Below, piece by piece: positions 1-64,000 of a DNA stretch of 64,000 bases (the stretch's first letter is position 1; each line of letters opens with the position of its first letter). A program made the position numbers and the translations under genes. The DNA is from Blastopirellula sp. (GTDB lineage: Bacteria; Planctomycetota; Planctomycetia; Pirellulales; Pirellulaceae): contig NZVR01000152.1 in the NCBI GenBank assembly GCA_002701545.1, positions 8,790 through 72,789 on the forward strand, written 5' to 3'. Below the pieces are notes generated by a model. It was not told the DNA's origin. It made no database searches and saw only the letters and a list, made by a program, of their open reading frames with translations.

Positions 1-1
1 T

Positions 2-97
2 CCCGATGCGCTGCGCTCGGAATTGATATCCCTGACCGAATACGAGTCGGTGGACTACATCCGTCGTCACGCGCACCGTCTTTTGAGACGTGAGTGA
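2..97 (+). CDS. 3' end of an unidentified CDS entering from upstream of the window (partial)
   Basis: Open frame from base 2 (PDALRSELISLTEYESVDYIRRHAHRLLRRE) ends at TGA 95-97. It is too short to assign a family. Confidence 0.3.
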   Translation, partial: PDALRSELISLTEYESVDYIRRHAHRLLRRE

Positions 98-671
98 TGA
101 CAGGCTCAGGTGAGATCGGTTGCGTTGAGTCGCACGCTTTGCGGCTTGCATAAGATAGGCAGGTGGCGTTGTTCGTGCAAAACGGGGCGATGGATTGCTT
201 GTTGCAATGGATGCAATACGCCGGTGGAGGGTGGGGCAAAATGCAACGGACCAAAGCGGTGCTGGTAAATGGTGCGTCTTGGCAGCGAACCGTTCGCTAG
301 AGAGTGACTTGGTGCTTCAAAAAAAATTTTTCACGGTGAACGTCGCGCGAATGTGGAATACCGAAACGATAGCACTGGGGATGGTTGCGCAGCGTCGTGA
401 GCCGAAGAAACGTTTTCATTTCCCTTAGTTTGCAGGTTATTTGTCGCGCCGAGTTGCGCGAGCGCAGTGCATCTTTGGTCGTGCGCGCAACTTGATGATG
501 CCCCTCTGCAGAATGTGTTGTGAATAGCCAACAAAGGTGAGATGTGTTGGAGCGTATGTGATTTTCCCTGCGCAAAAAGTTTGCCGTCTTTTGAAAATAC
601 TCATACACTCAAAGCCTCTTCACATAGGTCGCTTCTCAAGACCAACACATCCTTGCTAATAGGTCAAGACA

Positions 672-3600
672 ATGCACAGTCGTCTTCATGGGCTATTGGG
701 GGCTTGTCGTTCTGACGAGCTACGTGACGTTCGCCGCCGCTTGCAATTGGAATCGCTTGAGCAACGTCTCGCGTTGACAGCATCCGGAGTGATGGAAGCC
801 GATTCGGCGCTGGTCTCCACGGCGATTGCCGGGGAGGCTGCGGACAACGAAGTAAGCATGCGTGCAGACATTCCAGATCAGGTGTTTGCTCCGTATATGG
901 ATGCCACGTTGTGGCCACCTTTTGATCCAGTGGAATTGGCCAAGGACCAGGGAATCAAGCATGTCACATTTGCTTTTGTCGTGGCAGATCCTGGGACCAG
1001 TGAGCCGAGTTGGGGTGGCTACTACAGTGTGGCGTCGGACTATCGAGGTGACCAATTCGACGCGTTGCGTGAGTTGGGCGGCGAAGTGATGGTGTCATTT
1101 GGTGGTGCCGCCGGAACTCCACTGGCGGCTGCCATCTCGGACGTGGATGACCTGACTCAATCCTATCAGTCGGTGATCGATCAGTATGATCTGACGTGGA
1201 TCGACTTTGATGTCGAGGGTGCCTGGGTTCGAGACGAAGTTTCGATTGACCGTCGTTCGCAGGCGATTCGAAACTTGCAGGATCAGGCGCGCGCCGAGGG
1301 CAGACCCTTGGAAGTCTGGTTCACTTTGCCAGTTTTGCCCAGCGGTCTCACCAGTGACGGCGTTTACGTTGTGGAGTCCGCACTGAGTCATGGCGTTGAT
1401 ATTGGTGGTGTCAACATCATGGCGATGAATTATGGCGATGGACCGGCCCCGAACCCGGAAGGGCAGATGGGTGATTACGCGATTGAAGCGTCATTGAGCC
1501 TGTTTGATCAAATGCAGACAGCTTATGACGCGGCCGGCGTTTCCGTTACGGACGAAGAGATGTGGGGCTTGATTGGCGTGACCCCGATGATTGGCCAGAA
1601 CGACCTCATGTCCGAACGGTTTTATGTGGAAGACGCGCAGAAGTTGTTGGACTTTGCAGAGGACGTTGGGATGGGTTTTCTCTCAGCCTGGTCGATCAAT
1701 CGTGACTCGGCCTGCGATACGCTGGGGGTTCTCGCCTGGGATTGCAGTGGTGTTCCACAAGAGCCCTATGAATTTGCTCAGGCGTTGGGGCAGATCACCA
1801 CCGGGGCCGATCAACCCGTTGACGACACGGACCCGGTTGATGACACCGACCCCGTTGACGACACCGATCCGGTTGACGACACCGATCCGGTTGACGACAC
1901 CGATCCCAACGACTTAGAAGGTCAGGTGTATCTGGTGAATGCCGCCGGTCCCGACATTGTGAACTTTGACGTAACACAAGACCGGTTGGATTTTGGAGAT
2001 ATTTCGGTGCACAACCTGATCATGGGCAAGCTACCAACGGGCGAAGTTGCCATGGTCAACCCATGGGCTTGGACCCCGCAGTATCAAGTGATTCAGGATC
2101 GAACTTACACCGATCTGAGTATTGAAAACTACGGCGTGGTGGCCAACGAACACCTGCGACAGGATCTCGGAGGTGTGGTGTCCTGGGAACAGGGAGTCGG
2201 TCCAAGAGAAGCGGATACAGTTTACGTCCGTTCGCATGAGTACGACGTTCAAGAGCGGATTGATGATTTCGATCCTGCCACGATGAAGCTGAGCTTCCTG
2301 TACTTTGGCACCCGCGAACGGTTGAGTGTCGAAGATACCCCGGAGGGTCTGTTGATCTCGACGCAGCCGACGAATCAGAGTCTCTTGCTGGCGGGGATTT
2401 CCAAGAGCGATTTAGTACCTGCCAACATCGAGTTTCACCATGACCAGATTGTGGAAGATCAACTGGAGGTTCCGTTCGGTTTCACGGAGGACCAACTGAC
2501 ATTGGTCAGTCGTGCCGAATTGCTGACTCCAACCGCACCTGACGGCGAGATCACCGATGGCCATCAGACACGACCAGGCAGCGAGAACCACCACGATCAT
2601 GATGACCACGTGATGGTATCGGTCGCCGACGTGGTCGTAACGGAAGGGTCACCTGGCAGTCTCTCCAGCGGAGTGCTGTCGACGCAGGGGAACCAGATTG
2701 TGGATGCCGCGGGTCAGCCGGTGCGTCTGGCGGGGGTAAGTTGGTTTGGGTTCGAGACCACCAATTTTGTACCGCATGGCCTGTGGTCCCGAGGTTATGT
2801 CGAGATGATGGATCAAATGAAGGCCGAAGGGTTCAATACCATTCGACTGCCTTACAGCGATGAATTGTTTGACACTGGGAGTACGCCGAACGGGATTGAC
2901 TACAGTAAGAATCCGGATCTCGAAGGTTTGAGTGGTCCGGAAATCATGGATCGTATCATTGCCCAGGCCGACGAGATTGGGATGCGTGTGATTCTCGATC
3001 ACCACCGCTCGGCCGCTGGCAATAGCGCCAATGAATCAGGCCTCTGGTATACGCCTGAGTACCCGGAGTCTGTGTGGATTGAAAACTTGACTCACTTGGC
3101 GACCCGCTACGCGGAAAACCCATCGGTGGTCGGTATCGATTTGCATAACGAACCTCATGGCCCTGCGCGATGGGGTGATGATTCGGCGAATGACTGGCGT
3201 TTGGCCGCAGAGCGTGCTGGAAACGCCGTGTTGGCCGCCAATCCCAACCTGTTGATTATTGTCGAAGGTGTTGAGACAACTTCGTCGGGTAGTTACTGGT
3301 GGGGCGGGAATCTGTCCAATGCGGGCGCGGCACCGGTGCGACTGGATGTTGCCGATCGGCTGGTTTACTCCGCTCATGATTATCCTGCCAGCGTCTATCA
3401 GCAGCCGTATTTCAATGATCCGTCTTATCCGGATAACCTCAACGAGATTTGGAATCGCAACTGGGGTTACTTGTTCCGAGACGGTATTGCACCCGTGCTG
3501 CTGGGGGAATTCGGCAGTAAGCTGGAGACCGCCAGTGATCAGCAGTGGTTTGATTCGATGGTCGACTATCTGGATGGTGATCTGGATGGTGATGGGGCCA

Positions 3601-6050
3601 GCGACCTGGAGGCGAATCAGCAGGGCATCAGTTGGACCTATTGGTCGTGGAATCCAAATTCCGGCGACACCGGCGGAATCCTCGAAGATGACTGGGTCTC
3701 GATTCACGACAACAAAGTCGATGCGCTCGAGTCGATTCAGTCTGATTTTGCAGACCTGAACCGGGGTGCGTTGATTACCGTTCGCTTGTCGATGCCGGCA
3801 ATGCATACGGTGACGGTCGGTTATGCGACGGCGGATAAGACGGCAGTGGCTGAGGGCGACTATGATCACGTGACCGGGACGCTCGAGTTTCTCCCGGGCG
3901 AAACCGTAAAGACATTTCGGGTGAACGTCACACCGGATGCGTTGGTGGAGGGGAACGAGCAGTTTGAGGTGAATCTCTTCGATGTTTCCAACGCCATGAT
4001 GGGAGACGGTTCGGCGTTGGTTACGATTGTGGATGACGATACCGATGCCCCCGGTTTGCCGACGATCAGCGTTGCGGATGCTTCGGTGACCGAAGCGGAT
4101 ACAGAAGTTGCTGAAATGACGTTCGAAGTTGTCTTGTCCAAAGCGGCAACAGAAGACGTCACGTTGGATTTCGAAACGGTAGCCGGTTCTGCATTGGCAC
4201 CGGATGACTTTGAGGCGGTCAATGGAACGCTCACGATCCCTGCAGGTGAGACGAGTGGAGAAATCAAAGTGCTGATCTCCGGTGACCTGCTGGAAGAAGG
4301 AGATGAGTCCTTTAAAGTGAATCTCAGCAATGCTGTGAATGCAACATTCGCTGTGAGCACGGCAACAGGAACCATTGTGGACAATGACCGTACGGTCGCC
4401 GCGCCGGGATTTGCTTATCGAACGACGGAGGATTGGGGAAGTGGCTTCAATGGCGAAATCACCATCACCAATCGAGACGAGGAAGCTTGGTCGACTTGGC
4501 GCGTCGAGTTTGAGTGGGAGCATCAAATCAACGAGATTTGGGATGCCGTTCTCGTTGAACAAAACGATGGAAAATTTGTTGTTGATAACGAGTTTTGGAA
4601 TGGAACGGTGGCTCCGGGCAAGAGCGTGACCTTTGGGTTTGGGGGCAGTCCCGGTAATGTGACGACCGTGCCAACCAAGGTCTACGTCAACGGAGTGGCT
4701 GCAGAAGTGGGACAAGCGGCTCCCACCCTCTCGGTCGCAGATGTCAAATTGCCCGAGGGTGACAGCGGAAAAACGTTGGCCAATTTTGCGCTGACGTTAT
4801 CGAAAGCCTTGCCGGACGACGTCACGGTGAATTACAAAACCGAGGCAGGGTCGGCATCGGCGGGAGTCGATTATCAGTCGCAAACCGGTACGATCACGAT
4901 TCCAGCAGGCAGCCTGTCCGCAGTGATTCCCGTGTCAGTCTATGGCGATACAGACGAAGAGGCCGACGAAACCTTCCAAGTGGTTCTGTGGGCACCCACC
5001 GGTGCGACGCTAGATAAGAGTAAGGCCACCGCGCTGATTCAGGACGATGATGCTCCGGCGGGCAATAGTGCTGCGGCATATCGCACCGTGAATGATTGGG
5101 GCTCCGGGTTTACCGGGGAACTGAAGTTGACGAACCAAACGAACGAGGCTTGGGATGATTGGGAAGTCAAATTCGAATGGGGACACAACCTGACCCAATT
5201 CTGGAATGGGACATTGGTCAGCCACGAAGGTAATACCTACGTCGTCAAGAACGTGAGCTGGAATGCTCGCGTCGAACCGGGGGCGAGCGTGACGTTTGGG
5301 TTTAGTGGTAACCCAGGCAATGTGACGACCGAACCTCGGAACATTGTCATCAATGGTCCGGCAGCTGATGACGCGGACGATGCCGATGACCCGGCAGAAG
5401 TTCCTATCGAAATGAACATCAGCAACGCGTCTGCGGTCGAACCGGACGAGGGAACACAAACGATGACCTTTAAAGTCAAGCTGTCGCGTGCAGTTCCTGA
5501 TGGACAGACGGCGTCAGTTGACTACGCGACTGTAGCTGGTACGGCGACAGCAGATGAAGACTTTATTCCTGTGAACGGTACGCTCGAGTTCATGCCGGGA
5601 GAATTGGAGAAAACCATTGACGTTGTCTTCAAGGGGGATACCGTCGTCGAAGCCGATGAAACCTTTGAGGTGGTATTGAGTCAGATCGTGAATGCCAAAT
5701 TCGGCGTCAAGACGGCTGTCGGTACCATTGAAGATAACGATGTGGATTTGACCAGTAGCGTGAAGTGGAGCGTGTCGAGCTCTTGGGCTACTGGGTATGT
5801 TGCATCGATTGTGATCTCCAACAAAGAAACCGAAGCCTGGACAGATTGGGAGCTTGAATTTGATTCAACCCATGAAATCTCGAGTATTTGGGGAGCGGAG
5901 ATCGTGAGTCGTGTGGGAACACGGTACCGCATACGAGCGCTTTCCTGGAATCGGGCACTGGCGCCGGGAGGGACGGTCAGCATTGGTTACCGCGTTGATA
6001 CAGGAGGTCCGCTCGAACCGACGAACTTCCTTCTCAAGCGGACCAAGTAG
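672..6050 (+). CDS. Secreted multidomain glycoside hydrolase: GH18-like + GH5 cellulase-like catalytic modules followed by alternating Calx-beta and CBM2-like modules
   Basis: Uninterrupted 1792-aa ORF with the N-terminal 'LESLEQRLALTA' motif common in planctomycete secreted proteins. GH18-like block: FAFV, SFGGAAG, IDFDVEG (DxDxE). A PVDDTD x5 linker follows. GH5-like block: NEPHG, LLGEFGS, WSWNPNSGDTGG. Four Calx-beta-like modules (GDYD..GTLEF.PGE..K type) alternate with three CBM2-like modules (WGSGF.GE..ITN..W..W.VEFEW). Confidence 0.9.
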   Translation: MHSRLHGLLGACRSDELRDVRRRLQLESLEQRLALTASGVMEADSALVSTAIAGEAADNEVSMRADIPDQVFAPYMDATLWPPFDPVELAKDQGIKHVTFAFVVADPGTSEPSWGGYYSVASDYRGDQFDALRELGGEVMVSFGGAAGTPLAAAISDVDDLTQSYQSVIDQYDLTWIDFDVEGAWVRDEVSIDRRSQAIRNLQDQARAEGRPLEVWFTLPVLPSGLTSDGVYVVESALSHGVDIGGVNIMAMNYGDGPAPNPEGQMGDYAIEASLSLFDQMQTAYDAAGVSVTDEEMWGLIGVTPMIGQNDLMSERFYVEDAQKLLDFAEDVGMGFLSAWSINRDSACDTLGVLAWDCSGVPQEPYEFAQALGQITTGADQPVDDTDPVDDTDPVDDTDPVDDTDPVDDTDPNDLEGQVYLVNAAGPDIVNFDVTQDRLDFGDISVHNLIMGKLPTGEVAMVNPWAWTPQYQVIQDRTYTDLSIENYGVVANEHLRQDLGGVVSWEQGVGPREADTVYVRSHEYDVQERIDDFDPATMKLSFLYFGTRERLSVEDTPEGLLISTQPTNQSLLLAGISKSDLVPANIEFHHDQIVEDQLEVPFGFTEDQLTLVSRAELLTPTAPDGEITDGHQTRPGSENHHDHDDHVMVSVADVVVTEGSPGSLSSGVLSTQGNQIVDAAGQPVRLAGVSWFGFETTNFVPHGLWSRGYVEMMDQMKAEGFNTIRLPYSDELFDTGSTPNGIDYSKNPDLEGLSGPEIMDRIIAQADEIGMRVILDHHRSAAGNSANESGLWYTPEYPESVWIENLTHLATRYAENPSVVGIDLHNEPHGPARWGDDSANDWRLAAERAGNAVLAANPNLLIIVEGVETTSSGSYWWGGNLSNAGAAPVRLDVADRLVYSAHDYPASVYQQPYFNDPSYPDNLNEIWNRNWGYLFRDGIAPVLLGEFGSKLETASDQQWFDSMVDYLDGDLDGDGASDLEANQQGISWTYWSWNPNSGDTGGILEDDWVSIHDNKVDALESIQSDFADLNRGALITVRLSMPAMHTVTVGYATADKTAVAEGDYDHVTGTLEFLPGETVKTFRVNVTPDALVEGNEQFEVNLFDVSNAMMGDGSALVTIVDDDTDAPGLPTISVADASVTEADTEVAEMTFEVVLSKAATEDVTLDFETVAGSALAPDDFEAVNGTLTIPAGETSGEIKVLISGDLLEEGDESFKVNLSNAVNATFAVSTATGTIVDNDRTVAAPGFAYRTTEDWGSGFNGEITITNRDEEAWSTWRVEFEWEHQINEIWDAVLVEQNDGKFVVDNEFWNGTVAPGKSVTFGFGGSPGNVTTVPTKVYVNGVAAEVGQAAPTLSVADVKLPEGDSGKTLANFALTLSKALPDDVTVNYKTEAGSASAGVDYQSQTGTITIPAGSLSAVIPVSVYGDTDEEADETFQVVLWAPTGATLDKSKATALIQDDDAPAGNSAAAYRTVNDWGSGFTGELKLTNQTNEAWDDWEVKFEWGHNLTQFWNGTLVSHEGNTYVVKNVSWNARVEPGASVTFGFSGNPGNVTTEPRNIVINGPAADDADDADDPAEVPIEMNISNASAVEPDEGTQTMTFKVKLSRAVPDGQTASVDYATVAGTATADEDFIPVNGTLEFMPGELEKTIDVVFKGDTVVEADETFEVVLSQIVNAKFGVKTAVGTIEDNDVDLTSSVKWSVSSSWATGYVASIVISNKETEAWTDWELEFDSTHEISSIWGAEIVSRVGTRYRIRALSWNRALAPGGTVSIGYRVDTGGPLEPTNFLLKRTK
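1815..1904 (+). repeat. In-frame 18-bp tandem repeat x5 encoding the PVDDTD linker
   Basis: cccgttgacgacacggac-like units repeat head to tail and translate to PVDDTDPVDDTDPVDDTDPVDDTDPVDDTD, between the GH18-like module and the rest of the protein. Confidence 0.9.
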
Positions 6051-6213
6051 CCCGTGGTGCGGCAGTGAATGCACGTCGTGCTGAGTCCTCAAGTGGGGGC
6101 GAGTTTCAGATGGTCGAGTCGGACTTCTGAGCTCGTCCCCATTTTCCACTGAGTGAGGTGTTTCCGTCGGACGAGGTGCCTTCCAGCCTCGGTTGGGTTG
6201 TACCGCGGGTGGC

Positions 6214-9200
6214 TTACTCGGTGTCATCCTCTGACGTGTTTGCCTGATCCTGACTCAGTTCTTCCAGCAGTTCGACCAATTCCGTATCACCACGGTTTTT
6301 CGCAAGTTGGATAGCGGAACGTCGATTGTCGATCCTGGCCCGCGGATCAAGTCCTGCTGCGATGAGGACACGGGCAACCTGTAAACGTCTTTCAGAGACC
6401 GCAAATTGAGCGAAGTGGTTGTCACCAAATTGCTTGGCCGTGCTGCGGATCTCTGCTAGTTCTTGCAGTGGGTTGCGTCCGGCTCTTGTGATTTGTGTCG
6501 CCGTTGCACCGGCATCCAGCAGGAGTTGCGTAAGTTCCGGACCACCCCATTTGGCAGCCTCGTGGATCGGTCGATAACCACTGAAATTGCTGCCATTGGG
6601 ATCGGACCCCAATGCCAGAAGCAGCTTTGCCGTTTCCACATGATTTCCGAAGCAAGCAGCTTTCAGGGCATCCATACCGTAAATGCCTGTTTGTTTTTTG
6701 AGATCGACACCCGAGTCGGCAAGCAACTGTAAGGCGTCCGTGGAGCCGTGAAGTGCGGCTGCCAAGACCGGCGTCGCGAATTGGTTGCCGTAGCCGGTAG
6801 AACCTGCGTCCGTGTTGGCGATTTCGTTAAGCAGCTCTGCATCGTTGATTTCGTCGATCACAGACTGGAGCGTTTCCGCGTCATTTTGCATGGCAGCCTG
6901 AGCCAGTTTTTGATGCGTTCTTTGTGTCGCCAGATTGGCTGTGCGGCGCAAGGATTGCGTCCAGGGTTCGGCAGCGTTTGCGTCCAAAACAGGATATAGG
7001 TCGTACCATCGTTTCTGCGCTGTCAGGAGCTGGGCATGTAAAAGCGACGGGACCACCAAGTCGGGTGTTGCGGCCATTTCCGCTTCGGCGATATCGCGTC
7101 CCAGAGGCACAACCACCATATTCTTGAAGGTCAGTTGTGAGTTGGTTCCCATGGCTTGAATCGCGAACTCACCGGACATGTCACGGCCGGGCTGGCTATC
7201 GAAGATGTTGTTCAACAGCAAGTCACCATAGCTGAAGCGAAGGTGATTGCCCCGCATCTCTAAAGTTATCTTGCTGCCCTCAGGCAGGTCTTGCATTTTC
7301 TGCAGGAGGTCGAGGCTCGATTCGGTTTGACTGCGGGCCAGTGCTACTGGTTTGTGGTCGATTCCGATCAAGACGGCTTGCCCACGATCGGCGATGACCA
7401 GCGGACGAGGATAGTTGTCGTTGATGAATTTGCCGTGGAAGTTGCCGACATTCAGGTTTTGCGATCCGACCAGGTCAGCCTGGTATCCTTGTCTCAGATA
7501 AGGATGCAGATAGTTTGCCTGATAGACATTCGAAGTGTCAGGTGCAAAGTGTGTGCGTCCATCAAAACCGCTGTTGCCAAACAGTTTTGCGATCTCGACT
7601 TGAATTCGGAAGTCGGCAAAATGGCCGCCTATCCAAGTGACGTACTGATTGTTGGTGGCGGCCCACTTGCGTTCTTCCAGTAGTGAAACACCCGAGTCTT
7701 TGGCTTCCCACCAATCAGCCAATCCATCCCATTCGCTTATCAACTCGGGGCTGGTCAAATCCACCGGATCGGATTCATGCGACTGGTCCGTGTATGCCTG
7801 ACTGCGAATCTCCAGCAGTTGAGGCAAGCGGGCCATGTGTTGCAGCATGGCGAGGGCGAATTCAGGCGTCTGGGGGTATTCGTAATGCTGCTGAATGAGT
7901 TTGATCTGGTGATATCTGGTTGCCGCTGCTGACGTGGTGGCATCGGTAGATAGCTTCATGGCTTGACTGAGCACGCGGGGAGTGATTTGTCTGGCCACGA
8001 GCGCGAGTGCTAGATCGATCGGTTGATCGGAGGCAACTTCGGAATCGTAAAATTGACCGGCTTGCGCGAGGTGTTCGGTCAGGGCCGGTAAGTTGTCGTT
8101 GGGTTGGATAAAGTCGACCTGCCGTGCCGCGGAGTGGCGTTCAAACCAATTCTGGAAGGCTTGCAACGCGGGATGAGTTGGTTGGTATGCGGGGCTGGGT
8201 TTCGCCGATAGCAGGGATTGAAAATAAAGGAAGAACAAATTCCCATCTTCCGCGCCAATGTCTGTCAGATCGAATTGCTCCCAATTGGGTAAATGGTTTT
8301 GGGCTAAGGGGGCGGTGGCACGCAGTTGCACTATGCCAACGTTTGGCTGACCAGCGGAGATGTCGCTGCGGGCCACACGTAGCGTCAGTGTTTTTTGTCC
8401 GTCCCACGGCCCACTTTCGACAGGCTCCCAGTCCGCCAGCAGGCCACCTGACGAAACTTGGATTGGCAAAGGAGCAGCCAACGCGTGACCGTCATCAGCG
8501 CGCAGCACGAGTGGACGCTGTTGTTGATCGGTAGCGATCAGGAACAATCCCAGTGGGTCAAAAATAAAATCGTCCATCCGCAGGTCAGCAGGAAGCTGCG
8601 GCAGCAAGATCGGTCGGCCGTCGATCAGGCTGTGCATGGCCAGCACGCCGGCGGGATCCAAAATAGCCAACCGAGTTCCTTCGGGGCTGACCAGCGCTCG
8701 TCGGATACCAGGGATGGTAACTGCGTGCACGGTATCCAGGCTTTCATCCTCGGCACTGGTCAGGCAGAGTTGACCGTCTTCCTCGATGGTCAGAAACTGT
8801 CGTTGCATTGGCAGGAATTGGATGAGCTGAACGTCAGAGTCGTTTGCAACGGTGCGTACGGGCTGTGCCGGGTCAGCAGCGTCGTACAGTTGATAGCCGT
8901 CTTCCGCTGTCACGAGAAATACGGTCTGGCCGTCTGATGACAAGCAGGCGTGCGTGATCTCAGCGGTGTCTGGTAGTTCGATTTCGGCGACGATCGACGG
9001 AGTATCTTGGTGGCTGATGAGCACAGCCCGGTTGCCTGCGGACAGCAGCACGCGGTTGTCGACCAGGGAGACTTGATCGAGGGCTGCGGGCTGCGGGAAA
9101 TTGGGAGTATCGGCAAATAATTCGCTCACGTTCGTGACGTTTCCGTTGTCACGTTGCACCAGCAAGACGCGTCCGTCTTGCTCCAGGACGCCAACGTGTT

Positions 9201-11256
9201 TTTCGTTGGCAGTCAAGGCAGCAATCTGGCTTTGGGCGTTGAATTGCACGGCCGGAGGATTGTCCGTTGTTGCTGTCCCGGGGTGGGGCACCACATGGAC
9301 TTGGTGATTGCCATTCACGTAAGCGACTGCCTGAATGGACGGCAGTTCAAAGCACTGTGTGACGGAATGCTGGTCGGGCTCGGTGCGATATGGGTGAAAC
9401 AGATGCTTCTGACTGAGGTAGCTGATTGCCGACCGCAAGAGATCGTTGTCTGTGGTGTCTCGTTGATAGGCTGTTTGCAGGACATTCAGGCACTCCGCCA
9501 GATTGTCAGCGTCAAATGCCTCCTGGGCAGCCAAGATGCTTTCTCTGCGGTAGCTGAGCGTCAATTGCTTCTTGGATTCCACTGCCTCAGCAGTCGCTCG
9601 GTTGGCAAGTTTTTCATTCTTGCGAGCTTGTGCCATGGCCAGCATGGCGAGAATGGAGGCCACGATTGCGACGGCAGCTACAGCGCCTGTAATCCGAGAT
9701 TGACGTTTGAATTTTCTGGCCGAAGCGGTTTGTTCTTGAGCCAGTCGCTCTTGTGACTCGGCCAGCTCTTGGGCTTGGCGTAATTCGCGTTGTCGGTTTT
9801 CCTCTGCCACGCGAGCCGCTTCGTGCTGGTCTCGATCGCTTGCTTCGAGAAACTCAACGGCGACCGGGAAGTTCGTGTCGTAGCGAGCGGCCCAAGCTTC
9901 GTTGGGGTTGGCCGTTTCGAGCCAGGACAAAGCAATTTGCAGGTCGGGATCGCGGTACAAGCCAGCGTGATTTTGTTTCCACAGGATCGCTGTTTCCGAC
10001 AGACGCTTGTAGATGCGTACTGACTGGGATTCCTCTTCGACCCAGGTCTTCAGTCGTTTCCAGACACGCATCAAGCTTTCATGGGAAATGTCGATAACCA
10101 TTCCATCGTCCAGAGGCGTGTTGCTGAACGGCATCAGAAAGGTGCGGCCCGGGGCGCGATACGCCTCGATAATGGTGTTCAACAGCTCGGTAGAGGCTCC
10201 CGTGATTTGGCGCAGCAAGTCCAATCGCGTGGGGCGGCGAATGCCACGATTGTCAACGCCTTTTTCGGTTAACGCGCGAAACACCCGTTCGGTCGCGTTG
10301 AGTACGGTCGTTGAGTCGCCCACCGATTCTTGGATTTCGAGCAGGATTTCGTCGGCGTGATTTGACAGCGCATCGGTCATGCCTCCGACCGCCTCGTAGT
10401 CTTCCAGGTCCATTTGAGGTGCTGTGTCGGCAGCTCTCTGGTGGCAATGATCCCAGCTGCGCATCAGCGAATGTTGCAAGACAGGCAGTTGGTCTGCATG
10501 CTCGCCCACATCGTTGAGCAGCCGTTGGATCAAGCGACGACTCACTTCCCCGCCGGCGACTTTGACAGGACCTTCGATTGCCTGTTGCACTTGATCCCGT
10601 GTCAGTTTCGGCACCAGGTATTCACCGTGATTGATCGCTTCGGCTAATCCGGTAAAGCGAGCGCAATCACCCAGGAAGTCGGAACGCATGGTCAAGACGA
10701 CATAGATCGGGACGTCATCTTGTTGCACCGCATGTATCAACCAGCGGATGAAATCTGGTGCCTGCTGCTGGCCCTTGTTGCCAGCTTCGTGAAAACGAAA
10801 GATTTCCTCAAACTGATCAACCACAATGAGCATGTTGCTGCCAGTCGGGAGTTCCGATTGCTTGACCGCTTCCACCAGACCGTTGGTCGAGCGATTGATG
10901 GTGGCCATGACTTGATGAACCGTGTCTTCATCATCTTCGTCGTAGATGTCTGCATCGAGTAAGGACTGGGCCAGATTGGAAAGCGGGTCGCCGCCGGGTT
11001 GCATCACGGCGATGTGCCAATCCGACCCGGCGTCCAGCATCATGCCACCCTGTAGTTGGCTCAGCAGGCCACACCGGACCAAGGACGATTTGCCACTTCC
11101 CGAGGAACCCACGACTGCGAGAAAACGATGTTCTCTCAGTAATTTCATCAGCTCGGAGATCTGCTCTTCACGACCAAAGAACAGGTAATCTTCCTCGCTT
11201 TGGAAGGGGCGCAAACCGGGAAAGGGGTTGAATGCGTTCATCGGTTTCGATTTCAC
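6214..11256 (-). CDS. nSTAND-type P-loop NTPase with one TM helix, beta-propeller-like repeats, a DUF1080/LamG-like module and C-terminal ankyrin repeats
   Basis: 1680-aa ORF. The N-terminus 'PFPGLRPFQSEEDYLFFGREEQISEL..FLAVVGSSGSGKSSLVRCGLL' (Walker A) plus 'MLIVVDQFEEIF' (Walker B) and 'DQLPVLQHSLMRSW' is the signature of the FGRE-type novel STAND NTPases. Downstream come a coiled-coil stretch and the hydrophobic helix ITGAVAAVAIVASILAMLAMA. Repeats such as 'SSDGQTVFLV' and 'SPEGTRLAIL' follow, then a DUF1080-like block (FADFRIQVE...LRFSYGD...FKNMVVVPL) and ankyrin repeats (GSTDALQLLADSGVDL, GNHVETAKLLLALGSDPN, RPIHEAAKWGGPELTQLLLDAGA). Confidence 0.85.
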   Translation of the reverse strand: MKSKPMNAFNPFPGLRPFQSEEDYLFFGREEQISELMKLLREHRFLAVVGSSGSGKSSLVRCGLLSQLQGGMMLDAGSDWHIAVMQPGGDPLSNLAQSLLDADIYDEDDEDTVHQVMATINRSTNGLVEAVKQSELPTGSNMLIVVDQFEEIFRFHEAGNKGQQQAPDFIRWLIHAVQQDDVPIYVVLTMRSDFLGDCARFTGLAEAINHGEYLVPKLTRDQVQQAIEGPVKVAGGEVSRRLIQRLLNDVGEHADQLPVLQHSLMRSWDHCHQRAADTAPQMDLEDYEAVGGMTDALSNHADEILLEIQESVGDSTTVLNATERVFRALTEKGVDNRGIRRPTRLDLLRQITGASTELLNTIIEAYRAPGRTFLMPFSNTPLDDGMVIDISHESLMRVWKRLKTWVEEESQSVRIYKRLSETAILWKQNHAGLYRDPDLQIALSWLETANPNEAWAARYDTNFPVAVEFLEASDRDQHEAARVAEENRQRELRQAQELAESQERLAQEQTASARKFKRQSRITGAVAAVAIVASILAMLAMAQARKNEKLANRATAEAVESKKQLTLSYRRESILAAQEAFDADNLAECLNVLQTAYQRDTTDNDLLRSAISYLSQKHLFHPYRTEPDQHSVTQCFELPSIQAVAYVNGNHQVHVVPHPGTATTDNPPAVQFNAQSQIAALTANEKHVGVLEQDGRVLLVQRDNGNVTNVSELFADTPNFPQPAALDQVSLVDNRVLLSAGNRAVLISHQDTPSIVAEIELPDTAEITHACLSSDGQTVFLVTAEDGYQLYDAADPAQPVRTVANDSDVQLIQFLPMQRQFLTIEEDGQLCLTSAEDESLDTVHAVTIPGIRRALVSPEGTRLAILDPAGVLAMHSLIDGRPILLPQLPADLRMDDFIFDPLGLFLIATDQQQRPLVLRADDGHALAAPLPIQVSSGGLLADWEPVESGPWDGQKTLTLRVARSDISAGQPNVGIVQLRATAPLAQNHLPNWEQFDLTDIGAEDGNLFFLYFQSLLSAKPSPAYQPTHPALQAFQNWFERHSAARQVDFIQPNDNLPALTEHLAQAGQFYDSEVASDQPIDLALALVARQITPRVLSQAMKLSTDATTSAAATRYHQIKLIQQHYEYPQTPEFALAMLQHMARLPQLLEIRSQAYTDQSHESDPVDLTSPELISEWDGLADWWEAKDSGVSLLEERKWAATNNQYVTWIGGHFADFRIQVEIAKLFGNSGFDGRTHFAPDTSNVYQANYLHPYLRQGYQADLVGSQNLNVGNFHGKFINDNYPRPLVIADRGQAVLIGIDHKPVALARSQTESSLDLLQKMQDLPEGSKITLEMRGNHLRFSYGDLLLNNIFDSQPGRDMSGEFAIQAMGTNSQLTFKNMVVVPLGRDIAEAEMAATPDLVVPSLLHAQLLTAQKRWYDLYPVLDANAAEPWTQSLRRTANLATQRTHQKLAQAAMQNDAETLQSVIDEINDAELLNEIANTDAGSTGYGNQFATPVLAAALHGSTDALQLLADSGVDLKKQTGIYGMDALKAACFGNHVETAKLLLALGSDPNGSNFSGYRPIHEAAKWGGPELTQLLLDAGATATQITRAGRNPLQELAEIRSTAKQFGDNHFAQFAVSERRLQVARVLIAAGLDPRARIDNRRSAIQLAKNRGDTELVELLEELSQDQANTSEDDTE

Positions 11257-11264
11257 AGAAGGGA

Positions 11265-13610
11265 CTATTGAATGTTTTCTACAAAGCTCAGGAGTTCTTT
11301 CGTTTCGGAGAAGCCGTCTGCGGGCTCTTGGACAATTGCCGCATGATGGCTTTTGAAACGTTCCTTGCGTTTGTCGAAGGGGGGCGCGATGTAGACCGCA
11401 ACTTGAGGAATGGGGGTGGTCCGACCATAGCCCGCAGCCTTGAGTGTGTCTCGTAGCTTAATGTCGACCCAGCTTTTGCGAACACCGCCATAGAAAATGA
11501 TCACCGCATCGCACTCGCATAATGTCTGTAAGTGCAACTGGCTGACTTCGTCTTGAGGGCAGTCGAAGTCGGGTAGAGAGACTTCCAGCCCCTGTTGGAA
11601 CAAGAAGTTTTCGAGCGATTCTGTTGCGTCTTCATCCACACTGTCGCAGATCAGGTAGACCATGCGGATGTTCTCGTCTTTGGTGGGCTTGTCCGAATCC
11701 TCAGGTGTTGCGTTGCGCAAGGATGTGAGGTGCTGAGAGACTGCCTCTTTGAGGAGGCTCAAGTGGCCTTCGACGAGCTCGCAATTGGCGTGCGCGGCGT
11801 CTTGCGTTCGTAACTGTTCCAGGAACGTGTTTTGTCTGGCATCAGCGATCTCGCCGGCTTCACACCAGACGAACTGCTGAGCCGGATGGGATGCGAGCCA
11901 CTCGCGGATTTCCGCCGCTTGTAATTCCATCACGCTGTGTTGCGCATTTTCCGGAACGATGCCGTAGCTGCTGCCCGCCAGCTGGACGATCAATTCCGCA
12001 TCCTTCAAATAGCCTGTAACCTCGGCGACCAACGCGCCGTGCTCCAGAGTCAAAGGCTTGTCTGGTACGACTCGATAGCCCTGTTCTGTTAACTCGCGAC
12101 AGATGACCTCGTATTCATTACGCACATCCGAAGTGGTTACGGCGACGTACGCGACCGGATGAGATGCGGTTTCCACCACGGTTGCATCCGGATCGCTGGT
12201 GAGCGTTTGGTTGAGTTCGTAGGCGACGTCGTAGATTTTTTCGTAGTATCGCCGCTTTAGGTCTTCGCCGAACGATTCTTCGTACTCCAGCACGCGGCCC
12301 GAATCGTCCTGTTCGAAAAAGTTGTGGTCGTTGACCTGAGTCAAAACGTCCGTTCCGATTCCTTGCAGCCGTTTCTCGTCGACAGGCGTCTTGACCACCT
12401 TGATCAGGCGTGAGTCAGCGTTGGCTCCCCCTTCAATGAACGTCTGCACCTCTTGGGCGCACGGTGTCGAGTTAGCGAATGGAGGAGAGACAACCGTCAG
12501 CAATGACTTGGCCTTGGGCAGTTCCGAGAGTAAGGCCGGCTCAAGGTTTTCGTCGTGCTCTTTGCGAAGTGGGCGGTAGACGTTGACTTCCCGGCCGGCG
12601 AGCTGTTGGAGCCGAACTTTCAGATTGCGATGAAATCTCGAAATCCAACCTTCGTCGTCGCTGGACAGAGACTGATCGTCCAGCGCCGAATAGCTAATGT
12701 AAACGTCGCTTTCCGCCGGTGAGCCCTGCGAATAGTCCGCAGTGGACGGCGCGCCACTACAACCCTCCTTGATCGCGGTGAGCATTTCTTGGGGGCTCTG
12801 AAAACGCTCGGCTTTGTCTTTCGCCAGAGCTCGGAGTACCACATGGGCCAGCGAGTCACTGACGTGTGGATTCCATTCGCTCCGCGGAGGTGGATCCTGA
12901 TTGATAATCTTGTTGATGACTTCGCCGATGGCCTGACCCTCGAAAGGTAACTTGCCGTTCAGCATCTGATAGAGAATGACACCGACACTGAACAAGTCAC
13001 TCAGGTGATCGACCTCGGAACCAAGCGCCTGCTCGGGGCTCATGTAGTTGGGGGTTCCGAGCAGACTGCCTGTCATGGTCAAGTTGTGTTCCATCGTGGC
13101 GTCGTTGACGTTCTGTTGCACGGCCAGACGTTTCGCCAAGCCAAAATCCAGAATCTTGGCAATGCCGCGCTGGTTGATGGAAATGTTCCCCGGTTTGAGA
13201 TCGCGATGCACAATGTTTTGCTCGTGAGCGACCGTTAAGCCCGCTAAAACCTGGCAGATGATATCGACCGTTTCCTCGATGGGCAGGGGATTTGGGGCTT
13301 GCAGTTTCGCTTCCAACGTTTCCCCATCGATATACTCCATGCACAGATAAGGCTGCTGGGTCTCCGTCTCACCCACTTCGTAAATGGTACATACGTTGGG
13401 GTGGTTCAGCGCCGAAGCCGATTGGGCCTCTTGCAGAAAACGTTTGCGCAGATGCTCGTCCTGGCAGAGATTCTGGGGAAGCACTTTGATTGCAACCGCG
13501 CGGCCTAGCTTGGAATCATGGGCGAGGTAGACTTCGCCCATGGCACCGGCGCCGAGCATCTCGGTTACCGTAAAATGAGCTATCTTTTGGTCGGTCATCT
13601 TCAGGGTCAC
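11265..13610 (-). CDS. Ser/Thr protein kinase fused to three TIR-like (flavodoxin-fold) modules
   Basis: 781-aa ORF. The kinase motifs are complete: LGAGAMGEV, VAIK, HRDLKPGN, DFGLAK, GTPNYMSPE. Three modules with TIR-like starts follow: 'SDVYISYSALDD..WISRFHRNL', 'HPVAYVAVTTSDVRNEYE' and 'IRMVYLICDSVDEDATESLENFL'. The stop lies 9 bp upstream of the NTPase start, so an operon is likely. Confidence 0.85.
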   Translation of the reverse strand: MTLKMTDQKIAHFTVTEMLGAGAMGEVYLAHDSKLGRAVAIKVLPQNLCQDEHLRKRFLQEAQSASALNHPNVCTIYEVGETETQQPYLCMEYIDGETLEAKLQAPNPLPIEETVDIICQVLAGLTVAHEQNIVHRDLKPGNISINQRGIAKILDFGLAKRLAVQQNVNDATMEHNLTMTGSLLGTPNYMSPEQALGSEVDHLSDLFSVGVILYQMLNGKLPFEGQAIGEVINKIINQDPPPRSEWNPHVSDSLAHVVLRALAKDKAERFQSPQEMLTAIKEGCSGAPSTADYSQGSPAESDVYISYSALDDQSLSSDDEGWISRFHRNLKVRLQQLAGREVNVYRPLRKEHDENLEPALLSELPKAKSLLTVVSPPFANSTPCAQEVQTFIEGGANADSRLIKVVKTPVDEKRLQGIGTDVLTQVNDHNFFEQDDSGRVLEYEESFGEDLKRRYYEKIYDVAYELNQTLTSDPDATVVETASHPVAYVAVTTSDVRNEYEVICRELTEQGYRVVPDKPLTLEHGALVAEVTGYLKDAELIVQLAGSSYGIVPENAQHSVMELQAAEIREWLASHPAQQFVWCEAGEIADARQNTFLEQLRTQDAAHANCELVEGHLSLLKEAVSQHLTSLRNATPEDSDKPTKDENIRMVYLICDSVDEDATESLENFLFQQGLEVSLPDFDCPQDEVSQLHLQTLCECDAVIIFYGGVRKSWVDIKLRDTLKAAGYGRTTPIPQVAVYIAPPFDKRKERFKSHHAAIVQEPADGFSETKELLSFVENIQ

Positions 13611-13658
13611 TTCGTACTACGAACAAATGCGCCTGATCGGAAACGGACGTTGCCGGTC

Positions 13659-13684
13659 TCAGGTGGGTATTTCAGGTGGGTATT
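13659..13684. repeat. Perfect 13-bp tandem direct repeat (tcaggtgggtatt x2) about 50-75 bp upstream of the kinase start
   Basis: Read directly: tcaggtgggtatt at 13659-13671 and again at 13672-13684, in the leader/promoter region of the kinase-NTPase operon. Confidence 0.7.
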
Positions 13685-13883
13685 TCACACGTGGACTCCA
13701 GCGGCATGTGGGCAGCGAGTGGTGAATCGCTGCTGATGGCTGGAGGCAATCTGCGCCGGAGCCAGGACGTGTGATGTGAAACGGCCTGACAATCGCTGCA
13801 AGGATTGCCAGAGCCGTTGGTCATCACGACTTCGTTAGCTCGTCAACGCGGTGGCGCAGGTTTTGGGCTATCCCATGATTCTC

Positions 13884-14879
13884 CTATTCCGCGGCTTTCA
13901 AAACAATGACCGGTTCGTCTTCGTCCACCGGCACGCCATTGAGCGTCCGCGAGATGATTGTGTGACGAAAGACGCCGGGTTCCGAGAAGTCAAATTGACA
14001 GAATTCATGGATTTTCCCAGCTGGGCCTTCGCCACTGCGTTCCCACAGTAACTTGCCATTGTTGGCGGCTACGAGTTCACCACGTATCATGACGCCGCTT
14101 GAGGTCTGGTACTGTTTGACGACTCGCCCTGTCTTTGCATTGTAACTATAGACTGCGCGGACTTCGAAAGCTTGATCGGCACTGGTTCCGGCTTGCTGCA
14201 TGGTCCAGTTGTGCGTGATGACACTGCCCGTCGCGGAGCGTTTACCCGAGCACTGAACTTTATAGACCGCCTTGTCCGCTCCATAAGCGTCGCTGCCAGG
14301 GTTCTCGAAATCGCCCTGATACGTTTTTAGAAGAGGCTCCAGGACATCGATTTTTTCGGGAGCAACATTCTCGCCGGTCGCCGTCTTTTTGGTCCAGATA
14401 TGGGTTTCTTGCTCCAGGTCCCAGGTGGCAAACAAACGATTGCCTTTGATTTGAGCAATGACTGAAAAATCGAACGGGCGCCAGTCGTGAGCTTCCTCTT
14501 TGGGGAGAATTCGCCGGTTTTCAACGAATTCCAGGGTCAGCAGGTCACGTGTCGTTACCTCCGCAATAAACTTGGCTTCCCACAATGACTCGTTCGATTT
14601 GTCCGGGGTGGTCATCTGGAACGTGTGCTCAAATTGCCCGGCTTTTTCTCCAGCACGTACCGTCCACGTAATGGTCGTCGGCTTACCGTCCACGTTGATG
14701 TGTTTTCGGGTCCAGGTTCCAACCAATTGCTCAAGTTGCTGTTCTGGAGTCAGTTCGGGAGCGGCGGTCGCGTCGTCTGCCAAGCTCACCGTAGCGGTTA
14801 GCAAGATGGTCAGCGCGAAGGTGGAGAGATACGAGGGTAAGGTCCATGGGCATTGCTGCGGCATCTGGGGTGCTTTCAA
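13884..14879 (-). CDS. Hypothetical secreted protein (two-lobed, unknown function)
   Basis: 331-aa ORF with a signal-like N-terminus (LSTFALTILLTATVSLADD). I recognise no diagnostic motif. Confidence 0.65.
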   Translation of the reverse strand: MKAPQMPQQCPWTLPSYLSTFALTILLTATVSLADDATAAPELTPEQQLEQLVGTWTRKHINVDGKPTTITWTVRAGEKAGQFEHTFQMTTPDKSNESLWEAKFIAEVTTRDLLTLEFVENRRILPKEEAHDWRPFDFSVIAQIKGNRLFATWDLEQETHIWTKKTATGENVAPEKIDVLEPLLKTYQGDFENPGSDAYGADKAVYKVQCSGKRSATGSVITHNWTMQQAGTSADQAFEVRAVYSYNAKTGRVVKQYQTSSGVMIRGELVAANNGKLLWERSGEGPAGKIHEFCQFDFSEPGVFRHTIISRTLNGVPVDEDEPVIVLKAAE

Positions 14880-15342
14880 TTCAAAGAGGGAATGGGATCA
14901 GGAGAGTTAATTGACGGTGCGAAGCGTCGCAAGATGGTGCCGCGAGCGCAGGCTCACGACCTACTGACAAGTGCGAGATTGCTGCCAGTTTTCCATGAAA
15001 GCACCTGATCTTTGGCGGATTGCCGCCATGTAGTGGGGCGTGCGGAGGGGATCTCCGAGGGTGCTGCTTCCCCTCGTCACTTTTTGTCGCGCCGGTCCGA
15101 GCAGGCTCTCCGGCAGCAGAGCTTCGGAGCCTCCAGGCGGACATTTCTGGTGGGAGTTCGCAGGCAGCGCTCTGCGATCGTGTGCAACGCTGCACGACGA
15201 TTTTGCGTCTTTCGTTGGCGGTGAGGAGATTTGTTGACGCACCGCGCCCGCCCTGTTCCATTGCAGCATACGCAGCGCGCCTGGGTCGAGTCGGCGGTGC
15301 TCGGACAACCATGGGTGATCCCTGATTCTGAGGAGAATGTAG

Positions 15343-16293
15343 ATGTGCACCAAGCCAGCGCGAATGTTTGCAACGTTGGTCCTGTTTAGTGGGTTGAGTT
15401 GGATATCGGGTAGCCCCGCGTTAGCTCAGCAACTGCCTGGTTCCCAGGCGAACGGCCAGTTGAACGTGTGCGACTTCGGCGCCAAAGGGGATGGGCAGAC
15501 GAACGATCGAGCTGCCTTTGTCGCTGCTATCCAGGCGTTACCGGAGCGGGGTGGGAGTCTCTTTGTGCCGGCGTCGGATCAAGACTACATCTGGCGAGGC
15601 TCCGGGATTGTGATCGAGAAACCGGTGCACATCGTTGGTGCGGTGTCCGCTGCCAGTCGAATCCGATTTGAAGGTCAGGGGACGCCGCTGGAATTCCGCG
15701 ATGTCGCCTCCGGAGGGCTGGAACGTCTCTCTTTTTTTGCTGGCCCGAATTCCACGAACGGACCGTGTCTCGTTCTGGATAAAGTTCGAGATCTGGTGGT
15801 CAGTAAGATTCACATTCAAGGTTTTGCGAACGGAGTGGTTTGCCGTAGCAATGGGACGATGCACGTGTCGATTGAGAATTCGCGGCTCATTGGCATTGTC
15901 AGCGACAGCGCGGCAGGGTGGCAAAAGAACAGCATCGGGATTTACGTCGAACCGCCAGGACCGACGTCAGTCCGTATCACCAATGTGTATTGCCAACATT
16001 TCGAAACGCTGATCCGCAGCGGGGGAGATGGGACGATGTTGAGTGGAAATGTTTTGGAAGCCGCGTGGTATGGCGTGCAGGTAGACACAGGAACGCTCAC
16101 CAGCTTTGGCGATTGGTTTGATCCGGGGCGGGATGATTCGCCGAAGAATTTCATGCGTGCCCCTTTTGTCATCAAGCCTCCTGTTTCATCGGTGGGAGTT
16201 TTTCACCCGCGGGGAATTCTGCCTAAGCATATTCATATGGATGGTGTGCCCCGCAAACGCGTCGTGGGCATGCTCGAAGCTTCGGGGCGGTAG
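15343..16293 (+). CDS. Secreted right-handed beta-helix (pectate-lyase superfamily / GH28-related) protein
   Basis: 316-aa ORF with a signal peptide. The 'NVCDFGAKGDGQTNDRAAFVAAIQAL' N-terminal motif is typical of Pectate_lyase_3-type beta-helix proteins. The start could be M1 or M8. Confidence 0.7.
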   Translation: MCTKPARMFATLVLFSGLSWISGSPALAQQLPGSQANGQLNVCDFGAKGDGQTNDRAAFVAAIQALPERGGSLFVPASDQDYIWRGSGIVIEKPVHIVGAVSAASRIRFEGQGTPLEFRDVASGGLERLSFFAGPNSTNGPCLVLDKVRDLVVSKIHIQGFANGVVCRSNGTMHVSIENSRLIGIVSDSAAGWQKNSIGIYVEPPGPTSVRITNVYCQHFETLIRSGGDGTMLSGNVLEAAWYGVQVDTGTLTSFGDWFDPGRDDSPKNFMRAPFVIKPPVSSVGVFHPRGILPKHIHMDGVPRKRVVGMLEASGR

Positions 16294-16609
16294 GCAGGAT
16301 GCGGCGCAGGCAGCCTTGGAAAGCCGCACCCCGTATGGCACTGGGTGAAGGACCAGCGGTTCATTGCGTCGAGACGTTGCGGTAGCGAAACAATGCGTGG
16401 TTGGTGAATCGTTTACTGGAGAGTCAGCCGGCTTGGGACCGCGATTGCGTCTGCGATTGGCAGGCTTCTACCTGTTTTTTCAAAAGGATTTGTGTTGGTG
16501 GCAACCCAGCGTCGACTCACGTTGGCGGCGTGATACAATAGAAAGAGACGAGCCACCTGCCACCGCGCCCCCCCTCAATACCAGCGCGTTTTGCGTTGTC
16601 ACTTGCCGA

Positions 16610-19045
16610 ATGATGCGTGCATTACTTTCTGTTTGCTCCAGCCCTCTTCTGTTTGACAGGCTGTTTTGGTCGCTGGTCGTTGCCAGTCTGCTGCCGATAA
16701 TCGCGGACAGTTTGTCTGCGGAGGAGACGCGTGCGTTGACGCTTCCGGACGGTGTGCAAACATTCCTGCGACGGCAGTGTTACGATTGCCACCAAGGCTC
16801 AACTGCGGAAGCGGGTTTGGATTTGCTGAAACTGAAAACGACGCTCGGCGATGGGGTTTCCGAACGACGTTGGGTGCGAATCTTGGATCGTGTGGCGGCA
16901 GGAGAAATGCCGCCACGAGATAGCGAGCAGCCGCCGGAATCAGTACGCGCAAGTTTCTTATCGGACATGACCGAGTGGATACGTACTCAGCAGCAGACCC
17001 GTTTTCGAGAGCGCGGGCGTGTGCAGGCTCGGCGGTTGACGCGAATTCAGGTCGAGCGATCTTTGCATGACTTGCTGGGGATTGATATTCCGCTGGCGGA
17101 TAAGTTGCCGGAGGATGCACGCAGTCATGGATTCACGACAGTCGCAGACGGTCAGGCGATGTCGCATTTCCAACTGCAGAGGCATTTGGCGGTGGTGGAC
17201 CTGGCGTTAGACGAAGCATTCCGCAGGGCGTTGACTGGACCAGACGATTACACGCGTGAATTTGATGCTCGCGGGATTGCGCGGCGGAATCCCCGGCGCC
17301 GCTGTCGCGAGCCGGAGATGCTGGACGATCAGGCAGTCGTTTGGAATGGGACGGTGACCTTTTACGGGCGTCTCCCGGCGACGACCGCTCCTGTGGATGG
17401 CTGGTATCAGTTTGAAATTACTGTGGCTGCCTTGAAGCCGCCCGAGTCAGGCGGTGTCTGGTCGACGGTCCGCACGGGTTTATGTGTATCCAGTGCCCCG
17501 CTGCTGACGCATGTGAAGTCGTTCGAAGCGACAGCGCAACCCAGGACGATCGCGTTTCAAGCTTGGTTGCCGCAAGGTCATATGTTGGAGGTCCGACCGG
17601 GGGATGCCACGTTAAAGCGTGCTCGATTTTCCGGAGGTCAGATCGGTGCTGGCGAGGGTGAGCCGCAAGACGTGCCGGGCATTGCGATGAGCCGTTTGGT
17701 GATGAAACGGGTTCACCGAGATGGCGGTGACCAAGCCATTCGTCGGATGTTATTCGGAGACCTCAAAGTAGCCGCAACTGGCAAGCGGGAAGGTCGCCTG
17801 CAATCGAGTGCACCGCAGGAGGATGTGAGGCGTTTGCTGGTTGCGTTTGCTCGCCGAGCATTTCGTCAGCCAACGACCCAACAAGAAATTGCGCCGTACA
17901 TTGACCAGGTGTTGGCAGCGATGGACGCGGGGGATGATTTGATCTCGGCACTGCGACTCGGGTATCGGGCGTTACTCTGCTCGCCGCGATTTCTCTACTT
18001 CAACGAGACTCCAGGGCAACTGAATCAGCATCAGGTGGCGGCGCGACTCAGCTACCTACTCACCGGCAGCACGCCGGACGCACAACTGTCAGCTTTGGCA
18101 GATGCTGGCAAGTTGTTGGAGCGGACACGACTCAAGCGGGAGACCGATCGGTTGCTGGAACAGCACGGCCGTCAATTTGTCGAAGATTTTGCTGCCGAGT
18201 GGCTGGATCTCGATCAGATTGATTTCACCGTTCCGGATCGCAAATTGTTCCCCCAATTTGATCCGGTCGTTCAACGTGCCATGTTGGGCGAGACGCATGC
18301 ATTTTTGTCCGATCTGCTCGCGAGGAACGGGAGTGTGACGCGGCTCATTGACGCGGACTACACTTTTTTGAACAGTCGGTTGGCCCGGTATTATGACATA
18401 CCCGATGTGATGGGTGACGAGTTACGCCGTGTTGCTTTGGGCGCGGAGACGCGACGCGGTGGTGTGTTGACGCAAGGAGCAATTTTGAAGGTTACGGCGA
18501 ACGGCTCCAATACGTCTCCCGTCGTGCGAGGAGTCTGGGTCTCAGAACGTTTGCTGGGCCTGCCGATTCTTCCTCCTCCGGACAATGTGCCAGCCATTGA
18601 ACCGGATATTCGCGGGACAACCACCATTCGAGAACAGTTGGCAAAACATCGCTCGCAAGCGTCCTGTGCCAATTGTCATGTGAAGATTGATCCCCCCGGA
18701 TTTGCTTTGGAGAATTATGATCCGGCAGGGCAATGGCGCGATCGTTACTTGCAAAGCGTGCGAGGTCGGCGCAGGAAAGGGGCGCAAGTCGACGCCAGCT
18801 ATGCGTTGCCAGACGGCCGTAAATTCGAGGGGATTGATGGTTTTCAGCGTTTGATTGTCAAGCAACCACGTCGGCTGGCTGCGAATGTGGCCGAAAAACT
18901 ACTGGTCTATGGGTGTGGTGCGCCGATGGCTTTCGCAGATCGGCAGTATGTAGAAAAGATTGTTGAGGATGTTGCCGAAGATGACTATGGTTTACGATCG
19001 ATCGTACACGCGGTGGTCACCAGTCCTGTTTTTCTGATGAAGTAG
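16610..19045 (+). CDS. DUF1592/DUF1595/DUF1587/DUF1588/DUF1585 family protein with an N-terminal cytochrome-c-like CxxCH
   Basis: CYDCH haem-binding motif. 'RRLTRIQVERSLHDLLGIDIP' is DUF1587-like, 'GVLTQGAILKVTANGSNTSPVVRGVWV' is DUF1588-like, and 'CANCHVKIDPPGFALENYDPAGQWR' is DUF1585-like. The ORF-track start at 16364 adds 82 unlikely residues. ATG 16610 (MMRALLSV..) gives a signal-like N-terminus. Confidence 0.85.
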   Translation: MMRALLSVCSSPLLFDRLFWSLVVASLLPIIADSLSAEETRALTLPDGVQTFLRRQCYDCHQGSTAEAGLDLLKLKTTLGDGVSERRWVRILDRVAAGEMPPRDSEQPPESVRASFLSDMTEWIRTQQQTRFRERGRVQARRLTRIQVERSLHDLLGIDIPLADKLPEDARSHGFTTVADGQAMSHFQLQRHLAVVDLALDEAFRRALTGPDDYTREFDARGIARRNPRRRCREPEMLDDQAVVWNGTVTFYGRLPATTAPVDGWYQFEITVAALKPPESGGVWSTVRTGLCVSSAPLLTHVKSFEATAQPRTIAFQAWLPQGHMLEVRPGDATLKRARFSGGQIGAGEGEPQDVPGIAMSRLVMKRVHRDGGDQAIRRMLFGDLKVAATGKREGRLQSSAPQEDVRRLLVAFARRAFRQPTTQQEIAPYIDQVLAAMDAGDDLISALRLGYRALLCSPRFLYFNETPGQLNQHQVAARLSYLLTGSTPDAQLSALADAGKLLERTRLKRETDRLLEQHGRQFVEDFAAEWLDLDQIDFTVPDRKLFPQFDPVVQRAMLGETHAFLSDLLARNGSVTRLIDADYTFLNSRLARYYDIPDVMGDELRRVALGAETRRGGVLTQGAILKVTANGSNTSPVVRGVWVSERLLGLPILPPPDNVPAIEPDIRGTTTIREQLAKHRSQASCANCHVKIDPPGFALENYDPAGQWRDRYLQSVRGRRRKGAQVDASYALPDGRKFEGIDGFQRLIVKQPRRLAANVAEKLLVYGCGAPMAFADRQYVEKIVEDVAEDDYGLRSIVHAVVTSPVFLMK

Positions 19046-19106
19046 TTGAGTGTTTTCCCCAAAGTCGGGCGTGCCGATGAAGGTAGTCTTTGGCGATACG
19101 GGGTAA

Positions 19107-19146
19107 CCGAGGAATCAAGTGATGGCCCGAGGAATCAAGTGATGGC
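19107..19146 (+). repeat. Perfect 20-bp tandem duplication spanning the RBS and start codon of the DUF1552 gene
   Basis: ccgaggaatcaagtgatggc occurs at 19107-19126 and identically at 19127-19146. Each copy carries gaggaa (SD-like) and ATG. The first ATG (19122) runs into TGA after 6 codons. The second (19142) opens the 426-aa frame. Confidence 0.9.
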
Positions 19147-20422
19147 ATATGTGAACTTGCAACGACACCTGAACCGTCGGACCGTCTTGCGTGGTGCGGG
19201 AGTTGCCATGGCCATGCCTTGGCTGTCCGCGATGCGTCCCGCCTTTGCAGCTGCAGAGACGCGACCGCCGAAACGATTTGTCGCCATCACACTCGGATTG
19301 GGGCTGCACGCCGAGAACTTGTTTCCCGAACAGCCCGGGCGTGATTACCAACCTGCCCGCTATCTGGAACCACTGCAGGACATGCGGCAACATTACAGTG
19401 TCATTTCGGGGACCTCGCATCCGGGGGTTTCGGGAGGTCACCGGGCAGAGGCCAGCCTGTTAAGCGCTGCGCCGATGAGCGCGGCTGCGGCCGGTCGCAA
19501 TTCCATTTCCTTAGACCAGTTGCTGGCCAAGCACCTGGGGCATCACACACGTTTTCCCTCCTTGGTGTTGAGTTTGTCCGGGAGCAACAGTCCATCCTAC
19601 ACCAGCAGTGGCTCGATGATTCCGGCCGAGAACTCACCGGCCCGGCTGTTCACTCGATTATTTATCAACGACTCCCAACGCGAACAGAAGCAACAGATCG
19701 CGCGCGCTCGACAGGGCCGCAGCATCATGGATTTGGTGGCGGATGACGTTCGGGCTCTGCAACGAAAACTGGGTAGCGGAGATCGGCAGCGGTTGGAAGC
19801 GTATTTCAACAGTGTGCGCGAGTTGGAAAAGCGACTTGCGGAAAATGAAGCTTGGGCTGGTCGCCCCAAGCCGACCGTCGATGTCGAGAAACCGGTCGAT
19901 ATCGGAAACCCGAATGATTTCATCGGGCGCCAACGTTTGATGAGCGACATGGTTCGCTTGGCTTTGGCCACGGATTCCACTCGTTTCGTCACATTGCATC
20001 TTGGCGGCGGTGGTGGAGTGGTGCGAGTCAAAGGAGTTGACGAAGGTTATCACTCGCTCAGCCACCATGGACGCGATGAAGAAAAACTAGCGCAACTCGC
20101 CTTGGTGGAATCTGCGATCATTCACGCCTGGGGAGACTTCTTGCGAAGTTTGCAGGATACCTCTGATCAGGGCACGCACCTGCTGGATCACACCTCGGTG
20201 TTGTTAACCAGCAACCTGGGAAATGCGTCGAGTCACGATAATCGCAACATGCCGGTGTTGTTTGCCGGTGGCGGATTTCGTCACGGTCAACATCTGGCAT
20301 TCGATCGCAAAAAGAATTATCCGCTCCCCAATCTCTATCTTTCGGTGTTGCAGCAAACCGGGTTGGAAGTGGAGCGATTTGCGACCAGCACGGGAACGAT
20401 GGCTGGCATGGAACCGGCGTGA
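19142..20422 (+). CDS. DUF1552 domain protein (Tat-signal), partner of the upstream DUF1592-family gene
   Basis: '[18 protein letters not shown]' is a twin-arginine-type signal, and '[14 protein letters not shown]' is a typical DUF1552 motif. Its position directly after the DUF1592-family gene is the usual planctomycete pairing. Confidence 0.85.
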
Positions 20423-20524
20423 CTCGGTGCCGCGAGCTGCGCATGAGCGGTGTCTGCGGAGTAAGATACGGGGGTCAGCTTTTAGAATTAGCTCTCTCGG
20501 CGATTGGTCGCAGTGGTGAAAGAC

Positions 20525-23188
20525 ATGCAGCGTGTTCCGCTTAGCTTTTGGTTGGTGCTAATACTGGGTGTTGCAAGCCAGTCAGCGAAAGCGGCTTCGC
20601 CCCCGTGGATGGACACGTTTTACCAATATCGCATTCCTGTTCGTGTGGATGTGAAAACCGCTGGCTGGAACGTGATTCCGTTGTCAGCGTCGGACATCTG
20701 CAAGGCGATTAGCGATCGCGAGCAGTACGCATTTGATCCAGCATTTCTGGCCTATAACCATGTTCTGCTGACCCAGGTCACAGAGTCCGGCGACCATCAG
20801 CCGTTAGCGGAGGCGGGATTTCATCTGATTTCTCGCGGTGACGAGCTGTTAGGGGCAGACCCCGGAGCGCCTGTGCCCACCGACCGACACGGTTACTATC
20901 TGGTGCGGTTTGTGAGTGAGGGCGGTAAGTTTCCACCCACGCTTCCCTACGAACAGGTCTTTCCGATCGGCGAGCCGCCGCGGACGCACGCGTATCTCAG
21001 TTCATACGTTCCTCGCCTGCTGCCAAAGGCTCGGCTGCGGCATGAATGTCTCTTGCGGTCGGATGGCAAGGACTTACGGCTGGCCATGGGGCAGACGACT
21101 ACGGCGACCGAGCTTTCCGTCCGGCAGTGTACGATTGCTTTGTTGGCAAAGTTTGCCACACCCGGACGTAAAGAGCTGGTGGTGTATTACCAGCCATGCG
21201 GAGCGCACTATCTCAAAATACCGCAGCGGCGACGGTCCGACGTTCCCGGCGCAACGGTGGCAATGCAGGGCGTTGGCAAAGCAGAGAAGTATCTGGGAAA
21301 TACCCAATATTCACTCGTTAACGACGAGGGTTGTGATGTTTGGTTTGCAGAGACGACCGTCAAATTGACGCCGAAGAGTGCGCCTCCAAGTGCAAAGCGT
21401 GCTGCAGTGCAGGTGACCACGGCCGCCCATGAATCGCAATCCTGGCAACTGGTGCTCACGCCGCGCCAAGATTTTGACTTCGCGGGCATCCGGTGCTCGG
21501 AGCTGACAAATGGTAATCACCAACTAGATGCTCGCCACTTGGAAGTCCAGACGATTGACTATGTACCAGTGACCAGGAAAGCGCGTGTCAATCAAGTTTC
21601 GTTTTTTGGCGAGATTGGTGATCCCTTGGTGCCGGTGACGGCTAGGCGCTTGAGCCGCCAGGATGGGAGTCGTGCTTTTTGGTTCACCTTGCGTACACCC
21701 TCAACCGCCCCTGCTGGCAAGTATCGTGGCACGATCTCTATTTTGCGGCGCGGAGGACGGGCGATCGAAATCCCTTTAGAGGTTCAGGTGTATGACTTTG
21801 CTTTGCCTGAGTATTCGACGTTTCGTTCCAATATGGGAGGCCAGTTCTTTGCGAAGAATAGCGGCAATCCCGCAATTCAACCGACGATGGCGTATCACGG
21901 TGTGAAGACGAAGCAAGACGTCCAGCGGCTTGCGCGAACTTACTATGAAGTGATGGCGCGGGAAAAATTCTATCCCAAGAACGTTGCGCTGTTCACCGAA
22001 GTCGGGATGCAGTGGAAGGCCCCGCCGCGAGGTTATCAGGTAGCAGACAAAGAGAATGTGTTCGAGCTGTTCGCGTGGGACTTTGAAGCATTCAATCGTG
22101 AGATGAAACACTTTATCGATGACCTCAAAGTCAATTCGGTCTGCCTGACTCACACCAACCCCAGTGTCAGTCATGTGTTCAAACACTTGCCCGGACGCCC
22201 AGCAAAAGTTTGGAGGTCAGATCCCGGACATGTCACCATGGCCTGGCAAACGTTTCGCGAGATGACCCAGGCGACTTACGGTAAGCAACCGGGCGATCCT
22301 TGGCAGGACACGAGTGTCGAGGTCTCGCGACATCAATGGGACCAGCTGGTGCTCGACTATTATCGCGCTATGGCACGCAACCTGAAAAAGCATGGATGGC
22401 TCGACAAGTTCTATATTTTTGTGGACGAAACTGCAGGAACCGAAAAAATTCTGCACCTCATTCGGCTGCTGAAAAGTGACCCCGAAACCGCCTCGATTCG
22501 TGTCGCCCACTGCCTGCAGGGGTTTGAAAGTTTATGGCATCAGGAGGACGGTAAGTACCAGTTCAACAAACTGGTGACCCATGTCCCGCAAATCGACGAG
22601 AATTACTATCGATGGGAAGACTATTACTGGGACGACTACCAGATTCCGCGAGAACGGGATCGTTTGTGGAGTTACGCCGCCTACAGTAGTCGGTTGGGGA
22701 TCAATGTCCCGGGACTGACGAATCGCCAAGTCGGATTGGAAGTGTTCCGTCTGGGAGGCAGTGGGTACGTCATTTGGGATACCTGGATGTGGCATCATGC
22801 TTACGGTCACGAAGGCGATCCTCACAACCCTTGGAAGGAACCATTTACGCGTCTGGCAAACGGCGCGCTCAGTTATTTTTATCCGCCTCGCCGAGACGGG
22901 ATGGCGACCACGCCTGACTTCACGATCACACCGTCATTGCGCATCATGACGTTTCGGGAGAGTGTCGATGACTACGAATATGCCCGGATTCTGGAAGAGC
23001 TTGTCGAACAAGCCACGCGCAACGGCGACGATGTCACGGATGCGAGACGAGTTCTCGGAGACATCAAGAAAATGTTTCCCAGCTCGGTCGAATGGACGCT
23101 GAATGACGCCTGGTATCTGGAATTGCGAGACCGGATGGCTCGCCAGATTGTCCGCTTGCGTGGACGGACTTCCCGGTTGCAACCTTAG
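20525..23188 (+). CDS. Large secreted hypothetical protein, possibly glycoside-hydrolase-like (DUF4091-type C-terminus)
   Basis: About 888 aa from ATG 20525 with signal peptide MQRVPLSFWLVLILGVASQSAKA. The C-terminal 'SLRIMTFRESVDDYEYARILEE' resembles DUF4091/GH123-like proteins, but that assignment is only tentative. Confidence 0.6.
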   Translation: MQRVPLSFWLVLILGVASQSAKAASPPWMDTFYQYRIPVRVDVKTAGWNVIPLSASDICKAISDREQYAFDPAFLAYNHVLLTQVTESGDHQPLAEAGFHLISRGDELLGADPGAPVPTDRHGYYLVRFVSEGGKFPPTLPYEQVFPIGEPPRTHAYLSSYVPRLLPKARLRHECLLRSDGKDLRLAMGQTTTATELSVRQCTIALLAKFATPGRKELVVYYQPCGAHYLKIPQRRRSDVPGATVAMQGVGKAEKYLGNTQYSLVNDEGCDVWFAETTVKLTPKSAPPSAKRAAVQVTTAAHESQSWQLVLTPRQDFDFAGIRCSELTNGNHQLDARHLEVQTIDYVPVTRKARVNQVSFFGEIGDPLVPVTARRLSRQDGSRAFWFTLRTPSTAPAGKYRGTISILRRGGRAIEIPLEVQVYDFALPEYSTFRSNMGGQFFAKNSGNPAIQPTMAYHGVKTKQDVQRLARTYYEVMAREKFYPKNVALFTEVGMQWKAPPRGYQVADKENVFELFAWDFEAFNREMKHFIDDLKVNSVCLTHTNPSVSHVFKHLPGRPAKVWRSDPGHVTMAWQTFREMTQATYGKQPGDPWQDTSVEVSRHQWDQLVLDYYRAMARNLKKHGWLDKFYIFVDETAGTEKILHLIRLLKSDPETASIRVAHCLQGFESLWHQEDGKYQFNKLVTHVPQIDENYYRWEDYYWDDYQIPRERDRLWSYAAYSSRLGINVPGLTNRQVGLEVFRLGGSGYVIWDTWMWHHAYGHEGDPHNPWKEPFTRLANGALSYFYPPRRDGMATTPDFTITPSLRIMTFRESVDDYEYARILEELVEQATRNGDDVTDARRVLGDIKKMFPSSVEWTLNDAWYLELRDRMARQIVRLRGRTSRLQP

Positions 23189-23412
23189 CTTGAAACCACG
23201 CATCGATGGGCGTTGGATTGGGGGTGGCAACAGAGGGAAGTGCGTGGTTGTGCCCGCGAGTTGACGCGCACGTGATGGGTGCCGCTGTCGCTCGTCGTAT
23301 GGCGAACCGTGGAGTGGTTCATCATCAATCTGGATGACCATGCCCTCTTGATAGGGCGCGATGGCTTTGGTGAAAATGTTTGCTGAACACGAGGGCGTGC
23401 GATGTTGACGGG

Positions 23413-23438
23413 TTTGGCGTTGACGTTTGGCGTTGACG
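23413..23438. repeat. 13-bp tandem repeat (tttggcgttgacg x2, plus partial third) upstream of the esterase gene
   Basis: Read directly. It gives three TTGACG hexamers within 40 bp, ending about 25 bp before ATG 23465. Confidence 0.6.
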
Positions 23439-23464
23439 TTTGGAAAACGAAATAAGGTCGAGTC

Positions 23465-25120
23465 ATGAAAACATTTGTCTTGTTCACCGCGACATTACTG
23501 GCAGTGCTGCCCGGTTCGCTGGCACGTGCTGAGCTGCGTTTGCCCAATATCTTTGGTGACCAGATGGTGCTGCAGCGCGACAAGCCGATTCGTGTTTGGG
23601 GATGGGCGAAGCCTGCTGCGGCGGTCGAGGTGTCCCTGGGGGCTCAGTCGATGCAAGCCACGGCGGATGATCAAGGTCACTGGCAAGTGCAACTCGAGGC
23701 GCTACCTGCGAGTTGGGATGCCATGGTGTTGCAAGTAAGCTCTGGTGATGAAACGCTGAGCGTGAACGACATCCTGGTCGGGGACGTTTGGTTATGTGGC
23801 GGGCAAAGTAACATGGAGTGGACTTTGCGCGGGACGCGGGATGCCGATGTCGAAATCCCTTCAGCAAATTTCCCCGCCATTCGCTTCATTCGTTTGCCCA
23901 AGGTGGCGAACCTGACGCCTCAGGATGATTTTCCCGTAAGCGATGCCAAGAATCCGGTGGGCAATTGGCGACAATGCACCAGCGAGCAAATTGAGAACTG
24001 TACCGCTGTGGGCTATTACTTCGCCCGCCGCATTCATCGCCGACTGCGGGTCCCGATTGGGCTGATCGACACGTCGTGGGGAGGCACCATGGCGCAACAC
24101 TGGGTGACAAAAGAGACTTTGGAACAGATTCCGGAGATGCAGCCCTATCGCAAGGAGTTTTCGGACAAGCTGCAGGCGTGGCAGGATGGAGGGGGAAAAG
24201 CGGGTGCTGAGCAACGTTACCAAGCTGACTTGCAGGCGTGGGAGCAAGCCCGTGCTGCGGCGAAGGCCAAGGGGGAGCGTGAACCGCGAGCGCCGAACCA
24301 AAGAAACTACGCCGATCCCGCTACCCAACGTCAGCCCGGCGGAATGCTGAATGGTTGTATCATGCCGCTGGCGCATTGTGCCTTGAAAGGCGTGCTGTTT
24401 TACCAGGGTGAAAATAACTCATTCACCGTCGGGTGGAAGCCATTTCCAAAGACGTATCCCGCCGTCATTTCGGACTGGCGAAAGATCTTTCGCGATGAAC
24501 AGCTTCCCTTTGGACTGGTTCAGATTGCCGGCTGGAGCAACCGTCGGAGTATGGAATATGACATGAATCACCACTGTAACATTGTGCGTGAAGTCCAATT
24601 CAACACCTGGAGGTCGACACCGAACACCGGGCTGGTGGTCACGTTTGATACGAATTCGTCCCAGAGTATTCATCCCAGTCGCAAGGTCCCTGTGGGCGAG
24701 CGGCTGGCGCGGTGGGCACTGGCCGAAGTGTATCAGGCGGAAAGTTATGCCAAGAGCCAGCCGCTGCAATGGCGTGGGCCCGTGTATCAGGCGATGGAGC
24801 GGCGGGACGACAAGATTGTGATTTCTTTTGAAGAACCGACCGCTACCGGCTTGGTATTGGATCAGGATGTCGAGGTTGGTTTTTATATTGCTGGCGACGA
24901 TCGTGTCTTCCATCACGCGCGGGCGCGCGTGGATAAAGGCAAGAACCAACTGGTGGTCTGGAGTGATGAAGTGCCCGATCCGGTGGCGGTCCGCTACGGT
25001 TGGTCCAATTTGCCAGCCGGCGGTTTGATGAATCGGCGAGAGCTTCCAGCATACCCCTTTCGCACAGATACCTGGCCGATGACTCCCCATCAGTCCACCG
25101 GTTCTTATCAAGTGCAGTAG
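23465..25120 (+). CDS. Sialate O-acetylesterase-like carbohydrate esterase (SASA family)
   Basis: Signal peptide, then 'GDVWLCGGQSNMEW' and 'GVLFYQGENN' motifs characteristic of 9-O-acetylesterases. 551 aa. Confidence 0.85.
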   Translation: MKTFVLFTATLLAVLPGSLARAELRLPNIFGDQMVLQRDKPIRVWGWAKPAAAVEVSLGAQSMQATADDQGHWQVQLEALPASWDAMVLQVSSGDETLSVNDILVGDVWLCGGQSNMEWTLRGTRDADVEIPSANFPAIRFIRLPKVANLTPQDDFPVSDAKNPVGNWRQCTSEQIENCTAVGYYFARRIHRRLRVPIGLIDTSWGGTMAQHWVTKETLEQIPEMQPYRKEFSDKLQAWQDGGGKAGAEQRYQADLQAWEQARAAAKAKGEREPRAPNQRNYADPATQRQPGGMLNGCIMPLAHCALKGVLFYQGENNSFTVGWKPFPKTYPAVISDWRKIFRDEQLPFGLVQIAGWSNRRSMEYDMNHHCNIVREVQFNTWRSTPNTGLVVTFDTNSSQSIHPSRKVPVGERLARWALAEVYQAESYAKSQPLQWRGPVYQAMERRDDKIVISFEEPTATGLVLDQDVEVGFYIAGDDRVFHHARARVDKGKNQLVVWSDEVPDPVAVRYGWSNLPAGGLMNRRELPAYPFRTDTWPMTPHQSTGSYQVQ

Positions 25121-25516
25121 TGCTCCCGGTGCGCGCCGCTCGCTGTTGTGATCAGGTGGACCCGGTGCGCTCCCCGCACGACCAGCAATTTGCGAACGAT
25201 CGAACGAGGTTGACTTTTCGTCCATCCATTTGCAGCAGAACGCTGGGCCTGTTTGCTTTGCGGCGGAGGTACACTTCCAGGTTGCTTGGAGCCGTTCCTG
25301 CGAGAGGTTGCTGCGTTGCGCCTGAAAAGCCGTAACGTGACTGGCAATTACCAGGATCGCCCAGTTCCGCAAGTCAGGTTGCAGACCTGCCCACGGAAAT
25401 CGAGCAGCAGTGTATCTTGACCAGAGTGTCCATCGATCTTGGATCGAGATACGAGCCACCCTGAAGAACTTCAGCGTACGCTGATTTGCACTTACGCCAT
25501 CAGAAGGTCCGCCGCG

Positions 25517-28186
25517 ATGAGCTCACGCACCACGCCGCACGCCGGCAGTGAAACCAGCTCGGTTCACGAATCGACCACTCGCGCAACGCACGTTGTTCTG
25601 TTGTTGCTGCTCTTTCTTGCCAGCGGTTGTGCGGCACTGATTTATGAAATCGTTTGGTTTCAGTTGTTGCAACTGTCCATCGGATCCTCTGCCGTTTCGT
25701 TGGGAGTGCTGCTGAGTGCGTTTATGGGCGGGATGTGTCTGGGCAGCTTATTCCTTCCGCGTTTTGTGTCTCCGCAGTATCACCCGCTGCGTATCTATGC
25801 GTTGTTAGAACTGGCGATTGGCGTCCTGGGAATGATTTCGCTGTTGGGGATTCCTCTGGTGACGACGTTGTATTCGCAGCTGGCCAGCACGGGCAGTTCC
25901 GACGTGTTGATGCGGGCTACGATTTGCTTGATTTGTTTATTGCCACCGACCGTTTTGATGGGCGCGACGTTGCCAGCGGTTGCGAGGTGGGTCGAGCCTA
26001 CGGCTCAGGGGGCATCTCGTCTCGGTTTCTTTTACGGTGCTAATATCGTAGGGGCGGTTTTGGGCTGTTTGCTGGCCGGCTTTTACCTGTTGCGAATCTA
26101 CGATCTGACCACGGCGACGTACGTTGCTGTGGCGATTAACTTTTTGGCGGCCGCGTTGGCTCTGATTGCGGCACGGTGGATTCCCTATGCGCCCCAGTGT
26201 TTGTCTGAGGAAGATCGCGAAGGGCATTCAGAATCGGCCGCAGCGACACCGTGGGTGGGTGCTCATCTGCGTACGCATTGGCTTGTGTATGTAGCGATCT
26301 TGTTATCGGGTTGCTGTGCTTTGGGTGCGGAAGTGATTTGGACGCGACAACTGGCGTTAGTTTTGGGCGCCACCGTCTATTCGTTCAGTATCATTCTGGC
26401 TGTTTTTCTTACGGGCCTGGGGCTGGGCAGCAGTTGTGGCGCTCTGCTAGCGCGGCGACTTGCGGCGCCCGGCGCGATGCTAGGCTGGTTTCAGCTTCTG
26501 GCGGCTGGATCTTTGGTGTGGGCCAGTGTGATGCTTGCCAAGTCCATTCCTTATTGGCCGTTTCTAGCGGAACTAGCGACCTCACCATGGCATGTGTTTC
26601 CCACGGACATTCTCCGTGCCGCGTGTGCCGTCTTGCCGGGCGCGTTCTTTTGGGGCGCCAGCTTTCCTTTAGCATTGGCGGCGGTGACAGGCGGGCAGCG
26701 TGATACCGGCCGTTTGGTTGGGCTAGTCTATGCGGCCAATACGTTAGGTTCGATTGTGGGCGCCCTGAGCTTTAGTGTGATCTTGATCGGTTGGACGGGA
26801 ACGCAGCTCGGCCAACAAAGCTTGATCGTTGGCTGTGGGATTGCTGCGACCCTGGCAATGGTCTCCGCCTCGGTCGCTCAGAAACGTCGTGGTGAGGCAC
26901 CTCAGGCGGGATGGCTGTGGGGGAATGCTCCGGTGATTGGCTTGTTGTCGGCATCCACCGTGCTCTTCGTTTGGTTGGTGCCGCAGACACCGGCGGAACT
27001 GATTGGCTTCGGACACCGACTGCCCTACTTTCGCTTTCACGACAAGATTGGGAACGATCCACTACCGGAGTTCATCTATACCGAGGAAGGTATGAACGCG
27101 TCAGTGGCTGTCTCGAAACACGAAGATGGAAATCGAGGGTTTCACGTTAACGGCAAGGTGGTTGCTTCGACCGGGTTTTTGGATATGCGACTGCAACGCA
27201 TGTTGGGGCATTTGCCAGCGCTGATTCACAAACAACCGAAGTCGGTGTTGGTGGTTGGCTGTGGGGCGGGAGTCACGGCGGGAACATTTACGTGCTACCC
27301 GTCGGTGGAACGCATTGTGATCTGTGAAATCGAACCTCTCATCCCCGAGGTGGCAGGAACCTATTTTGTGCAAGAAAATCATCGGGTCATGAACGATCCG
27401 CGAGTCGAGGTGCATATCGATGATGCTCGTCATTTCATGCTGACGACGAATGAAAAGTTTGACATCATCACCTCGGATCCGATTCACCCCTGGGTCAAGG
27501 GCGCCGCCAGCCTGTACTCGCTGGAATATTTTGAGCTGTGCAAACAGAGGCTTCGGCCAGGTGGTGTGGTGACGCAGTGGGTGCCACTGTATGAAACCAA
27601 TGTTCCTGCCGTCAAAAGCGAGTTGGCGACGTTCTTTGCAGCTTTCCCTCAGGCAACGGTTTGGTGCAACGAAATGGATGCCCTTATTCAGCCACCGACG
27701 ACCTTCAACGAAGGGCAACCGCGCGGGCTTTCTCACGACATTGTGTTGCTGGGTCAACAGCAAGCGACTCAGGTGGATGTGGCTGCCTTGGCGGAACGGA
27801 TTGCTGAGAATGACCAACTGCGTGCGGCGCTGCAAGCACTTGAACTGGCGGATCCGGTAACGCTGCTGTCCACCTTCGCGGGGCAAGCGAGTGATCTGCA
27901 GGAATGGCTGGCCGATGCCCAGATGAATCGCGACGCGAATTTGCGACTTCAGTTCCTGGCCGGGTTGGCTGTCAGCGAGCATGCCTCGCCTCAGATTCTT
28001 GGCGATATCGTCGAGCAGCGAACCTACCCAGAAGGACTCTTCGTGAACGGAGCGGAAACCCCGCAAGCGGAGTTGCTGCTAAGTGCGATTCGCGGCAATA
28101 TTGCGGATGACGCGGAGGGCGAGGATCTTCTCCGTGAGCTGCGTAAAACGATGGACGCCTTGCATCCGACGCCTGCGAACGAATGA
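25517..28186 (+). CDS. Fused polytopic membrane domain + spermidine-synthase-like methyltransferase-fold protein
   Basis: About 12 hydrophobic segments, followed by 'VLVVGCGAGVTAG', 'DIITSDPIHPW' and 'GGVVTQWVPLYE', which are spermidine synthase-like motifs. ATG 25517 is preferred over the ORF-track start 25439. Confidence 0.8.
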   Translation: MSSRTTPHAGSETSSVHESTTRATHVVLLLLLFLASGCAALIYEIVWFQLLQLSIGSSAVSLGVLLSAFMGGMCLGSLFLPRFVSPQYHPLRIYALLELAIGVLGMISLLGIPLVTTLYSQLASTGSSDVLMRATICLICLLPPTVLMGATLPAVARWVEPTAQGASRLGFFYGANIVGAVLGCLLAGFYLLRIYDLTTATYVAVAINFLAAALALIAARWIPYAPQCLSEEDREGHSESAAATPWVGAHLRTHWLVYVAILLSGCCALGAEVIWTRQLALVLGATVYSFSIILAVFLTGLGLGSSCGALLARRLAAPGAMLGWFQLLAAGSLVWASVMLAKSIPYWPFLAELATSPWHVFPTDILRAACAVLPGAFFWGASFPLALAAVTGGQRDTGRLVGLVYAANTLGSIVGALSFSVILIGWTGTQLGQQSLIVGCGIAATLAMVSASVAQKRRGEAPQAGWLWGNAPVIGLLSASTVLFVWLVPQTPAELIGFGHRLPYFRFHDKIGNDPLPEFIYTEEGMNASVAVSKHEDGNRGFHVNGKVVASTGFLDMRLQRMLGHLPALIHKQPKSVLVVGCGAGVTAGTFTCYPSVERIVICEIEPLIPEVAGTYFVQENHRVMNDPRVEVHIDDARHFMLTTNEKFDIITSDPIHPWVKGAASLYSLEYFELCKQRLRPGGVVTQWVPLYETNVPAVKSELATFFAAFPQATVWCNEMDALIQPPTTFNEGQPRGLSHDIVLLGQQQATQVDVAALAERIAENDQLRAALQALELADPVTLLSTFAGQASDLQEWLADAQMNRDANLRLQFLAGLAVSEHASPQILGDIVEQRTYPEGLFVNGAETPQAELLLSAIRGNIADDAEGEDLLRELRKTMDALHPTPANE

Positions 28187-28292
28187 TCTCGTAATGTCGG
28201 GAGTGCCCATGGCCGCGGTGGGCCAGTACACTATGGGGATTCCCCGTTGCCGGGTGCTACTCTCTCCAGGCTTGTGTAAATGAGGTGCTGCT

Positions 28293-28988
28293 GTGAAATC
28301 GTTCCTTCGTAATTCATATCACTGTGTGCTCGGCTTCCTCTTGGTAGGCCTGCTCGTTGCCAACGCCGTTGCCGCAGATCCGAATGCACCGCTCGATGTT
28401 GCAGACTACGACGGTGTCATCCGTGTGGCTTGCGTGGGAGATAGTATCACCGCCGGTGTTGGCGCAGCGCGCGGCAAATCGTACCCCGCCCAGTTGGGGC
28501 AGCTGTTAGGCGATCGCTGGGAGGTGCGTAATTTTGGTAACAGCGGATCCACGCTGCTCAACAAGGGAAATAAGCCCTATCAGAAACAAAAACAGTTTTC
28601 CGGAGCCCTCGCTTACAATCCCCAAGTGGTCATCATCATGCTGGGGACCAACGACACCAAGCCCAATAACTGGAAACTGAAAGATCAGTTCGTGGCGGAC
28701 TACCTCGATCTGCTGGGTCATTTTTCCAAACTGGAGGCCAAGCCGAGAATCTTTGTTTGCTACGCCGTGCCAGTTCCCGGTAAGGGAAATTTTGGAATCA
28801 ATGAGGCGGGGGTTCAGGAGCAGCGACCGATGATTGCCAAGATCGCGAAGCAGGCAGAGGTTGGTGTGATTGATATGCATGCTGCATTGGCTGATCGCCC
28901 CGAAACGCTGCCGGATCGTGTGCACCCCAATACAGAGGGTGCCGGTCTGATGGCGAAAGCGGCGCATGCGGTGCTCACCGGCAAGTAG
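28293..28988 (+). CDS. Secreted SGNH/GDSL hydrolase (acetylesterase-like)
   Basis: 'VACVGDSITAG' (block I Ser), 'GTNDTK' (block III) and 'DRVHPN' (block V Asp-x-x-His), plus a signal peptide. Confidence 0.85.
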   Translation: MKSFLRNSYHCVLGFLLVGLLVANAVAADPNAPLDVADYDGVIRVACVGDSITAGVGAARGKSYPAQLGQLLGDRWEVRNFGNSGSTLLNKGNKPYQKQKQFSGALAYNPQVVIIMLGTNDTKPNNWKLKDQFVADYLDLLGHFSKLEAKPRIFVCYAVPVPGKGNFGINEAGVQEQRPMIAKIAKQAEVGVIDMHAALADRPETLPDRVHPNTEGAGLMAKAAHAVLTGK

Positions 28989-29155
28989 CAAAGAATGGGC
29001 AAACCTGCGTCTGTCGCTCGCGTGACGTATCGGAGCAGGTTGCAGAGCGAACGGCGCGATGGTTCGTGTTGCTGGTGGGAGTTCCTTACCGGGCAGGTGC
29101 GATGGATTTCCAGCGATACCGGTTCTTGTCTGACGTTAGCGATTATAATTCACGC

Positions 29156-32071
29156 ATGTTCGCTTCACTCCTTGCTGCTGTTTCTCCGAGTAACAGCCTG
29201 GGCCATCGCATGGCGTGGCTAGCCGTCTGGCTGGTCGTCGCGTGCGCGCTGCGTGTAGTGGAGGTTGATGCTGAGGAAAAAGCGTTTGCCGATTCCTGGA
29301 AACGTAATGGATTGGCGACACCCGTTTTTGAGATCAACGGAACCGAAGGGCGAAATAATCCGATTCGCAGACGGCTCAAGAAACCGTTGGCAGCGGACGA
29401 CGTGTACGTTCGCTATCGCATCCGGTATCAGCAGGATTCAGTCGATACACCGACAGAAGACGAAGGTGAGTTCGTTGTTCTGTGGCTTGATCAAGCGGAA
29501 GGCAACGATGCATCGCAGCATAATGGAGGCGTTCCCAATGTCGGTATCCACGTTGCCGGCGACAAGAATCGGTTTATGGTGCGTTTCGCTTCCGGGAAGG
29601 AGCGGTTTGGCACCGAGTTGACTGGGGGCCGTGATTTTCTGGTGGTGGCCCGACTGTGGAAGTCACGACCGGGAGTGGACGAACCGTTTGATCAGCTGAA
29701 CTTGTGGGTCAATCCACAGGAGGACGCGGAAACGAAGCCAGAAGCGTCGGTTGAGAGTGGTAAATCGATCACACAAGTCCAGTGGATCGGATTTGCTACC
29801 GGTGGCAAGACGGAGTTGGAAGATCGTATTTTTGTGTGGGATGTAGGAGTGGCATCCAGCTGGCGTGAGATACTGGGGCTTCCACCGAAAGCAGCCACTG
29901 AACCGCACTCTCCCGTCACGGTCACGAAGCGGACGATCGACTTTGACAAACACGTCTACCCGGTGTTAAAGGCCAAGTGTTTTTCCTGCCATGCGGGTGA
30001 CGATGCGGAAGTGCGATTGGATGTTCAAGACGAAGTGTTAAATCGTTGCCAGCCGGGCAATGCAGATGCCAGCCCGTTGTTTCAAATGGTTGCCCAACAC
30101 AAGATGCCTCCGGAGGACGCACCGCCGCTTTCCGAAGATGAGCTGGGGGTTCTGCGGCGGTGGATTGATGAAGGGGTGCTGTGGAACGAAGAACGTTTAC
30201 CAGTGCCTCAACCACAAACGCAACACTGGGCGTTCCAGCCGGTAGTGCGTCCCAAAATCCCGACGGTGACTCGTAAAGGATGGGTGCAGACCCCGGTCGA
30301 CGCGTTCATTGCCCGCCAGCAGGAAGCGCAAGGGATTTTTCCGGCACCGCCTGCGGATCGTCGTACGTTGGCGCGTCGGATGTCGCTCGACATGCACGGC
30401 CTGCCAAATGACAAAACGGAGGTCACCGTCGATGCGCTGCTGCAGCATCCGGCATACGGGCAGCGCTGGGGGCGACACTGGCTAGATGTCGCTCGTTGGG
30501 CGGAAAGCAACGGTCATCAACACAATCGCTTTCGACCGCATGCGTGGCGATATCGTGATTGGGTGGTGGAGGCGTTTCACCAGGATCTGCCGTTTGATCA
30601 GTTTCTCACGGCGCAGATTGCCGGAGATGAACTGGCTCCGACGTCGGTAGAAAACGATAACCGCCATTTGGTGGCCACCGGGTTTCTTGCCGCAGCGCGT
30701 TACTCAGGCAACGAGTTAGACAAGCGGATTCAGAGGAATGATATTCTGGTGGATCTGGTGAACACGACCGCCAGTGCGTTTCTCGGCATGACCATCGGAT
30801 GCGCTCAATGCCATAGCCACAAGTTCGATCCGATATCGATTCGCGACTACTACCGAATGCAGGCTTTCTTTGCCACCGGTCAGCCGGGTAATCTTGGTCT
30901 GACGAGTGATCAGGAGGCTTCCGCTGTGCTCGTTCAAAAGCGGTGGGAGATCTATGACCGTACGTTCGAGCGGCTGGTGAAGATTCGTCGCCGCAAGGGT
31001 GAGCCGAATCCTGAGTTGGTGACTCCCAATACGGTGGTCTCCAAGATGCGCCCAGAGGATCGCAAGCAATTCAACGCGTTGGAACAGCAGATTGCCGAAC
31101 TGCAACAGACATGGGGATTTTATTCATCCGCGACCGCACCGCAGCAACGCAATCGCTTGCCGCACGCCATGCGATGGCCGTTGCCGCGCGATCCTGAGGT
31201 TACGGGCACTTTGGCGACACGGATTTTATTGCGAGGTGATGTCAATGCGCCGGGGCCGACAGTCCAAGCTGGCTGGCCATTGGTTTTCGGTAGAACGGGG
31301 CAAGTTGGGGCACAGCCACGAATCGCTCTGGCTGAGTGGATGGTCGGTGACAAGAATCCGCTGACCGCGCGGGTGTGGGTGAATCGAATTTGGTATTGGC
31401 ACTTTGGTCAGGGATTGGTGGCATCCGTCAGCGACTTCGGTCACCAGGGAACGCCACCGACGCATCCGCAGTTGCTGGACTTTCTCGCTGCCGAGTTGAT
31501 GGAAAATGATTGGAGGACATCGCATATCCATCGATTGATTTTGGACTCCGCAACCTACCAGCAGTCCAGTCGCTACGCGTCAGAAAATGCAGCTTTGGAT
31601 CCGCAGAATCGAACTTACTGGCGGTGGGTGCCGCGGCGACTCGAAGCAGAAGCGATTCGTGACTGCATGCTGTCGGTGGCAGGTCAGCTGGATTCGACCA
31701 TTGGCGGACCCTCCGATGCTGCCCACCAGGATTCCCGTCGACGCAGTTTGTATCTTCGCCAACATCGCGAACGGCTGCCCGTGCAGCAGCAACTATTCGA
31801 CGGTGCCGAAGGCGTTGTTAGCTGTGCCCGTCGGAATGTGTCGACGAATGCATTGCAACCTTTGTGGCTGCTGAATTCGAAGTTGAGTCAGCAGGTGGCC
31901 CAGGCGTTGGCGACCCGAGCGGGTACCGTTGAGAACGCATTCCGGCGGTGTCTCGGTCGCGATCCGTCACCGGAGCAGTTGCAGTCGTTACGGATGCATG
32001 CCGAACGCCACGGTCTGGTCAGTGCGTGTTTGGTGATCATCAATTCCAGTGAGTTCCTCTACATTCCCTAG
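29156..32071 (+). CDS. PSCyt/DUF1549/DUF1553 (PSD1) family protein
   Basis: 'CFSCHAGDD' cytochrome-like motif, 'RWGRHWLDVARWAESNG' (DUF1549), 'CAQCHSHKFDPISIRDYYRMQAFF' and 'NRIWYWHFGQGLV' (DUF1553). The start is uncertain (candidates 29102, 29156, 29210; ORF-track start 29066). Confidence 0.85.
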   Translation: MFASLLAAVSPSNSLGHRMAWLAVWLVVACALRVVEVDAEEKAFADSWKRNGLATPVFEINGTEGRNNPIRRRLKKPLAADDVYVRYRIRYQQDSVDTPTEDEGEFVVLWLDQAEGNDASQHNGGVPNVGIHVAGDKNRFMVRFASGKERFGTELTGGRDFLVVARLWKSRPGVDEPFDQLNLWVNPQEDAETKPEASVESGKSITQVQWIGFATGGKTELEDRIFVWDVGVASSWREILGLPPKAATEPHSPVTVTKRTIDFDKHVYPVLKAKCFSCHAGDDAEVRLDVQDEVLNRCQPGNADASPLFQMVAQHKMPPEDAPPLSEDELGVLRRWIDEGVLWNEERLPVPQPQTQHWAFQPVVRPKIPTVTRKGWVQTPVDAFIARQQEAQGIFPAPPADRRTLARRMSLDMHGLPNDKTEVTVDALLQHPAYGQRWGRHWLDVARWAESNGHQHNRFRPHAWRYRDWVVEAFHQDLPFDQFLTAQIAGDELAPTSVENDNRHLVATGFLAAARYSGNELDKRIQRNDILVDLVNTTASAFLGMTIGCAQCHSHKFDPISIRDYYRMQAFFATGQPGNLGLTSDQEASAVLVQKRWEIYDRTFERLVKIRRRKGEPNPELVTPNTVVSKMRPEDRKQFNALEQQIAELQQTWGFYSSATAPQQRNRLPHAMRWPLPRDPEVTGTLATRILLRGDVNAPGPTVQAGWPLVFGRTGQVGAQPRIALAEWMVGDKNPLTARVWVNRIWYWHFGQGLVASVSDFGHQGTPPTHPQLLDFLAAELMENDWRTSHIHRLILDSATYQQSSRYASENAALDPQNRTYWRWVPRRLEAEAIRDCMLSVAGQLDSTIGGPSDAAHQDSRRRSLYLRQHRERLPVQQQLFDGAEGVVSCARRNVSTNALQPLWLLNSKLSQQVAQALATRAGTVENAFRRCLGRDPSPEQLQSLRMHAERHGLVSACLVIINSSEFLYIP

Positions 32072-32107
32072 GTCCGCTTCCGAGTTATTTGAAACGTGGT
32101 TTTTCGT

Positions 32108-33502
32108 ATGCATGCTTTCTCGCGTCGACAATTTGCTGTGGCTGGCCTGGGTGCCGGCGCCATTGCTTGGCGGACCTTGTTGGCTGACGATCTGCCACTT
32201 GGCAAAGGGCAACTGAATTCATCGGCGCATCCGGCGGCGACGGCCAAGCGTGTTATTTTCCTGTTCATGTCCGGGGGGCCGAGTCAGGTAGATACCTTTG
32301 ACCCGAAACCGGAACTCGCGCGGTTGGCTGGTGAAGACGTTCCCGAGTCCCTTGCCAGTCGCGTGCCTCGGATCAAGCGAGCAGGACTGAAAAATCTGAT
32401 GGCGTCTCCTTGGGGATTTGCCTCGCATGGTGAAAGTGGTTTGCCTGTCTCGGACTTATTTCCCGAGGTTGCGAAACATGTGGACGATCTGTGTTTGATT
32501 CGCTCGTTGACACACCGCAACCCGGTTCACGGCCCCGGCGAATGTGTCATGTTGACCGGATCAGGAAACGGCGAGCGTCCGAGCCTGGGTGCCTGGTCCC
32601 TGTATGGTCTGGGGCACGCCCGGGAACAGTTACCGACGTTCATTGCGATGAACCTGCATACCGATGGCATGCAGCATCCCCAGGCGGCCGGTTGGCGAGC
32701 GGGATTTCTTCCGTCGCAGTATCAAGGCACCGTCGTCGATGCCGCGCAAGGTATTCGCTATGTCACGATGCCAGAAGGGACAAGCCGAGAACGCCGGTTG
32801 GATGAGATCGCCCTGATCCAGCAGCTGAATACCAGGTTCTTGGCAACCGTCCGGCAGCACAGCGAACTGGAAGCGCGGAGTAAGAGCTACCAGACGGCCT
32901 TTGATATGCAAACAGCTGCTCCCGAACTTTTTGCTCTCGAGTCAGAGTCCGCACAGACTCAACAGCAGTACGGTTTGGATGACGCGGCGACACAAGTTGT
33001 CGGACGCGGCTGCCTGCTCGCTCGGCGGATGGTGCAGCGAGGAGTGAGGTTTGTGCAGGTGCGGGTCGGCGGTTGGGATGCACACGGGAACATTCAAGGG
33101 AACCACGCAAAGATGGCGGCGCGCACCGATCGTCCGGTCGCTGCCCTGTTGCAAGACCTCAAACAGCAAGGCTTGTTGGAGTCCACGCTGGTGGTTTGGG
33201 GAGGTGAATTCGGGAGAACGCCGACCATGGAGGGGCTTGGTAAAGGACGCGATCACTCGCCCGCCGCGTATACCGTCTGGTTGGCCGGCGGTGGTGTCCA
33301 GGGAGGGCAGATCATTGGCAGCACGGATGAAATTGGCTACACCGTCACCGAGCGACCGGTCGGTCCCCAAGATCTCCATGCCACCATCCTGCACGCCTTG
33401 GGAATGGATGCCAAGCGACTCGTGTATGATCACCATGGCTTGCAGGAAACGCCTTTAGGAGTCACCGGGGGAGCTCCGGTCCTGGAGGTATTCGGTGGAT
33501 GA
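32108..33502 (+). CDS. DUF1501 (sulfatase-fold) protein with Tat signal
   Basis: 'SRRQFAVAGLGAGA' Tat-like signal. 'FMSGGPSQVDTFDPKP', 'WDAHG' and 'GGEFGRTPT...GRDH' are hallmark DUF1501 motifs. Confidence 0.9.
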   Translation: MHAFSRRQFAVAGLGAGAIAWRTLLADDLPLGKGQLNSSAHPAATAKRVIFLFMSGGPSQVDTFDPKPELARLAGEDVPESLASRVPRIKRAGLKNLMASPWGFASHGESGLPVSDLFPEVAKHVDDLCLIRSLTHRNPVHGPGECVMLTGSGNGERPSLGAWSLYGLGHAREQLPTFIAMNLHTDGMQHPQAAGWRAGFLPSQYQGTVVDAAQGIRYVTMPEGTSRERRLDEIALIQQLNTRFLATVRQHSELEARSKSYQTAFDMQTAAPELFALESESAQTQQQYGLDDAATQVVGRGCLLARRMVQRGVRFVQVRVGGWDAHGNIQGNHAKMAARTDRPVAALLQDLKQQGLLESTLVVWGGEFGRTPTMEGLGKGRDHSPAAYTVWLAGGGVQGGQIIGSTDEIGYTVTERPVGPQDLHATILHALGMDAKRLVYDHHGLQETPLGVTGGAPVLEVFGG

Positions 33503-33586
33503 CCAGCGTTTGCGTTCCATCGCTTTGGCTCACCTGGCTCGTCTGATGGATCAGGACCGGGCATGTCGACGGTTGGACGAGCAGGG

Positions 33587-34480
33587 TTACGTTGAGGATG
33601 ACTGCTTTTTGCGCCCGGGATATTCGGAAGGCGGCCAGCCCATGCAGCGTTTGAACGTGGCCGAAAAGACGAACGGGTTTTGGTAACCAACTTGACTGGC
33701 GATCGATTCGATCTTGCCTCCTTGTGTGGTCAGGAGTTCCGCGGCGCGCTGCATTCGGAGCCAGATCAGATGTTGTCGTGGTGTCCGCCCTAGCTCGCGA
33801 CGACAAACCCGTTCCAGCTGCTTTTCACTGAGATGAACTTCGCGGGCCAATTGGGCGCTGGTCCATGCATGCGTCAGATCGGCGGAGACCTTTTCCCACA
33901 GGTCCCAAATGCGGGGATCCACGCGGCGCGATTTGATGAAGCCACCGACGTAACGTTGAATCAACTGGACCCAATGATCCAAGGTTGCAGGGATGCTGGT
34001 GTGACTGGACTCGTGATGCAAGCCCATCACCGCGAGGCGCAGAGGCTCGACATCAAACTGAGCCAGGATGGGCGAATTGACCGAAGCGATCGGTTGCTGT
34101 CCTGCTTGCTCCTGGTAGCGGACCCAGCAGAATTCCCAGTGGTGGTCCTGTTCTGCATGAAACGCATGTCGCGTCCGAGGTTGCAACAAGAACGCTGCAC
34201 CGGCACCGCAAGGTTGCCACCGGCCATCGATCAGCACGCGCCCCCGACCTCCAAAACAGGCTAAAAAATAGCTGCCGCGAAGGTTGGACCGCACGATTTC
34301 GAAGGGTGCTGGTGTCCGAACCACCCCGAGATGGCTGATTTGATACTGTTTTAGTAGGGGGCAAACGGAGGCCTCGGCCAGCCACGCCCGCCGATCGGCG
34401 GTATCCGCCCGCACCGTCCAAAACTGGCCTGCGGGATTGCGGATGGCGGTTTCAGATAGGTGAAGGTCGCGTGAGGTCAT
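33587..34480 (-). CDS. AraC-family transcriptional regulator (cupin-like sensor + HTH)
   Basis: C-terminal 'LSEKQLERVCRRELGRTPRQHLIWLRMQRAAELL...IASQVGYQNPFVFSATFKRCMGWPPSEY' is the AraC double-HTH signature. It is divergent from the 34629 gene. Confidence 0.85.
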   Translation of the reverse strand: MTSRDLHLSETAIRNPAGQFWTVRADTADRRAWLAEASVCPLLKQYQISHLGVVRTPAPFEIVRSNLRGSYFLACFGGRGRVLIDGRWQPCGAGAAFLLQPRTRHAFHAEQDHHWEFCWVRYQEQAGQQPIASVNSPILAQFDVEPLRLAVMGLHHESSHTSIPATLDHWVQLIQRYVGGFIKSRRVDPRIWDLWEKVSADLTHAWTSAQLAREVHLSEKQLERVCRRELGRTPRQHLIWLRMQRAAELLTTQGGKIESIASQVGYQNPFVFSATFKRCMGWPPSEYPGRKKQSSST

Positions 34481-34628
34481 GGAAGCAGGAGGTCGGTCCG
34501 GTATTATATACTGTAGCTGATTAGTTAATAATGTATTTGGTCATCTTACCAAGACAAAGTTCGTCCCCTGTGCATCACCAGTGTTTTGTCGATCCTGAAT
34601 AGGTTTCGCAGGGGGTTTCTGGAGAACC
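34481..34628. promoter_or_regulatory. Divergent intergenic control region between the AraC regulator and a PSCyt/DUF1553 operon
   Basis: There is a conspicuous AT-rich patch (ggtattatatactgtagctgattagttaataatgtatttgg) in an otherwise GC-rich window, between two divergent starts. No specific -35/-10 or operator can be assigned by eye. Confidence 0.3.
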
Positions 34629-37502
34629 ATGATGCGGCGCGTCCCTGTTTTCGTGTTGATTCTGCTGGCCTTTTGGACAGGTTCCGGTCAAGCAGCCGAC
34701 CAGGTTGCTTTCAGTCATGATGTGCAGCCGATCTTTGCTCGACGTTGCCTACAGTGTCATGGTTCGGGTAAGCAAGAGGGCGGCTTGCGATTGGATCACC
34801 GTGAGGGTGCGTTAGCCTCGCTGGAGAGTGACGCGCGGGCAGTTGTGCCCGGGGACTTGGAAGCCAGTGCTTTGTTGGCGCGGGTGACTTCGGACGATCC
34901 TGATCTGCGGATGCCTCCTGAAGGCAAGCCACTTACCGAAGCCGAAGTGGCCAGCTTGCGAGCTTGGATCAAGCAGGGTGCGGAGTGGCAGGGTCACTGG
35001 GCTTTTGAGCCACCGGTGGCGCCACAACCTCCAGCTGTCAAAAACAAAGCGTGGGTGCGCAGTCCGATCGACGCGTTTATTCTCAGCCGTCTCGAAGCCA
35101 AAGGGCTTGCTCCCGCTGCGCCGGCCGACAAGGTCGCTTTGATTCGTCGGGCCTACTATGACCTGACCGGCTTACCGCCGACGCCGGAGCAAGTGGACGC
35201 GTTTGTGGCGGATGCATCGCCAAAAGCCTTTGAAAAAGTAATCGATGACTTACTCGAATCACCCCAATACGGTGAAAAATGGGCGCGGCATTGGTTGGAT
35301 CTGGTGCGTTACGCCGAAACCAATGGTTACGAGCGTGACAGTCGCAAAGATTTGATTTGGAAGTACCGCGACTACGTGATCCGCGCGTTGAATGAAGACA
35401 AGCCATATGATCGCTTCATCAAGGAGCAACTGGCTGGGGACGAACTTCCGGACAAAGACAGCGACAGTGTGACGGCAACAGGCATCTATCGCTTGGGGAT
35501 CTGGGATGATGAGCCGGCAGATCGACCACTGGCCCGCTACGACTATCTGGATGACATTCTCCGGACGACCGGTGAGACCTTGTTGGGGATGACGATCGGT
35601 TGTGGGCGTTGTCACGACCACAAGATCGATCCGATCGCGCAAAAAGATTACTACTCGATGCTGTCGTTCTTTTCGGATATCTCACCGCATGGTGGTGGCA
35701 AGGCCAACCACGTGCCCATTTCTTCGTTCGCGGATCAGGCGGCTTACGAGAAGAAAGTTGCGGACAAGCAGCGTTTGGAGAAAGAGCTGACTGAGAAAAT
35801 CTTTCAGATCGAGACGAGCTTTCTGACCGAACTGAAAGTCAAGCATCCTGAGTTGAAAGTGGACTCGGCAAAGCCAGCTGGTCCGGCGGATGGTGTGGTA
35901 CTGGCGGACTCTCGCAAAGCGGGACAGGAGTGGGAATACACACTTGATAAACCCGCAGGCAACTGGTTTGAGATTGCGTTTGACGACAGCAAGTGGAAGA
36001 AGGGCCCAGGCGGATTTGGTACGCGGGGGACTCCGGGAAGTGTCGTCCGCACGGAATGGCGAACGGGTGAGATTTGGCTGCGAAAAGATTTCGGGCTGAC
36101 CGAAATTCCGGCCAAATTGACGCTGACCATCCACCATGACGAAGACGCCGAAGTGTATCTCAACGGTCAGCAGATCGCGACGTTCAAAGGGTATGTAGGC
36201 AAATACAAACAGCTGGACGTCACGATGCGGGCGGCCGATTTGTTGCAAACGGGGCGCAACACCGTGGCCGTTCATTGTCGGCAAACGGGCGGTGGTCAGT
36301 ATATCGATGTCGGTTTGGTTGGTGACTTTAGCGTGACGACTGCTGCTAGTCTGGCCCGCAAATACGGTAAAGAGATTCTTGGCGCAGCTCGGCTCGATGA
36401 ATGGAAGCAGATGCAACGCCAATTGGCTCAAAGTCAATCGCAGAAACTGGAGCTCAAGACCGAGTACGTGATGGCGGTGGCCGAACGTGGTCGCAATAAA
36501 ACTTGGATCTTGGGACGTGGTAATCCTTCGATGCAAGGCGAGGAAGTGGGTCCGGCATTTCCTCAGGTCCTGAATCCTCCGGTTGCTGAGATTCCCGAGG
36601 AATACAACACGGGTGCCACCACGGGGAAACGCCGCAGGTTGGCAGAGTGGATCGCCAGCAACGACAACCCGTTGACCGCTCGGGTGATCGTCAATCGCCT
36701 CTGGCAGCACCACTTTGGCCGAGGCATTGTCCGCTCGTCCAGTGATTTTGGTTTTCAAGGGACGGCGCCAACCCATCCGGAGTTGTTGGACTGGTTGGCG
36801 GTTGAGTTCCAGCGTGGTGGTTGGAAAATGAAGGCGATGCATAAGCGATTGATGCTGTCCGCCACATACCAGATGTCGTCCGCTCACAATGCCCAAGCGT
36901 ATGCGGCTGACCCGACCAACGATCTCTTTTGGCGATTTGACATTCGCCGTTTGACCGCTGAAGAGATTCGCGACTCGATCCTGGCCGTGACCGGCACATT
37001 GAATCTGCAGATGTTTGGCCCCAGTATTTATCCACCGTTGCCTCAGGAGGTGTTGGCGACCGCTTCGCGGCCCGGCGCCGCTTGGGGGCGATCTTCACCT
37101 GAAGAAGCGGCGCGACGGACAATCTACATTCACGTGAAACGCTCGCTACGCCCGCCCATGTTGGCGAACTTTGATGTCCCGGATACCGACACTCCCTGTG
37201 CCGTGCGCATGTCAACGACCGTTCCCACGCAATCTCTGGGAATGTTGAACAGCAAGTTTCTCAACGATCAGGCTGCCGAGTTTGCAAACCGCTTGCGGGA
37301 AGAAAACGGTGACAGTCGCCAGCAGCAGGTTGCCGCCGCGATCCGCCTTACCACGGGTCGTGTGCCTACGGACAAAGAGGTGCAAGGCGATTTGGAGTTT
37401 CTCGACGAACTTGTCAAAGAAGAACAACTTTCCGCAGCTGACGCGTTACGTCATTACGCGCTGTTGATGTTGAACACGAACGAATTCATCTACCTGGACT
37501 GA
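34629..37502 (+). CDS. PSCyt/DUF1549/DUF1553 family protein with an inserted galactose-binding-like module
   Basis: 'CLQCHGSGK', 'KWARHWLDLVRYAETNGYE', 'CGRCHDHKIDPIAQKDYY' and 'NRLWQHHFGRGIV'. An insert of about 130 aa (WEYTLDKPAGNWFEIAFDDSKWKKGPGGFG...LTIHHDEDAEVYLNGQ) lies between the DUF1549 and DUF1553 parts. Confidence 0.9.
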   Translation: MMRRVPVFVLILLAFWTGSGQAADQVAFSHDVQPIFARRCLQCHGSGKQEGGLRLDHREGALASLESDARAVVPGDLEASALLARVTSDDPDLRMPPEGKPLTEAEVASLRAWIKQGAEWQGHWAFEPPVAPQPPAVKNKAWVRSPIDAFILSRLEAKGLAPAAPADKVALIRRAYYDLTGLPPTPEQVDAFVADASPKAFEKVIDDLLESPQYGEKWARHWLDLVRYAETNGYERDSRKDLIWKYRDYVIRALNEDKPYDRFIKEQLAGDELPDKDSDSVTATGIYRLGIWDDEPADRPLARYDYLDDILRTTGETLLGMTIGCGRCHDHKIDPIAQKDYYSMLSFFSDISPHGGGKANHVPISSFADQAAYEKKVADKQRLEKELTEKIFQIETSFLTELKVKHPELKVDSAKPAGPADGVVLADSRKAGQEWEYTLDKPAGNWFEIAFDDSKWKKGPGGFGTRGTPGSVVRTEWRTGEIWLRKDFGLTEIPAKLTLTIHHDEDAEVYLNGQQIATFKGYVGKYKQLDVTMRAADLLQTGRNTVAVHCRQTGGGQYIDVGLVGDFSVTTAASLARKYGKEILGAARLDEWKQMQRQLAQSQSQKLELKTEYVMAVAERGRNKTWILGRGNPSMQGEEVGPAFPQVLNPPVAEIPEEYNTGATTGKRRRLAEWIASNDNPLTARVIVNRLWQHHFGRGIVRSSSDFGFQGTAPTHPELLDWLAVEFQRGGWKMKAMHKRLMLSATYQMSSAHNAQAYAADPTNDLFWRFDIRRLTAEEIRDSILAVTGTLNLQMFGPSIYPPLPQEVLATASRPGAAWGRSSPEEAARRTIYIHVKRSLRPPMLANFDVPDTDTPCAVRMSTTVPTQSLGMLNSKFLNDQAAEFANRLREENGDSRQQQVAAAIRLTTGRVPTDKEVQGDLEFLDELVKEEQLSAADALRHYALLMLNTNEFIYLD

Positions 37503-37541
37503 TTGCTGTAGCGATCAGTCTGCGATTGTGAGGATATAAAC

Positions 37542-39008
37542 ATGACTAACGCACCGCGTGGAAATTTCTGTGGACGTACCCGCCGTGAGTTTTTATGGCA
37601 AGCTGGTGGTGGGTTTACCGCGCTGCCATTGCTTTCGATGCTGTCCAACGACGGGTTTCTGGCCAATCAGGCAACCGCTGCTGATGGCGCGACGCAATAC
37701 GTGAACCCGCTGGCTCCGAAGCAACCGCATTTTCAGCCGAAGGCCAAGAACGTCATCTTTCTGTTCATGTACGGTGGGCCAAGTCAAATCGACACGTTTG
37801 ACTACAAGCCAAAAATGTACGGAATGGATGGCAAGACGGTGGACGTCAAGACCTTTGGTCGCGGTGGCAAGAAAAACGGGGGGCGAATTGTCGAGCCACG
37901 GTGGAAATTCAAACAGTATGGAGAGTGCGGCAAGTGGGTCAGTGACCTGTTTCCCAATCTGGGGACCTGTGTGGATGACATTGCCTTCTTGCATTCCATG
38001 ACTGCGGATTCGCCCATCCATGGCTCGGCGATGTTGATGATGAATTCTGGCAAGGTTCTCAGCGGGAGCCCTGCTCTCGGGTCGTGGGTGAATTATGGCT
38101 TGGGTACCGAGAACGAAAACCTGCCCGGTTTTGTTGTCATGCTCGATCGTACCGGAGGGCCCATCAGTGGCGCCAAGAATTGGTCGAGTGGCTATATGCC
38201 GGCTTCGTACCAGGGCGTTGTCATGCGATCCTCAGGGGCGCCGATTCTGGATTTGCAGCCACCCGCCGGGATGAGTCGCGCGACACAACGCAAGCTGTTG
38301 GATCGCCTGATTGAGAAAAACAAACAGCACCAGTTAAAGCGTGTTCAGAATTCGGATCTGGCAGCGAGAATCGCCAGCTATGAGTTGGCATACAAGATGC
38401 AACAGTACGCTCCTGAGGCGGTCGATTTGAAAGACGAAACCGCGGAAACGCAGGAACTCTATGGATTGGAGAATCCGCGAACCGAGGATTTTGCCCGCAA
38501 GTGTATTCTGGCGCGTCGTCTGGTCGAACGAGGTGTGCGTTTCATCCAAATCTACTCGGGTGGCAATCATAACGATGCGAACTGGGATGCGCATGGTGAT
38601 TTGGAGAAAAATCACAACTACCATGCGGGGAACACAGACAAGCCGATTGCCGGGCTGTTGAAAGATCTGAAACGTCGCAATTTGCTCGACGAAACGCTCG
38701 TTGTCTGGGGCGGTGAGTTTGGACGTCAGCCAACGGCCGAGTACGCGAAAGGATCGGGGCGAGACCACAACAGCTATGGCTTTACCATGTGGATGGCTGG
38801 CGGAGGTATTCGAGGTGGCGTGAGCGTCGGGACAACCGATGAACTTGGCTCCAAAGCGGTTGAAAAACCATTTCACGTCAAGCATCTGCACGCAACCATT
38901 TTGAACCAGCTGGGCTTTGATCCCAACCAACTATCCTATTTTTATGGCGGGCTGGACCAGAAACTGGTCGGCGTGGAGCACGTGGAGCCGATCCAGGAGA
39001 TCATCTGA
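37542..39008 (+). CDS. DUF1501 protein with Tat signal
   Basis: 'RTRREFLWQAGGG', 'FMYGGPSQIDTFDYKP' and 'GGEFGRQPT...GRDHN'. Confidence 0.9.
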   Translation: MTNAPRGNFCGRTRREFLWQAGGGFTALPLLSMLSNDGFLANQATAADGATQYVNPLAPKQPHFQPKAKNVIFLFMYGGPSQIDTFDYKPKMYGMDGKTVDVKTFGRGGKKNGGRIVEPRWKFKQYGECGKWVSDLFPNLGTCVDDIAFLHSMTADSPIHGSAMLMMNSGKVLSGSPALGSWVNYGLGTENENLPGFVVMLDRTGGPISGAKNWSSGYMPASYQGVVMRSSGAPILDLQPPAGMSRATQRKLLDRLIEKNKQHQLKRVQNSDLAARIASYELAYKMQQYAPEAVDLKDETAETQELYGLENPRTEDFARKCILARRLVERGVRFIQIYSGGNHNDANWDAHGDLEKNHNYHAGNTDKPIAGLLKDLKRRNLLDETLVVWGGEFGRQPTAEYAKGSGRDHNSYGFTMWMAGGGIRGGVSVGTTDELGSKAVEKPFHVKHLHATILNQLGFDPNQLSYFYGGLDQKLVGVEHVEPIQEII

Positions 39009-39474
39009 GCAACGGAATCGTTGCCGCTTGGTTCGTCTGTTGCACAGGATCGTACTGCGATTCCGTCGTGATAACGCACTGCACCGGGTGCGGATCTTGC
39101 GAACGCAGGCTGCAAAGGATGGTGGTGGGATGCGGAAACTGCTCCACCCGCTGAGCCATGCGCCGCTGGGCCATGGGAATCGCGGGAGGCTGTCTTGGTC
39201 CCGCCGCACCCTTGGCGCGGGTGCTGAATTCGCCTTACAACAGTGCAAGACGTGGTGTCGTTGCCCCTCCGTAATTCCCAAGGGACGTCCAGTTTGTTAC
39301 GGTGTGCTGTAGGGATCGATCTGGCGTCTGCAGACGATACCTGCAGACGGTGGAAGCTGACATTGGCGACGCTTTTTACCTCCATTTGGGGTGTGTGCAT
39401 TGACCGTAATCGACTGCGGTGGAGACGTTACCAGGAGGGCCTGAGTTGGCCTTGATGTGGAGAAAGGAAATCTG

Positions 39475-40011
39475 ATGACTGATGATCATCTGGCTGGAAA
39501 TATGAGCTCGGCAACTCGGGATGAAGTTCGCGGATTGCTCGCGCAGTTGGAAAGTGATGACGCTGCTACCCGATTGGAGGCACGCTCGAAGTTAAGTGAA
39601 GTTGGGGTAGCCGCTGCCGAAGGACTACGGACGTGTCTTTATGATCCCCAGCAGCATGTGCGCTGGGAAGCAGCCAAGACACTGGTTACGATTGCCGACC
39701 CACACGCCGCCGCCGCGTTGGTGCACGCTTTGGATGACGAAGATCAAGATGTGCGGTGGGTCGCTGGGGAAGCGTTGATTGCCCTTGGCGAAGCGGGTAT
39801 CCCAGCACTGTTGATGGGTTTGATCCGACACAGTGGATCCGGAGATTTTCTGCGTGCAGCCCATCATGTCTTGCATGACCTGGCGCAAAAACATGCCAAC
39901 GTTGCTTTGCAGGAAGTCTTGGATGCCATTGACGGTGCGGAGCCAGCGGTTGCCGTGCCTCCCACGGCGCTGACCGTGCTGAGATCCTTGACCATTGATG
40001 GCGATGCTTGA
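39475..40011 (+). CDS. Small HEAT-repeat (PBS-lyase HEAT-like) protein
   Basis: Repeats 'DDAATRLEARSKLSEVG', 'PQQHVRWEAAKTLVTIADPHAAAALVHALDDEDQDVRWVAGEALIALG'. ATG 39475 follows a ggagaaagga SD-like element. Confidence 0.7.
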   Translation: MTDDHLAGNMSSATRDEVRGLLAQLESDDAATRLEARSKLSEVGVAAAEGLRTCLYDPQQHVRWEAAKTLVTIADPHAAAALVHALDDEDQDVRWVAGEALIALGEAGIPALLMGLIRHSGSGDFLRAAHHVLHDLAQKHANVALQEVLDAIDGAEPAVAVPPTALTVLRSLTIDGDA

Positions 40012-40213
40012 CCGCCCCTTCGGTTGGCACTCTTCCACAGATGTTCTGTCGACCAGCTGAGAGGCTGTTCCAGCTTCCATCCGTCGACCATGGCCTGCCC
40101 TGTGTCTGGTGACGCGGCGGCGTCGTTGCGTACCACGCACATTTCCATGCAGATTGCAGAGTTGGTACGATGTCGTCCAAGCACATCGATGACAGGTACC
40201 TGAGGAGAGCGTT

Positions 40214-41689
40214 ATGGCCGCACCGGATTGTTCGCGACGCAATTTTCTTCAGTCGACCGCTGCGTCCGGAGCGGTTGCGGGATTATTGGCTACGACCGCA
40301 GCACGGGCAGGCGGAGCGAATCAACGCTTGCGCATAGGCGTGATTGGAGCCGGCAATCGCGGTTTCAACACGCTGACGAAGACGCTGAGCAGACTTCGTC
40401 AAGCCGGGCGGCAACTGGATCTGGTCTCCGTTGCTGATGTCTATGCCGTGCATCGTCAGAGGTGGGTGGACTATGTCCAGCAACAGACGGGCGTGAAGGC
40501 GTCGTCGCACCTGGACTATCATGATCTGCTGCAAGAGAAGAACCTGGACGCCGTAGTCATTGCCACCCCTGACCATTGGCATGCCAAGATCACGTTGGAT
40601 GCGCTCGCAGCAGGCAAAGATGTCTACTGTGAAAAGCCGATGACACACACGATCGAAGAAGGCCGCCAGGTGGTGTCGGCTTGGAAGAACAGCGGTCGAG
40701 TGATGCAAGTGGGTGTGCAGTTGACCAGTTTGCCCGTCTGGGACATGGCTCGCGAAATGATTAACCAAGGCAAGCTTGGGAAAGTCGTGCAGTTCCAAAC
40801 CGAAAGTGCGCGCAACAGTAAGTTTGGCATGTCTCGACACAATGTCATCACGAAAGAAATGACGCCGCAGACAGTCGACTTTCGTCGATTCCTCGGGGTC
40901 GACGAGGGCTTTCACCCGGAGGTGCCATTTGATCGCTCACTCTTTGGGCAATGGCGATGTTACTGGGCGTTTGGTTATGGGATGTATTCTGATTTATTCG
41001 TGCATCGTGTGACCGGGATGCTGAAGGCCACCGGTTTGCGAATGCCCGGACGGGTGGTCGGCGGCGGCGGCATCTTTTTGGAATACGATGATCGGCAAGT
41101 GGCAGATGTTGCGTCGATCATCGCCGACTTCTATGAAGGGGTGCAAGGACTGGTCAGCAGCGCCATGGTCAGCGAAGAATTAAAACTGGAGCATGTCATT
41201 CGAGGGCATCATGGGCTGCTGCGTTTCGACAAGAACTGCTCAGGAAATAGTGGTAAAGGAACATTTGAGTTTCTGCCAGAACGACCACAGGTCACGCGTG
41301 ACAGTGACAGCAAAGCGGAAACGTTCGAAGCTGCCACCCAATTGAATATCGTTGCGACCCATATGAGCAATTGGCTGGACGCCATCGAGTCAGGTCGGCC
41401 CGAGATGGTGAATAACGACCCGGCTTTGGGGGCGGCAGCGGTGATGTTGGTGAATCTGGCGGTTCGTAGCTATCGCGAAGGCAAAGTGTTTCAGGTGGAC
41501 CGCCAGGGCGAGATTCAGAACGGTGACGGCAGCTGGGCCGCTCGCTGGGAGCAGATGTCGCAGACGCAAGCCAAACCGCAGCATGTGCCGGGCTGGGCAG
41601 CAGCGGAGGTCGGCAGCGTGCTTTACCCGCCCGAGTACCAGAAACTTGCCGGGCCGTGGAAGGATGGTCGGCCACCGGAAGCCGGCTAA
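40214..41689 (+). CDS. Gfo/Idh/MocA-family oxidoreductase with Tat signal
   Basis: 'SRRNFLQSTAASGAVAGLLATTA' Tat signal, 'RIGVIGAGNRG' Rossmann motif and 'DAVVIATPDHWHA...VYCEKP' family motifs. Confidence 0.85.
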   Translation: MAAPDCSRRNFLQSTAASGAVAGLLATTAARAGGANQRLRIGVIGAGNRGFNTLTKTLSRLRQAGRQLDLVSVADVYAVHRQRWVDYVQQQTGVKASSHLDYHDLLQEKNLDAVVIATPDHWHAKITLDALAAGKDVYCEKPMTHTIEEGRQVVSAWKNSGRVMQVGVQLTSLPVWDMAREMINQGKLGKVVQFQTESARNSKFGMSRHNVITKEMTPQTVDFRRFLGVDEGFHPEVPFDRSLFGQWRCYWAFGYGMYSDLFVHRVTGMLKATGLRMPGRVVGGGGIFLEYDDRQVADVASIIADFYEGVQGLVSSAMVSEELKLEHVIRGHHGLLRFDKNCSGNSGKGTFEFLPERPQVTRDSDSKAETFEAATQLNIVATHMSNWLDAIESGRPEMVNNDPALGAAAVMLVNLAVRSYREGKVFQVDRQGEIQNGDGSWAARWEQMSQTQAKPQHVPGWAAAEVGSVLYPPEYQKLAGPWKDGRPPEAG

Positions 41690-41774
41690 CCACTGACGGG
41701 TTGGTGGCATCAGCGGCAGGAACGTCTCACCCGGCGCCTTGGATGCAAAAACGCAGAGCGATTATAATGCCCGT

Positions 41775-44630
41775 ATGGCATTCCAGCGTCTCATTCTCAT
41801 GGTGGTAGCTTGCACACTGCCGCTCCTGTTCGTATCGATTCATCGAGCGGAAGAGCCAGCGCTGTTGTTTGAGACGCAGGTTCAGCCGGTGTTGATGAAA
41901 AAGTGTGGGAAGTGCCATAGCCAGCGCGTGCAGAAGGCAGCGCTGAATCTGTCAACGTTCGCGGGCTTACGACGCGGTGGTGAGTCAGGAGAACCCTTGC
42001 TTGCCGAGACTCTGGCGGACAGTTTGTTGTGGACCATGATCGATGGTGGTGACATGCCGCCGGCAGGTGAGCCGCCTTTAAGTGACGCCGAAGTGGCTGG
42101 GATCCGCAAGTGGATTCGCGCGGGTGCTCCGTCGCAGCAGCCAGCGACTCCCGAGCAGGAGGTCCACCAACACGATGTGCTGCCTATTGTTCTGTTGCGC
42201 TGCACCGTTTGTCATGGCGGGCGTCTCCAGGATGGCGGTCTCGATCTGCGTACGCCGGCGGCGATGCTGCGTGGCGGCGATAGCGGCCCGGCGTTTGTAC
42301 CTGGCGATCCCGATGGCAGTCGCATGTTGCAGCGGATTGCAAGCGAAGCCTGTCCGCCACGCGACAAGCTGTTGAAATTCTTTGTTCGGCGACCGCCGCC
42401 CAATGAAGTTGAGGTGCTGCGCCAGTGGATTGCCGCGGGAGCTCCGGTGGTGGATATGAGTCCGGATGTCGCGACACGCGATCCGGACCCACTGGTCTCC
42501 GACACGGATCGTCAGCACTGGGCCTTTCGGCCGTTGTCGCAGACTGAAACCGCGCGCTCCGTGGATGAATTCGTTCTGCCGAAGCTGCAAGCCGCGGGGC
42601 TGAGTTTCTCGGCGTTCGCCGACCGGGATACGCTCATACGCCGCGCCTACCTGGATTTGATCGGCATGCCCCCGAGTGTTGACGAATGGAAACGCTGGCG
42701 TGCTTGTGAAGACTCGGATTGGTATCGCCAGATGGTCGACGCGTTGCTTGATTCGCCACACTATGGCGAACGTTGGGGACGGTATTGGCTGGACGTTGCG
42801 GGCTATGCCGATTCAGAAGGAGGAGTGTCGGCGGATCCGGTGCGGCAAGTTGCCTGGAAGTATCGCGATTACGTGATTCGAGCGTTTAATCGCGACAAAC
42901 CTTACGACCGCTTTCTGACCGAGCAAATCGCCGGCGACGAGTTGCACGACTACGAAAACGCACCGCGCGTTACCGACGAGATGGTCGAGCATTTGATCGC
43001 CACGGGATTTTTGCGAATGGGAATTGATCAGACCGGTTCGCGAACGATGAACTTTGTTCCGGAAAGGTTAGGGGTGATCGATGACGCCATTCGCGTGCTC
43101 GGTTCCGGTGTCCTGGGCCTGACTCTGGAATGCGCCCGCTGTCATTCGCACAAATACGACCCGGTGCCCCAACGCGACTACTATCGATTCAAAGCGATTT
43201 TTCAAGGTGCTTTGGATGAGCACGATTGGCTGACGTTTAAGAATCGATCTTTGAACGTGGCAACTGCCACAAGGCGTCAGCGCGTGGCGAAACGCAATCC
43301 GCCTTTGTTGGCTGAGATCAAGAAGCAGACGAATCGGCACAAGCGGGCGATCGCTGAGCAGCAGCTGGAGACGTTGCGTCAGCACTATCCGGGGCAGTCC
43401 GAGGCAGATCGCACTGCGACGTTGCAAGCCTTACGGATCGCCGACAACAACCGCTCGCAAACACAGCGGATTTTGGTTGAGCAACTTCAATCGGCCGAGG
43501 TGATTCCCGCCGCGGAGCAGCCTCAGGCAGTATTGGATGCGCGGTCCCGAGTGGCCGCAATGGAGCACGAGATAGCAAATCTGCGACGACAGTTAGAGGA
43601 ACCGCTGACGATTCGAGCTTTATGGGATCGTGGTAAGCCTTCGCCCACCTATCTGCTGCGGCGCGGCGAGCATGATCAACCAGGTCAATGGGTTGGCCCA
43701 GGGGTGCCGTCGGTGTTGACCGATGGCAAAACGCCCTTCCAGGTGACGCCTCCGTTTGTAGGTAAGACCGGGCGTCGTTTGGCGTTTGCGCGTTGGTTGA
43801 CGTCACCCGAGCATCCGCTCACCGCACGTGTCATGGTGAATCGCATCTGGCATCATCATTTCGGCACGGGGCTGGTCAAGAGTTTGGAGAATTTTGGACT
43901 CCAAGGCGAACGACCATCTCATCCCGAGTTATTGGATTGGTTGGCCGCCGAATTCATGGCACGCGGCTGGAGCGTGAAAGCCATGCATCGTTTGATCATG
44001 AACTCGCGGACGTATCGGCAGTCGAGTCGGATTGTCGGTGATCGGCAGCAGCGAGATCCTCAGAATCGGTTGCTGTCGCACATGCCGTTACGGCGCATGG
44101 ATGCAGAGACGTTGCGGGATTCGCTGCTGCGCGTTTCGGGTAAACTGGACGTCACTCCGTTTGGTGTGCCGGATGCAGTTGCGGTCAATCATGCTGGGTT
44201 GGTGAGTGTGTTGCCGACGCCGAAGGGTGGCTGGCGGAGGAGCATCTATATTCAGTACCGACGTACTGAGATTCCCACCATGATGGATACGTTTGACTAT
44301 CCGGAGATGGGTCCGAACTGCGTCGTTCGCAATGTGTCGAATGTGTCACCGCAGTCATTGATGTTGATGAACAACGGGCATGTGCACGCATTGGCAGGCG
44401 CGATGGCCAAACGCATTCTCGCTCAGGAGATACCGGAGGGCGAACATGGATTGCTGGTCGATGCGGTTTATCAACTAGCGCTCACGCGACAGCCTACCCC
44501 ACGCGAACGTGACTTGGGTGTGGAGACTTACGGCAAGTTGTCTGCTGCCTGGCAACATGATTCGATGGCGGCCATGACCTCTTACTGCCATCTGATTCTG
44601 AATTCGGCCGCGTTTCTTTATATCGATTGA
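41775..44630 (+). CDS. PSCyt (two CxxCH motifs)/DUF1549/DUF1553 family protein
   Basis: 'CGKCHS' and 'CTVCHGG', 'RWGRYWLDVAGYADSEG', 'CARCHSHKYDPVPQRDYYRFKAIF' and 'NRIWHHHFGTGLV'. ATG 41775 (MAFQRLILMVV) is preferred as the start. Confidence 0.9.
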   Translation: MAFQRLILMVVACTLPLLFVSIHRAEEPALLFETQVQPVLMKKCGKCHSQRVQKAALNLSTFAGLRRGGESGEPLLAETLADSLLWTMIDGGDMPPAGEPPLSDAEVAGIRKWIRAGAPSQQPATPEQEVHQHDVLPIVLLRCTVCHGGRLQDGGLDLRTPAAMLRGGDSGPAFVPGDPDGSRMLQRIASEACPPRDKLLKFFVRRPPPNEVEVLRQWIAAGAPVVDMSPDVATRDPDPLVSDTDRQHWAFRPLSQTETARSVDEFVLPKLQAAGLSFSAFADRDTLIRRAYLDLIGMPPSVDEWKRWRACEDSDWYRQMVDALLDSPHYGERWGRYWLDVAGYADSEGGVSADPVRQVAWKYRDYVIRAFNRDKPYDRFLTEQIAGDELHDYENAPRVTDEMVEHLIATGFLRMGIDQTGSRTMNFVPERLGVIDDAIRVLGSGVLGLTLECARCHSHKYDPVPQRDYYRFKAIFQGALDEHDWLTFKNRSLNVATATRRQRVAKRNPPLLAEIKKQTNRHKRAIAEQQLETLRQHYPGQSEADRTATLQALRIADNNRSQTQRILVEQLQSAEVIPAAEQPQAVLDARSRVAAMEHEIANLRRQLEEPLTIRALWDRGKPSPTYLLRRGEHDQPGQWVGPGVPSVLTDGKTPFQVTPPFVGKTGRRLAFARWLTSPEHPLTARVMVNRIWHHHFGTGLVKSLENFGLQGERPSHPELLDWLAAEFMARGWSVKAMHRLIMNSRTYRQSSRIVGDRQQRDPQNRLLSHMPLRRMDAETLRDSLLRVSGKLDVTPFGVPDAVAVNHAGLVSVLPTPKGGWRRSIYIQYRRTEIPTMMDTFDYPEMGPNCVVRNVSNVSPQSLMLMNNGHVHALAGAMAKRILAQEIPEGEHGLLVDAVYQLALTRQPTPRERDLGVETYGKLSAAWQHDSMAAMTSYCHLILNSAAFLYID

Positions 44631-44634
44631 CCAG

Positions 44635-46104
44635 ATGGAAAATCAGCGAACAACTCGCCGTGATTTTTTTGCCCGCACCAGCGATGGCATCATGGGAGCT
44701 GCGCTGACGCATTTGTTGGCCAACGATTTTTGGGGTGGCACGTCAGCGTTGGCCGAGGATGCAGCGGAGCCGTCGTCTTTCGACCTCAAACCGAAACATC
44801 CTCATCACCCGGCACAAGCGACATCCGTCATTCAACTGTTCATGAATGGCGGTCCGAGTCAGATGGACTTGTTCGATCCCAAACCGCTGCTGACCAAATT
44901 GGACGGGCAGCCGTTTCCGGGCAGTATCGAAGAGATTGGTAACTCGAACACGGCCGACATCGGTGTCATGATGGGCGGTCAGTTCCCCTTCGCTCGGCAC
45001 GGTGACAGCGGGATGTGGATGGCGGACGTGTTGCCCCACACGGCAGCGTTAGCCGATGAGCTCTGTGTGGTGAACTCGATGTGGACCGACCATCCTAACC
45101 ATGACAATGCGCTATACAAAATTCATAGCGGTCGGTTATTCATGGGGTATCCGACGTTGGGTTCCTGGACCGTTTACGGCTTGGGGAGTGAGAATCAGAA
45201 TTTACCTGCTTACGTCGTGCTGAGTGATCCGCTCGGTCTGCCCAAAAATGGGACGCGTAACTGGACTGCCGGGTTTCTACCGCCGCTGTATCAAGGGACG
45301 CGATTGAGGCCCACAGGGTCTCCGCTGTTGAACTTGCAGCCACAGTATGAACAGCCATCCGCGGTGACAGAAGCAGCTCGGGGACTGCTGACGCAACTCG
45401 ACGAGATTCACCGCGAGCAGCGACCGCATTACCCCGAGCTCGATGCACGGATTGAGTCTTACAGTCTGGCGGCCAGGATGCAGATGTCCGCTGGTGAAGC
45501 GCTGGATTTGTCACGTGAATCCCAGCACACGCTGGAGCTGTATGGCGTGGGAGAGCGGTGGACGGATTCCTATGCTCGCCGCTGCCTGTTGGCCCGCCGA
45601 TTGGTGGAACGTGGCGTCCGGTTTGTACAAATTTTTCTCGAAGAGCAGCCGTGGGATAGCCATGCCGACTTGGGGCCGAACCATCAAGGGGCGTGCTTGC
45701 GAACGGACAAGCCGGTCGCCGGGCTGCTGCGCGATTTGAAGCAGCGCGGTCTGTTGGATTCGACTTTGGTCATCTGGGGTGGTGAGTTTGGGCGTACGCC
45801 GACGACCCAGCGATCGGCTAATGGGTACTCAGGTCGTGATCACAACATGCAGGCGTTCACGTCCTGGATGGCCGGCGGTGGCGTGCAAGGAGGTACCACG
45901 TACGGGGCGACAGACGACTTTGGACATCAAGTGGTGGATGCGCCTGTCAGCGTTCATGACTTTCACGCCACGATTTTGCATCTGCTCGGTTTGCATCATC
46001 ATCGCTTGTTCTTTCCACGAAACGGTCTGGAAGAACGTTTGACCGGTTTCGATCCACCTCGCGTGGTACACGAGATTCTCAAAGCTGCCCAGGTGAAGGC
46101 ATGA
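44635..46104 (+). CDS. DUF1501 protein with Tat signal
   Basis: 'TRRDFFARTSDG', 'FMNGGPSQMDLFDPKP' and 'GGEFGRTPT...GRDHN'. Confidence 0.9.
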   Translation: MENQRTTRRDFFARTSDGIMGAALTHLLANDFWGGTSALAEDAAEPSSFDLKPKHPHHPAQATSVIQLFMNGGPSQMDLFDPKPLLTKLDGQPFPGSIEEIGNSNTADIGVMMGGQFPFARHGDSGMWMADVLPHTAALADELCVVNSMWTDHPNHDNALYKIHSGRLFMGYPTLGSWTVYGLGSENQNLPAYVVLSDPLGLPKNGTRNWTAGFLPPLYQGTRLRPTGSPLLNLQPQYEQPSAVTEAARGLLTQLDEIHREQRPHYPELDARIESYSLAARMQMSAGEALDLSRESQHTLELYGVGERWTDSYARRCLLARRLVERGVRFVQIFLEEQPWDSHADLGPNHQGACLRTDKPVAGLLRDLKQRGLLDSTLVIWGGEFGRTPTTQRSANGYSGRDHNMQAFTSWMAGGGVQGGTTYGATDDFGHQVVDAPVSVHDFHATILHLLGLHHHRLFFPRNGLEERLTGFDPPRVVHEILKAAQVKA

Positions 46105-47867
46105 TGCAGCGACGTGAGGTTCTGCGAGCGGCCGCGGGGGCAGGAATTGGGGCGGTGTTGTCTGCCCGTTCCGGACGGACGCGTGCGGACGCGCCCACCA
46201 CGGCCACCGCGCCCTCAATCATCGACACCAACGTCCACCTGTTTCGTTGGCCGTTTCGGCACTTGCCGTTGGAGGATACCGGCGCCTTGGTCAAGCAGTT
46301 GCGTGCACTGGGGGTCGGGGAGGCCTGGGCTGGGAGTTTCTCAGCAATATTGCACCGCGATCTGGGGGAGGTGAATCGACGCTTGGCAGATGCCTGCCGC
46401 CAGTCCAATTTGCTCGTGCCAGTGGGGGCCGTCAACGTGACTTTGCCGAACTGGCAGCACGACGTCCGCGCTTGCTTTGAACAACACCAGATGCCGGGGC
46501 TCCGCTTGTACCCGAATTATCATGGGTACACGCTTGAGGATCCGCGATTCGTGCAACTGATCGGGCTGGCGACGGAAGCGGGGCGATTCGTTCAGATTGC
46601 CAAGACCATGGAAGACAGACGCACGCAAGCTTCGCAGTTGATGGTTCCCGATGTCGATTTAATGCCTTTGCCAAAAGTGATGCGCCGGTTTCGCGGGGCG
46701 CGAGTTCAGATTCTCAACGAGCGGCCGCGAGGACCGTTTGTGGAGATGGTAAAACAAACAGCCGGAGTGTTTCTGGATACGGCCCGTGTGGATAGCACGG
46801 ATGGAGTTCCGAAGCTTGTGAAACAGTTACCTCCGGGGCGCGTTTTGTTTGGATCTCACGCGCCTTTCTTGATACCACAGGCAGCACTGATCCGTACTCA
46901 CGAGTCGTCTCTGTTGGATGATGCCGAGTTGCGTGATGTGTTGCTGGATAATGCGCGCACCTTTTCGACACCGCAAGCAGGTGGTGAGGGAGAGGCGCAA
47001 GGAGAAGCGACAGCGGCGTTCCAGCCCGGGTTGCCTGCCGAGCCGTTATTGGCATCTTATCGCATATGGGATTCTTACTTCACTCCTGCACACAGTCACC
47101 CGGGTCCGGATGGTCAGTCGCGATTGCGGGCCGATATGGTGCGTGCGTTGCCGGCGATCCGTGCAGCAAAAATGGAAAAACTGTGTTACTTTCCGCATGT
47201 CGGCCTGGGAACGACCAGTGATCCCGCATTGGAAACATTACTGCAGACCAAGCCACAGCTCATCACCAAACCACTGGAAGACTTCCCCGAGCAATTGATC
47301 GGGATGATTCAAGTGAATGCCCACGATGTCCGGGCATCGTTAGATGCGATCAACCGCTGGTTACGGGATGGACCGATGTTGGGGGTCTATTTTCCCGGCG
47401 GTGGTCCTGGTGCTCTGGCGTGTTCGCATCGCAATATGAACCCCTTGATCGAACGTATCGCTGACTTGCAGGGGGGCGTGATGCAGCACACCTGGTTCAA
47501 TTCGTTGGGTAAACAAAGTCCTGGGGCATCAACACCTGCTGAGCTGGCGGTGGTGGCCAAGCGTTTTCCTCAACAGAAATTTCTCTGCGCGCATGCGGGA
47601 GGCGAGTGGGAGCAAGGGATTCGTGCTGTGCGTGATCAAGAGAATATTCTCGTAGAAACGTCAGGGTTTGACGCGACAGCGGGTTTTATTGAAATGGCGG
47701 TGCGTGCACTGGGAGCCGAGCGGATTGTGTTTGGGAGTCATTTGCCGTCGCGATCGTTAGGGACGGAGCTGGGTAAAGTCATTGCCGCCAGGATTACGGA
47801 AAAAGAAAAACGTTTGATTCTGGGCGAGAACTACCGTCGCCTGTTACGCCTGTCGGACAAACGATGA
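46101..47867 (+). CDS. Tandem-domain amidohydrolase_2-like (TIM-barrel metal hydrolase) protein with Tat-like signal
   Basis: 'RREVLRAAAGAGIGAVL' signal. 'IIDTNVHLFRWPF' and 'VLFGSHAPF' mark the first barrel, and a second similar half ends 'IVFGSHLPS'. There is a 4-bp ATGA overlap with the upstream DUF1501 gene. Confidence 0.7.
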   Translation: MMQRREVLRAAAGAGIGAVLSARSGRTRADAPTTATAPSIIDTNVHLFRWPFRHLPLEDTGALVKQLRALGVGEAWAGSFSAILHRDLGEVNRRLADACRQSNLLVPVGAVNVTLPNWQHDVRACFEQHQMPGLRLYPNYHGYTLEDPRFVQLIGLATEAGRFVQIAKTMEDRRTQASQLMVPDVDLMPLPKVMRRFRGARVQILNERPRGPFVEMVKQTAGVFLDTARVDSTDGVPKLVKQLPPGRVLFGSHAPFLIPQAALIRTHESSLLDDAELRDVLLDNARTFSTPQAGGEGEAQGEATAAFQPGLPAEPLLASYRIWDSYFTPAHSHPGPDGQSRLRADMVRALPAIRAAKMEKLCYFPHVGLGTTSDPALETLLQTKPQLITKPLEDFPEQLIGMIQVNAHDVRASLDAINRWLRDGPMLGVYFPGGGPGALACSHRNMNPLIERIADLQGGVMQHTWFNSLGKQSPGASTPAELAVVAKRFPQQKFLCAHAGGEWEQGIRAVRDQENILVETSGFDATAGFIEMAVRALGAERIVFGSHLPSRSLGTELGKVIAARITEKEKRLILGENYRRLLRLSDKR

Positions 47868-47998
47868 ACATAGGTTGGAGGCCACGTGCGACGTGAACGC
47901 TTCTTGGTCTTGGCAAGAGGATTGGAATTTGTGTCAAGGCAGGCGAGGACATTGGGGAATGACCGTCTCGCCTGCGCTTGGCCAAGTGGAGTACCAGA

Positions 47999-48970
47999 AT
48001 GAAATGTGAATATGGTTTGCGGCATCTGGCAACCTCGCTGGGTAGCTTGATTTTACTCGGAATGGTGTTGGCGACCTCGGTGTCGGCTGCGCCGCAACCG
48101 GCGGGTAGCGAAAAGAAGCCCGCGAAAAAACCGACGAAGCCTTTCCGTTGGGTGAACCCTTTGCCGAAAGGGAAATGGCCTGCGGGACTTCAGCACGCCA
48201 CCTTTCAGAGTCCTTCGATGAAAACCCAGGTTGGCTACTGCATTTACTTGCCGCCGGATTACCGGGCGAAGTCGAACGCTGGCAAGCGATTTCCGGTGGT
48301 GTATTACCTCCATGGTGGACGCCCTGGAAGCGAGGCCAAGTCGGTGCATCTGACGACAGAGATTGATCGAGCGATGAAACGGGGTGATGTGCCCGGGATG
48401 ATTTACGTGTTTGTGAATGGTGGGAAGGTCAGCCACTACAACACGCCGCAATTCGATTCCTTGGGCGAAGACGTCTTTGTTCGAGAACTGATTCCGCATG
48501 TGGACGCCACATATCGAACGATTGCCGCTCGCGCGGGGCGCGGTTTGGAAGGGTTTTCCCAAGGGGGGCGTGGTACGACGCGGATCATGTTTCGCCATCC
48601 GCAACTCTTTGCGTCTTGTGCTCCGGGAGGTGCTGGGTATGCGACCGAGAAGTTGATTTCCGAAAATCAGGGTCGGGAAAATGATCGGCTGACCTTCGCT
48701 GTGGGGGACAATACCTGGGACCTCGCCCGCAAATACGCTCGCCGCCCCCAACCTCGGATCAAGATCCTGGTGCATGTGGGAACCGACGGTTTTAACTATG
48801 ACAACAACCTCGAATACATGCGTTTTTTAACGTCACTGAAGATTCCTTACCAACGCTTGATCGTGCCTGGTGTTCCGCACAGTGCGAAGAAGATCTATCA
48901 GAAAAGTGGGCTCGAATTGATGCGTTTTCATGCCAAAAACTTTGGTCTTTTGACGGAACCACCAGGTTGA
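47999..48970 (+). CDS. Secreted alpha/beta-hydrolase esterase (esterase D / CE1-like)
   Basis: Signal peptide. 'FPVVYYLHGG' and 'GFSQGG' (nucleophile elbow GxSxG) are typical of the putative-esterase family. Confidence 0.75.
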   Translation: MKCEYGLRHLATSLGSLILLGMVLATSVSAAPQPAGSEKKPAKKPTKPFRWVNPLPKGKWPAGLQHATFQSPSMKTQVGYCIYLPPDYRAKSNAGKRFPVVYYLHGGRPGSEAKSVHLTTEIDRAMKRGDVPGMIYVFVNGGKVSHYNTPQFDSLGEDVFVRELIPHVDATYRTIAARAGRGLEGFSQGGRGTTRIMFRHPQLFASCAPGGAGYATEKLISENQGRENDRLTFAVGDNTWDLARKYARRPQPRIKILVHVGTDGFNYDNNLEYMRFLTSLKIPYQRLIVPGVPHSAKKIYQKSGLELMRFHAKNFGLLTEPPG

Positions 48971-49030
48971 ACTGGTAACATACGACTCGGTGCGCGCGAT
49001 CGAGAACATCTTGGATGCAAGGAGACGAAT

Positions 49031-50704
49031 GTGTCACGTCATTCCGTTACGGCGTTGGGCATGGTTTGGCTGGTATTCTCGTCAGTCGGATTTGCCGACG
49101 ACCAGCTGATTGCACATTGGAAGTTGGCCTCCGATGCTCGGGATTCGGTCGGGCAGCACCATGCTATCCAACACGGTGGCGTGGACTTTCAAGAGCAATG
49201 TGCCGTGTTTGATGGCATCGACGGCTGGCTGGAAGTTCCTGCGGTCGATCGTTTGAAGTTGGGTCGCCAGGACTTTTCGCTGGCGATGTGGATTCACACT
49301 GCGCGGCAATTGGACGATGTGCTTGGCGACGTCGTGACGTGTTACGACCCGGAGACGCGCAATGGTTTCAACTTGACTCTGATGAATTATTCCGGGGTCA
49401 CATCCGCTCAATCCAATTGGCGAAATCTTTTGTTTGGTATCGACGCGGGCCAGATCGACTCGGAGTGGAACGACTGTGGCCGTCCGGGGACCAATCAGCA
49501 AGTGAAGTCATTGGTGGTGTACCGCGGCGGTTTGTATGCTGCCGTTTGGGAGCCGGGCAAAGATCAGGCGGGACATGTATATCGTTACGCAGGAGGGACT
49601 CGATGGGTGGATTGTGGTAGTCCGGATCCCGCTAATGCGATGACTGGGATGGCGGTTTTCGATGGCAGGCTGTATGCCGGTTCCGAGTTGTATAGTGGCG
49701 GCGGCTCTTCGTTGCCACTTTCACCGAATGAAAATCACGGTGGACGCGTCTACCGTTATGAGGGAGGGACACGTTGGACAGACGTTGGCAAGATTGCCGA
49801 CGTGCGAAGTGTCAGCGGTTTAGCTAGTTTTCAGGGGCAGTTGTATGCCGGGACAGGGACGACGGGCGCTTGGCGCGATTCGCCGCGGACACGCGGGATG
49901 TATCGTTACGCCGGTGGCGACCAATGGGTCTCCTGTGGCTGCCCTGGGACACGGATTGTGCATTTAAGCGTACACAACGGTTCCCTGTTTGGACTCAGCT
50001 ATGACGATGGTGGCTTCTTTCGTTATCTGGGAGGCACGCGCTGGGAGCAGTTGGGTCCGGTGCCGGATACCACGCAAGTTTACGCGACTGCGGTTTACCA
50101 GGGTCAGATCCACGCAGCCACTTGGCCCACCGGTTCCGTATTTCGATACGAGGGTCCGCAGCAGTGGACCCATACCGGCAGACTCGGCCAGGAAAAGGAA
50201 GTGATGGGCATGGCTGTTTATAACGGCAAGCTGTATGCCGGTACCCTGCCCTTGGCTCGGGTGTATCGTTATGACGGCGAAAATCGTTGGGTCTCCACCG
50301 GGCAACTCGATACAACTCCCGACGTGCGTTATCGACGCGCTTGGGTGACTGCGGTTTATGACGGCAAGCTGTTTTGTGGCGTGTTGCCGTCCGGGCGTGT
50401 TCGTTCGCTGGAGGCTGGTAAGAGTGTGACGTATGACCATGCTTTGCAACCCGGTTGGCGGCACATCGCGGCCGTTCGCAATAAGAACGTTTTGCAACTT
50501 TATGTCGATGGCAAGCGCGTTGCTGTCAGTAGCCGCTTCGCGCCGGAGCAATTCGATCTCGATGCCGGTCAGTCGCTCAAGATCGGTTTCGGGCAACATG
50601 ATCATTTCAATGGCAAGATGAGAGATTTGCGTTTGTATCGCCGTGCGTTGTCAGGTGCGGAAATCGCCAAGCTTGCTCAGGCAGGAGAGGGTTCAAATGA
50701 CTAA
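49031..50704 (+). CDS. Secreted LamG/concanavalin-like lectin-fold protein interrupted by a beta-propeller-like repeat region
   Basis: N-terminal 'AHWKL..DARDSVG...FDGIDGWLEV...DFSLAMWIH' and C-terminal 'LQLYVDGKRVA...FNGKMRDLRLYRRALSGAEI' are the two halves of a LamG jelly-roll. Between them are at least six repeats of the type 'VYRYxGGTRWxxxG...LY(A)G'. Confidence 0.7.
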   Translation: MSRHSVTALGMVWLVFSSVGFADDQLIAHWKLASDARDSVGQHHAIQHGGVDFQEQCAVFDGIDGWLEVPAVDRLKLGRQDFSLAMWIHTARQLDDVLGDVVTCYDPETRNGFNLTLMNYSGVTSAQSNWRNLLFGIDAGQIDSEWNDCGRPGTNQQVKSLVVYRGGLYAAVWEPGKDQAGHVYRYAGGTRWVDCGSPDPANAMTGMAVFDGRLYAGSELYSGGGSSLPLSPNENHGGRVYRYEGGTRWTDVGKIADVRSVSGLASFQGQLYAGTGTTGAWRDSPRTRGMYRYAGGDQWVSCGCPGTRIVHLSVHNGSLFGLSYDDGGFFRYLGGTRWEQLGPVPDTTQVYATAVYQGQIHAATWPTGSVFRYEGPQQWTHTGRLGQEKEVMGMAVYNGKLYAGTLPLARVYRYDGENRWVSTGQLDTTPDVRYRRAWVTAVYDGKLFCGVLPSGRVRSLEAGKSVTYDHALQPGWRHIAAVRNKNVLQLYVDGKRVAVSSRFAPEQFDLDAGQSLKIGFGQHDHFNGKMRDLRLYRRALSGAEIAKLAQAGEGSND

Positions 50705-52205
50705 TCGGATGACTGCCCCGCGGCGATCCATCTCCCGCAGCAGGGTTCTGTCTGCAGGGGTGCTGCTTATCGGTTGGCTGGTTACAGCGCAGGCATGGAG
50801 TGCTGATGGCTTGTTGGTTGGAGTTGCCGAAACGGATGTGACGCCGCCGACGGGGTTTCCGATCGCCGGGTACTACCACGAACGTTTGGCCACGGGAACA
50901 CTGGATCCTCTGAAAGCCAAAGCGATCGTATTTCGCGATGGCGAAACACGTGCTGCGTTGGTGGTGTGTGACTTGGGTGCCATCGCGGCGGACCTCAGTC
51001 GTGAAGTCAGGAACAAGGCGGCTGAGCGTACGGGCATTCCGGTGCAGAATATGGTGATTGCAGCGACGCACTCGCACACCGCACCGGATTATTTTAAAGA
51101 TCTCTATCTGTACTTGGCGGGACGTCAGGATCATAAGTTGCGGAGCGACTACGTTGCCCGTTTGATTGACGGTATTGTGCAAGCCATTGTGGTTGCAGAC
51201 GAGGCAGTCAAGCCGGTGCGGTTGGAGGCAGGGACTGTTCGGCAGCAAGTCCCTGTGGCGTTCAATCGTCGCTTTGTCATGAAAGATGGAACTGCCCGGA
51301 CGTGGGCCAAGCTGACGCAGCCCAATGTGATCCGTGCCGCGGGTCCGATTGATCCACAGATCAGTCTCCTGAAGGTAAGCTCGCCAGACGGACGTTCTAC
51401 CCGTGGCGTTGTGAGTAATTTTGCGCTTCACCTTGATACGGTTGGCGGGCTGAAGTGGAGCGCGGACTATCCTTATTTCATAGAACAGAAGATTCGGCAG
51501 AAATTGGGTGGGGAGGTGGTTTCCCTGTTTTCTACCGGTTGCTGCGGCGACATTAATCATTCCGATCCCACTCGGACGGAACGCAACAAGACCGATTTTA
51601 TCGGGAACGCTTTGGGTCAAACGATGGTCGGTAAGCTGGGAAGTCTCCGACCGCTGGAGGAAACCGAGTTGCGTGTGCATTCGGCGGTTGTCCCGCTTCC
51701 ACTGGCTGAAGTCACGCAAGACCAAGTCGATCGAGCGGTGGAGATTTTGACGGCGGCCAAGCGGCAAGAGAAGGTTGACTTTTATGAACAAGTTGCCGCT
51801 TACAAGCACATCATCCTCGATCAACTTCGCAATCGTTCGCCGCGCGTCAAGCCCGAGGCGTTTGTTTCCTGGGGATTGTCTCACTGTTGGGCGGGCGTCG
51901 GAGAGGCGTTGCCGGTCGAAATCCAGGTGATCGCGCTGGGTGACGAAGTGGCGTTGGTTTGCCTTCCGGGTGAAGTCTTTGTCGGATTGGGGCTGGCTAT
52001 CAAGCAGGGGTCGCCCTTCCGCACGACATTGGTTGTCGAGTTGTCAGGATGCGCGGAAACGTTGTACATTCCCACGCGCGCGGCGTTTGCTCAGGGGAGC
52101 TATGAAGTGACGAACTCGGCATTGCAGCCCGGGGCCGGGGAAATGTTGGTCGAGGGGGCACTGAAGCTGCTGCGTCAGGCCGCGTCTGAGGGTGAATCAC
52201 CGTGA
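50697..52205 (+). CDS. Neutral/alkaline ceramidase-like hydrolase (N-terminal domain family)
   Basis: 'GVAETDVTPPTGFPIAGYYHER', 'ATHSHTAPD' and 'CCGDINH' resemble the non-lysosomal ceramidase family. ATG 50697 overlaps the upstream stop by 8 bp. Confidence 0.7.
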   Translation: MTNRMTAPRRSISRSRVLSAGVLLIGWLVTAQAWSADGLLVGVAETDVTPPTGFPIAGYYHERLATGTLDPLKAKAIVFRDGETRAALVVCDLGAIAADLSREVRNKAAERTGIPVQNMVIAATHSHTAPDYFKDLYLYLAGRQDHKLRSDYVARLIDGIVQAIVVADEAVKPVRLEAGTVRQQVPVAFNRRFVMKDGTARTWAKLTQPNVIRAAGPIDPQISLLKVSSPDGRSTRGVVSNFALHLDTVGGLKWSADYPYFIEQKIRQKLGGEVVSLFSTGCCGDINHSDPTRTERNKTDFIGNALGQTMVGKLGSLRPLEETELRVHSAVVPLPLAEVTQDQVDRAVEILTAAKRQEKVDFYEQVAAYKHIILDQLRNRSPRVKPEAFVSWGLSHCWAGVGEALPVEIQVIALGDEVALVCLPGEVFVGLGLAIKQGSPFRTTLVVELSGCAETLYIPTRAAFAQGSYEVTNSALQPGAGEMLVEGALKLLRQAASEGESP

Positions 52206-52435
52206 CTTTTGGCGAAAGACGCGAAACGAGCGGTGGTCGTTGTGCCCGATTCACCGTGACAGTATCCGGCGTGCCTGCTATTCTCCGGCTGTGATGCTTC
52301 TCCAATTCATGACCCTGATTGACATCTTGCGAGCTTTTCCCACGGTGATCGGTTACGATACGGGTGCGTGCGATGGTCTTGCGCTGCCCAATCGGGTGTA
52401 GTCAATTTCCAGCTTGTTCCGTGGCAGAATGCGAA

Positions 52436-55360
52436 ATGAACGTTTTGCGTTACTTGCTCATATCAACAGTTCTCGTCTTGTGTAGTGCAAGTCTTGGAAC
52501 AACGTTGGCTCAAGGCCCCTCAAGGTCGCCGCGCGAGATAATTAAAGCATCCGAACGGATCATCGAGGGCGATCGCAAGCGAGGAGTCGATACAAAGGCC
52601 AGCATTTATTACTTCTTGTCGAGCGCTCATCTTCAAGTTGGTACGCCTGACGAAGCGTTGAAGGCGATTTTGACGGGGCGAGAAGTTGCAGCAAAGAATG
52701 GCGAAGACCTGGTGACCGCAAATCTGATTTTGCTGCAGTCCGTGGCTTTGAATCAGTTGGATCGCAGCGAGGAGGGGGTCGCCGTCTTACGAGAAGGGTT
52801 GAAGCTGTCTCGTGAACTTGGGAATCGTCGCCTGGAAGTAAAAATGCAGACCGAATTGGGTAGCAATTTGTTCCAGCTAACACAAAGTAGCGAGGCCGTT
52901 GCTGCGTACGGCCGGGCCATCCGGTTGGCGAATGATATTGGTGACCAGGAACTCGCTACGCCAGCCAAGTTGAACCTCGTGACGCTGTTGTCGGACTTCG
53001 CGACGGAAGATATGGCCGTCGATAAGTTGAAAGAGATGCTGCAGCAGGCGAATCGCACAAAGAACCCCCTCTGGCGGTGTTCGATCGAATTAAATCTCGC
53101 ATCTTCTTTGGCTGACGTCGGTCGGTTTGACGAGGCCAAGAAACACATTCGTAGTGTGCAGGAACAGTTGCAGGTCAGTGATAACCACTTTCTGTCAGCG
53201 ACTGCCTGGTTCAACTTGGCAGTGATTTACGAGCATGAAGGGAATGCGGACGCCGCCGCACGCTGTTTGGAGGCCGCGCATTTTCAAGCCCAGCTTGGTG
53301 GCAGGAAGGAACTCTCGGATGCGATTCAGCAAAAGATTGCCCTGAATAACCTCAATAGTATTACGACGCTGGATGCCTTCGTAGGCAACCTCGAAGACCA
53401 GTTAGATGAAAAACCGCCGCGGCAGCGCCGTCGCGAGATCTTGCAGGCACTCGCGGAATGCGAGGCACTGCGGGGTAATTGGCGGCGCGTAGCGAGCTAT
53501 CAAACCGAACTGTACCGGCTGTCCAAAACGCAAAATGTGAAGACGATTCAAGCGGAAGTAAACGACCTGCTCGAGCAGCTCGAAGTACAACAGCGCGAAC
53601 TCCGGATCGCGGTCGAACAATCCGCACGGTTGATTGCCGAGAATCGCGTGGAAAAACAATTGCGCAAGTCGCAGTTGGGCGCGACACGACTCTCCTATGG
53701 CTTGCTGGCAGCCGTCTTATGCTGTGTCACTCTGGTGATTTGGGTGCTGGTGCGACGTGCATTCATTCGACGCTGGACATTGTCCCAAAAGCAAGTTGAA
53801 GGTGTCTTGCGTACGGCTAACAAGACTTGGAAAACTACGTTTGATGCGTTGGATGACGCCGTCTGTACGGTCACCGAGGATGGGAGTATCGAATTATTTA
53901 ACAATGCCTTTGAAGAGCTTTTCAGTGCGAGTCTGCAGCAGCACGCGGACCTGAGCGTTGATGATCTCATCGCCCATTACTTTGACAAAGATGATGTGCC
54001 CTTTAAAGGAATCAGAAAACTACGATATGGAAGTGATGGGTTTGAGAAGTGGTTTCGCATCGACAGACTCGCGTTACCGTCTGGCAGCGAACCTATGGGG
54101 GAAGTCGATTCGATTCTCGTGATTCGCGATGTGTCTGCCGATATCCGAATTCGTGAAACGATGTTGGCGAGTCAGCGTGCGGCCGAAGACGCCACGAAGG
54201 TGAAATCGGAATTCGTGGCGATTGTAAGTCATGAACTGCGCACGCCATTGGCTGCGATCTGCGGTGCGATTGATTTGATCCGTGAGGAATGCGAACTCAC
54301 GGCGGCCAGTGACCCGCTGTTTGATGCGATTTCAAACGCCTCGCTGCGGTTGTCACGTTTGATTGACGACCTGTTGGACTATTCCAGTATTGAGCGTGGC
54401 AAAATCATTTTGACAAATGCTCCGTTCAATCTGGTGCAAACGGTGGAAGATTGTGTACGCCCCATCGCCCACCTGCGACCGGATCTCGACGTGATCCTGA
54501 ATGTGGACAAGCCTGTTCCCAAGTTCTTGTTGGGTGATGTTGTGCGGTACTCTCAGGTATTGTCCAACTTGCTGGCAAATGCTGAACGTGCGACGGACGT
54601 CGGGCGAATCAAGATCAACATTACGGCCAATTTTCCGACGAATCAGGGTGTGGAGTTGGTTACGGAGATTGAGGATACGGGAATTGGCATTCCTCTAGAA
54701 AAGCAACAGCGGGTATTTGAACCTTTTGAGCAGGCAAGTTGTTCTGACCGGCGGAGGAACGGCGGTGCGGGGCTTGGATTGGCGATCTGCAAAAGTCTGA
54801 CTCAAGCGATGGGCGGAGAGATCACGATGGCCAGCGCGCCCGACTCTGGAAGTACCTTTTCTTTTTCCACCCGCTTTGGCATCGTGGACGAATCGAGGGT
54901 GGTGGAAGATGGCGCGCCGGCAGAACAGAGCCAACTCCGCGTCCTGGTGGTGGATGATGATAAGATCTGCCGGATGATCACTGCGCGGCTGGTCGAGAGC
55001 TTGGGACATCAGGTCATGACTGCCGCAAGCGGTGTGGAGGCCATTCAAATGGGCGCGGTCGAACTGGCTACGTTCGATTTGATCATCATGGACCTGATGA
55101 TGCCAGGTATGACCGGCTTTGAGGCAGCAGCCAAGATTCGGACCTGGGCGGCTGCCGACGATTTGCCCATCTTTGCTTTGACTGCGAAGACCGGAGCTGC
55201 TGATCGGCAGACATCCCGGTCAGCTGGGATCAACGCCTATCTGGTGAAACCGTTGACCCGCGACCAACTGGCCGCGAAGCTTGCACTCGTGAATCCGAAA
55301 GTGCGGACTGCTGACCAATTGCAGCAAGAATCGCTGGTCAGTTCGAGAGCGGCAAGCTGA
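52436..55360 (+). CDS. Hybrid sensor histidine kinase/response regulator with N-terminal TPR-like region and PAS domain
   Basis: Signal/TM, a TPR-like helical region, a coiled coil and a second TM (LLAAVLCCVTLVIWVLV). Then a PAS-like segment, HisKA 'FVAIVSHELRTPL', HATPase 'GGAGLGLAICK' and REC 'VLVVDDD...DLIIMDLMMPGM...K'. Confidence 0.9.
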   Translation: MNVLRYLLISTVLVLCSASLGTTLAQGPSRSPREIIKASERIIEGDRKRGVDTKASIYYFLSSAHLQVGTPDEALKAILTGREVAAKNGEDLVTANLILLQSVALNQLDRSEEGVAVLREGLKLSRELGNRRLEVKMQTELGSNLFQLTQSSEAVAAYGRAIRLANDIGDQELATPAKLNLVTLLSDFATEDMAVDKLKEMLQQANRTKNPLWRCSIELNLASSLADVGRFDEAKKHIRSVQEQLQVSDNHFLSATAWFNLAVIYEHEGNADAAARCLEAAHFQAQLGGRKELSDAIQQKIALNNLNSITTLDAFVGNLEDQLDEKPPRQRRREILQALAECEALRGNWRRVASYQTELYRLSKTQNVKTIQAEVNDLLEQLEVQQRELRIAVEQSARLIAENRVEKQLRKSQLGATRLSYGLLAAVLCCVTLVIWVLVRRAFIRRWTLSQKQVEGVLRTANKTWKTTFDALDDAVCTVTEDGSIELFNNAFEELFSASLQQHADLSVDDLIAHYFDKDDVPFKGIRKLRYGSDGFEKWFRIDRLALPSGSEPMGEVDSILVIRDVSADIRIRETMLASQRAAEDATKVKSEFVAIVSHELRTPLAAICGAIDLIREECELTAASDPLFDAISNASLRLSRLIDDLLDYSSIERGKIILTNAPFNLVQTVEDCVRPIAHLRPDLDVILNVDKPVPKFLLGDVVRYSQVLSNLLANAERATDVGRIKINITANFPTNQGVELVTEIEDTGIGIPLEKQQRVFEPFEQASCSDRRRNGGAGLGLAICKSLTQAMGGEITMASAPDSGSTFSFSTRFGIVDESRVVEDGAPAEQSQLRVLVVDDDKICRMITARLVESLGHQVMTAASGVEAIQMGAVELATFDLIIMDLMMPGMTGFEAAAKIRTWAAADDLPIFALTAKTGAADRQTSRSAGINAYLVKPLTRDQLAAKLALVNPKVRTADQLQQESLVSSRAAS

Positions 55361-55534
55361 TACCGACTCGATAACCGCTTGATACGCGAAGTTGATTGGT
55401 TGCCGTGGGCGGTTGGTTTACGGTGCGCGGTGCTCTGCGTTGCTGAGGGCAGCAAAAAAGAGTGCAGCAAAAACTCTCCGTGTGCTCCGGGATCCGTCCA
55501 CCGCGAGGCGTTACGGTCGTGAGCGACGTTGCCA

Positions 55535-56968
55535 TTAAGCCAGGATCTTGGAAATGACCTGACCGGGTTGGCCGTCGAGTAGAGATTCCTCGCGTCGACT
55601 TCGCTGATAAGTAAGTTGTTCCGGGGCGAGTCCCAAAAGCTTCATCAGCGTTGCGTGATAGTCGTAGTGATTGACAATTTCGTCCACTGCATGATGTCCG
55701 AATTCATCTGTCGCACCATGCACGTGTCCCGCTTTGAAGCCGCCTCCTGCAACCCACATGCTGAAGCCGTAGGTGTTGTGATCGCGTCCCACTTTGTCAC
55801 GCCCGGCGTCATTTTGAATCACCGGCAACCGCCCCATTTCCCCACCCCAGTGTACGATGGTGGACGACAATAGGCCGCGTTGTTTCAAGTCGATCATCAA
55901 GCCGGCAATCGGTTTGTCTGTTTTACGGCAGGACGCGGGCAGCGAGTTCAAGATGCCGCTGTGATGATCCCAGTATTGGTTTTTAGTGAACAGCTGGATG
56001 AATCGTACGCCACGTTCCACCAGTCTCCGAGCGATCAGGCAGCGTTTACCATACTCTTCGGTTTCTTTTTGATCGATTCCGTAGAGCCGGTGGGTGGCAG
56101 CGGTTTCACGCGAGAGATCCAGTGCCTCGGCCGCTGCGGTTTGCATACGTGCTGCGAGTTCGTAGTTGGTGATCCGGGCATCGAATTCGGCCCGGTCAGG
56201 ATGGATCTCGGCGTGTTCACGATTGAGCGATTGTAAAAAATCCAGATAGTTGCGTTGTGCCGTTCCGCGCAGGTGCGTGGGGGCTTCTAGATTCAAAATG
56301 CGAGGTTCGCGAGGACGGATGACGGTTCCTTGATACAGCGAAGGCAGCCAGCCATTGGACCAATTCAGCACGCCCTCGACCGGTAAACCTTTGGGGTCTG
56401 TCATCGCCACGTAGGCCGGCAATTCGTCACTTTCCGAACCGAGGCCATAGGTGATCCAGCTGCCCAAGGCGGGTCGACCCCGTTGGGTGCGTCCCGAGTT
56501 CATGGCGTGAATCGACTGACCGTGGTTGTTGACGCCTGTATGCATGGAACGGATGACGGTGATGTCGTCCACAACCTGGGCGAGATGTGGCAGTAATTCC
56601 GAGACGGGCGTACCAGCCTGACCATGCTTGCGGAATTTCCAGGGGCTCCCCAAGATCTTTTTGCTGGCTCCCCCGACATCGTCGTATTTGATTTTGCCGG
56701 GAAAGTCTTGGCCATCCAGGCGAGTCAATGCGGGTTTGGGATCGAGCAGATCGACCTGGCTTGGACCACCTTGCATGAACAACGAGATCATGGCGGTGGC
56801 CGAGGGAGGCTTGGCTGGTGACTTGGCAGACAGCGTGTGCGTTTGCCGTTCCAGCAACGGTTTGACAGGTTCTGCGCGAACTTGACGTTGCTCCAGCCAG
56901 GAGAGTGCCAACGGAGAAAGGCTGAAAGCACTGGTTTGCAGGAAGTGGCGACGTGTCAGGCAACGCAT
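55535..56968 (-). CDS. DUF1501 protein with Tat signal
   Basis: 'TRRHFLQTSAFS', 'FMQGGPSQVDLLDPKP' and 'GGEMGRLP...GRDHN'. ATG at 56968 lies 8 bp after the upstream stop, and the ORF-track N-terminal extension overlaps that gene. Confidence 0.9.
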   Translation of the reverse strand: MRCLTRRHFLQTSAFSLSPLALSWLEQRQVRAEPVKPLLERQTHTLSAKSPAKPPSATAMISLFMQGGPSQVDLLDPKPALTRLDGQDFPGKIKYDDVGGASKKILGSPWKFRKHGQAGTPVSELLPHLAQVVDDITVIRSMHTGVNNHGQSIHAMNSGRTQRGRPALGSWITYGLGSESDELPAYVAMTDPKGLPVEGVLNWSNGWLPSLYQGTVIRPREPRILNLEAPTHLRGTAQRNYLDFLQSLNREHAEIHPDRAEFDARITNYELAARMQTAAAEALDLSRETAATHRLYGIDQKETEEYGKRCLIARRLVERGVRFIQLFTKNQYWDHHSGILNSLPASCRKTDKPIAGLMIDLKQRGLLSSTIVHWGGEMGRLPVIQNDAGRDKVGRDHNTYGFSMWVAGGGFKAGHVHGATDEFGHHAVDEIVNHYDYHATLMKLLGLAPEQLTYQRSRREESLLDGQPGQVISKILA

Positions 56969-56975
56969 GTCTGGA

Positions 56976-59771
56976 TTACTCGATATACAAAAAGCGGTTG
57001 GTGCCGAAGAGTGCCTGGCAATAAGTCGCCAGCGCTGCGCGATGGGCATCGGAACCAGGTGGTGGATTGTTGGTGAAATTCTCAGTTTGCTGCTGTAGGA
57101 AACGGTGTGCCCGAGTGAGCTGGACCTGATCAGGGGGTTGGCCAAAGACCAGTTCCCAGCCGCGCCGTAATTGCTCGAGTGGCTGATCAGGTTGGTCGTG
57201 CAAGAGTCGTTCCGCCAGGGCTGCTGAAGTATTCAAAATGAAATCACTGTTCATCAGCATCAAGGATTGAGGAGCGACGTTGGACGATGCTCGATCCGTA
57301 CAATGGGGAGCTAATTCGGGTAAGTCAAAACTGGCCAACACGCTGAGCGGTCTGCTGCGTCGCACTTGAATGTAGACACTGCGGCGAAACGCTTCTTCGC
57401 CCAAGGGAATTGGCTTGGTCGGTTTTCGTTCGCCATCGAGATTCTCTTTTCCCAGAACGATCTGGCCGACCGCGTCTTCCATCACAGGGACGGGTTCGCC
57501 GTACATCTTGGTACTCAGTTCGCCCGTGAGTGTCAGGATCGCGTCCCGCACGGTCTCGGATTCGAGGCGACGCAAGGGCCACCGCCCCCAGAGTTGGTTT
57601 TCGGGATCTCGTAGCACCAGATCGGCACTGCCAACAGCCGTTTGTTGATACACCCCGGATGACAGGATGCGGCGGTGCAAGTGTTTACTGCTCCACTGGG
57701 AGTCGACGAGTTCGGTGGCCAGCCAGTCGAGAAGTTGAGGATGTGTGGGACGATCTCCCAGGAAGCCAAAGTCGCCAGTGGTGGCCACAATCCCGCGACC
57801 AAAATGATGGGCCCAGATACGATTGGCCAAGACGCGTGCCACCAAGGGATGCTGACCGCTAGTGAGGTAGCGGGCAAATTGCATGCGTCGACCGCTGGAT
57901 TTCAGTTGTGGGTTATCCGGGATCGCCTGGGCTTGCAAGACACTGAGCCCCTGCGGTCGGACTTCCTCGCGAGGTTGTTGATGATCACCGCGATGAAAGA
58001 CAAAGGTGGCGGGGATCGCTCCGGGGGCTTCGTTCAGGACACGTAGGAAGTGTTCTTGGGGGATCGTATCGCGAATCGCTTGTGCTTCGCTGGCCAGTTT
58101 CTTGAGTTCGTCTTGGATGCGAAACGAACGGATTTCGGCAACGGCCGTTGTGTAACGTGCTAATTCCTCCGCGCCTTTAGGGTCGGTTTGTGCCAAAGAT
58201 TTTTCGTCGAGGATACCCGGGCCGTTCTGATTGGCGTCTGCCAACCATGCAGCTAGTTGGTCTGCACGTCGCTGTTCCAAGTCCTTGGCCCGTGCTTCAC
58301 GTCTGCGCTCGTAGAGGTAGAGTGAGCCTTCCGTGATGTTGGCTACGTTGACATGCGATTCCAACAGTTGTTTTTGCTCGGGGGTACGTTTGGCTGCTGG
58401 GGTCTTGAAGGCGGTACGCAAGGGTTGCTGCAATGACGTGTCCACCATGAGCAATTCATGTTCCAACGTCTTGTCGATGAAGAAGGTGACGCGTTCTTTG
58501 CGTCGCGCATCCACCAGCTTGGCTTGGGATTCAATGTCCGTCCGCTGTTGTTTGTCCTGATCGCTATAGAGCGAGACGAGGCGTTGGGAAGGTGTTTGCC
58601 ATTGTTTCCAATTCAGGGCGGGCTCGAAAATCGCACGCAGTTGGTAATAGTCGCGTTGTGGTATCGGATCATAACGGTGGTCGTGGCATTGCGCGCATTG
58701 CACGGTCAGTCCGAGCACCGCGCCGCTGACAATCTGAAGTGTGTCCGCAATGACTTGATTGCGCGCCACGTTTTGATCGATACCAGACGACGCCGTACCG
58801 TCAGGGGCCATGCGCAAGAACCCCGTCGCGGCCAGAGTTTCGATCGTCTCGGGGCTCAAGTCAGTATGTGGCCAACCCGCTAACTCATCGCCGGCCAGTT
58901 GTTCGAGGAGGAACTGCGAGTAGGGCTTGTCCGCATTGAAGGCGCGAATGACATAGTCGCGATATCGCCAGGCATGTTCCCGAACCCGATCTTCGTCGTT
59001 GTAGCCTTCCGAGTCGGCGTAGCCTGCGACATCCAGCCAATGACGCCCCCAACGTTCCCCATAACGGGGTGACGCCAGTACGCGATCGATCAACCGTTGC
59101 CAGGCATCGGGACGCGGGTCAGCGAGAAAACGTTGGATCGCTTCCGGTGTCGGAGGAATGCCGAGCATGTCGAGAAAAATCCGCCGCACCAAGGTTGGCT
59201 GGTCGGCTCGAGGCGAAAGGCCGACGGGCGTTGCCTCCGAGGGAGCGTCTGGCGTGGAGGCGTTCAATTGGTTCAGGACAAATGCGTCGATTCCTTCGTC
59301 GATGGCGAATGAGGTGCTCGGCAACAGGGGACGCGCCACGGGACGAAAAGACCACCAGTTGCGTTCCTCTTGCGTAAAGTAATTGCCAGCGTCGAGAGAC
59401 TCGGGTTCCGCCTTCTCGGTAGGTGCCCCAGCTTGGATCCAGCGTCGCAGAATCGCTACGGCTTCGGGGGCCAGTTGTTTGTCCTGGTCCGGTGGCATTT
59501 CCCCAGCGGCAACACGTTGCAGTAGCAGACTGTTTTCCGCATCACCCGGTACGATGGCTTGGCCGGATTCTCCGCCTTTCAGGATGAAGCGACGCAGACG
59601 CAAATCTAAGCCGGCTTCTGTCACGCCCCGTTCGCCATGACAATGAAAACAGTGTTCTTTGAGTAGCGGGCGGACGTCTTTTTCGTATTGCAGTTCGGTC
59701 GCGCTGACCGTGACACTGACGGCCGCTGTGAACAGGAACGCGTGAAGGATGAGTAGCCGCATCGGAGCCAT
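56976..59771 (-). CDS. PSCyt/DUF1549/DUF1553 family protein
   Basis: 'CFHCHGERG', 'RWGRHWLDVAGYADSEGY', 'CAQCHDHRYDPIPQRDYYQLRAIF' and 'NRIWAHHFGRGIV'. Start ATG 59771 (MAPMRLLILHAFLF, signal-like). Confidence 0.9.
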   Translation of the reverse strand: MAPMRLLILHAFLFTAAVSVTVSATELQYEKDVRPLLKEHCFHCHGERGVTEAGLDLRLRRFILKGGESGQAIVPGDAENSLLLQRVAAGEMPPDQDKQLAPEAVAILRRWIQAGAPTEKAEPESLDAGNYFTQEERNWWSFRPVARPLLPSTSFAIDEGIDAFVLNQLNASTPDAPSEATPVGLSPRADQPTLVRRIFLDMLGIPPTPEAIQRFLADPRPDAWQRLIDRVLASPRYGERWGRHWLDVAGYADSEGYNDEDRVREHAWRYRDYVIRAFNADKPYSQFLLEQLAGDELAGWPHTDLSPETIETLAATGFLRMAPDGTASSGIDQNVARNQVIADTLQIVSGAVLGLTVQCAQCHDHRYDPIPQRDYYQLRAIFEPALNWKQWQTPSQRLVSLYSDQDKQQRTDIESQAKLVDARRKERVTFFIDKTLEHELLMVDTSLQQPLRTAFKTPAAKRTPEQKQLLESHVNVANITEGSLYLYERRREARAKDLEQRRADQLAAWLADANQNGPGILDEKSLAQTDPKGAEELARYTTAVAEIRSFRIQDELKKLASEAQAIRDTIPQEHFLRVLNEAPGAIPATFVFHRGDHQQPREEVRPQGLSVLQAQAIPDNPQLKSSGRRMQFARYLTSGQHPLVARVLANRIWAHHFGRGIVATTGDFGFLGDRPTHPQLLDWLATELVDSQWSSKHLHRRILSSGVYQQTAVGSADLVLRDPENQLWGRWPLRRLESETVRDAILTLTGELSTKMYGEPVPVMEDAVGQIVLGKENLDGERKPTKPIPLGEEAFRRSVYIQVRRSRPLSVLASFDLPELAPHCTDRASSNVAPQSLMLMNSDFILNTSAALAERLLHDQPDQPLEQLRRGWELVFGQPPDQVQLTRAHRFLQQQTENFTNNPPPGSDAHRAALATYCQALFGTNRFLYIE

Positions 59772-59784
59772 GATCAGTTTGCGC

Positions 59785-61119
59785 TTAAAACAGCTGAGGG
59801 ATCGGACGACCGTCTTCCGGGACGATGGGGATCGGTCGACCTCGTGAGTTAGTCCAGTGAGCATGGAGATCGATTCCCAGATGCTTGAACGTTGTGGCAG
59901 CAAGATCTTGGGGACGCACGGCGTCAGTGTTGATCGCGCCGCCACGCGCATCGGTCGAACCAATGACTTGGCCGTGCTGCAAGCCTCCTCCGGCCATGAG
60001 CATGGACATGACATTGGTCCAGTGGTCGCGTCCTGCATCTTTGTTGATGACCGGCGACCGCCCGAATTCACCCATCATCATGACCAGCGTGCTATCCAGC
60101 AATCCTCGCTGTTCTAAATCCTGAATCAAGGTATGTAGGGTGCGATCGACTCGAGGTAGTAAAGGAGTAAGCCCTTTTTCAATACCGCCCCAGCGGACCT
60201 GATCGCCGTGATGGTCGAAATAGCCCCAGGCTCCACTGACCAAGACAAAGGTGACTCCGGCTTCGACCAGACGCCGTGCCAGGAGCGCTTTTTCACCGAT
60301 GCTTTCCTTGCCATAGGCCTGACGAGTCGCGTCTGATTCTTGCCCCAGGTCAAACGCTTGCTGGACATTTCCAGATCGGACCATCTCGTAGGCTTGTCGG
60401 GTAAAGCGATCAACGCGATCGAGGGTGCGGTTGTTGTCGAGTTGGCGACCAAAGCGGTCGAGCTGCTGTTTCAGGGTGTCGCGGTCTTGTAGCCGAGGAA
60501 CGGTCACTCCGGAAGGCATCGCGAATTTGCCTGCTAACTTGTGGCCTTTCACAGGCGCGTAGCGGCTGCCCATGTCTCCTGCTTCCCAGACGTCGGACGT
60601 CCAGGTATTTGCCAGACCGACGAAAGCTGGCATTTCCTCGCTATTCGATCCGCGGAACTTTGCTGCGATGGAACCCATCGATGGGTACCCGCCACCGTCG
60701 CGGCCATCGTTCGTGCGACGTGCCAGTGGATTGCCCGCTTGCATGGTGATCGGCGTGTGATTGCTGGCGCTACAGTCGACCGAGCGGATGATCGACAGTT
60801 TGTCTGCAATACTCGCTTGTAGAGGGAGATGTTCACCGAACTGAACACCGGGAAGTCGGGTGGGAATCACGCCATAAGGTCCGCGGATTTCACTCGGAGC
60901 ATTTGGCTTCGGGTCCCACATGTCGATGTGACTTGGACCACCAGATAGCCAGAATAAAATCACGGCTCCCCGACCCGAGTTCGCGGGCGCTGCTTGGGCG
61001 CCCAAGTTCATCCAGGGGGCAAGTGAAGCCGTACCCATACCTGCCAGTCCGGCTTGCAACAGCCAGCGCCGTGAACCAACGCGGATAGTCGGCGAACTCG
61101 AAGAGGTTGGAGGGAGCAT
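59785..61119 (-). CDS. DUF1501 protein with Tat signal
   Basis: 'SRRWLLQAGLAGMG', 'FWLSGGPSHIDMWDPKP' and 'MGEFGRSP...GRDHW'. Confidence 0.9.
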   Translation of the reverse strand: MLPPTSSSSPTIRVGSRRWLLQAGLAGMGTASLAPWMNLGAQAAPANSGRGAVILFWLSGGPSHIDMWDPKPNAPSEIRGPYGVIPTRLPGVQFGEHLPLQASIADKLSIIRSVDCSASNHTPITMQAGNPLARRTNDGRDGGGYPSMGSIAAKFRGSNSEEMPAFVGLANTWTSDVWEAGDMGSRYAPVKGHKLAGKFAMPSGVTVPRLQDRDTLKQQLDRFGRQLDNNRTLDRVDRFTRQAYEMVRSGNVQQAFDLGQESDATRQAYGKESIGEKALLARRLVEAGVTFVLVSGAWGYFDHHGDQVRWGGIEKGLTPLLPRVDRTLHTLIQDLEQRGLLDSTLVMMMGEFGRSPVINKDAGRDHWTNVMSMLMAGGGLQHGQVIGSTDARGGAINTDAVRPQDLAATTFKHLGIDLHAHWTNSRGRPIPIVPEDGRPIPQLF

Positions 61120-61330
61120 GCTTGGACCTCATGCTTGTGGTATCAGTCTCATCCAATCAGGCGGGTACGTTAATCTATCAATAATGACCGATGGGAACAA
61201 TCAAAACCAGGAAGTCAGGTGAATCTTGCAAAGATTATGGCGCGAATTGCCCGCATCTCAGGCTGACAGGTGTGTTCACCCATCGTTCCACCTGTCTGAC
61301 GAGGAATGGTCGGTCCGCAAGAGGTGGTCT

Positions 61331-61372
61331 AGAAGAAACGCTCCTGATCTGAGAATTCAGACCAGGAGCGTT
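61331..61372 (-). terminator. Probable intrinsic terminator of rsr
   Basis: On the minus strand, 21 nt after the rsr TAA: AACGCUCCUGGUCUGA-AUUC-UCAGAUCAGGAGCGUU, a 16-position stem with one mismatch and a 4-nt loop. It is followed by UCUUCU. Confidence 0.55.
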
Positions 61373-61393
61373 GGTTGCAACGATCAAGCCGTG

Positions 61394-63034
61394 TTACAGC
61401 TCAATCGACTCGACTTCGCGGACGAACCTTGCGGCATCGTCGCTCAGGTACGAGGCGACGACGTGGAACACCGCGTCACTGAAGCCACCGATGTTCAGGA
61501 TATCGTCACGTTCCGGAGCTTGTGTCGATCCGTACGGCTGGACGTCGATGCAGACCAGCTTTGGCGAGCGTGTCCCCATCCGCTGCTGGTTTGCTACGAA
61601 CGCCTGCCACTCGGTCAGGACGCCCGTTGCACTCCGGCCGCCGTAAGCGAACGGTCGGTCACTGTCGATCCAACTCTCGTTGTCGCTGACCAGCACCACG
61701 CCCGCGAACGTTCGCTTGCGGTACTTGGTGTTTGCCTGATGCAGCGGGGTGGAGCAGTCGGTTCCACCGCCACCGTAAGTCGCCAGCCGTTCCGACAGAC
61801 TCAAGATCGAGTCGGACGGATCGATGCGGACGTCGTACGCTCGCGTGTCAAACGGAATGACCACGCTGTCCGGGTTCTTACGCAAGATCGCCGCGGCGAA
61901 CAGGGCCGCCACGTCGACACAGCGCATCTTGGTCGTGCCACCTCGAGCACCGTAACCCGTAATCGGGCAGCTCATCGAACCGGATGTATCCAGACCGATG
62001 ACCACCGGGCCCGGCAGCTCCGGCACATTGCCGCAGGCGATCTCGGCTGCGCGATGCAGCGCCGTATTGATCTGGTGCGGAAGTTCCGGGGCGGCGTTCA
62101 GGTACGCAGCCAAGAACTGGTACGGGAACTGGCGTGAGCGGCGGATCGCATGTGCATCCGTCAGGCGACTTGCCACGTAACTGACCATCTCCCGCCCTGC
62201 CTTATCGCTCGTCAGCACCTCGTGACGCAGGAGCGTGTTGAGATTCATCCGCAGCGCCTGAGGTCCCATCTGGCGAGCGATTGCCTTCCAGACCAGCGGC
62301 CCCTTGGCAGCGTCAGCCAGCAGATCCCAGCGTACAGACAGGTGACCCGCAATCCGTGCCTGGGCTTGAGCGGTAGTCGCCTGGCGGTACGCGATCAAAC
62401 CCTGGACTTGCGCCGGCAGGTCAGTTGCGTTGGCCGGAGCCCACTTTTCGATCTCCTTGCCCGTTAACCAACCGAACAGCGCACGTCGCGCGTTGTCCCG
62501 CGGGGTTGGTCGAGCCAGCCTGAGGACATCGCGCAGGCTCGGATCGTTACCGATCGAAGCCGACAGCAACTGATTCACGGACGCTTCGTTCAGCCATCGC
62601 TGGAACGCGCGCTGCAGGCTGGACGACAAGCTGGTGCGACCGAACTGTCCTGAGCGGATCATCTGGAACATGGTGCGCAGCACGCGACCGTTATCCACGA
62701 CCCGATCAAACGTCCGGTGCAGTAGCTCGGTGTCACGCTTGGACAGCACGACCAACAGCGCCGCTGGCATGTCCTTCATGTAGGCGCGTTCCCGGGCGTA
62801 GACGGCCAGCTTGGCCAGGAAGACGTTGTCGTCGACCTGATCGATCAGCGTGCGCATTTCGTCTAGCTGGTGTTCGGCACGGGTGTAGTAGGTGCCGTTG
62901 AAGCAGCCGGTGGCAGCCATCTGGGCCAGCGCGTGCTTGGGAGTGAACTTGTACGCCCGACCTCCAGCCTCGTTGACCGTATTGGTCCGCACGAACCGAC
63001 TCTTGATACTGGAAAACAAAGTCTTGTTGGCCAT
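61394..63034 (-). CDS. rsr: Ro60/Rsr orthologue (TROVE domain + C-terminal vWA domain)
   Basis: '[44 protein letters not shown]' is the conserved bacterial Ro60 N-terminus. HEAT-like TROVE repeats follow. The C-terminal vWA has the MIDAS motif '[11 protein letters not shown]'. ATG 63034 is preceded by GAAGGAGG (63039-63046). The ORF-track TTG at 63049 is not needed. Confidence 0.9.
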
Positions 63035-63047
63035 CGTGACCTCCTTC

Positions 63048-63120
63048 AAAAATGACCCGACGAAATCTTGGGTGCAGAGACTCGGCTGGTGGTGTTGGAC
63101 TCCGCGCCGGCAGTCGGATC
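63048..63120 (-). ncRNA. Candidate Y-RNA-like unit Y3 (short form, no T-arm), ending in U5 directly before the rsr RBS
   Basis: Closing helix GAUCCGAC (63113-63120) / GUCGGGUC (63054-63061), 8 bp with one G.U. The shared 5' motif UGCCGGCGCGGAGUCCA follows the helix. The 3' side is AUUUUU (63048-63053), abutting GAAGGAGG. Confidence 0.4.
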
Positions 63121-63129
63121 GTGGACGCG

Positions 63130-63277
63130 CACTCGACGAAGTTGTGGGGTAGAGCGAATCCCTGCGAAGCCGCGCACGCGCGGTTCACAGGGTCCGGCCC
63201 CATCGATAGATTTCTCTGAGGGGGCCGGGCGGGAATCGAACCTGCTAAGCCATGGACTCCACTCCGGCAGTCGAGTG
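63130..63277 (-). ncRNA. Candidate Y-RNA-like unit Y2 with a tRNA-like T-arm and loop-closed acceptor-like helix
   Basis: Closing helix CACUCGAC (63270-63277) / GUCGAGUG (63130-63137), perfect 8 bp. D-like arm GCC-GGAGUGGAGUCCAU-GGC. T-arm GCAGG-UUCGAUU-CCCGC (63229-63245, one A.C mismatch). An 8-bp hairpin CCGGCCCC (63221-63228) / GGGGCCGG (63194-63201) follows with a 19-nt loop, then a further stem CCCUG...CAGGG enclosing CCGCG-CGUG-CGCGG. Confidence 0.45.
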
Positions 63278-63319
63278 TGTTTTGTGTGCCGACAGACGCT
63301 GTCTGCCGGAGCGTGTTTT

Positions 63320-63467
63320 AAAAAAATGACCGACGAGGTGTTTGAACCAGAGATTGACGATGCTCTGCCTTTGAGCTACGGCGCTACGTGCTGAAGTCGC
63401 GCCGGTGGGACTCGAACCCACAACCTTCGGGTAATGAACCATGGACTCCACTTCGGCAGTCGGTCAT
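63320..63467 (-). ncRNA. Candidate YrlA-type Y RNA (unit Y1): circularly permuted tRNA mimic with terminal U7
   Basis: Closing helix AUGACCGAC (63459-63467) / GUCGGUCAU (63326-63334), perfect 9 bp, then U-tract to 63320. Inside: T-arm GUGGG-UUCGAGU-CCCAC (63405-63421). Next comes the acceptor-like helix CGGCGC (63399-63404) / GCGCCG (63379-63384), closed by a 14-nt loop. Then U-A plus a canonical D-arm GCUC-AAAGGCA-GAGC (63362-63376). Confidence 0.5.
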
Positions 63468-63475
63468 ATCGGGGT

Positions 63476-63592
63476 GGCGACGAAGTATCGGTCAGATACG
63501 TTTCCATTGCTGCACGGGACTCGAACCCGTCAACCGAGTGCGGTTGCCAGACTCATTGAGCAGAGCCGATGGATTCCGATCCGGTCGTCGCC
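63476..63592 (-). ncRNA. tRNA-like unit Y0 (7-bp acceptor-like helix + ACC, long variable arm, T-arm, extra hairpin)
   Basis: GGCGACG (63586-63592) pairs with CGUCGCC (63476-63482), followed by ACCCC. D-like arm CCG-GAUCGGAAUCCAU-CGG. Stem GGCUC/GAGUC with an 8-nt loop UGCUCAAU. Variable-arm-like hairpin CAACCG-CACU-CGGUUG. T-arm ACGGG-UUCGAGU-CCCGU (63514-63530). A 31-nt insert containing GUAUC-UGACC-GAUAC precedes the 3' acceptor strand. Confidence 0.4.
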
Positions 63593-63617
63593 GTGTTTTT
63601 TCAAGTGTTTCCAAAGG

Positions 63618-63698
63618 CACTCAACGAAGTGGTATCGAGACGGTGCTTATGGCACCAGGTTCACAGCCTGGGATGGAGTCCCGACGGGCAGTTGAGCA
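63618..63698 (-). ncRNA. Candidate Y-RNA-like unit X (short form, no T-arm)
   Basis: Closing helix UGCUCAAC (63691-63698) / GUUGAGUG (63618-63625), 8 bp with two G.U. Shared 5' motif UGCCCGUCGGGACUCCAU. Internal hairpins CCAGG-CUGUGAA-CCUGG and GGUGC-CAUAA-GCACC. Confidence 0.35.
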
Positions 63699-63706
63699 TC
63701 GATGGC

Positions 63707-63784
63707 GACCTTCCAACGAAGGAATGGCTCAGATACGTTTCAGCTCCCAAAGTTGATGTAATCCGAACCGACAGTTGGTTGGTC
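63707..63784 (-). ncRNA. Candidate Y-RNA-like unit W (short form), starting 2 nt after the tRNA-Cys-like gene
   Basis: Closing helix GACC-AA-CCAAC (63774-63784) / GUUGG-AA-GGUC (63707-63717): 5 + 4 bp around an AA/AA internal loop. Shared 5' motif UGUCGGUUCGGAUUACAU, plus the GAAACGUAUCUGA motif also present in Y0. Confidence 0.35.
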
Positions 63785-63786
63785 AG

Positions 63787-63857
63787 AGACGCAGGTGGGA
63801 ATCGAACCCACTTCCACTGCTTTGCAGGCAGTTGCCTGGCCATCTGGCTCCCGCGCC
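63787..63857 (-). tRNA. tRNA-Cys(GCA)-like gene (cloverleaf complete, non-canonical G8/G14, no encoded CCA)
   Basis: Acceptor GGCGCGG/CUGCGUC (7 bp, two G.U). D-arm GCC(A)-GAUGGCC-(A)GGC with A13.A22. Anticodon arm ACUGC-CUGCAAA-GCAGU (anticodon GCA at 63823-63825). 4-nt variable loop. T-arm GUGGG-UUCGAUU-CCCAC (63795-63811). Discriminator U, as expected for tRNA-Cys. Position 8 is G rather than U. Confidence 0.55.
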
Positions 63858-63933
63858 ATTGTATGTGCAAAAAAGTCCTTCCTCGTTGGCCTTCCTGGTT
63901 AGCGTTTCGTCAGTTTGCTTGTTTCGAGGCGAG

Positions 63934-64000
63934 TAGCCCGTCCAGGAATTGAACCTGGTCCAACAGCTTCGGAAGCTGTCATGCGATCCAACACACCCAC
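63934..64000 (-). tRNA. tRNA-Arg(CCG)-like gene, 5' end beyond the window edge (partial)
   Basis: Anticodon arm ACAGC-UUCCGAA-GCUGU (anticodon CCG at 63970-63972). T-arm CCAGG-UUCAAUU-CCUGG (63942-63958). 3' acceptor strand ACGGGCU + discriminator A. The D-arm is weak (GUGU/GCAU with two G.U), and the acceptor 5' strand is not visible. Confidence 0.5.

Follow-up and report, generated by a model that had tools for sequence, protein, structure and literature searches.

On the minus strand of the window, by which we mean the whole 64-kb stretch of Blastopirellula DNA that was analysed, rsr encodes a Ro60 orthologue, and six tandem Y-RNA-like units lie between it and a tRNA-Cys gene upstream (Table 1). 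A partial tRNA stands at the window edge, also upstream and on the same strand. The fourth of the six units is Y1, whose 3' end is 285 nt from the rsr ATG. All six were found by R1, a covariance model built from the eight-helix model of Y1 that is described below. Across the window, R1 gave matches with E < 0.1 solely in 63047-63811, next to rsr. Orthologues of rsr in 80 planctomycete genomes are 66-88% identical. The immediate neighbourhood does not contain rtcBA, the RNA-repair operon as in Salmonella, and the downstream genes are DUF1501 and PSCyt/PSD1. Together with the 80 related loci, these genes indicate a Pirellulales-like origin within Planctomycetota.

A sequence-only reading of this DNA had described Y1 as a rotated tRNA order inside a closing helix, and all of the elements that it listed were confirmed at their coordinates by direct reading of the minus strand. 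Its "37 nt" ending in CGA-AGGUU are present and can be divided further, since they hold GCCGAAG, the upper-stem strand UGGAG, and a V hairpin (GGU/ACC) that covaries. The first of these (nt 11-17, 63457-63451) is an instance of GNCGAAN0-1G, the 5' motif of YrlA RNAs and their putative contact with Rsr (PMC4201824). The terminal U7 also exists in Y1, as a run of seven U of which the first pairs with A1 of the closing stem, but it is not a feature of the family: only 2 of 91 distinct homologues carry it, and 59 of the 91 have at least four U within those 7 nt. A scan for promoter and terminator consensus sequences found no match on the minus strand and did not call the U tract a terminator. Furthermore, Y1 has UC where most relatives keep the UA "kink" dinucleotide of the crystal structure. 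Its D-loop, AAAGGCA, contains no uridine, so that dihydrouridine is impossible in the Y1 copy, and U55 is present in UUCGA. Dihydrouridine may occur in orthologues whose D-loop is AAUGGUA.

A protein-coding explanation of the array was considered and rejected. None of the overlapping open reading frames, 63388-63756 (+), 63068-63394 (+), and 62733-63203 (-), matches Pfam, and indels of 1-2 nt occur in the alignment.

Table 1. Features of the rsr locus and parts of Y1 (nt, numbering within Y1; R1, covariance model score)
Feature	Position	Strand	Remarks
rsr, Ro60 orthologue, presumed protein partner	61394..63034	-	546 aa; Pfam vWA_Ro60 8.9e-15, TROVE 4.6e-11
tRNA-Cys	63857..63786	-	upstream of Y1, same strand
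Unit E	63782-63703	-	R1 30.4 bits; distal module short
Unit A	63699-63611	-	R1 20.7 bits; distal module short
Unit B	63592-63476	-	R1 19.8 bits; distal module T-arm only
Unit Y1, whole RNA gene	63320..63467	-	148 nt; R1 150.9 bits; Rfam YrlA 39.8 bits over 63339-63442; distal module full tRNA mimic
Unit C	63278-63123	-	R1 44.7 bits; T-arm-like, 8-bp AS-like stem, long hairpin replacing D
Unit D	63121-63047	-	R1 31.5 bits; distal module short
Y1 layout, 5' half		-	AUGACCGAC-UGCC-GAAG-UGGAG-UCCAU-[GGU UCAUU ACC]-CGA-AGGUU-[GUGGG UUCGAGU CCCAC]
Y1 layout, 3' half		-	[CGGCGC GACUUCAGCACGUA GCGCCG]-UA-[GCUC AAAGGCA GAGC]-A-UCG-UCAAU-CUCUG-GUUCAAACAC-CUC-GUCGGUCAU-UUUUUU
Closing (Y-stem) helix, 5' strand AUGACCGAC, nt 1-9	63459..63467	-	pairs with 63326-63334
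Closing helix, 3' strand GUCGGUCAU, nt 134-142	63326..63334	-	RNAalifold and covariation
Putative Rsr-binding site, nt 10-17	63451..63458	-	4-nt bulge UGCC overlapping GCCGAAG; instance of YrlA motif
3'-strand motif CYUCG facing bulge, nt 130-134	63334..63338	-	C130, U132, C133, G134 invariant in 60 sequences
Upper Y stem, 5' strand UGGAG, nt 18-22	63446..63450	-	pairs with CUCUG at 63348-63352
Upper Y stem, 3' strand CUCUG, nt 116-120	63348..63352	-	covariation, alignment A2
V hairpin GGU-UCAUU-ACC, nt 28-38, three-way junction	63430..63440	-	counterpart of "V" stem-loop upstream of T (PMC4201824)
Anticodon-stem remnant, 3' strand CGA, tRNA positions 41-43	63427..63429	-	pairs with UCG at 63358-63360
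Anticodon-stem remnant, 5' strand UCG, tRNA positions 27-29	63358..63360	-	covariation
Variable loop AGGUU, tRNA 44-48, with G46 and U48	63422..63426	-	U48 covaries with D-loop A15
T-arm GUGGG-UUCGAGU-CCCAC	63405..63421	-	UUCGA in register with Rfam YrlA consensus
Acceptor-like (AS) stem-loop CGGCGC / 14-nt loop / GCGCCG	63379..63404	-	6 bp, loop-closed, no free CCA end
U8-A9 linker and D-arm GCUC-AAAGGCA-GAGC	63362..63378	-	D-arm proper 63376-63362; D-stem identical to Rfam YrlA consensus
3' U tract, six U past last paired U	63320..63325	-	direct reading of sequence

Covariation and tRNA-like tertiary pairs among planctomycete relatives

When the 148 nt of Y1 were used as a BLASTN query against 80 planctomycete rsr loci, full-length relatives of 70-87% identity were found on the rsr strand and upstream of rsr in most of them; full-length homologues stand upstream of rsr in 63 of the 80. 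From these data two alignments were made. The first, A1, is a MAFFT alignment of 60 distinct sequences. The second, A2, comprises 93 full-length members (at least 89 bits) from the window and the 80 loci, all of them on the rsr strand, and was fitted to the model, a procedure that favours the structure. An independent RNAalifold run on A1 recovered the closing helix, the T-arm, the AS helix, and the D-arm, with double substitutions in 15 of 26 pairs. Our eight-helix model adds to these the pairs G14-C133 and A15-U132, the UGGAG/CUCUG stem, the GGU/ACC hairpin, and the 3-bp CGA/UCG helix. Under this model, 95.2% of the cells of A1 are paired and 19 of 37 pairs show compensatory change; the corresponding values for A2 are 95.1% and 26 of 37, the latter including all AS and CGA/UCG pairs. 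Not one of 500 column-shuffled controls attained the observed value on any of five measures, and when the 3' partners were slid by 1-3 columns, pairing dropped to 36-51% in A1 and to 35-51% over both alignments. The structure of Y1 is far more than chance.

Support extends to each part of the molecule. The closing helix has compensatory changes at 8 of its 9 pairs in the homologue alignments. At the bulge, C9, U10, and G11 are invariant in A1, C12, C13, and G14 are conserved in at least 90% of sequences, and positions 15-16 vary, with 84.6-94.2% of cells paired at G14-C133 and A15-U132. The upper Y stem is 98.5% paired, with three compensatory pairs in A2, and each of the five neighbouring units has this helix too. 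The middle pair of the V hairpin covaries (CG 30, GC 22, AU 18), and the CGA/UCG remnant shows compensatory change in all three pairs with 97.3% of cells paired. The T-arm is 100% paired, with compensatory change in three pairs. In A2, all six pairs of the AS stem changed in compensation; the stem is 6 bp long in 47 of 91 homologues and at least 7 bp in 43. The permuted tRNA order opened at the anticodon stem, as it had originally been read from the letters, is backed by covariation in CGA/UCG, the T-arm, the AS stem, and the D-arm.

These patterns bear on the idea that Y1 is a functionless remnant of two decayed tandem tRNA genes, in which one tRNA contributes its T-arm and acceptor 3' strand and its successor the acceptor 5' strand and D-arm. 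Chen et al. cautioned that a dimeric tRNA may pass for a YrlA hit, and Y1 does lie downstream of tRNA genes, with large tRNA arrays in related loci. Yet, no anticodon arms flank it, and ARAGORN calls no tRNA at Y1, nor does the tRNA model of Rfam (RF00005, even at E up to 10). Moreover, the two "acceptor strands" covary as a single hairpin, while the outer closing stem, the Ro motif, and CGA/UCG covary over the whole unit. The position of the unit relative to rsr is constant in those 63 loci, and pseudogenes in decay would not retain 95% pairing. We consider a tandem-tRNA remnant extremely unlikely, and an artefact of dimeric tRNAs is effectively refuted by covariation, which places one AS hairpin inside a covarying outer stem.

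T-arm, acceptor-like stem, and D-arm follow one another as they would in a functional, circularly permuted gene for a decoding tRNA, such as those of the red alga Cyanidioschyzon merolae. However, Y1 has no anticodon loop, its 3-bp anticodon stem opens into the junction to the Y stem, and its acceptor-like stem is a loop-closed helix of 6 bp with no CCA. A decoding tRNA is refuted by this anatomy, and we assign it practically no probability. The earlier opinion that Y1 is a mimic and not a functional permuted tRNA gene holds on the same grounds, the missing anticodon loop and the 3-bp anticodon stem. ARAGORN called no tmRNA at the Y1 locus.

As a mimic, Y1 retains the nucleotides that shape a tRNA elbow. 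The sequence-only reading had noted U8, A14, the D-loop GG, and UUCGA; these are all there, as are A9 and A21. Among relatives, 59 of 60 sequences have U8-A9, all 60 have A14, A21, and the D-loop GG (G18G19), and nearly all have UUCGA as their T-loop. Covariation is also seen in the Levitt pair 15:48, which is A15:U48 in 44 sequences, G15:C48 in 15, and G:G in 1 (n = 60); in two of these rows (L029 and L048, with UUCAAGA in the V hairpin) the pair was assigned by eye, both as A15:U48. Three base triples are seen in the YrlA crystal structure PDB 6cu1 (U8-A14-A21, C13-G22-G46, and A9-U12-A23), and the nucleotides of Y1 are identical to those of all three. For YrlA compared with tRNA-Phe, an RMSD of 2.4 Å has been reported. 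Taken together, our analysis demonstrates the position of the gene, a conserved structure with covariation, and the covariation of a tRNA tertiary pair.

Folding energies tell less. The single-sequence fold of Y1 is not significant (z = -1.24), and the minimum free energy (MFE) structure, at -47.5 kcal/mol versus -36.1 kcal/mol for the covariation-backed model, has another junction. The T, AS, D, and closing helices are the only ones on which the MFE and centroid structures agree. We drew no evidence on the junction from single-sequence folding. The data support an intact tRNA elbow in Y1 that is backed by evolution, not by thermodynamics.

Membership of the YrlA class

Bacterial YrlA RNAs were defined by Chen et al. 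2014 (PMC4201824) as lying on the same strand as Ro60 and within 4 kb of it. They have conserved T and D stem-loops with AS between them, UA linking AS to D, and a less conserved or optional V stem-loop 5' of T. The same authors described near-invariant D-stem and T-stem sequences, retained tertiary nucleotides, and a compensated Levitt pair 15:48. YrlAs are, further, substrates for enzymes that modify tRNA, namely TruB (pseudouridine-55) and DusA (dihydrouridine). Most YrlAs resemble circularly permuted tRNAs whose acceptor stems are closed and whose anticodon stem leads into the Ro60-binding module (Wang et al. 2018, bioRxiv 10.1101/312249). In Y1 we find the linkage to Ro60, the GNCGAAN0-1G motif, the T-AS-D order, the tertiary nucleotides, and the D- and T-stem sequences. 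Since Y1 matches the published definition point by point, the interpretation first drawn from the letters amounts to the established description of a family. That interpretation is correct, and its novelty was overrated, because the class is already known. Y1 is a real, conserved non-coding RNA of that class, here in a planctomycete.

Why, then, do databases not report it? The Rfam YrlA model (RF02553) scores Y1 at 39.8 bits (E 8.8e-7 in a 2-kb search) and the gathering threshold is 69, so a default scan reports tRNAs alone and databases would miss the gene. At gathering thresholds, Rfam returned two tRNAs only, and the YrlA match became visible only with an E-value threshold. The same cutoff was reached in none of the 20 best-matching planctomycete loci scanned. 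Nevertheless, RF02553 aligns the anticodon-stem remnant, variable loop, T-arm, AS, UA, and D-arm of Y1 in register, and UAGCUCA...AGAGC and GGGUUCGA.UCCC agree with the Rfam YrlA consensus column by column. The low score arises because the stems outside the tRNA-like core and the junction differ from the Salmonella-type model. Y1 is a new, divergent member of the YrlA class that is invisible to databases at curated thresholds. Rfam matches to mascRNA fell on true tRNAs only.

The resemblance to characterised YrlAs is close. As in the RNAs grouped in RF02553 (Salmonella Typhimurium, PDB 6cu1; M. smegmatis), Y1 adjoins Ro60/Rsr on the same strand and has the order V, T, loop-closed AS, UA, D, with an identical D-stem (GCUC/GAGC) and T-loop (UUCGA). 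It shares with YrlA the covariation of the Levitt pair and the base-triple nucleotides, and with Salmonella YrlA an acceptor-like stem of 6 bp. There are also differences. Where the Salmonella-type model has a 7-bp inner stem, Y1 has a three-way junction formed by the 5-bp upper stem, the V hairpin, and the 3-bp anticodon remnant. In planctomycetes both Ro-binding strands are conserved (5' GACUGCCG and 3' CYUCGUC), whereas in Salmonella and M. smegmatis the 5' strand alone is recognisable (Chen et al.). Unlike YrlA of Salmonella, Y1 is not linked to rtcBA/rtcR and belongs to a six-unit array behind tRNA genes. Against the YrlA reading we counted the sub-threshold Rfam score, the non-significant MFE fold, and the absence of adjacent rtcBA. 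With these points weighed, we hold with high confidence that the 148-nt Y1 is a YrlA-class bacterial Y RNA gene combining a putative docking stem for Rsr with a permuted tRNA-like module.

Other Y RNAs and tRNA mimics share parts of this design. The Rsr-bound RNAs Yrn1 and Yrn2 of Deinococcus radiodurans also retain both strands of the Ro-binding helix and have a T-arm, and the co-transcription there of tRNA-Asp, Yrn2, and Yrn1 upstream of rsr is similar to what is probable for the Y1 locus. In Yrn1, the T and D elements have the opposite orientation relative to the 5' end, an anticodon-like arm replaces the acceptor-like stem, and there is no clear D-arm; the arrangement of Y1 is of the YrlA type, not the Yrn1 type. 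tmRNA, the viral TLS of TYMV, and mascRNA resemble Y1 in their L-shaped tRNA mimicry and T-loop/D-loop elbow, but they are not permuted and have a free CCA or processed acceptor end, unlike Y1. Metazoan Y RNAs (hY1, hY3, hY4, and hY5) likewise have paired ends, a bulged stem, which in their case binds Ro60, and a U-rich 3' end, yet, in contrast to Y1, they carry no tRNA-like module. The CCGAAG of the 5' strand is presumably common to Y1 and human hY1. The metazoan U tail terminates Pol III transcription and binds La. We know of no bacterial counterpart to this Pol III/La role of the U tail.

In the functional sense, a Y RNA is one that Ro60/Rsr binds in vivo and that depends on this protein for its stability. 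By homology with these systems, a mechanism can be proposed. The 5' and 3' ends of the Y1 transcript would pair into a 9-bp stem with the conserved 4-nt bulge and GCCGAAG. This terminal stem, with its near-invariant strands (5' GAC-UGCC-G and 3' CYUCG-UC), may dock the ring-shaped Rsr. The Ro-binding terminal stem of a Y RNA was part of the original proposal for Y1, and the proximity of rsr downstream, the covariation of the closing stem, and the GCCGAAG motif are consistent with it. The upper stem and three-way junction would lead into the permuted module (nt 39-110; 3-bp anticodon stem, variable loop, T-arm, AS, U8-A9, and D-arm), which is predicted to fold into a tRNA L-shape through the D-loop/T-loop elbow, the Levitt pair, and three base triples. 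Y1 could then serve as an adaptor that holds Rsr at one end and recruits or occupies an effector with the other, thereby specialising RNA surveillance and decay. There is precedent in D. radiodurans and Salmonella, where a Y RNA tethers Rsr to PNPase for the decay of structured RNA. For YrlA's tRNA-like domain, the structural study (Wang et al. 2018) predicts a partner protein that recognises the tRNA elbow, and proposals in the literature include an elbow-recognising tRNA-binding protein, nuclease protection, and competitive inhibition of an anticodon nuclease. What we suggest for Y1 as to Rsr binding, effector identity, processing, and modification is carried over from such homologues.

Alternatively, Y1 could be a split Y RNA of the kind known from Mycobacterium smegmatis YrlA, cut by RNase P 5' of AS, trimmed in the loop, and given a CCA, so as to yield two base-paired halves with a free and possibly chargeable 3' end. 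The AS loop does begin with a semi-conserved N-A-C-U (N72, discriminator 73, C74, and 75), with A in 62, C in 62, and U in 59 of 91 homologues, and the frequency of AS stems of 7 bp or longer given above would suit such cleavage. On the other hand, NACU differs from CCA, and the 7-bp stem is the major determinant according to Chen et al. The AS of Y1 has just 6 bp, with G72 and A1 unpaired, like that of Salmonella YrlA, in which no cutting by RNase P was seen. We regard the split form as unlikely for Y1 and retain the intact YrlA-type molecule.

The array of Y-RNA-like units upstream of rsr

In Y1 the distal module is a full tRNA mimic, and the other units vary around a common plan. All six have a closing stem, a UGCC-type bulge, and an NNGGAG/CUCUNN upper stem, and the U5 end of the last unit is 2 nt before GAAGGAGG. 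Like YrlA loci elsewhere, the Y1 locus has a second candidate Y RNA, tRNA-like or T-arm-bearing, along with short hairpin-type ones. R1 matched the 80 related loci at 304 places, without exception on the same strand as rsr; of the 300 matches tabulated, 299 are upstream of the gene. Sixty of the loci have 2.4 kb or more of sequence upstream; they hold a median of 4 units and a maximum of 9, values that are undercounts owing to default filters. Full tRNA-like copies number one in 31 of these loci, two in 18, three in 4, and none in 7. In 15 of 20 scanned loci, a gap of 3-5 nt separates tRNA-Cys(GCA) from the start of the array, and that tRNA gene ends a same-strand array of up to 17-18 tRNA genes.

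Such dense packing on the same strand as rsr, which reaches the ribosome-binding site of that gene, could mean that the rsr mRNA has the repeats as a cis-acting leader or as a scaffold for its processing, where they would act mainly in cis as stabilisers, attenuators, or RNase entry sites, and the U tract of Y1 could attenuate read-through. However, the U tract is not conserved, and no canonical terminator was detected on the minus strand. A leader would have no need of a Ro-binding motif and a full tRNA tertiary set with Levitt covariation. Furthermore, in M. smegmatis, YrlA and YrlB are processed from just such a precursor and are Rsr-bound. A mainly cis-acting function is very improbable in our estimate. 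Y1 is probably excised from a polycistronic precursor of tRNA, Y RNA, and rsr.

Smaller arrays are known. D. radiodurans has at least two Y RNAs and other small RNAs, with a tRNA-Asp/Yrn2/Yrn1 polycistron, and the adjacency of Y RNAs to tRNAs in some bacteria has been published. We found no description of Y-RNA arrays this large in the literature searched, and a full-text search, which did not extend to the Chen 2014 table of 254 species, yielded no paper linking Y RNAs to Planctomycetes. It is possible, at slightly less than even chances, that Y1 is the conserved anchor of an undescribed locus type of the Planctomycetia, in which a tRNA array is followed by diversified Y-RNA-like units and then by rsr, the units sharing a Ro-binding stem and differing distally. 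If so, the array would constitute a library of adaptors connecting one Ro60 ring to several effectors, co-expressed with the tRNA array and perhaps monitoring it, and members with an AS of at least 7 bp and a loop starting with NACU could in addition be cleaved by RNase P and receive CCA. The architecture of the locus is of more interest than Y1 alone.

For Y1 itself, the gain is chiefly one of annotation. With 93 examples that are supported by covariation and missed by the curated Rfam threshold, our findings carry the YrlA family into Planctomycetota, and the alignment could be used to re-seed the family. Levitt covariation in a distant phylum provides independent support, beyond sequence, for selection on the tRNA L-shape of YrlA. 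The presence in planctomycetes of both Ro-binding strands and the placement of the tRNA module on a three-way junction may help to define what Rsr recognises. More generally, the effector of the tRNA-like domain could be sought in a natural setting where tRNA array, Y-RNA array, and rsr succeed one another, and cultured relatives such as Stieleria marina K23_9, Novipirellula sp. SH528, and Rhodopirellula sp. SWK7 carry the orthologous unit. Should all of its units be expressed and bound by Rsr, the array would represent the largest Y-RNA repertoire known in any organism.

The Y-RNA-like array and its partial tRNA mimics

Between tRNA-Cys and rsr, the gene for the Ro60/Rsr orthologue, our analysis revealed six tandem Y-RNA-like units with spacers from 1 to about 40 nt long. 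The six have in common a closing stem and a 4-nt 5' bulge (UGCC, UGUC or GACC), along with a 7- to 10-nt CA-rich 3' bulge and a 5- to 6-bp NNGGAG/CUCUNN helix; their distal modules differ, as do their scores against R1, the covariance model built from homologues of the YrlA-class unit Y1.

Features of the array in the window, with scores against model R1
Feature	Window position	Strand	R1 score (bits)
Six-unit array	63047-63782	-	
Unit E		-	30.4
Unit A		-	20.7
Unit B	63476-63592	-	19.8
Unit Y1	63320-63467	-	150.9
Unit C	63123-63278	-	44.7
Unit D		-	31.5
Spacer hairpin	63283-63309	-	
Junction of unit D with rsr	63034-63060	-	

Two of the units, B and C, mimic a tRNA only in part. Unit B carries a perfect T-arm, ACGGG-UUCGAGU-CCCGU, and no recognizable D-arm. 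In unit C, a T-arm-like hairpin containing one A·C mismatch accompanies an acceptor-like stem of 8 bp (CCGGCCCC/GGGGCCGG), and the place of the D-arm is taken by a long GC-rich hairpin.

The 41-nt spacer that runs from the U tract of Y1 to unit C holds a 9-bp hairpin, CCGGCAGAC-AGC-GUCUGUCGG. No U's follow this hairpin, which may serve as a processing site or belong to a promoter region.

Variation in the acceptor-like element and in rsr loci

Among the 91 distinct sequences of the model-fitted alignment, the loop that closes the acceptor-like stem begins with a semiconserved N-A-C-U (Y1 nt 70-73; window 63395-63398), with A in 62, C in 62, and U in 59 sequences. These nucleotides occupy the tRNA places N72, the discriminator (73), C74, and position 75. 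The stem itself reaches at least 7 bp in 43 of the 91 homologues. Some YrlA-like members are about 205 to 213 nt long (L059:2240-2452, L069:1825-2037, and L059:1260-1465) because up to 80 nt are inserted in their acceptor-like loop. These long-loop planctomycete members recall the cyanobacterial YrlAs, whose acceptor stems are reported to be "much longer."

Several planctomycetes have two rsr loci per genome (L023/L024, L051/L058, L013/L041, L046/L061, L070/L074, and L020/L026), lying either on separate contigs or at different positions within one assembly, and most of these paired loci have a Y-RNA array of their own. Only one tabulated R1 match does not lie upstream of rsr. This match, a full YrlA-like RNA (L004:4580-4714; 127 bits), is found about 1.7 kb past the rsr stop on a 5-kb contig and may mark where a second array or locus begins.

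Junctions of the array with rsr and tRNA genes

Unit D, the last of the array, terminates in GUCGGGUCAUUUUU. Its end lies 13 nt upstream of the rsr ATG and only 2 nt upstream of GAAGGAGG, the ribosome-binding site of rsr; Y-RNA 3'-end formation therefore physically adjoins the initiation of rsr translation.

At the other end, several loci, among them L001, L013, L036, and L072, have a large array of tRNA genes on the same strand ahead of their Y-RNA units; in these four it lies upstream of about position 2000 and comprises 17, 18, 17, and 10 tRNA genes, respectively, within about 2 kb. The ARAGORN calls inside the L072 array include a tRNA-SeC(tca) (1305-1377) and a tRNA whose anticodon has four bases (ccta, "tRNA-???"; 254-325). 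tRNA-Cys(GCA) is the last array gene in 15 of the 20 loci scanned, where only 3 to 5 nt separate its end from the first of the short Y units. The window has the same arrangement at 63786-64000, with a gap of 3 nt between tRNA-Cys and the first Y unit. This organization suggests that the tRNAs, Y RNAs, and rsr form one polycistronic transcript, in which tRNA 3' processing would generate the 5' end of the first Y RNA.
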